Translations under genes and position numbers: made by a program
The notes under the pieces: model-generated
Told to the model about the DNA's origin: nothing
What the model saw: only the letters and a program-made list of their open reading frames with translations
Database searches by the model: none
Assembly: GCF_006345805.1 (NCBI RefSeq)
Contig: NC_042997.1
Coordinates: 129,890,001-129,954,000 of the forward strand
Direction of reading: 5' to 3'
Origin: Octopus sinensis
Taxonomy: Eukaryota
Length of the DNA stretch: 64,000 nt
Shown: positions 1 through 64,000 of the stretch, one piece after another
Layout: each line of letters opens with the position of its first letter
How positions within the stretch are numbered: position 1 is the stretch's first letter

Positions 1-590
1 GCTGCAGAGAGATAGATACACTCAGCAGATGACACATTGCATCATATGACCAAATGTCAAGTACAGCAGACATGACCAAGTGAAGAAAACACTTTTATTT
101 TGTTTATTTATCTATTACTTATGTCTTTTTATAAAGCCTTATTTATAATATTACTTTTACTGTTATATCATTAAAACAATTTAAAGAAAATATCAGAGGA
201 AGGAAAACTACACAGGTTGGGTCATTGTTGACAGGGAATATTTATTGGCTCCTTAAATTATCATAAAGAAGCTTCATAGAAAGGATAGTGGAATGGTTAG
301 ATGTTAATAGAGGCATGGTGAAATGGCAGATGCTGAATAGTGCTGGAAATCAAATTGAAGATCAGGTGTGCTGGTGCTGGTGTTGTTCGAAACACTGGTC
401 TCTCAGTGTGTTCTTTGGACTAACACAACAGCTCTACAACAGTCCAACGATATTCAGGGGAGACACACCACTCTTCTGACATTGTATTGTATTAGTGATA
501 CACACACATACATCTCCACACACATACATAAACATGCACAAGCATACATACATCCACATAATCTATGTATATATGTATGTTATGTATGTA

Positions 591-960
591 CACTGGCCAA
601 AATAAGTTTAAGACCAATGATGGCAGTTCTAGTCCTTCATTAATTTATTTTTAACAAAACTGTATAAAATTATTTTTCTTTTTACAGTTTATGTAGAATC
701 TTTTTCTCTTTCAAATGATATAGGCATTATATATCTTTTTACAATCTAAATAATTTTAATGAGCAATTAATTCAAATGATTAAAAATTGTCAGCAAAACA
801 AGTCTAAGACCGTACCAACATTATTTTGTTTAAACTGAAAATTTATGGCACAAATGATCAACAAACAAAATTTATTATTAGTATCTAGTTCCATAGCTGC
901 TATTTTCAATTATGGCCTTTCAACGGCGGGACATGGTGTTTGATGAATGAGCACAAAAAT
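591..960 (-). mobile_element. Tc1-family DNA transposon right end (TIR with inner direct repeat plus transposase C-terminus), degraded
   Basis: TA|CACTGGCCAAAATAAGTTTAAGACC terminus at 589-615, with a second copy AAAACAAGTCTAAGACC at ~796 (IR/DR layout). Minus strand ~878-940 reads TMSRR*KAIIENSSYGTRY*, matching the Tc1 transposase end motif SMPRRxxAVIxxxGxxTKY. Confidence 0.75.
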
Positions 961-1042
961 TACTTAGAATGTTCTGCCATATTTCTTCAATAAAATTATA
1001 TAACTTTGTTGGTTTTTTAGCATGAACTCGTTAAGAAACAAT

Positions 1043-1760
1043 TTAGAGTGAAGGATAGATAGTATGATTCTTGTGTTAGGACTGTGATGCTGCATAGTAG
1101 TGAGATGCTGGCCTTGAATGTGGAGGCTAGAAAGAAACAAGGCTCTAAATGGATGTGTAATGTTAGTGTGCATGAATGCCAGAGTACAAATGTACTAAGA
1201 GAAAAACTGAGTGTAAGAGGAATCAGGTGTTGTGTACAAACGAGAAGGCTGCATTGATATGGGCATGCAAGGCATATGAAAGATGACTGGAAGCATGAGA
1301 AGCTTGAGAGGCGGTTGGATGGAACTTACACTCGCCTCCTTATGAGAGCTCAAAATCTCTTGTGGAAGCGTCATCCAACCAAAGTACAAATATATGGGAA
1401 ATTACCACCTGTATCATCTCTTGTGAAAAGTAGAAGAGTCCAGTTTGCTGGACATTGTTGTAGAGCTGAAAACGAGGTAATTTCTACTCTTCTCCTCAGG
1501 AAGCCATCTGCTCATGATACCAGAGGGTGCACACTCTCCTACCCAGATGTAATCTCCAGGGATACAGGCATCCAGCAACAGGACCTCCATAATACTATGA
1601 AGGACTGTGAGGTCTGGCGTAACATAGTAAATTCCATTGTCTCGACCACAGTCGAACAATGATGATGATGAAGGAAGAACTGTGCACTCCAAGTTGGTGG
1701 AAGCCATGGAAGAAAGAGACTTAGAAAGACATGAAATGAAATGGTACAGACACTGCAATA
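1043..1760 (+). mobile_element. Degraded RTE-clade LINE, post-RT C-terminal region (interrupted by a second RTE at ~1290-1670)
   Basis: Broken translation RVK..YDSCVRTVMLHSSE..WMCNVSVHECQSTNVLREKLSVRGIRCCVQTRRLH*YGH, typical of RTE ORF C-termini; similarity resumes after ~1670. Confidence 0.65.
1290..1670 (+). mobile_element. 5'-truncated RTE-type LINE 3' end
   Basis: ORF 1276-1662 (LERRLDGTYTRLLMRAQN...RRVQFAGHCCR...VWRNIV) ends directly in a (TGA)n tail. Confidence 0.8.
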
Positions 1761-2979
1761 TTTCTACCCTGCCAGGCTTACTGTTATTGCTCCATCACTC
1801 AACAGCATTGACACTCTGTTTCATTTACTTAGTATTTACCCTCCCTTTTGTCTATCTCCTTAACATTTATAGCACTCCATCTTTCCATTCCCCACCTGGT
1901 CTGATTACACCATTCTCATCACTCTGCTCACTTGTCTTTCAGTAGATCTATACAGAGGAAACTGTGTTAGGCCAGCATCATCTCCTTATCCAGTACACTC
2001 TATCTTCATCACGTTGTGCTGCCAACCAGTACTATCTTTTCCCTGAATCACCTTTCTTGCCAGTCCTTACCTACTCTTGTTTTTATCTCATCACTATCTT
2101 CTATCTTTGTCCACCTCTACTTGTATTTTCACATCATACTTGATTTTTTCATCTACCCACCACTCTTATCTTTGACCATATTTGCCATTGCCAGTTACTC
2201 TTCTGACATTATCCCTAAATATCCTGTTTTCTTCCCATCATACTCTTGTTCTTTTGTTCTTCCTATCCATTCTGGTCCTTCTAAAGTCTTGACTCTTTCT
2301 CTTCCTTTCTAATACCTATTTCTGGCTTTCTATTGTCATTGTTCCATCTATTGTTCACACTATAAAGTGGTTGGCAGTATGAGCAGTGAATGGGTCAGGT
2401 TATGAGGTCCTTTTCATCCTGTTTCTCCAAGAGCTCTTCAACCTCTCTAATGTCAACTGTCTTGATGAATTGCAGGTGGAAATGTGCTTATGAATTGGGA
2501 GTAGGAGTTACCCAGGGTGCAGCTTAGAGCTTGGATGACCTAAGCCACATCTGTGAGCAGGTCAGCATGGAAAACAAATGTTAAAATGATGACAAGATGA
2601 CGGTAATGACAGGACAATTATGATGATGATGATGATGACAATGATGGTAATGAAAGTGTTGGTGTTGATGCTGGTGTTGTTACTGGTGGTGGTGGTGGTG
2701 GTGGTGGTCATGATGATGATGATGATGACGATGATGATGCTGACTATGAAAATTATGATTATAAAGATGGTAAAATAGTGAAATGATAATGATGATGATG
2801 AGAAAGAGAAGGAGGAAGAAGAGGCGGATTGAGGTAGTGTTGACAGCGATGGCATTTATAATGATGAAGGTGATAAAGAGAAGGAATATACAGATATTGG
2901 AGACTTGATGATGAGGATAAACATGATGTCAGGTCTTAAAACAATAATGATGATGATGTGGAAAATGATGGTAATATTA

Positions 2980-3165
2980 ATTTCGTCTGCCGTTACGTCC
3001 TGAGTTCAAATTCCGCCGAAGTCGACTTTGCCTTTCATCCTTTCGGGGTCGCTAAATTAAGTACCAGTTATGCACTGGGGTTGATATAATCGACTTAATC
3101 CGTTTGTCTGTCTGTCCTTGTTTGTCCTCTCTGTGTTTAGCCCCTTGTGAGTAGTAAAGAAATAG
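2980..3165 (+). mobile_element. SINE family A (tRNA-like head, GCCTTTCATCCTTTCGGGGTCGAT core, Tx1-like tail), 5'-truncated
   Basis: Near-identical to copies at 4050-4284, 35995-36220 and 37108-37341; B-box-like GAGTTCAAATTCC. Confidence 0.8.
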
Positions 3166-4049
3166 ATATTAATGTCAGTAATAATTATGGTAATGATGAT
3201 GATGATGATCATCATCATCATGAGGATAACGACAATTTTGATGATGGTAATGGTGGTGGGGTGGAGGAGTTTTCGATGATGATGATGATGAAGATGACGA
3301 CGACAACAACAATGATGACAACGACAATGATGATGTTGATGGTGATGATGTTTATGATGCTACATATACATGCATACAGAGCTATGTACATGTATTTATT
3401 CACATGTACAAGCCGCTGCCGTGGTGACTAAACACCCAGTGATGACAAGCACACATAGTCTAAAAGTCTGTCCAAAAGATATTGAAGACATTGAAAAAGT
3501 GTTGCTAAATTGAAATAATTACTGTTTAGTCAACATTCAATTTTAAAATTTTGTTAATTAAGAGCCTTCATAATTATTTTTAAGTTGTTGCAAAGTAAAA
3601 GTGTATGAAACTATATTTTAATTCTACTAAATTGAAGTATCTTTAAGTTTTAGGTAAGTTAGTCATCATTATTAAACCTCTTCACTTTTTCTTTTCCTTT
3701 TTTTTTCTCTCTTTGCTCCGTTTTTATAGTTTTACAAAAGACATCTGGTAGAAGTTTCCTCTACAGGTTTGCTATGTCTATCTGCACTACACTTATAAAG
3801 AGGAATATAATCTCATGTTTTGACATCTCAACACTGTGTGATGTTGCTGCAGTTCTGCTGCTGTAGTTGCGATTGTCCTTGTTGTTGTTCGTGTTTAGCT
3901 CCAGGTCAATTCTGATTTATGCTAAAAAGTATTCTGAGTCAGCTCTGACCTTGTGATCAGAGATGTTCCAGCCATAATCATTTCATGTCTATCTGTCTGT
4001 CTGTCTGTCTGTCTCTTCTTTTCAAATTGGTAGAATCATTTGAGTGTTT

Positions 4050-4284
4050 AAGGCAGCGAGCTGGCAGAATCATTAGCACGCCGGGCGAAATGTTTAGCAG
4101 TATTTCGTCTGCCGCTACGTTCTGAGTTCGAATTCTAATGAGGTCGACTTTGCCTTTCATCCTTTCGGGGTCGATTAAATAAATACCAGTTACGCACTGG
4201 GGTTGATATAATCGACTTAATCCGTTTGTCTGTCCTTGTTTGTCCCCTCTGTGTATAGCCCCTTGTGGGTTGTAAAGAAATAAG
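4050..4284 (+). mobile_element. SINE family A, full length
   Basis: AAGGCAGCGAGCTGGCAGAA head, GAGTTCGAATTC B-box, shared core and ...TAAAGAAATAAG tail; flanked by the direct repeat AGAATCATTTGAGTGTT (~4032 and ~4283), a TSD. Confidence 0.85.
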
Positions 4285-5059
4285 AATCATTTGAGTGTTG
4301 TATAGAATGCCTTGTAGTATTTGTTTCAGCTCTCTGTGTTCTGCTGGAGGTTAAGGTATTGGGCCAGCTTTGTTTTTTACCCTTTCAGGATCAATAAAAA
4401 AGTACTTAAATGCCAAGCCAACATTGCAGATTGGCATAAATGCAATAATGTCAAACCAGATGCCTTGCAATATCTGTTCTGGTACTTCATGTTCTGAGTT
4501 CAAATCCCACCATGGTTTACTTTGGCAATAGATTTAATATGTCGTCTGGTTTAACACCACCTTTACAGTACCCTCATTCTGCTGCAAGTGTTTGACCCTC
4601 ATTTTTGGTTTGAGGATAATTTCTTCCTTCCTGCTAGTCTAGGTGGCTATAAAGTAATACCTTACTATATATATAATGCCTATATCTGTATAAAGTAATG
4701 CCTATATATCCTGACTGAAAGAAAAACAAAAATCTTAAACTACGTCAGCTAATGTAGCTTTCTACTTTTTTGAGGGAGATTTAACTGCTCTTTCTAGCAG
4801 TCTCAGCAACTATATAAAAGTACCCTTGGAATAACTATTGTTGTTGATGACAATGATGCTGATGATGTAGTCATTCATTACTATTGTTACTAAGCTGATG
4901 TTCTTGCTGTTATGGTTACTGCCAATCATCATCATTGTCATCATTATTTAATGCCCATTTTCCATGCTAGCATGGGTTGGATGGCTTGACAGGAACTGGT
5001 AAGGCCAGGGGCTGCACCAGGTTCCATAGTCTATTTCAGCCTAGTTTCTACAACTGGAT

Positions 5060-5375
5060 GCGTGGCACCTTGGGCAAGTGTCATCTACTATAGCCTCAGG
5101 CTGACCAAAGCCTTGTGAGTGGATTTGGTAGATGGAAACTGAAAAATCCCGTCGTATATATATGTATGTATACATGTATGTGTGTGTATATGTTTGTGTA
5201 GCTATGTTTGTCCCCCCAACATTGCTTGACAACTGATGCTGGTGTGTTTACGGCCCCGTAACTTAGCGGTTCGGCAAAAAAGAACGATAGAATAAGTCCT
5301 GGGGTCAATTTGCTCGACTAAAGGCAGTGCTGAAATGACCTAAACAAGTAAAGAGTAAAAGAGTAAAAGAGAAAG
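5060..5375 (+). mobile_element. SINE family B (CORE-like CCTTGGGCAAGT segment, internal microsatellite, AAAGAGT tail), 5'-truncated; abuts a minus-strand family C tail at ~4930-5060
   Basis: Matches copies at 10110-10530, 45145-45551, 48445-48890, 54980-55375 and 59155-59557. Confidence 0.8.
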
Positions 5376-5439
5376 GGATACAGCAGTCATTCTGACTGCA
5401 TCTGTATGCCAAAATTCATTCTCAAGTTTTTGAACAAGC

Positions 5440-5965
5440 CCTTAGGCTCAATTCAAATGGCTATGTGAAACTGCTGGAGATTGTGGCCAAACCCTGAATG
5501 CAGAGGGTTGCTGGGGAAGGCTATATATGTGGCAGCAAGATTTCGTACCTTGCTATACTTCTGGAAAGTGTCAATAGTTGTCAGAGAATTTCTACAACCT
5601 CACCAACCCCAATTTCTGGCCTCTTAAATCCTCTGACTGTAATCCCATGCATTACTGTGTGTGGAGCACAACTGAGAAAGACACCAACCATTTTGCCTAC
5701 AACATCAAGGCAGAACTGGTGGCCAAGATCAACAAGGTGTTTGATAATCTTCTAAGGGACACAGCAAGGAACGGATGTACCCAGTTCTAGAGCTATTTTG
5801 AGGCTGTGGTGGAAGCTGAGGGTGACTGCCTTGAGTAAACTGCTATCTGCCAGCAATAATCTAGTTGATATTTTTTGATTTTTTTAAAATACTTTTATTT
5901 TTGGATGGAAAATTGTGTTTTCTTTTCCTCTTATGTAAACTGTCAAATTTAGTTTGAACATCCTG
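5440..5965 (+). mobile_element. Tc1/mariner (DD37D/maT-like) transposase C-terminal half and right TIR, degraded
   Basis: QQD...SENFYNLTNPNFWPLKSSDCNPMHYCVWS resembles WPPNSPDLNPMDYxVW; ORF ends EAVVEAEGDCLE*; element ends ...AACATCCTG|TA. Confidence 0.8.
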
Positions 5966-6026
5966 TATATGTGTGCATATATATGTATGTATGCATAAAT
6001 ATGTATGCATATATATGTATGTATGC

Positions 6027-6059
<33 letters not shown>

Positions 6060-6140
6060 TGTATGATGTATGTATGTATGTATGTATGTATGTATGTATG
6101 GATGGATGGATGTATGGATGGATGGATGGATGGATGGATG

Positions 6141-6250
6141 TCATTATTCAGTTTTATTTCAAGATTTCTTGCCAGTACAGAAAGAACCAGTTTCTAACCT
6201 AGATCCAAGGCTCCTTTATTAGAATTTCAACATCAGCGACAGGATATTTT
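6141..6250 (-). mobile_element. 3' UTR fragment of the Dong/R4-like LINE, embedded in (TATG)n/(TGGA)n
   Basis: Reverse complement matches 9316-9425 (GTTGAAATTCCAATGAAGGAGCCTTGGATCTAGGTTAGAAAC). Confidence 0.75.
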
Positions 6251-6272
6251 TGTATGTATGTATGTATGTATG

Positions 6273-6306
<34 letters not shown>

Positions 6307-6749
6307 TTTATGTATGTATGTATGTATGTATGTACGTATGTGTGTGTCCTTGTGTTTGTATACGTATCCCTACACTGCTTTTCAGTGAGTGTTGGTTTGT
6401 TTAGGTCCCTGTATCTTAGTGGTTTGGTGAAAAAGACTAAGAAAATAAGTACCAGACTTAAAAGATAAAGGTCAAAGACTTAAACTAATAAAAGATAAGA
6501 TACATATATATATATGTGTATGTATGTTTATGTACACACAAACACATGCATGTGCATGCACACACACACACACACAAGCATATATGCATATATACATAAA
6601 TATATATGTATATATTTATGTATATGTACATATATATACATATATACTTACATACATATATATATATTTCGTTTTTGGATTTGGCTTGCAAGATTCTTTA
6701 TATGAGTTCGTCAGACACAACAGTATATATATATATATATATATATATC

Positions 6750-6781
<32 letters not shown>

Positions 6782-6871
6782 TATAATATATATATATATA
6801 TTATATATATATATATATATCTGTAACTATAATATGTGACAATTATTCGGTAGCATTTTTTTTGATCGCCC

Positions 6872-6932
6872 GATAACTGAAGAGATTGTGGTGTGGGTTT
6901 CCACCCCGACATTCGAAATTCGGAGTTTTATC
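6872..6932 (+). ncRNA. Type I hammerhead ribozyme motif inside a ~150-bp element with ~40-bp inverted arms (6819-6972)
   Basis: gataa-CTGAAGA-gattgt..acattc-GAAA-ttcggag-TT-ttatc, with stem I gataa/ttatc; arms ATCTGTAACTATAATATGTGACAATTATTCGGTAGC and its complement; next to (TA)n. Confidence 0.7.
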
Positions 6933-7489
6933 ATGGCTACTGAATAATTGTCACATATTATATTTACAGATAAATTCCTCTATTTACATAATATCGAGGT
7001 CTCTTTCATTCTTTTGTTGTCTTACCATTTCTATCAATATATATATATTTTCACACACATTTTTATAAACACATTTGCATGCAATTATAGGTTTGTGAGT
7101 CTGTATGGCATGTGTGTGTGTGTATGTATGTGTGTGTGTGTGTGTGTGGTGTGTGTGTGTGTCTATATACTGTCTGTCTGTACAGTGTAAGGAAGAAAGT
7201 TTACAAACTGGCAGAAAAGTTTGGCACCATTAGTAAAAATTGTTCGCTACGAAAAGGTCAGGTATTTTTGTCTGATGTCTGGTGAACTCACAATAATTCT
7301 TGTGTGGGCTCAGCAGCTGGTTTGCTTATTGGGGGTATGATTGTTGAGCTCATCTACAGTCCAAAGCTGCTATATAAAGTATTTGGTAGCTAGTCCACTG
7401 CCCATAAATGTTGTGACTCTCGCTGCCTCAGCAATTGCTAGAAACACTGTGATAACTGGTACATGTATATATATACAGACATACATACA

Positions 7490-9430
7490 CACGAATATAC
7501 CTCTTGTCATTCATGTTAAGGAAATCTGAAGGATATCTCACTGGTTCCCAAAAGAAACAAAAATACCAAAATTACACACTGTTTCTTTGTGGATGACTTG
7601 AAACTATGCAAAGAATATGCACGAGATGAAAAAGAGCCTTGACCTAGTTACAGTCTCAAAGGAGTTACGACTGGAGTTTGGCCAGGATAAATGTTGTTAT
7701 ATGGTTGTGAAAAGAGGAAATACTGTAAATCAGTCTAGTAACACTTCCCCTCTATCTGACGAGGAATGTTACAGGTATCTAGGGGTGGATGAAGACACAT
7801 CTTACAATGGCATCTGTAACAAAATGCATGTCACTAAGGAATATTACAGCTGAATAAAGAAAATTTAGACCTCAGAACTCTCTGCATTCAATAAAACAGT
7901 AGTTCACAATGTGTTTGCAGTGCCAGTACTCATACCAACATTTGAACTGTTTAATTGGACGCTTGATGAGATCCGAGCCATTGATGCGAAAACCTGAAAA
8001 ATACTAACAAGCACACATAATTTCCTCATAAACAGTGACATAGACTACCTATACCTAAAACAAAAACAAGATGGCAGAGGTTTAACATCGATCCAAAATG
8101 CCTTTTAATGTCATATCATATCCATTTGGCAACATCTTTTAACCAAGTGTTGAAGCGCGTTCTATGACCGAGTTGGCATACATAAAGCTGATAACATCAT
8201 AAAACTTAGAAGGCAGCTCCTTGAGCAACACTCTTTGTCTGATAACCTAGAATACATGCCCAAAGAAGTCATACGACTCTACTGCAACATATCATCAGAT
8301 ACAAGGATGAGCCTATATGGGCAGAAAACTATGCATGGATATGTTACTAGAAAGCTCCATGATGATAGTAACATCGATCATCAAAGGAGTTTATCACAAG
8401 GACCAATAACCGGATTACTACCTCCCACTTTGAAGGGTATGCATTTGCAATCCAGGAACACGAAATATCAACCAAGTACTTGATGCACAAAAGGGACAGA
8501 GATGCAGGAAAAACAGTAAAATGTGACAACTGATGCAGATTTTGTGGAGCTAACACTGAAGATATTATTCACATCATAAGCAGTTGTCCGAAAATGTCAT
8601 CATGGTATTATTTACCAATGAGACATGATGTTGTAGCCAGGACACTCTATAATGAAATCCATTGGAAGGATAACCCCGAGGACAAAGAAATAAGAACCCA
8701 CAGTATGGTAGAAGCCATAGCCACTGATAATAAAAAGGAGTACTGGTGGAATGTTCCACTGAAAACCTCAATAAAATGTAAACACAACAAACCTGATATA
8801 ATGATTTGGGATAGAGAGATTTGGGATTTGGGATAGAGAGTTGCCCAGCGGATTTTAACATAAAGCTGAAGATCAATGAAAAAGAGAATACCTGCGCTGT
8901 GCTATTGAGAAATCTGCAGTTGCTCTATCCAGATTACAAGCTCAGGTTTATACCTGTAACTATTGGGGCCATGAGATATGTAACACTCTGCCTAAATACC
9001 AATCTTAAGAAATTAAGTTTCTCAAAACCAGAAAGGAGAAAGTGAATTCGAAGACTACAGATCCAATCCATCATTGGAACTGTAAAAATCTGTAAAACAT
9101 TTCAGAAGTTTATCATTTAAATATATATATGAGCATGTCTAGATATGCAACTATATACATGAGAATACATAGATAAAGCAAAACATAAAAATCTGCACAC
9201 ATACATACATGCATACATACATACATACATACATACATACATGCATGCATGCATGCATACATACATACATACATACATACATACATACATACATACATAC
9301 ATACATACCTACATACAAAGATATCCAGTTGTCGATGTTGAAATTCCAATGAAGGAGCCTTGGATCTAGGTTAGAAACTATCTCTTTCTCTATTGGCAAG
9401 AAATCTTGAAATGAAACTGAACAATGGTAT
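7490..9430 (+). mobile_element. Dong/R4-like non-LTR retrotransposon with restriction-like endonuclease, 5'-truncated pseudogene
   Basis: RT motif ITHCFFVDDLKL (~7570-7610), YRYLGV, CCHC knuckle CRFCG..EDIIHIISSC, RHDVVA and KPDIMIWD..IESCPAD (RLE); many stops and frameshifts; stop at ~9118; 3' UTR contains (TACA)n. Confidence 0.85.
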
Positions 9431-10109
9431 ACATAAATGGTGGCTGTTGGCACATTGATGAGTATGACCTCCAATAATAAATGATCATAGAATCTCTAGA
9501 CAACGGCTATCAGGAGTGCACATGCTGAAATTTAAAGTCAATAACAGCTTGCACAACACTGCTGGGACTCTCACCTACAAAGCCAAGTTGTTAAGATACA
9601 AACAGGCAAGACCTTTGACTTCACAATGAGGCAGAAACTATTTCAGTATTTCTTTTTCCTCAAGAGATGTCAAAACAAAAAGTAGCAGTCTCCTACTTCC
9701 AGCTATTGCAAGGCCATTGTCTCTATAGAGTTCATCCATCCTTTGGCAGATTTAATTTTTTATCTAGCAAGATGTCTAATGAAAATCGCCTTCCTTACCA
9801 ATAAGTGGTTGTGACATTTGGGTGATCAAAAAAGCGAGGAGATAGGTATGTCCACTGACAGACTGTCTGGTGTTAATTCATTGTTGATAAAAACTGCCAT
9901 TTCCCCAGACCTACATTGCTTATGTTAGAAGGATATAAAAAATATCCCTTAAAATATTCACCACTAACTACATTTTTGTTTAATTTGGCCAAATTTACAA
10001 TTTCCTACAAAACTATCCGTCTTTTATTTTTCATGTTTCACTCGTTGGACTGTGGCCACACTGGGGCACTGCAATGAAGGGATTTTTACTTGAAAAAATC
10101 AACCTCATT

Positions 10110-10530
10110 CTCTTTTATTTCTTTTTTACTTGTTTCAGTCATTTTACTGTGGCCATGCTGGAGCACCGCCTTTAGTCTAGCAAATCGACCCCAGGACTTA
10201 TTCTTTGGAAGCCTAGTACTTATTCTATTGGTCTCTTTTGCCGAACTGCTAAGTTACGGAGATGTAAACACACCACTATTGATTGTCAAGTGATGTTGGT
10301 GGGGGGGGGGGGTCAAACACAGACGCACAAACATATACACATATATACACACACATATATATATACATATATACAACAGGCTTCTTTCAGTTTCCGTCTA
10401 CCAAATTCACTCATAAGACTTTGGTCGGCCTGAGGCTATAGTAGAAGACACTTGCCCATGGTACCACACTGTAGGAATGAACCTAGAACCATGTGGTTGG
10501 TAAGCAATCTACTTACCACACAGCCACCAG
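10110..10530 (-). mobile_element. SINE family B
   Basis: Reverse complement of the family B consensus seen at 54980-55375. Confidence 0.8.
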
Positions 10531-10748
10531 CGTGGTACTTATTCTGTTGGACTCTTTTGCCAAACCACTGAGTTACAGGGAGGTAAATAAACCAACACCA
10601 TTTGTTGAGTGATTGCTGGCCAGACAAATACAGGCTCAGATGCATACACACACAGGCACATATACACACGCACATACACAGACATACAATGGGCTTTGAC
10701 ACAGTTTCTGACTAGTAAATTCACTCATGAAGACTGGTCAACTTGAGG

Positions 10749-11243
10749 CAGTGTTTCTCAACTATTTTTTTAAGATTATCTATGAACCCTTTTGATTACA
10801 GCTTTATTCTGGTGAACCCTAATAACCATTCAGTGTTTAAAAACTAATTTTATAGATACTGCTTTCAAAATTCCTATTTTATTTTTCATACATTAACTTG
10901 TGTAGGATCAATGATGTAAAAAAAAAAAATAACCTAGCTTGTTTCTAGCAATAAATACATCACCGTCGTCATTAACAATTCATGCTCCATGCTGGCATGG
11001 ATTGGATGGTGTGACAAGAGCTGAGCAGGCAGAAGACTACACCAGACTTCTGTGTCTGTTTTGGCATGGTTTTTTTTACAGCTGGATGCCCTTCCTAACA
11101 TCAAGTACCCCACAGAGTAAAATATTTTCATGGATCCTTAATATACTACTGTGGATCTTAAATTCACTATTTTCTTTATGTGAACATCCCAGTATCTTTT
11201 ATGAACCCCCAGACGTCATATAGACCCCAGTTGAGAACTACTG
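10749..11243. mobile_element. hAT (Charlie-like) MITE inserted in an older family B SINE and itself containing a family C SINE tail (~10960-11115)
   Basis: TIRs CAGTGTTTCTCAACT / AGTTGAGAACTACTG; the flanks rejoin as the SINE B sequence ...TGAGG|CTATAGTAGAAGAC. Confidence 0.65.
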
Positions 11244-11904
11244 CTATAGTAGAAGACTCTTTCCCATGGTGCTATGCAATAAGACTAATTCTGAAACTAC
11301 ATGGTCGCAAGCAAGCTTCTTAACCACACAGGCTGTGTAATCCATATATTACTTTATAAGTGAAACAAGGAAATGAAATTCCAAGATACCCTTTGCTGAA
11401 ACACCAATGATTATTGGAAACAGCTTTGCTCCTGTGTGTCAGAGTGTTTGAAAAATATAGCAAAATATCTTAGTGTGAAGCCGCAGATGAATATGAAGTC
11501 AGCCATGTTTATCAGTTAGTAACCTAACCAGATTATACAACAAAAATAGAAGTTAATTAAGATAACACAGAATGAAGAACAGACATATGATGTGGAAGTT
11601 GTGATATTCAGCCAGAGATGTAACTATAGTGAAGCCAACAGTATTGGCGATATCAAAGCGAAAATTGTGATTAGATTGAGACAGTGGACTGGAATTATTA
11701 TTACTAGTGGAATATTTAGCAAGGTTTGCAGTGTTAAGTGTAATTTGAAATCATTAAAACTAAATTGCATGAATATTAGAAAATAATATTTAAAAAAAAA
11801 AAACAAGCATAAAAACCTAAAGACAGAATAAGCAACAAAATCTGTAATTCATCCAACCTGAATCTGTAGTGGTAGTTTATTAGTACCACCCGCTATACAT
11901 GTCT

Positions 11905-12430
11905 TGTGTGTGTGTGTGTGGTGTGTGTGTGTGCATGTACATGTGTTGTATGTGTGTGTGTATGTGTGCATGTACATGTGTTGTATGTGTGTGTGTATGT
12001 GTGTGTGCATGTGTGTGTGTTTGTATGTGTGTGTAGGCATATGCATGTCTACGCTTTTTTGTATATATATATGCGTGTGTGTGTGTGTATATATATATAT
12101 ATGTATGTATGTATGTATGTACATATGTATGTATACATATATATAGTATGTACATATACATATACATATATACATTTATGTGTATAAGTATATATATATA
12201 TATATATGTATATGTAAGTGTATATATGTATGTGTGTGTGTATATATGTATGTGTGTGTGTATGTATATCTATGTATATGTATATATGTATGTGCATGTA
12301 CATATGTATGTACATATGTATGTATATGTATAAGTATGCATGTATGTGTATGTTTGTGTGTGCTTGTGTGTGTATGTTTGTGTGTGTGTGTGTATATGTG
12401 TGTGTTGTGTGTGTGTGTGTGTGTGTGAAT
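11905..12430. repeat. Compound (GT)/(TATG)/(TA) microsatellite
   Basis: Direct inspection; source of the many Y/I/V/C/M-rich ORFs. Confidence 0.95.
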
Positions 12431-13217
12431 ATCCGTATGTATACAAGACTTAACTTTCAAAATCAACACTATCTGAAGAATTTACAGATGTTCTTGTGAT
12501 CTATTTTAAAACTAAGCACTAAAGAAGTTGGTTGGTGGGTGCTGATATTTGGTCCCTATCAAAGTAGATAATCATTGAGAAGATGTGGTTGGTGTTATTA
12601 TGATTGTTAGATGAAGGAATAACAAGGAAGAGGGCTATAAAGAACTTACATAAGATGAAAATTATTCCATTGGTGGGAGTGGTGATAAAAATGATGATAG
12701 TAGTGGTGGGTGGCGTTTGTGGGTGATAGTAGTGGTGGGTGGCGTTTGTGTTGGTGGGAGTTATTAAAGATTAGTGTGTAGAAGACACTGGAGATTTGTG
12801 TGCTGGGGTGGTTAGGGTTTAATGTGATGGGGTCATTAAGGATTAATATGAAGGGGGTTAGGGAAATCATTAGGGTTAAGCAATTTATATAACTATTGCA
12901 TGTCTGTGTATATGAGCGGTTAATTATTTGCATATAATAACATTACACACACAAACACACACACACTCATGCACACACATACACACACCCACACACAAAT
13001 ACGCACACACGCACGCACACACATACACAGAAATATATTTAAATAACAGGTGTGGCATGTGGTAAGAAGTTTGCTTCCCAACCACATGGTCTTGGGTCCA
13101 CTTCCATTGTGTGGTACCTTGGGCAAGTGTCTTTTACTATAGCCCCAAGCTGATCAAAACCTTGCAAGTAGATTTGATGGATACAAACTGTGTGGAACAT
13201 GTCATATACACACACAT

Positions 13218-13258
<41 letters not shown>

Positions 13259-37110: not shown

Positions 37111-37341
37111 ATTTCTTTATTGCCCACAAGGGGCTAAACATAGAGGGGACAAACAAGAACAGACAAAGAGATTAAGACGATTACATCGACCCCAGTGCGT
37201 AACTGGTACTTAATTTATTGACCCCGAAAGGATGAATGGCAAAGTCGACCTCAAAGGAATTTGAACTCAAAACATAATGGTAGACAAAATACCGATAAGC
37301 ATTTCGCCCGATGTGCTAACGTTTCTGCCAGCTCGCCGCCT
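37108..37341 (-). mobile_element. SINE family A, full length, within (TCTA)n
   Basis: Family A consensus flanked on both sides by TCTA repeats. Confidence 0.85.
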
Positions 37342-37362
37342 TCTATCTATCTATCTATCTAT

Positions 37363-38240
37363 CAATGCGGTCAGAGCGACGAAACCGTTCTGCATGCACT
37401 CGTGCAGTGTCCAACAATTTCCGACCTGTGGGCTTATGTTGAACAACTGCTGTCACGTGTGGGACGAGTCGGTTTATCAGCTGAGTCTATCGTCAATATT
37501 GTCACGCCTCCTTCCTTCAAACGGGAAGGAAGAGCTATTTTCATCATCCTTGTGGCTATGGCGAAGGAATGTATCAGGTGGACGTGTCTGAAAGGATTGG
37601 AGACAAACACTTTCCTCTCTGATCAATCTCTCATCAACTTCTTCAAGTACCACTTGAAAAGGAAAGTGAGAGTAGAGAGGCAAGTTTTGTCTAGCGAATG
37701 TTTTAAAAAAAGATGGGTGAATGTAGCAAGGATGGCACGTATGAATGACGAATCCACCTTGAGCATAATCCTATGAACCCAGAAATTGAAAACAGAGGGT
37801 TACCCACTTGCAAACAAATGTGGTAACATATAACAATATTGACCGAGGTTACCGTAGTCTTTTTCGTAGGCTTTTCTTCCCATGGATAAACCTTATCGGC
37901 TTTCCCCTTTACACCGTACATCATGACACTGCAATACACGATCCCTATTGATCGTTTTTTTTCTCTACCCCTTTTTTCCTCTTTTTTTTCCCTTTTTTAT
38001 TTTTCTTTTCCTTTTTTTTTTTTTTTTTCCCTTTTTTATTTTTCTTTTCCTTTTTTTTCTTTTCCTTTTCCCTTTTTTTTCTTTTTCCCCTTTTACAATC
38101 CCTTTTGATCGAAAACCTACGCCACTTTCTTTTGTTTCTTTTGTTTTTTGTTTTTTTTGTTTTTTTCATCCCACAAAAGAAAAGCTCTACCTTGTAATTT
38201 GTCCCATCTGTGTGCAGCCCTGTGTGGCCAATAAAGAAAC
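37363..38240 (+). mobile_element. Tx1/L1-clade LINE 3' end inserted in (TCTA)n
   Basis: QCGQSDETVLHALVQC knuckle, homologous to ~27265-27670; stop at 37776; pyrimidine-rich 3' UTR; ends GTGGCCAATAAAGAAAC followed by (TATC)n. Confidence 0.85.
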
Positions 38241-38285
<45 letters not shown>

Positions 38286-39324
38286 ACCTGTCTGTTAGTG
38301 TATGCATTCATATTTGTGTGTATGCATGTGTATGTGTGTGTGTCTGATCAATTTATAGACGGTGTTTGAGCATTGGACAGTATGTATTGCAATATTTGTT
38401 TCAGTCCATTGCATTCTGAGTTCACATCCTGCTGGAGTCTGCTTTTCTTCCCATCCTTCAAGATTATATTCAGATCCCCCCTCTCTCTCTCTCTTCCTCT
38501 CTCCAGCTGTCACTTTCTGGATGTTCTAGGTTAAGGGTAATAGAGCAAAGATAGTATCTGTATCTCCTTACGACTTTATAGTCCCCAGACTATTTCCACA
38601 GCAGAAGGTTTTCTCATATCCAAGTGCACTTGAACACATGAAATATGACTTTACACAGATATATTCTATTCAGCACTGCTTTGTGCAACATTATCTGTAT
38701 GTGTGTGTGTGTGTGTGTGTGATTGTGTCTATGTGTATATTTGTGTTTCCTTGTCTTGATATCATGTTATAGTTGTAAATGATTGTCACTGCCATACAAG
38801 CTGTGTCATTCATTTCCAATAATCAGCATAAACATGTTTGACCATTATTATTGGGGAATATTACCTTACTTTGAAAGCAATGAGCATCCATGACAAGAAG
38901 GTTATATCGTTGTCGTCGTTGTTGTTTAACGTCCGTTTTCCATGCTGGCATGGGTTGGGCGGTTTGATTGAGGACTGGCAAGCCAGCAGGCTGCACCAAA
39001 CTCCATCCACTCTGAGAGTGTAATAGGTGCTTTTTATGTGTCACTGGCATGGGAGCCAGTCAGAGGTCACTGGCATCAACTACGTCTGGATGGTGCTTTT
39101 TATGTGCCACCGGCATGCACCTTAACAAATTTCGCCTGACCCATGTATGCATGGAAATGTGAAAGTTAAAACAATGATGACATTGATGCCAAAAGTAAGT
39201 ATGCTGGTACCATGGAGGCACTCGTGCAGTGCCATATGAAGGCATTTGTGCCAATGCCATGGTATAAAGCACCCATTCTGGTGCCATGTAATAACAGTGG
39301 TACTGGTGCCATGTGTGAAGGTGC

Positions 39325-39648
39325 ATAGCTCAGTGGTTAGAGTGTTGAGCTTACAATCATGAGGATGTGAGCTTGAATCCCGGACCGGGCTGCGTGTTGT
39401 GTTCTTGAGCAAGGCACTTTATTTCACGTTGCTCCAGTTCACTCAGCTGTAGGAATGAGTTGCAATGTCACAAGTGCCAAGCTGTATCAGCTGTTGCTTT
39501 TCCCTTGGATAACACTGATGGCATGGAGAGGGGAGGCTGGTATGCATGGGCGACTGCTGGTCTTCCATAAACAACCTTGCCCGTACTTGTGTCTGGGAGG
39601 GTAACTTTCTAGGTGCAATCCCATGGTCAGTCATGACCGAAGGGGGTT
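39325..39648 (+). mobile_element. tRNA-derived SINE (family D head, different tail) nested in a family C SINE
   Basis: CATAGCTCAGTGGTTAGAG A box, TTGAATCCC B box, GTGTTCTTGAGCAAGGCAC; the flanks are family C sequence (39200-39320 and 39650-39840). Confidence 0.7.
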
Positions 39649-40387
39649 TCAGCAGCAGGTACCATGTAAAAAGCACCCAGTGGATTCTGTGAAGGGATTG
39701 GCATTAGGAAGGGCATTCAGCTGTAAATAAAAACTAGGCCAAGACAGACAAATGGAGCCTGGGGCAGCCTCTGGCCTTACCGGCTCCTGTCAAACCACCC
39801 AACCCATGCCAGTATGGAAAGCGGACGTTAAATGATGATGATGAGGAGGAGGAGGAGGAGGGCGAGGATGATAAGGATGATCACAGTATATATATATATA
39901 TATATATATGCACATGCACACACACACACACACACGCACAAAGCTACTGAAGGTGATAAACAACACTAAATCTATCTTTAAATTACCAACTCTTTGTATC
40001 ACGGCAGAACATGTATTCATTATTTCCCTGTTAATAATTACAAGATACAAAATTTTGTGTAAAGTAAAGTAAGTTTTTGCTTTCTTAATTTCTGCCAAAA
40101 AATCCTTATCTTCTGGTATTTGGCACAGATCCATCTTAAGTGAAATGGTTTGAAATGTCTAATGCTTCTTCTCTGTTCCAGTGAAATTTTTGACTGGAAG
40201 CAGATGTATGCCAGAACCAAAGGTAGTTGTCTTCCATCAAATCATGCTTTCTCACATCTTCATCTTTATACATAGCTCAGCTGTGAGTCAGGGTAGTTTT
40301 AACTTTTCCACGTAGTACAAGGAACATTTCAATAAGACTGAATTTAAATGTACTGCTTTGGGTGCAACAATACTGCCAATGTACACG

Positions 40388-40419
<32 letters not shown>

Positions 40420-40487
40420 TGTATGTATGTATGTATGTTTGTATGTATGTATGTGTGTATGTATGTATGTATGTATGTATGTATCTA

Positions 40488-40575
<88 letters not shown>

Positions 40576-40654
40576 TAGATAGATACATACATACATACAC
40601 ATACATACATACATACATACATACATACATACATACATACATACATACATGCAT

Positions 40655-41145
40655 ATGGAATACTGGTGGAATATTCCCATCAAAATGCCTGTCAAATGTA
40701 AACATAACAGGCTGGATATCGTTGTTTGGGACAGAGAGACAAAGGTATGTACCATCTTCGAGGTCAGCTGCCCTGCAGATATAAATATCTCTTTGAAAAT
40801 CAAAGAAAAAGAGGATATCTGCGGACAACTGCTTTGAAACCTCCAGCTTCTATATCCAGACTATGAATTCATATTCATACCAATAAGAATTGGAGCACTA
40901 GGTTTTGTTAGTAAATGCTTAAAGGAGAATCTGAATAAACTGGGATTCTCAGAAAGAAAAACTGACTGCCTAATTCGTACTTTACAAGTGCAATCTGTGA
41001 GTGGAACATTAAAAATATGCAAGACTTATCTCAAGTTCCAAATGTGAGTTTGTCTATGTTAACTACATCTCAAGGAACGAGATTTGTATCTTTGTTCGAA
41101 ACCAGCTCCCTCTTCAGTGGAATGTTTATAATAATTAAAAAATAG
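40655..41145 (+). mobile_element. Second Dong/R4-like subfamily, RLE domain and 3' end, inside (TACA)n
   Basis: EYWWNIPIK..VKCKHNRLDIVVWDRETKVCTIFEVSCPAD, homologous to 8740-8900; (TACA)n on both sides. Confidence 0.85.
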
Positions 41146-41794
41146 AAGAGACACACATACATACATACATACATACATACACACACACACATGTCATACC
41201 ATAGCATATCATATTGCATTGGACTGTACTCTACTATATTCTGTAATTGTAAAGTACAACAAAGATCTGATATTGCATTCTATTTCACAGACCTGATACT
41301 GTACTGTTCAATTTTAATAGTGTATTACACAAAACTGATACTGTCCTGTACATATCTGATACTGTACATATCTGAAACTATTGAAATTTTCTGATACTGT
41401 TCCGTACCTCTCTGAAACAGTACAGTATATCCTTGATACTCTATCGTACTTTTCTGATACTGTACTTTCACTGGTACTGTATTGTACATCTCTAATATAC
41501 TGTATAATTTTGATATTGTACATATCTGATACTTTAATGTATGTATACTGTACTATAATAATAATGATTTCAAATTTTAGTACTAGGCCAGCAATTTTGA
41601 GGAAGGGGCTAAGTCAATTATATGAACCCTAGTGCTCAACTGGTACTTGTTTTATCAACTTTGAAAAGATGAAAAAATAAAGTTGACCCTGGTGACATTT
41701 GGACTCAGAATATAAAGCGGAAGAAATGCTAGTAAGCATTTTGTCCTGCGTGAAAATGATTCTGCCAGCTCATTGCCTAAATAATAATGGTAAT

Positions 41795-42290
41795 AGTAGT
41801 CTTGGTATAAAAGATAGGCTACAGCAAATATTCTGCTCAATACCACAGATTTGCTTGTCAGTTGTTTGACCTTAACCAGTTGAGCATGTCCCTTAGTGGC
41901 TGACGATATGTGCATCTCTGATCATGAGCAGAAGTAGTGGGGGAGCATCATAGCTGTGTGTTGAAAGGAATTCTTGGAGGTTTGGATAATTCACCTTTGG
42001 AAATATGAGTGTTTCGTTGATGATCCTTAAACAACCCTTATTCAGGGACCTTTTGAGCAGGATGGGCTACTCGACCAGAAGAAAATTCTAACTGGGTCCC
42101 ATCTGCAAGGTCATGTGCTGTTTATCTTGATATGAGATTGTCATGCCGTGCACATATGGTTGTGATGCATGTGCCTAGTGTACCCTTATCAGACAGGTAG
42201 TCATGATGGGTATACTGGGTTTCGTATATTTTACCCCAGTGTCACTTTGATAGCATGCACTACTCTCTCACTCAATAATAATAATAATAA
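41795..42290 (+). mobile_element. Non-coding retroposon-like element ending in (AAT)n
   Basis: GC-richer block starting after a TAA/TAG run and ending in AATAATAATAAT; no ORF; only one copy in this window. Confidence 0.4.
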
Positions 42291-42593
42291 TATGAAAGTA
42301 TAATATGAAAACCATACTTGACATCTATACCACCGTAGAAACTATCAAGCAAAAGGTATCTGCTAAAGCTGCAGAGTTTCTAGCACTCTGGACAGCATGC
42401 TTAGTAGCATTTTGTCCATCTTTATGCTCTGAGTTCAAATTCCTCTGAGGTCGATTTTGCCTTTCATCCATTCGGGGTTGATAAAATAAGTACCAATTGA
42501 ACATTGGGAGTCGATGTGATTGACTCATCCCCGCCTCCCCTAAGCTGCCCCTGTGGAAAAAATCTGAAATTATTGTTGTTGTTGTTGGTGTTG

Positions 42594-42633
<40 letters not shown>

Positions 42634-43149
42634 TAGTAGTAGTAGTAGTAGTAGCAGCAGCAGCAGCAGCAGCAGTAGTGTCCAAATAAAAACTATAGCA
42701 TTAATGACCACAACCACAATAACAACTACAACAACAATAACAACTGCCTCCACAGTACTACCATAGCAACAACACCATCAGTCAACTTAATGCAGGTTCA
42801 AACATATTTAAATCAATGATTGATTGTCTCCTTGAGTGAAGTTGAGCTGAGTGCAGACAATGGGTAAATTGAAGGAGCCTTTAGGGGGTCAACTTGACCT
42901 GCTAGAAATAGCGACCAAATTTTACTCAAAATACAGACTACTATCTTTAAAAAATGGATGAATTGAATAGTGCATTGTCAAGACTCGAGTTCCTCTGGTC
43001 ATATGTTTCTTGTTTTTTATCAAGGATGACTTGAGATTAAACACTAGCACTGCTAACAACAACAACAACAACAACAATAACTGCAATAGCAACAACAGCA
43101 ACAGCAGCAACAGCAGCAGCAATGACACAACAGCAACAAGTGAAAGCAC

Positions 43150-43495
43150 AATGGTTGGAGGATCGCGGTTTCAATTCCCAGACCGGGCGTTGTGTGTGTT
43201 TATTGACCAAAAACACCTAAAGCTCCACGAGGCTCTGGCAGGGGGTGGTGGAGACCCCTGTTGTACTCTTTCGCTCCAACTTTCTCTCACTCTTTCTTCC
43301 TGTTTCTTGTCCCCGACTTCCTATGCAACCGCTGAGCTTGGATGTGCATTCATCCATCCGTCGATGTTCTCGGTGTCGGGGGTTGACCTGCTTTCTCTTC
43401 TGCGGGTTTTACGAATAGCAAAGGACCACGTTTTGGACTTCTCCCACTACGGACAAAGATCACTTCGCTCAACAACAACAACAACAACAACAACA
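43150..43495 (+). mobile_element. SINE-like element (tRNA B-box GGTTTCAATTCCC) with (AAC)n tail
   Basis: B-box-like motif followed by ACCGGGCGTTGTG as in family D heads; CpG-rich body; flanked by AAC repeats. Confidence 0.55.
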
Positions 43496-44093
43496 TGATA
43501 ACAATAACAACAGAGACTTTGTTCTTGTGTTGCTCTAAATTCATCCTTGATCTAGCGGGCCAGTGATCAGTGGCATTCCAATCATGACCATCTCATTTTT
43601 TATATACTTAAATTGATGTTATTTAATGTGTCCTTCCCTTTTTAAGGCAATAAGGTGTGATTTGAGGGAAATTATTCTGCTATTTCAGACAAATGATTGA
43701 CTGAACAGATTTCATTGGCTCTTGTGTATATAAGTTGCTGCTGTTGTTATTGCTGTTGCAGCAGTTGTTGTTTAGCCCCAGACCAACCCTAATTAAGCTG
43801 ACCTATGGTCAAAGATGTCAGAGAGAGAGCGAGCGAGATAGAGAGAGAGAGAGAGATGGGGAGAGAGAGAGAGAGATGGGAGAGAGAGAGAGAGAGAAAG
43901 AGTCACTACTACTCAGCAGAAAAGTGAGTTTCCATAACTGGGATAAATGACCAGAACAATGCAAAAACAAGAACAACAGCCTCAACAACAATGACCACTT
44001 ACAGACTCCTATTGGTTCAATAATTTGCTGGTTGGTGGGAGTATATAGCATGATAGAGTTAATAAGATTTGTACACAGATATATGTACACATG

Positions 44094-44169
<76 letters not shown>

Positions 44170-45144
44170 CATGCGTGCATGCATATATGTATGTATAACT
44201 GTTTGACTGTGTGGTTAAGAATATCATTTTCCAATTATGAGGTTTTGGGTTCAGTCCCACTGTATGGCACCTTGGGCATGTGCCTTCTAGTATCATCCTG
44301 GCTTGACCAATAACTCAATGACTCATGAGACAAGGACATGGACATTGGTTCTTTTCCAGACACAACAATTAAAAAGAAAATTATTGATACTGAAGAGGTA
44401 AAAATACAAAAACTTAACAAAATAGAATGCACAGTACATGAAGTAGTGCTCCAGCATGGACAAGATTCCCAATGGTTTGAAGTAACTAATCATCTATAGT
44501 GTCATCATTATCTTCATCATCATCAACATCATCACAATCATCATCGTTCTACGTTAGTCTTTCCATATTGGCATGGGTTGGATATGTACTAGCATAGCAT
44601 CCTCCCAATTGTTGTGGTCTTTTATCTTGTTTATCTCCTTTGTGACTTCCAACATCCTGAGATCCATCTACTCCACTTTCTCTCACATAATCGTCAGTTT
44701 TTCTCTCTTCTGTAGATTTCTTTCACTTGGATCATTTATATCAATTAACTCTGGGAACCGTTTTCTTTGTTTGTTGTTCATATCATTTTTTTTGCTTTTT
44801 AAATAATTACACACACATGCACACATGCGTATACACATACACATGCAGGCACTTACACGCGTGTGCACAGACAGACACACAGATATATTATCTGAAAATC
44901 CAGATATGGAAAGATGAACTCTTTCACACAAACACACACATATACATGTAACAGACTTTTAGTTTCCACCTACAAATTTCATTCACAAGGCTTTGGTCAA
45001 CTTGAGGCTATAACAGGAGACACTTGCCCACAGTTGGACTGAACCAGAAGCCATTTGGGTAGGAAGTGAACTTCTTAACAGCATTACTATGACTGCACAT
45101 GCTAAAATGTTTGAAAAGTTGAGTAAAAATAAGCATACAGATAT

Positions 45145-45357
45145 ATTCTTTTATTTGTTTCAGTCATTTTGACTGCGGCCATACTGGAGCACCACCTTTA
45201 GTCGAGCAAATCGCCCCCAGGGCTTGTTCTTTGTAAGCCTAGTACTTATTCTATTGGTCTCTTATGCCGAACCGCTAAGTTACGGGGACATAAACACACC
45301 AGCATCGATGTCAAGTGATTTGGGGGGGGGGACACAAACATATGCACACACATACAT

Positions 45358-45392
<35 letters not shown>

Positions 45393-45551
45393 CACGATGG
45401 GCTTCTTTCAGTTTCCATCTACCAAATCCACTCACAAGGCTTTTGTTGGCCTGAGGTTATAGTAGAAGATACTTGCCCAAGGTGTCATGCAGTGGGACTG
45501 AACCTGGAACCATGTGGTCGGTTAGCAAGCTACTTACCACATAGCCACTCC
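45145..45551 (-). mobile_element. SINE family B
   Basis: Family B consensus. Confidence 0.85.
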
Positions 45552-48444
45552 ATACCATCATCATTATTTAATGTTTGTTTTCCATGCTGGCAAGGGTTGG
45601 ATGGTTTGACAAGATCCAGTGAGCTGCAGAGCTGCATTGAGCACCAGTGTCAGTTTTGGCATGGATTCTACAGCTAGATGCTCCTCTGAATGCTAACCAC
45701 TTTACAGTGTGTACTGGGTGCTTTTTTCATGCCGCCAGCACAAATGAGGTTGCCCGGTAACTTGGGGGACAAGAAAAACAGGGAGAAGGGAAATGTCCCC
45801 TCAACAAAGAAAGTGCAGTTGTATTGAGAGGTGAGAGATGGTTGTATGCCAGGTGTTGTGAGGTTAAAATGCTTGATAGAAGGACATGTCCAAGTGACTT
45901 GCTATAGAGGAGATACAAGGTTATCCTGTATTATATAGGGGTTAAGGGATGTGAATAGCTAAACGGAAGATAGAGATGGTGACAAGCTATATGAATACTT
46001 TGTAAACTCTTTATTTTTGATATTTCAGTCAACAAACTCTATGCAGAAAGAAAAAGAAAAGAATAGAATAAGTTTGTGATGTATTGATGAAGTAGAACAC
46101 TTATCACAGTTTACAGCTTGTAAGTTTTGGTATCAGCAACAGCATCAAGCAAATTAAAATGAACCAAAGATCTTATTTGCTTTTGTCAGGTGATTGCATT
46201 TTTTGTCTTGTTTGGTTTTAATGGAATAAGATTCCTTGTAGAAATAACAAATCTATTTTTTCCCCTATATTTTAAACATTTTAGAGCTCAGGTGTATGTG
46301 ATAAATTTCTTTTAGGAACATTGTAAAAATAAGTATATTGATTAATCTTTGAAAACCACAGTGATTCCTTTTGAAATTCATTGGTTTTTGATGTTTCAGT
46401 CAACAGAATCTATTCATGAAGGAAAGAGAAAGAGTTTAAAAAAAATTGAAATAAAAATTGTTTGGAGCTCACATAAAATCTAATTGAAACTGCCAAATTT
46501 CAATTTTCCCACAGCAGTATGTATACTTTACATGTTAATAATTTTAGACCTCAGAGATCCCATTCCATTTATTTGCTAGCACTACAACCACTGCATCAAG
46601 TTGTAGACTTGATGGTTGGCAGCCACAAGGTAAAATGTCTTATACTATCAAAAATTATTTCATACAAGGTAGATTACACTGGCGTTGTTTCCAGTCTCTT
46701 TTTTCCACTCATAGGGGAATTTACATTTATTGTAATAAGTTAATGAAAACTATCAGTAGTTATATAATGTCTCCTAGGTTGTACCTTCTCATGGTACCTA
46801 TTTAAATCATGCAAATTGAATTCTTCAATAAACTATGTAGGTACCCTGGAGTACCTGTATAAAGTTAAGCGGACAAAGCAGTTGAGAATAATATGATCCT
46901 TGTTGAACCACTTTAACCAGTGATTAAACTATTTTTCTGGGAAGAAATTTTAATCACACATACATTCAGACCTATCTGGATTCATCTAGTTTTAAATATA
47001 ACTTTCGTAACAGAAGCTGAAAGACCTTATAATAAACTATTGTGGGGAAACAGCTTTTCTTCTATATCCTACATTAACTGATGAAACTACATCAACCAAC
47101 AATCCACAGTGAACAGTATTCAACTTTTATCAGGCTGAACTTTCTGTCTTCTTTATCTTTTTATTGAACAGAAAAGCTTTTATGTGTACATCTTGCCCCA
47201 TTCCTGATCTCTCGTAATTTCTCCTCTCTCAGTATCCTGACACAAAACTGTTGATAATAAAGTAATACAATATAATGATTTAGGATCAATTAATCTAATT
47301 GTTTCTCTGTACTTTACCTCACCCTTCACTTTTCCAGTTTATTACGAAGAAATCAATGTGACAAATGATCTACCACAATGGCTCATTGCTGTCCATCAGA
47401 AATATTGATCTTATCATCTTCCTTCCATGACAATATGTCTCTGACAAAGACTCGGGTCTTTTAATGAATGAATTCTACAATATTTTGTCCCTGGAGACTA
47501 TGCTATAGACTTCTTGCATTTGAATGTAGACCATTAGAAGTAACAGGTGTGAAAGTGTTGCTTTTGGTATTTAAATATTGGTGGGGTGTTGAAGATGGTG
47601 GTGAGATTTATGTTTAAATACTGGGATTGGTGTTTGAATATTTGCGGTGGTGTTTAAATGCTGCAATTGGTGTTTAAATGTTAATTTTGGTGTTTAAATG
47701 TTTGGTGAGAGTGTTTAAATGTTGGTGTTAGTGTTTAATTATTGGTGTTACCATATGTGTTTAAATGTTGGTGTTTAAATAAAATGGATAAAACGTCATA
47801 GATGATGAAAATAGTGAAATAGTGGTGATAACAATAACAATATAATTAAGGTGACAGAGGTGGGGGCTGCTGAGGGGAATAATACTACTGATAACACAAA
47901 TGATGGTTGTGATAGCAGTGACACAATATTGCTGCTACAATTTCTACTGGTTTTACTGGTGACTATGAGGGGATGAGGATGATGATGTTAGTGATACTGG
48001 TGATTACTGTGTTGGTGTTGGTTATGGTGGTAATGATGATGATGATAACAATAACAGGAAAAATTAGCAGTAGATCTTAAATGAAAGATAGTGGCAGCTG
48101 TAAATATCAATGGTCAGACTAGTATTACAAGACTGGTTAAACTTTTCATAACTATCATTCTAACAAGAAGACTATGTGTTTCAGTTAGTCTCAATTATAA
48201 TCAAAATTTTGAAGGCATTTAACACCAAAATAAAACAAAAAAAAAATTTGTAACTGGATGTATGGATATGGAATTCCCTTTGTAGCTGCATGGTCCCAAG
48301 TTCTATCTCACTATGTGGCGGCTTGAGCAAGTTTCTTAGATTCTTCTACTATTGCATCAAACTGATGAATGGAAACAATATGAAAACACATTATATACAT
48401 ATATATATAGTGCATATATAGATAGATAGATAGATAGATAGATA

Positions 48445-48669
48445 GTCTTTTAGTCTTTTACTTGTTTCAGTCATTTGACTGTGGCCATGCTGGAACACTA
48501 CCTTTAGTCGAATCAAATCGACCCCAAGATTTATTATTTGTAAGCCTAGTACTTATTCTATCGGTCTCTTTTGCTGAACTGCTAAGTTACGGGGACCTAA
48601 ACACACCAGCATCAGTTGTCAAGCGATGTTGAGGGGACAAACACAGATACACGACATACACACACACAC

Positions 48670-48726
<57 letters not shown>

Positions 48727-48890
48727 CACACACATTTATATGATGGGCTTCTTTCAGTTTCTGTCTACCAAATCCACTCACAAGGCTTTGGTCAGCCTGA
48801 GGATATAGTAGAAGACACTTGCCCAAGGAGCCACGCAGTGGAACTGAATCAGGAACCATGTGGTTGGTAAGCAAGCTACTTACCACACAG
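48445..48890 (-). mobile_element. SINE family B
   Basis: Family B consensus. Confidence 0.85.
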
Positions 48891-49765
48891 ATAGTAATAC
48901 ATATGTATATATGTATGCATGTAATGTTTATATGTATATGTATATATGTATGTTATATATATATGTGTGTGTATGTATGTATTAATAACAGTAAGACACA
49001 TAGCAATAGAATAAGTAGACAAGCATGGTAGACTGTAAAGCATTTGTTTTAAATAAACATGCATTTAGTCTCACTGTGGAAAAGTAGATATGGTTAAATT
49101 GCAGGTTTTTCTCTATGATCTCATTCCTAGTCTCAAAGGTAATAGGAGCTTGTAGTATTTATTGTACAGTCAGAACTAAATGTAGAAATATTAGTGGAGT
49201 AAATGGTTTCTCTAATTTGCACAACAGTTTTAGCATTGGTACATGAATTAATTATTAGAAAAACTACACAGCAATGGGATAAATAGAAACATCAAATCAA
49301 TATGTTATACAAACAAGGCAAACCAATTCAGTTCTGCCCAAGTGTGCATACACTACAAGTAAATATAAGCAATGGGCAACCAATCTCTGACGAAACTTTA
49401 ACAAAAACTGAGACTAGTGGCCACAAAGAAAAAGATCTGGTGTTTAATAATGATGTCTACTAAAACATGCTTGTAAGTTTAATTTTCTACATATACGTGT
49501 GTGTGTGTAAATGGCTGAAACTGTAAGGATAATCTGGAAACTTGACTGAGGAGAGACAGCTGTGAATGAACCATCCTTCTTTTTTCCTGTGTGAATTTTT
49601 GTTGTTTTTCTTGTCTGTCTTCATATTGCCTATCTGTCTAGGTGTTTTACAGTTGTCCATTGGGTTTGCGTTCCATTTTTGGATTTATATATACATATAG
49701 CAGTGTACATACATTTTGTTCACCTTATTAGTAAGTATCTATCAATCTACCTGTCTATCTTCCTG

Positions 49766-49900
<135 letters not shown>

Positions 49901-49929
49901 ATATATATATATATATATTCTAGCAAAAA

Positions 49930-49967
49930 CTGTCTGATGAACGGCAACGAGAAACTCAGAGTAACAG
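49930..49967 (+). ncRNA. Minimal type I hammerhead ribozyme motif in a ~150-bp element (49919-50071) between (TA)n tracts
   Basis: aaaactgt-CTGATGA-acggcaacga-GAAA-ctcagag-TA-acagatttt; extended stem I, GUA triplet; stem II closing pair mutated. Confidence 0.75.
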
Positions 49968-50071
49968 ATTTTGTTGAATTTTCTGCTGCTTTAAATAAAG
50001 CATATTACTCTACCACTGGTATTTGAGTACTCTTTTTTCCACCTTGTTTCACATTTATGTGTTTACTCCGG

Positions 50072-50102
<31 letters not shown>

Positions 50103-50307
50103 GAAAGATGAATAATCTTGTAGTAGATTAATCAAAAGTTTAACCGATACCTTAGTAGCAAAAATCACAGCAGTAAACAGCACGGTTGGAGGTACAACCA
50201 TATGGTGTTGCAACCGTGCGTTGGTGCGGATAATTGAAATTAAAACATTATTGGTGAATTGAAGAAATGGAGCTGAACGCAGATTGAACAGAAATCGTTT
50301 TATTTCA

Positions 50308-50387
50308 TTCTACACGTGTTTCGAAAGGCACAAATTACCAAAATCCGATTGAATAATGGGACCATATTGTGTCTTTCTCTTCAGGAA
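50308..50387 (-). ncRNA. Type I hammerhead ribozyme motif (left arm)
   Basis: Exact mirror of 50628-50707. Confidence 0.85.
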
Positions 50388-50627
50388 GAAAATAGGAAAT
50401 CCGTTGGAAAAACAAAAACAGAACAGAGGCGGAGCAAAAACAAATCGAACTATGCTCCTAAGAGCCCATGGTGAAACTGTTTATCAGTGTATGTTGAGAA
50501 ACGGTGGCCACCGGTTCTCAACATACACTGATAAACAGTTTCGCCATGGGTTCTTAGGAGCATAGTTCGATTTGTTTTTGCTCCGCCTCTGTTCTGTTTT
50601 TGTTTTTCCAACGGATTTCCTATTTTC

Positions 50628-50707
50628 TTCCTGAAGAGAAAGACACAATATGGTCCCATTATTCAATCGGATTTTGGTAATTTGTGCCTTTCGAAACACG
50701 TGTAGAA
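50628..50707 (+). ncRNA. Type I hammerhead ribozyme motif (right arm), intact core
   Basis: ttc-CTGAAGA-GAAAGACACAA...TTGTGCCTTTC-GAAA-CACGTG-TA-gaa; long stem II with G-C closing pair, palindromic stem III, GUA triplet at 50702-50704. Confidence 0.85.
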
Positions 50708-50771
50708 TGAAATAAAACGATTTCTGTTCAATCTGCGTTCAGCTCCATTTCTTCAATTCACCAATAATGTT

Positions 50772-50802
<31 letters not shown>

Positions 50803-51110
50803 TATCATCATTGTTTTAACGCCCACTTTTCCATGCTTGCATGAGTCAGACAGAAATTGTTAACCCAGATTTTCTACAACCTGATGCCTTGTCTAACACC
50901 AATCCTCACCTGTTTCCAAGGAAAGTAATATTTCCCCATGGTTAGACATGTTTTTTCATGGAAGACTGGAAACAAGCAACATTATTTGTGTGAAAGTAAT
51001 GCTCATTTAAATGCTCATTAACAACCATCACATGATATCAAAACATACAAACAAAAACACTCACATGCACGCATGAATGCATGCACACATGTAGACATGC
51101 ACACACGCAT

Positions 51111-51168
<58 letters not shown>

Positions 51169-51225
51169 CATACCCACATTTCTGTGTCAGAGTGTATGTG
51201 CCTAAAATACATAAGCATATATATA

Positions 51226-51570
51226 CATGGTGCAATGGGTAAATTGTCACCATTTTATATTTTTAATTTTGTGCTTGCATAGTGTTTGTTTTTGATTTTA
51301 TCAACTACACAGTATAATAGGGTCAGATGGGCACTGTTTGTGAGAAAAACAGCACCATGACACAATTTTCACTCTGCCAGAAATTTGGAAACAACATGCT
51401 GTACTGCTTGTCATTTGTGCCGGAAGCTCAATACAAACATTTCAGAGTGTTTGGGTGTCAATTTGAGGACAGTGCAGATGATTCAGAATGAGTTAAATGA
51501 ATCTAAGGGTAATTACGAAGGTACGGCAGCCCTGATATGAAAAGAATTCCTGAATTTGTTGGTGAGACCC
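51226..51570 (+). mobile_element. Tc1/mariner left end with transposase N-terminus, degraded
   Basis: TA|CATGGTGCAATGGGTAAATTGTCAC terminus; ATG at 51357 with broken HTH-like translation ..HAVLLVICAGSS..NISECLGVNLRTVQMIQNEL; possibly the same family as 5440-5965. Confidence 0.6.
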
Positions 51571-52219
51571 ACTGGGCCATTGTGCATCCACATACACACA
51601 CATATATATATATATTTATATATATTATGCATGCACACACGCACACACTCATGCACATGCATCTATATAAATATGTATGTATAAATATGTACACACATAC
51701 ATATATACATACTTACATATACATATATATGTATACAAACCTAATAAAATTATATTATACTTGAATACCCTTAATATTTTCATAATTTTATTCCATGATA
51801 CTCCAACATCACGATAGAGGGAAGAAAATATACAGTTGTAGGTACAAAGGTGAAACAGCTAGAGGTTCAGCTGGAAAGTGAAATAGTCAGAATACCAGAG
51901 CAAGTTTTAGAATTCTCAGTTGAAATGTGATAGTGTTTTGAGAGGAGTGTTATCTCCAAATGCATTGCAGCTGGCTTCCATGTTATCAGCTGAGAAACTC
52001 TACCTGGAAGCAGACAACTTCAGTATTATAACATAGCTGTAGTAGGAATGTTTGCTTAATGTGGACACACATCACTTCTGGTCAATAAACCATACAAATG
52101 TCTGCTGTGACACAGAGTCTACTGTGACACGGTCTTCTATGATATAGTTTCTCATGACTTATATTTAGAGTATTTTAGAAATATCAGTTTATTGCACACC
52201 CCTCATTCATTGGGCAAAC

Positions 52220-52737
52220 TTTGCTTGCAAAGACATATTGAGGCAAGTGAAATCAAAATCACTGACATGGCCAATGACAGTACTGCCTGATTGGCACTCA
52301 TGTTAGCGGAACTTTAAAAGCACAGCTGAGCGTGATCATTGCCAGGGCCACGGATTGGCTCCCATGCTGGTGGCACGTAAAAAGCTCCATTCAAGCGTGA
52401 TTGTTGCCAACGTCGCCAGCACATGAAAACCAACATTCAAACATGGTCATTGCCAGTGCTACTGCACTGGCTTCTGTCAGGTAGCATGTAAAAAACATCT
52501 TTTGAGCGTGGTCGTTGCCAGAACTGACTGACTGGCTCTCATGCCAGTGACATGTAAAAGCACCCACTACACTCTTGGAGTGGTCGGCGTTAGGAAGGGC
52601 ATCCAGCTGTAGAAACTTTGCCAGATCAGATTGAGCCTGGTGCAGCCTTGTGGCTCACCAGTCCTCAATCAAACCATCCAACCCATGCCAGCATGGAAAG
52701 CAGACGTTAAACGACTATGATGATGATGATGATGATG
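52220..52737 (+). mobile_element. SINE family C with internal repeats
   Basis: Family C tail and repeat units; interrupts a ~20-bp minisatellite (52080-52160 and 52800-53110). Confidence 0.8.
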
Positions 52738-54374
52738 CACTTACTAAATATGTCACTCACTTTTTAATATTATGCCCTGTCTCTCCAAGATACGCTCCAT
52801 CTAACATGATAAATGAAATCTACCATCACATACAACCTGCTATGAAACACATAACACACAATGCATCGTGACACGATTCTCTGCCAAGCCACACACCCAA
52901 CCATATTACATAGTACAACCTCTACCATGATACATACAGTCTGTCATGACAGTCTCTGCTATAGCACACAACCTACTACGAGATATTGTTGACCATGATG
53001 CACAGTCTCTACCATGGCATGTAGCCTGCCATGACACACAGCCCACCATAAGATACAGCTTACTAAGACACACGTTCTATACCAAGACACACAGCCTACC
53101 ATGACATAAATACGCTCTATCGTTACTCACCATCTCCTGTGAATAACTGACGGTTTGCCATGAATAATGCAATGATCCCTTTCATCATCTTTTTTAAGTC
53201 ACCCTCCACCATAGGCCTTGCACTAACCTTTCTCTCCTAAACATCACTGCTCATGTTTTTCCTACAGGTATTGACTTGCAGTGTCTTTAAGATGGACATA
53301 AATGGCATCAATTCAGTAGTCTTTGACAGCCCCTTCTTAAAAAGGACTTGTTTGCTAGATGAAAGTAACGTACATCTGTTTTTTCTCCATTTTCAGCCAA
53401 ATTTTTGATAAAGCTCTGTGTTGCAATATTCAAAATGAGATCTCACCATTATTTTGAAGAGTGCTAGCTGCACGATTTTTGTCAGTCATTCTTTACTTTC
53501 AATGCAGGAACATTATTATATGCAATTTCTTATCAATGATCATGCACAAATATTTCTCAGTGGCTCCAAATGCATGATCTTTCAGAAAATAAGAACAATT
53601 AAATGCAAAACTAACTACCATTACTTAGACAAAAATAGTTTATTCAAATTTGACATCTTTGCACTCCAACTATCATTCACAGTGTTAAATATAAAGACAT
53701 TGGAAAATAATTTGCACATATTTTCAACAATCTTTTATATATGAAACCAACAAACAAGATGGGACTTAACATAGAACTTTGTGAGATGCTATTTCTTGCT
53801 TTCAAGATGCTATTTCTTGCTGTCAGCACAAACATTTTACCTTCTTTTACAAGAAATTTACAGTTCTTTTCCTAAGGCTTGCTCTATAATTTCTTAAGTT
53901 TTAAGAGCTTATGCAATTTTGTAACGTGTGGTTCTTCCCATATTGCAAATAGAATGCTGTTGAGGATAGGAAGATGGTTGCTAAGAACAACAACTAATTT
54001 TCACAGTAACCATGGATGCCATCCAACTTGACCTTAGTGCTTTATTTATGAATAAGACTCTCGGTTTTGTAAAGACCACATTTTTTGTGATGCCGAGAGC
54101 AAGCAATGGATACCCTTAAAAATATGTTGTGGTTGAGGTCAGAAAGATTGTACCACCATATGGGAATACACTACTGAAGAATGTGTAAAGTGAAGATAGT
54201 ATTTTTCTTCTAGAGAGACAATCTTGAGTCCCTTGGTTAAGTTTCCTCGTATTTTGAAGAGAATTTAACTTTGTCATAGCATTGAAAGTCATAGCAATAT
54301 TTTCTTTTGACATGTTCTTGTCAACAATACTTTTTGATGATAGTCAGTTTGATAATGTTACAATTCATATATAA

Positions 54375-54725
54375 ATCATCATCATCATCGTTTAACATTC
54401 GCTTTCCATGCTAGCATGGGTTGGACGATTTGACTGAGGTCTGGCGAACCAGATGGCTGCACCAGACTCCAATCTGATCTGGCAGAGTTTCTACAGCTGG
54501 ATGTCCTTCCTAACGCCAACCACTCCGAGTGTGTAGTGTGTACTTTTACATGCCACCGGCATGAGGGCCAGTCAGTCAGTACTGGCAATGGCCCTGCTCA
54601 AATAGTGCTTTTTATGTGCCACCTGCATAGGAGCCAGTCCAGCGGCACTGGCAACAACCTTGCTTGAATGTTTTTTTCACGTGCTACCAGCACAGGTGCT
54701 AGTAAGGCGACGCAGGTAACGATCA
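54375..54725 (-). mobile_element. SINE family C
   Basis: Family C consensus. Confidence 0.85.
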
Positions 54726-54979
54726 CGTGTTAGCCGAGTTACAAGTTTTGATTACTATTTCATAGTGAGTCACTATGAATGCCTCTACCCTGTCACCTGA
54801 TCGGCCAGAAATAGCAACTAAATCTTCCTCTTTCACATTATATTATTGTACAAATAAAGAATGTGTGATCCTCAATGTATAAAAGAATTGAATTGTCTTA
54901 GTTTTGATCATGATTGGGCAGACCATGATCTGCTCAAGCATGGCTGATCTAGGGCCAAATTATAACTATTACAACTTCT

Positions 54980-55375
54980 ACCAACCACATGGTTCTGCAT
55001 TCAGTCCCACTGCGTGGCACCTTGAGCAAGTGTCTTCTACTATAACCTTGGGCCGACCAAAGCCTTGTGAGTGGATTTGGTAGACGGAAACTGAAAGAAG
55101 CCCTTTGTATATATGTATATATATGTATGTGTGTGTGTATATGTTTGTATGTCTGAGTTTGTCCCCCCACCAACACCACCAACATCGCTTGACAACCGAT
55201 GCTGGTGTGTTTACGTCCCTGTAACTTAATGGTTCGGCAAAAGAGACCAATAGAATAAGTACTAGGCTTACAAAGAATAAGTCCTGGGGTCGATTTGCTC
55301 GACTAAAGGTGGTGCTCCAACATGGCCACAGTCAAATGACTAAACAAGTAAAAGAGTAAAGAGAGTAAAGAGTAT
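54980..55375 (+). mobile_element. SINE family B
   Basis: Family B consensus with AAAGAGT tail. Confidence 0.85.
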
Positions 55376-55876
55376 CTACAGAGTCATGAAGAACTTACAA
55401 TAAACATCACTAAAAATTGTAGTTCATTCATTTTCCCAGTTGATTCTTGAAACTCTGGTGTCTTATGGCTGCATAATCTGATTTGAAGCAATTAAGATAG
55501 TTGACAGAACCATTTTCTGTAGAATATCATTAATGACTGCCACTTTCAACATAGAAAGCTGTTGCTTTAATTCTGTAAATATCTCAGACTTCATTCATTA
55601 GAGTAATATTTAAGAGACTGAATGTTTGCAACCATCCTGTTGAGGTTTGGTTCACTAATATGTTAACAAAGATAAGAATCATCAAGAGCAGAAATAAAAA
55701 TCTTTAAATGTACAAGGTTATCAGGTACAGAATCATTGATTCGGTCAATTCCCTTGTTAATATCTTAAGTAGTTTGCCTTCTGCTTTAAAGTTTGTGATA
55801 ATTTTAACATCTTTGGAAAACAATTTCTTCACAAAGAGAACAACTTCTTTAATGCCAGAGACTCTAAAATCTTATA

Positions 55877-56245
55877 CAGTAATCTCTTGACTATCACAGG
55901 TGTTATATTCCAAACCCTCCTGCGATCGCGATCGGTGAAAATCTGCAAAGTAGAAACAGTACTGTACTGTATATTTTTTTTAATTATTTTTATAATTTGT
56001 ATATATTTATTTTGTTATAAATGCAGAACAACACCATGGAAGAATCAACATAAGCTTAAATAATAAGCCATGATGGGTAAGCTATGATAGGTGAACCACA
56101 ATATATGAACTGCAATATATGAACTGCAATAGGTGAACCACGATATGTGAACCACAATAGGTGAGCTGTAATAGGTGAACCGCAATAGGTGAACCATGAT
56201 AGGTGAACCACAATAGGTGAACCGCGATATGGTGAGGGATTACTG
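55877..56245. mobile_element. pogo/Tigger-like MITE with an internal 14-bp tandem array
   Basis: TA|CAGTAATCTCTTGACTATC ... GATATGGTGAGGGATTACTG|TA; (AGGTGAACCGCAAT)-like units at 56075-56230. Confidence 0.75.
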
Positions 56246-56519
56246 TATTCTGTTATTAAAGCTTACATAAGTGGCACCTTGAGCAAGTATCTTTTCATAT
56301 AGTCGCATGCCAACCAATGCTCTGTGAGTGAATTTCATAAATGGAAACTGTGTGGGATCCTATCATGTGTATGTATGTGTGAGTGTGTGTGTATGTGTGA
56401 ATGTGTGTGCTCATATTTGTGCAAGTGTCTTTATGTTTGTGCAAGTTTATTTTTTACTCTGTCGATAGAGACAGTCTCTTTTTTCCTGTTAATGTCCACA
56501 GTGAACATTTTCGGTGTGC

Positions 56520-57660
56520 TTCTAAAAATGCGATAGGGTCAAGTGTAGGGAAATGTGAGTGGTCCCTTGATGGCATCATTTCTTACAAACATGTGAGTCC
56601 AAGTAGAAATATCTGGAGGTACTGTAGAAGAAATAAACTGGTCATGAGGAAGCATCGGTGGCAGGTCAGTGAAGGTTGACCTGAGTTGCGTGACGTAAGA
56701 TGTGGGATCCACATTTGGTAAGTCGATGGGTGCCAACATTTGTCCTGGAAGTGCTAAGGTGGTGCCATACAGGAGCTCAGAAGAGAAGTAGCCTAAATTC
56801 TCCTTGACAGCTGAGCGGCACCCCAGCAGAACAATGGGGAGAAACTCAGACCAACAATGAGGTTCGGGAGCTGTATGAATAGCGGCTTTGAGCTGGCAGT
56901 AGAATCATACCACCATTCTGCTTACGGCGGGATGGTAACTTGTGATGTGGATGTGCTGAACTCCAAGCAATCTCAAAAGTTCACAGAACAGACAAGCTTC
57001 AATGACAAGCGTCAGTGAAGGTTGACCTGAGTTGCGTAACGTAAGATGTGGGATCCACATTTGGTAAGTCGATGGGTGCCAACATTTGTCCTGGAAGTGC
57101 TAAGGTGGTGCCATACAGGAGCTCAGAAGAGAAGTAGCCTAAATTCTCCTTGACAGCTGAACAATGGGGAGAAACTCAGACCAACAATGAGGTTCAGGAG
57201 CTGTATGAATAGCGGCTTTAAGCTGGCAGTAGAATCATACCACCATTCTGCTTACGGCGGGATGGTAACTTGTGATGTGGATGTGCTGAACTCCAAGCAA
57301 TCTCAAAAGTTCACAGAACAGACAAGCTTCAAATTGGAATCCATGATCAGTAGTAATTCTAGAGGGTACTCCAAAGTGAGATATCCATCCGAAGATGAGT
57401 GCTCTGGTGACTGTTTCTGCGGAAATGTCTACAAGGAGGATGGTATCAGGCCTTCTGGAGAAGTGGTCGATGCAGGTTAATATGTAAGTAAATACATACC
57501 TGACCAGCCAAGGACCAACCAGGTTGATGTGTATGTGATGGAACCTGGTGTCTGGTGGCTAGAAGGGCCCAAGAGGTGCTCTCACGTGACGATGCACCTT
57601 GGAACACTGACATGGTAGACAGGTATGTGATCAAGCAGTAATAGACCAACCCATATTTGA
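56520..57660 (-). mobile_element. Gypsy LTR-retrotransposon integrase fragment with an internal tandem duplication
   Basis: Minus strand RFHHIHINLVGP..YILTCIDHFSR..WISHFGVPSRITTDHGFQF..TSYHP..QLKAAI..ELLYGTTLALPG (integrase core). Confidence 0.85.
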
Positions 57661-59154
57661 CCAGAAAAAGTGGGCCAAGATAAGCTTTACTGTGGCTCCA
57701 AGGTTCTCTGTAATTACAATAAATAGTTCTTTGTGTGTAGAAAACACCTTCTTTGCAGAATAAAACAGTTCTTAATTGTAATCCAAGTCAGATGAACAAC
57801 TGCAGAGTCAAACAGAACTGTAGCAAAACTTGAGCCTGGGTTGCTACAGATATGGACTTCAAAAAAGCCATGTCTCTTTCTTATATAAGGCTGAGTTATC
57901 AGCCAATCAGAGGATAGTTTTCATGTGATAGGCTCTCCAGAGTTTTCTAGACTGTAGTTTGATTCACACATTCCTTCAAATAGTTGTTTTAATGACTGCA
58001 TGCTCTTGACCGTTCTTTATTCTCTGCCGTAGCAGAGAATAAAGAAAAATTGATTAACATAACGTAAATTTAATCATATTAATTTTACCAGTTAGTGAAT
58101 GTTTACTTAAGCTATGGGCAATGTCCCTCCTCCTCAAACTAATTATATAAAATGTAGAAGTAAATAGAAGCAGGTAACTAAAGAAAAGATATTTAATCCT
58201 TTTGATGCTATCCTACCTAAGACAGTTCCTTCCTGATTCAAGATGATCTAAATTTGCACTTTCCATCCAAATTTTATGTTATTTTGTCCTAAACACCAGA
58301 TTATTTATGATAAGATTATACCACTAAATTCTTCATTACTTTCAAAAAATAACTGAAACAAAATCAGTGTGTTCCAACAGAGACTTAGTAAAGAAAGGGT
58401 AAACAAACTGCTCCAAAACCATCTTACTTTTAGCATAGTTTGACAAAAATATAACACAACAAAGAAAAATATCTTTTTTTTTATGTATTTGATGATACAT
58501 GAAAGTTCTATATTTTGGAAGAGAGTAAAAGAAAGATGCAATGTTCATGCATTGCTCAAAAATATTTGCAGAACAAGGGAAACGATATAGTTCTCATTCG
58601 GATTCAAAATAGCATTGTGCGTTCAACAAAACCACACCCAACCGCTTCCTCTATGGCAATTACAGAGAATTTATAACTTTGCTTCAAGGCTACAAATTTT
58701 ACCAATAAATGTTTGTGGATTTGATCTTAGTTCAAAGAAATCTATAAATGCAAAACTATGGTATTTAAAGATAGCAAGCAAAACCATGAAATAAACCAAT
58801 AAACCACTTGCAAATTACACATGAGAAGATGTGGTTAATAGTTATGTAGAGAATTGTGAATTTGACTAAAATAAACAAGTGTAGCAGTAAAAAGTGGCTT
58901 TATTCACATTTTCTATTGATCAAAAACCTGGTTTAATTGTGACAAGCTACTATTGACCATAATAAAATGTACATATGATATGAGGTTTCATTTTCAACAT
59001 CATCAAGTGATTAATACATACAAAAACAATGAATACTGAAGAGTGTTACATGAAAACGCTTAATATATAGAAGTTAATGCAACATTCTGCAATTCTGCAA
59101 TTCTGCAAATTTGTTGATGAATATGGTTTGTGTGTATGTGTGTAAGTGCTTGTA

Positions 59155-59360
59155 TACTCTTTACTCTTTTTACTTGTTTCAGTCATTTGACTGTAGCCAT
59201 GCTGGAGCACTGCCTTTAATTGAGCAAATTGACCCCAGGACTTATTTTTTATAAGCCTAGTACTTATTCTATCAGTCTCTTTTGCCGAACCACTAAGTTA
59301 CAGGGACGTAAACACACCAGCATCGGTTGTCAAATTATGTTGGGGGGGGGACAAACACAG

Positions 59361-59391
<31 letters not shown>

Positions 59392-59557
59392 CGATGGGCT
59401 TCTTTCAGTTTCCATCTACCAAATCCCCTCACAAGGTTTTGGTCGGCCCGAAGCTATAGTAGAAGACACTTGCCCAAGGTGCCACGCAGTGGGACTGAGC
59501 CTGGAACCATGTGGTTGGTAAGAAAGCTACTTACCACACAGCCACTCCTGCGCCTAT
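59155..59557 (-). mobile_element. SINE family B, full length
   Basis: Head TAGGCGCAGGAGTGGCTGTGTGGTAAG on the minus strand through the AAAGAGT tail. Confidence 0.85.
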
Positions 59558-59929
59558 ATGTATATATCATCATCATCATCATCAGCAGCAGCAGCAGCAT
59601 TATTTGATTTGTCCTCCAAGCTAGCATGGCTTGAATGGTAATAGGATCCAACTAGCCAGAGAGGATTGTGTCAAGCTTCAGTGTCTGTTTTGGTACGCAT
59701 TCTACAGCTGGCGACCATTTCTAACATCATTCACTTTATAGAGTGTACTGGATGCTTTTTCCATGACATGCACAGGTGAGGTCACCAAGTAACTCACAAG
59801 ACAAATAAAAGCCCCTTGACTGAGTGGGGTTTTGGCTAAGAGGGAAATGGATTTATTCCAGATGTAAAGAGGCTACATTATGATTGAGGGATAAGCCGTC
59901 TACTAACTTAAACAGTCTACTAACTTTAG

Positions 59930-60117
59930 GGAACCTTCTGGATATCTAAGAAAGTCTATTCCCCCTATGTTCTAAATGTTTATTACTCCTGCACATCTGC
60001 TACACACAAACTCTACTTTCTCTGTTAACCTTCCTATGATTCCACTGCAGCTCTCATGATATGCACTTTCTGACAAGTTGTGGTGCACCTAAGCACTGTA
60101 TACAATAATTTCATTAT
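59930..60117 (+). mobile_element. CR1 LINE 3' end (same family as 33760-35150)
   Basis: GCACTTTCTGACAAGTTGTGGTGCACCTAAGCACTGTATACAATAATTTCATTAT matches the reverse complement of 33770-33825. Confidence 0.8.
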
Positions 60118-60199
60118 ATATTATATATTCCATAGTTTGTCCTCAGCACACTGTATGGAATTTCTACCCACAACATTCCTACATACCAAGCAGAATCAT

Positions 60200-61950
60200 T
60201 TTCCTAAACGGATTAGAATTCAAACTGTTTTCCTGCTGACGAGAACTTTGGACTTGGCTAATTTAACTTTAAGGCCCTTTGATTCCAGGTTTTGCTTTGA
60301 CATCCAGAATTTCAATTTTAATCCAACCTCAGATTCTGCTATCAGAACATAGTCATCGGCATATATAATTCATGAGGACATCTAGCCTTAAATTCATTTG
60401 TTATGGGCTGGTGGAGACTATGATGAATAGGAGAGGTCTGAAAATTGAACTCTGGTGAAGCTATCTGAACTCTAAATTTAGTGCAGTACTTACTAACTCT
60501 AACCTTATTGACAGTACACTGGTATATTGTCTGTATGGTTCTCACAAGTCATCCATCTACCTCTTGCTCCGTCAGGGACTACCAGATCACAAAGCAAGGG
60601 ATCTGTTGAAGGCTTTCTCTAGATCAATGAATGCCAGGTACAGTAGTTTACTCTTAGCTAAATACTTCTTCTGCAGAGGACATTGGTAGAACTGCTTCTC
60701 AGCACAAAACCAAACTGCATCTGTTTCTAATTAATTAGGCTGTGACTCTCTTTGTAACTTTCATGATTTGGTATATCAGTAATTACTTCTATCTAAAGCA
60801 TCTCCTTTATCCTTGTAAAAGTTGACTATAATTCTGCTATGCTAGTCATTAGCGATAATACCTTTCTGTACAACCTGATTAACTATATGGGTGACTAGCT
60901 TGTATCCTGGAAGCAGCTCAGTGGTGATTCCTGATTGACTAGGTGCTTTCCCCTGTTTTCATACCCTTAATTGCTTTATCTGTCATACTGCTGTCAACTA
61001 GAACAGATGGTCCCTCTGTTGCATTCATGTTGAGAAGACCTCTTTCCCTCATGCATTCTCCACATTTAATAGCCTTTCATGGTAGCACTTCCACGATTCT
61101 TTCTTTCCAGAATCACTTAGTGCAAGCATACCATTGTCTATCTACACACTCTTCCCATCCACAACATTTCACTTCTCTCTGATCTTATAACAGAGAACAT
61201 CTCACACCTCCAGTCTTCACATTGTAGAACATTGGCAATCTTTTCTGCTTCTCCCCTTACTATTTGTTGCCTAGCTTCTCTTCAAGTTACTTGGTATAAT
61301 TCTCTAGCTACCTTGTATAACACCCCATTCTTCTAGGCTTGTCTCTTCACTTTTATGGCTTTGCTTACTCCACTGTTCCACCACCATGTTGCTCTCATGT
61401 TTCCTAAGACTGGTCAAAGTTTGATTATCCTATCTCACACTCTGATTTCCTTGGTAACCTTCTCTTCTCTGAGAACAGAAAAAAATATGAGATGGAGTGT
61501 GTAATGAAAGATTTAAGACAACGAACGCTAAAATAAGAACAATAATAAAACTGAAATAAGAATGAAAATTGGCAAAAAAATAAATAAATGACCATCCCAA
61601 AATATAACAATATCTGTTTCAAACACGATTTCACATCAGGAATCTTACAAAATAAATACATAAACATAACTTCTCTACCCATTTCTCAACCAAAAGTATA
61701 CATACACCTTCTACATCATCACTATTGCCTACCCAGAAGAAATTATATCTATGTTCCTTGCTCATGAAAAGTATAACTGAGGCCCCCTTCCATCTTATCT
61801 CTTGCACAGAGCACACATCCACACACCTCTGCTCTAGAATTTCAACAATCTCAACTAGATCTATCTTTCATTGCACCTACATTGATTATGGCTCTTCTAG
61901 GGTTGTGGACTGGACAGGAAGAGTGAGTGGATAGCATCTGAAAACAAAAA
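60200..61950 (-). mobile_element. Old degraded RTE-clade LINE (APE endonuclease start and RT pieces)
   Basis: DVCSVQEIRWKG (APE motif) at ~61800; LYLAFIDLEKAFNR at ~60600-60650; LYADD-like at ~60350-60370; RATWWWNS-like at ~61380. Confidence 0.75.
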
Positions 61951-62299
61951 GATTTGTGTGAACATTTGCCTGAAGATAGTTGGTGCTTGCACATGTCTAA
62001 ATAATTATTATAAGTATTACTGTTCAATGACTTACTATATCTCCCTAATCTTGAAATCCTCGGGCTCCAAACAAAAGAAAAGCCTATACTTAGACTTAGA
62101 AATTCTTACTCAAGTGGAGAAAGGTACATTGCCATTCATGTCAAGAATGATTAACAATGCTGAGTGTCTGCATACACTGTAGATATATTTTACATGTATG
62201 AGGACAACGTATGAGTGTTAATATATATATATATGTATATATATAAATCTATAAATCTGTATCTATCTATATATATATATCTGTCTGCCTGTTTGTCTG

Positions 62300-62360
<61 letters not shown>

Positions 62361-62362
62361 AT

Positions 62363-62417
<55 letters not shown>

Positions 62418-63171
62418 TTATTTATATATACACACACACACATGCACACATACATGAACACACATGTATTTAAATATATATGTGCATACACCCTATTTTC
62501 TATAATTTGATCAATATTTGCAATTCTAGGAAATAGAAATAGAAATAGCAGTTTTTGTTTCCCTAAGTAGGAAATACCAATTGTCTAATTTTAGTAGTAA
62601 GTTAAACTAAGGGGAAAAAATGTTGTGCTGAGTTGAAATAAAATTAGAGCAAAAGAAATTCTCAATTTCGTTGAAAGAATGGAGTTTTCCCTTGAAGACA
62701 TTTCATTCACAAAGTATTAACAAAGTGCAATAAGATTTTGTGAAATTAGTATATTTATCCAAATGAATAGTAGACGAAAGGAATGTGGTGAAAATTCTGT
62801 AGATAAAAAGTGAAGAAGGAAGAAGAGAAGTTGGTATAAAAAGACAGTTTTGATATGGTAGAGTGTATTAAACAAGTTTAAATAAAACAGGAAGACAGTT
62901 TGATAAGGAAGCAAATAAGGTCAGGAAGACTTTGAGTCCATTGTAAAGACTAACAGTTTTTTATATATATATTTATGTATATTACTTGTTTTTATGTTCC
63001 TATGTATATATTTGTTTTTGTATACATTTGCTTCTATATATGTGCATATGTGTATTGCTACGTTTGTGCTTCAATGTATATGTATGGTTATGTGCTATAT
63101 TTCCTTGCATCTGACTGTGTGTTTATGTGAAAAACAAGTATTGTGTCAGGTTGTTATATACATATCATCAT

Positions 63172-63204
<33 letters not shown>

Positions 63205-63212
<8 letters not shown>

Positions 63213-63232
63213 GCAGCACCACCACCACCACC

Positions 63233-63265
<33 letters not shown>

Positions 63266-63720
63266 TAGTCAAGTCTGACTGGCACCCATGTTGGGCAATA
63301 TGCTGTGCTTGTGAAAACCTATTGAACTGAGTGAAATTGTAGTCATGGCCGATGCCAGTGCTGTCTGACTGGCACCTGTGCCGGTGGCATGTAAAACACA
63401 CCATTCAAGCATTAGGCCTCATGGAAGAAGTGACAGGTGACCAAGACCCTTGGCAATATACTGTGCATGTGTTGACCTGTCAATCCAAGTGAGACCATAG
63501 TCATGGTTGATGCTGGTGTCAAGTCAATGGCAACCATATCAGTGTCACATAACAAACACCCACTGCATTCTCAGAGTAGTTGATGTTACGAAGGGTATCC
63601 AGCCAAGAAACTTTAAAAAGTCAGATTGGAACCTGGTGCAGCCCCCAGTTTACCAATTTTCAGCCAAACCGTCCAACCCATGCCAGCATGGAAAGCAGAC
63701 AGTAAATGATGATGAAGATA
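63205..63720 (+). mobile_element. SINE family C, diverged
   Basis: Family C tail CCCATGCCAGCATGGAAAGCAGAC and repeat units. Confidence 0.7.
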
Positions 63721-63847
63721 ACGAAAGCTCACCACTTTATGGATGTGAAATCACTCTATGACCAGACATATATTTTTAACAGCATGTAAATACATTATTG
63801 CTCTATCCTTTAGGATGTGTTTCTTTCTTGGAAATATGATCCACTGA

Positions 63848-63924
<77 letters not shown>

Positions 63925-64000
63925 ACGAAAAAAAACAAAAGACGAAGACAGGTGGTGTACAAAACAAACAGATGTATTAGTATAATGCTCAGGAATAGAA

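What the first reader, a model, noticed from the sequence alone, without database searches (positions are those of the whole stretch)
50096..50772. Loopless 530-bp palindrome carrying two outward-facing intact hammerheads
Seen: 265-bp arms with about 3 mismatches, zero spacer, one perfect hammerhead per arm, an extra ~150-bp unique tail only on the left, and (TA)n on both sides. Inference: one minus-strand pseudo-LTR copy plus an inverted partial copy joined 5'-to-5', as expected from fold-back or template switching during PLE reverse transcription. The high arm identity implies a recent insertion or arm-to-arm gene conversion. A read-through transcript from either strand would form a 265-bp dsRNA hairpin that sequesters its own ribozyme and would be a strong ADAR/Dicer substrate (coleoid cephalopods are known for extensive A-to-I editing). 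The DNA could extrude a cruciform.
Basis: partly seen in the sequence, partly recalled or inferred. Interest (0 to 1): 0.78.

Follow-up and report, generated by a model that had tools for sequence, protein, structure and literature searches.

The report
Head-to-head Penelope-like retroelement stump
The 530-base mirror-image sequence with a hammerhead-ribozyme motif in each half is really there and belongs to a highly repeated family, but it is likely an ordinary cut-down copy of a Penelope-like jumping gene whose mirror half was likely made as it landed, a layout already described for these elements.

Summary
Observation confirmed: arms 50243-50507/50508-50772, 3 mismatches, no spacer, an identical type I hammerhead motif per arm (palindromic helix III, dimer type), a 147-bp left-only tail, (TA)n both sides. 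The tail is not unique: tail and arm are high-copy in public runs of several organisms, and the family continues upstream of the centre, so this copy is 5'-truncated. Two more hammerhead-bearing inverted insertions of unrelated sequence, each with a one-sided tail in (TA)n, lie in the same window. Head-to-head inverted truncated copies, junction palindromes, one-sided tails, opposite-strand hammerhead pairs and (TA)n targeting are all published for Penelope-like elements. No RT/GIY-YIG ORF is linked, so membership is inferred. The locus itself was not bridged by any listed independent contig. Self-sequestering of the ribozyme is predicted; transcription, editing, small RNAs and cruciforms are untested. 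Modest extras: tails of 64-147 bp (30-40 in print), and an exact zero spacer that fits two-ended priming better than simple fold-back. Verdict: new member of a known kind, low interest.

The parts
50072..50096 (.). (TA)n tract, left target flank; hides any target-site duplication
50096..50242 (-). 147-nt one-sided 3' tail of the element, high-copy, part of the same repeat (depth does not fall to zero across 50229-50272)
50180..50219 (-). Stem-loop in the tail (9-bp outer stem); possible protein-binding or RT-start signal (inferred)
   Evidence: tail folds at z -3.3, 0 of 200 shuffles as good; none of the variant rows falls in the outer stem
50243..50507 (-). Left arm: 5'-truncated pseudo-LTR-like copy, continuous with the tail
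50303..50391 (-). Type I hammerhead motif, left copy (core starts 50384, predicted cut after 50311)
50507..50508 (.). Head-to-head junction, no spacer; other family copies continue upstream here with other letters
   Evidence: table 7 (loose ends before 50508/50507 in X3 5 contigs, X8 2, X2 6)
50508..50772 (+). Right arm: inverted, tail-less copy from the same template
50624..50712 (+). Type I hammerhead motif, right copy: stem I 50624-30/50705-12, core 50631-37, long helix II 50638-92, GAAA 50693-96, palindromic helix III 50696-50703, predicted cut after 50704
50772..50802 (.). (TA)n tract, right target flank

Best explanation
The stretch is a zero-spacer 530-bp palindrome with a hammerhead motif in each arm and a tail on one side, and it is likely the 5'-truncated stump of a hammerhead-bearing Penelope-like retrotransposon whose mirror arm was likely built during insertion into a (TA)n tract. 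Steps: (1) shown: the sequence is one copy of a high-copy family that extends further 5' than this copy; (2) inferred from published PLE biochemistry: the element's GIY-YIG nuclease cuts both strands of the (TA)n target; (3) inferred: reverse transcription starts at two sites in the element RNA, the distal one giving the tailed left arm and the proximal one the tail-less right arm; (4) inferred, my preferred route (about 0.45 given the rest; fold-back self-priming about 0.35): both target ends prime cDNA on the same 5'-broken RNA, both cDNAs stop at its 5' end, and they are joined end to end, which gives a spacer of zero; (5) predicted: the copy is inert, since each strand carries one dimer-type hammerhead with no partner, and its antisense arm would be transcribed first and pair with it.
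For: Family: 20 of 24 listed runs (10 studies, organisms A-D) hold 0.42-0.74 of the sampled words, including runs of 6-61 million letters; 17,940, 6,967, 2,943 and 5,148 contigs laid on 49921-50560 (this count includes the neighbouring repeat), depth high over both tail and arm. Truncation: a shared upstream continuation at the centre in 3 of 4 runs (table 7). Other copies turn elsewhere: 2 of the 8 listed joints are head-to-head joins of this family at other points, 50175-50520 and 50421-50537, one contig each (table 5; sides 24-25 letters, weak). Hammerhead of the PLE type: palindromic helix III, G10.1-C11.1, predicted intermolecular helix III (dimer -44.9 against 2 x -16.3 kcal/mol), as in PMC4209133; 0 of the 5 listed substitutions inside the motif span hit the 47 core or basal-stem positions (P 0.025; 0 of 22 over the monomer, P 0.065). 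Recurrence: 15171-15796 and 6820-7036 show the same inverted, one-side-tailed, (TA)n-flanked layout with unrelated sequence. Literature: inverted 5'-truncated copy and one-sided tail (PMC8557442), palindromes at head-to-head junctions (PMC3846280), opposite-strand hammerhead pairs 100-700 bp apart (PMC4209133), both strands cut and extended with two RT start sites (PMC11167929), (TA)n targets for hammerhead-bearing clades.
Against: No PLE protein is linked: 0 of 248 frames hit a GIY-YIG family and the RT hits lie elsewhere in the window; only up to 30 upstream letters of the family were seen. A recurrent tail-less end at 50772 is not shown for this family: no such loose end among the 24 shown (516 hidden), although the neighbouring family shows one clearly. 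The tail is 147 nt against 30-40 in print. The locus is not bridged by any listed independent contig. All three mismatches lie in the inner 44 nt (P about 0.005, post hoc), which this account does not explain. Step 4 has no direct test here.
Confidence: 0.8

Rival explanations
1. Same element, other route (overlaps with the best explanation): one cDNA is primed at the left nick, runs through tail and arm, folds back on itself and is copied back to the tail-less point. A source copy with a short inherited hairpin at its 5' end could seed the turn.
For: Self-priming is the published reading (PMC3846280). The 15.5-kb case has a 9-nt loop, and in the 6.9-kb case the tailed arm is the longer one, as fold-back predicts. 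An inherited older hairpin would explain why all 3 mismatches lie in the inner 44 nt.
Against: A hairpin needs a loop of 3-4 unpaired letters; the family's upstream letters seen do not supply the letters after the turn, so 2-3 matching untemplated letters or a different source copy are needed. No listed contig shows the same junction at high depth.
Confidence: 0.3
2. An ordinary single copy was later turned into a palindrome by host repair (fold-back at a break, or a replication template switch).
For: Such inverted duplications exist in general (PMC11724301, listing and abstract start only); (TA)n tracts are fragile (recalled).
Against: Three hammerhead-bearing insertions in 64 kb share the layout, each mirror ends inside the element and in (TA)n, never in flanking DNA; the layout is a published PLE signature.
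Confidence: 0.07
3. Library fold-back chimera or assembly artefact.
For: No listed independent contig bridges the centre; no genome or raw reads were available.
Against: A fold-back read would mirror the tail and left flank too; here the mirror stops at 265 nt and runs into (TA)n and different sequence. The arms differ at 3 places, one a CpG transition where 97.6-99.5% of family depth has the other arm's letter. Two further cases in the window have different spacers.
Confidence: 0.05
4. A fold-back DNA transposon or MITE with TA target duplication.
For: Long inverted arms and TA on both sides.
Against: The two ends are not inverted repeats of each other (147-nt tail), the family runs on past the centre as non-palindromic sequence, and other copies turn elsewhere; a hammerhead has no role in cut-and-paste transposition (established knowledge).
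Confidence: 0.03
5. A host-retained hairpin-RNA locus that makes siRNAs or an editing substrate against the family.
For: Either strand is predicted to fold into a 265-bp duplex; the family is high-copy, so targets abound.
Against: No host exon is evident in the window; the layout is a by-product expected without selection; nothing shows that the locus is read through.
Confidence: 0.04

Closest known systems
Insertion architecture of canonical EN+ Penelope-like elements (Penelope/Poseidon, Neptune, Nematis, Hydra): PMC8557442 Fig. 2 text; PMC3846280
   Same: 5' truncation, inverted truncated copy joined head to head, palindrome at the junction, tail on one side, microsatellite target without a readable target-site duplication.
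   Different: No ORF and no direct pseudo-LTR in this copy; tail 147 nt (64-95 nt in the window's other families) against 30-40 nt; the palindrome runs the whole arm with no spacer.
Minimal/variant type I hammerheads of metazoan PLEs (PMC4209133)
   Same: Conserved core, short weak helix I, palindromic helix III that needs a dimer, G10.1-C11.1; pairs on opposite strands 100-700 bp apart were noted there and ascribed to truncated PLEs.
   Different: Helix II is much longer (55 nt with internal loops) and has no extra letter between positions 9 and 10.1; activity untested.
PAc (Poseidon, Anolis) in vitro mechanism (PMC11167929)
   Same: AT-rich target, both strands cut and extended, two RT start sites that define the tail, a stem-loop downstream of the hammerhead.
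   Different: The parts read do not address how inverted copies form; here the two ends lie 147 nt apart and either side of the stem-loop.
Animal non-LTR retrozymes (PMC7229834; bioRxiv 10.64898/2026.07.22.740005)
   Same: Short non-coding repeat with a type I hammerhead, likely moved by PLE enzymes.
   Different: Retrozymes are head-to-tail arrays whose ribozymes can release circles; this is head to head, with one sense ribozyme per strand.

Membership tests
Truncated head-to-head insertion of a hammerhead-bearing EN+ PLE | Type I hammerhead with palindromic helix III near the element's 3' end | tested here: met
   features from PMC4209133
Truncated head-to-head insertion of a hammerhead-bearing EN+ PLE | Dispersed repeat, 5'-truncated | tested here: met
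   (upstream continuation at the centre in 3 of 4 runs)
Truncated head-to-head insertion of a hammerhead-bearing EN+ PLE | Inverted truncated copy adjacent at the 5' end | tested here: met
   two other junctions of the family table 5 (weak)
Truncated head-to-head insertion of a hammerhead-bearing EN+ PLE | Tail on one end only | tested here: met
   met in form, length 147 nt against 30-40 in PMC8557442
Truncated head-to-head insertion of a hammerhead-bearing EN+ PLE | Tail-less end is a recurrent end of the family (second RT start) | tested here: inconclusive
   not among 24 loose ends shown, 516 hidden; shown only for the neighbouring family at 50005
Truncated head-to-head insertion of a hammerhead-bearing EN+ PLE | AT-rich/(TA)n target | tested here: met
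   PMC8557442
Truncated head-to-head insertion of a hammerhead-bearing EN+ PLE | Family's full-length member encodes telomerase-like RT plus GIY-YIG, or is moved by one | not testable with these tools
   no host genome held; only up to 30 upstream letters seen; 0 matches in prokaryotic, viral and metagenome collections
Truncated head-to-head insertion of a hammerhead-bearing EN+ PLE | Self-cleavage of the hammerhead (weak, dimer- or protein-assisted) | not testable with these tools
   needs an in vitro assay; conservation of core positions is suggestive only
Autonomous full-length PLE | RT + GIY-YIG ORF between direct pseudo-LTRs in this copy | tested here: not met
   no direct copy of the arm in the window
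Naiad (N-terminal EN+ PLE) | Lack of a canonical hammerhead | tested here: not met
   full motif present; PMC8557442
Non-LTR retrozyme | Head-to-tail tandem units each with a hammerhead | tested here: not met
   no tandem of this unit at the locus; definition
MITE / fold-back DNA transposon | Terminal inverted repeats that define both ends of a fixed unit | tested here: not met
   147-nt asymmetric end; family continues past the centre; definition recalled
Rfam hammerhead families | Match at gathering score | tested here: not met

The most novel reading that the evidence does not exclude
These insertions record two-ended priming by a dimeric Penelope enzyme: each cut strand of the (TA)n target primes at a different one of two RT start sites on one RNA, and the two cDNAs are joined end to end, which explains in one step the inverted copy, the one-sided tail and the zero spacer. 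With three such insertions in 64 kb, this genome would hold enough junctions to decide, from sequence alone, the open question of how PLE inverted copies and second strands are made; long tails (64-147 nt) make the two start sites easy to tell apart.
Probability: 0.3. Interest if true: 0.5.

Novelty: new member of a known kind. Interest (0 to 1): 0.2.

Why it matters
As a single locus it matters little: it is one more dead retroelement stump of a described layout. Its use is as a specimen. How Penelope-like elements make inverted copies and tails is still open (PMC8557442 says so in the passages read), and an exact zero-spacer junction with a long one-sided tail discriminates between fold-back and two-ended priming if counted over many copies. 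If such palindromes are as dense genome-wide as here, they would also be a large potential source of long double-stranded RNA, but nothing here shows that they are transcribed.

Tried and rejected
No host genome is held, so no genome-wide census. Rfam: 0 matches at gathering; at E up to 10 only hairpin-driven miRNA-type and weak matches below gathering, no hammerhead (20 rows; 22 rows for the 15.5-kb case); the miRNA matches were rejected as generic hairpins. Exact-pattern scans found 0 in metagenome contigs, viral contigs (34) and genome contigs (46). Pfam on 248 frames of 55 aa or more (low-complexity frames left out): no GIY-YIG, no PLE protein, no clear host exon. Expression: no RNA holder listed. 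I first read three variant rows at 50239-50246 as other copies ending in (TA)n at the tail-less point; written out they are a subfamily variant, and I withdrew that (notes). I tried to read an endonuclease C-terminus at the centre from the three frames: too short to decide. Contig depth was not turned into a copy number, as the tool warns. Look-ups of earlier findings by sequence, place and relatives gave nothing. The strict hammerhead descriptor missed three looser motifs (-15384, +49934, +6877); two of these came from looser scans and one by eye. Searches for a published two-ended model: 'Penelope, twin priming, inverted' 2 papers, neither on PLE mechanism by its listing; fold-back/template-switch terms 1 paper, on yeast repair; 'hammerhead ribozyme, octopus' 4 listed, only the Naiad paper relevant; hairpin/siRNA terms 6 reviews. 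The library lacks most subscription papers, and supplements were not read.

Full report
Observation. The palindrome is as described: arms 50243-50507 and 50508-50772, 265 nt, no spacer, with three mismatches 7, 36 and 44 nt from the centre. A 147-nt segment (50096-50242) has no mirror, and (TA)n tracts bound both ends. Each arm holds the same type I hammerhead motif facing outward: core at +50631 and -50384, a 55-nt helix II, GAAA, a palindromic helix III, and a GUA triplet with the predicted cut after 50704 or 50311. A strict descriptor, written after I had seen the motif, gave 3 hits in the window against a mean of 0.03 (maximum 1) in 100 shuffles. Rfam does not recognise it. The motif is complete in sequence but weak in fold: stem I has 7 pairs with a bulge, and the free fold pairs the core into a competing hairpin (-16.3 against -14.6 kcal/mol with stems I and II forced). 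Two copies are predicted to pair through helix III (-44.9 against 2 x -16.3), the dimer arrangement described for PLE hammerheads.

What it is. No host genome is held, so I used public runs. Of 24 runs listed, 20 (10 studies, organisms A-D) hold 0.42-0.74 of the sampled words of 49921-51050, among them runs of only 6-61 million letters; the best holder may be the source sample. Laying contigs of four runs on 49921-50560 gave 17,940, 6,967, 2,943 and 5,148 pieces (these counts include the neighbouring repeat at 49921-50071), most 90-99% alike, with summed depth of the order of 1e5-1e6 over most of both tail and arm. The depth is no copy number, but the family is plainly abundant, and the tail is part of it, not unique. 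In three of the four runs, contigs matching the start of the right arm carry the same kind of other letters before 50508 or 50507 (5, 2 and 6 contigs), so the family goes on upstream and this copy is cut off at the centre. Two of the eight listed joints are head-to-head joins of this family at other points (50175-50520, depth 18.5; 50421-50537, depth 24.5); each is one contig with a short side, so they are weak. Of 22 listed substitutions in the monomer, 5 fall in the hammerhead span and none in its 47 core or basal-stem positions (P 0.025 within the span, 0.065 over the monomer), suggestive of constraint in the family.

The window holds more of the same. At 15171-15796 an unrelated sequence forms 260-nt arms (98%), a 9-nt spacer, two outward hammerhead motifs, a 95-nt left tail and (TA)n on both sides. 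At 6820-7036 a short inverted arm precedes a hammerhead-like motif, the direct arm and a 64-nt right tail, again between (TA)n. Directly left of the finding, 49921-50071 is a third high-copy family with a looser motif at 49934; its contigs end in (TA)n behind 50005 (78, 34 and 41 contigs in three runs) as well as at the tailed end seen here, and show strand-change or back-going joints at several points. No frame in the window hits a GIY-YIG family (0 of 248); the RT and integrase hits lie far away and are unlinked.

How it likely works. Shown: a truncated member of an abundant hammerhead-bearing family sits head to head with a tail-less copy of itself in (TA)n. Inferred from PMC11167929 (parts 1-2 of 4 read): a PLE protein cuts AT-rich DNA on both strands, extends both, and starts reverse transcription at two sites that define the tail. 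I therefore read the tailed and tail-less ends as the two start sites. For the turn at the centre I prefer two-ended priming on one 5'-broken RNA with end-to-end joining (about 0.45): it gives identical template alleles, a one-sided tail and a zero spacer without a loop. End-to-end template jumping and L1 twin priming are recalled analogies, from no call. Fold-back self-priming (about 0.35), the reading in PMC3846280 (passages and Discussion read), needs a loop of 3-4 letters that the family's upstream letters do not supply, but it fits the 9-nt loop at 15.5 kb and the longer tailed arm at 6.9 kb. Neither route was tested directly.

Results against or outside this reading. A recurrent tail-less end was not seen for this family among the 24 loose ends shown (516 hidden); I first misread three variant rows as showing it and withdrew that. 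None of the 32 pieces shown of 33,318 bridges the centre, so the locus is not independently confirmed, though a fold-back chimera should have mirrored the tail and flank, and the arms differ: at 50472 97.6-99.5% of family depth carries the right arm's letter (a CpG transition in the left arm), while at 50464/50551 no variant row is listed, which points to a change in the right arm. All three mismatches lie in the inner 44 nt (P about 0.005, post hoc); an inherited older hairpin, conversion of the outer part, or consensus errors near the tip could each explain this. Arm divergence of 1.1% (0.2-3.3%) makes the copy young relative to the family.

Either strand is predicted to fold as a full duplex that buries its one sense hammerhead (-508.6 and -496.3 kcal/mol), and the antisense arm is transcribed first. 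That is a prediction about an RNA not shown to exist. Editing, small RNAs and cruciform extrusion were not tested, and no call names the host, so the coleoid argument is unverified.

Comparison with what is known. PMC8557442 (passages) lists 5' truncation, an adjacent inverted truncated copy, a 30-40-bp tail at one end and microsatellite targets as standard PLE anatomy, with hammerheads in all canonical EN+ clades and (TA)n targets in Hydra; Naiads lack them. PMC4209133 (parts 1-2 of 4) reports pairs of minimal hammerheads 100-700 bp apart on opposite strands, ascribed to truncated PLEs, with palindromic helix III and low activity. PMC3846280 reports abundant palindromes at head-to-head junctions. 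Retrozymes are head-to-tail arrays (PMC7229834 passages; bioRxiv 10.64898/2026.07.22.740005 part 1 of 5), which this is not. PMC13282606 (passages) lists recently active Penelope families in one octopus without describing these structures in the passages found. It works like a PLE insertion product; membership is inferred, because the family's RT and endonuclease could not be reached. What I did not find in print (searches; supplements unread and possibly relevant to tail lengths): tails of 64-147 nt and an explicit two-ended model. Earlier notes of this scan on other genomes describe the same layout; they are unchecked and not counted as support.

Verdict. Real, correctly described, sensibly interpreted, and ordinary for its class: new member of a known kind, interest 0.2. 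The boldest reading left open is that such junctions record two-ended priming and make the PLE inversion mechanism testable by counting (probability 0.3, interest 0.5).

Noticed in passing
window 15171-15796: Second head-to-head palindrome of an unrelated family: about 260-nt arms (98%), 9-nt spacer, hammerhead motifs at -15384 and +15680 (right copy has a perfect helix III palindrome, left copy one change in it), 95-nt left tail, long (TA)n on both sides.
   Followed up: partly
window 6820-7036: Third case: short inverted arm (about 37 nt beyond the (TA)n) that begins just 3' of the predicted cut site, a T-run at the junction, hammerhead-like motif at +6877, 64-nt right tail, (TA)n on both sides.
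   Followed up: partly
window 49921-50071: Very high-copy neighbour in the same microsatellite cluster, with a hammerhead-like motif at +49934 (helix II only 2 bp); public contigs show a second, tail-less end at 50005 followed by (TA)n and several inverted joints.
   Followed up: partly
window 50464-50551: All three arm mismatches lie within 44 nt of the centre; the outer 221 nt are identical. Unexplained.
   Followed up: partly
window 50180-50219 (-): Stable stem-loop in the tail (z -3.3) whose 9-bp outer stem shows no listed variant; an ATG in its loop region opens a 35-codon frame that runs to the tail end.
   Followed up: partly
window 24529-24770: Inverted repeat with about 100-nt arms and a short spacer, hammerhead-like fragments nearby but no full core, not in (TA)n.
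   Followed up: no
window 16182-16323 and 29192-29259: Smaller, more diverged inverted repeats (59-nt and 32-nt arms); the first abuts the long (TA)n right of the 15.5-kb palindrome.
   Followed up: no
window about 21000-23100: A stretch of about 1.27 kb appears twice in tandem (same microsatellites at 21259/22523, 21378/22642, 21698/22966; near-identical frames): local duplication or assembly duplicate.
   Followed up: no
window 34191-35123 (-), 26028-27545 (+), 57238-57558 (-), 8154-8924 (+): Decayed retroelement fragments: RVT_1 (E 4e-29), RVT_1/zf-RVT pieces, an rve integrase piece, and a frame at 8534 that looks by eye like the C-terminus of a restriction-like-endonuclease LINE (recalled, no Pfam hit).
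   Followed up: no
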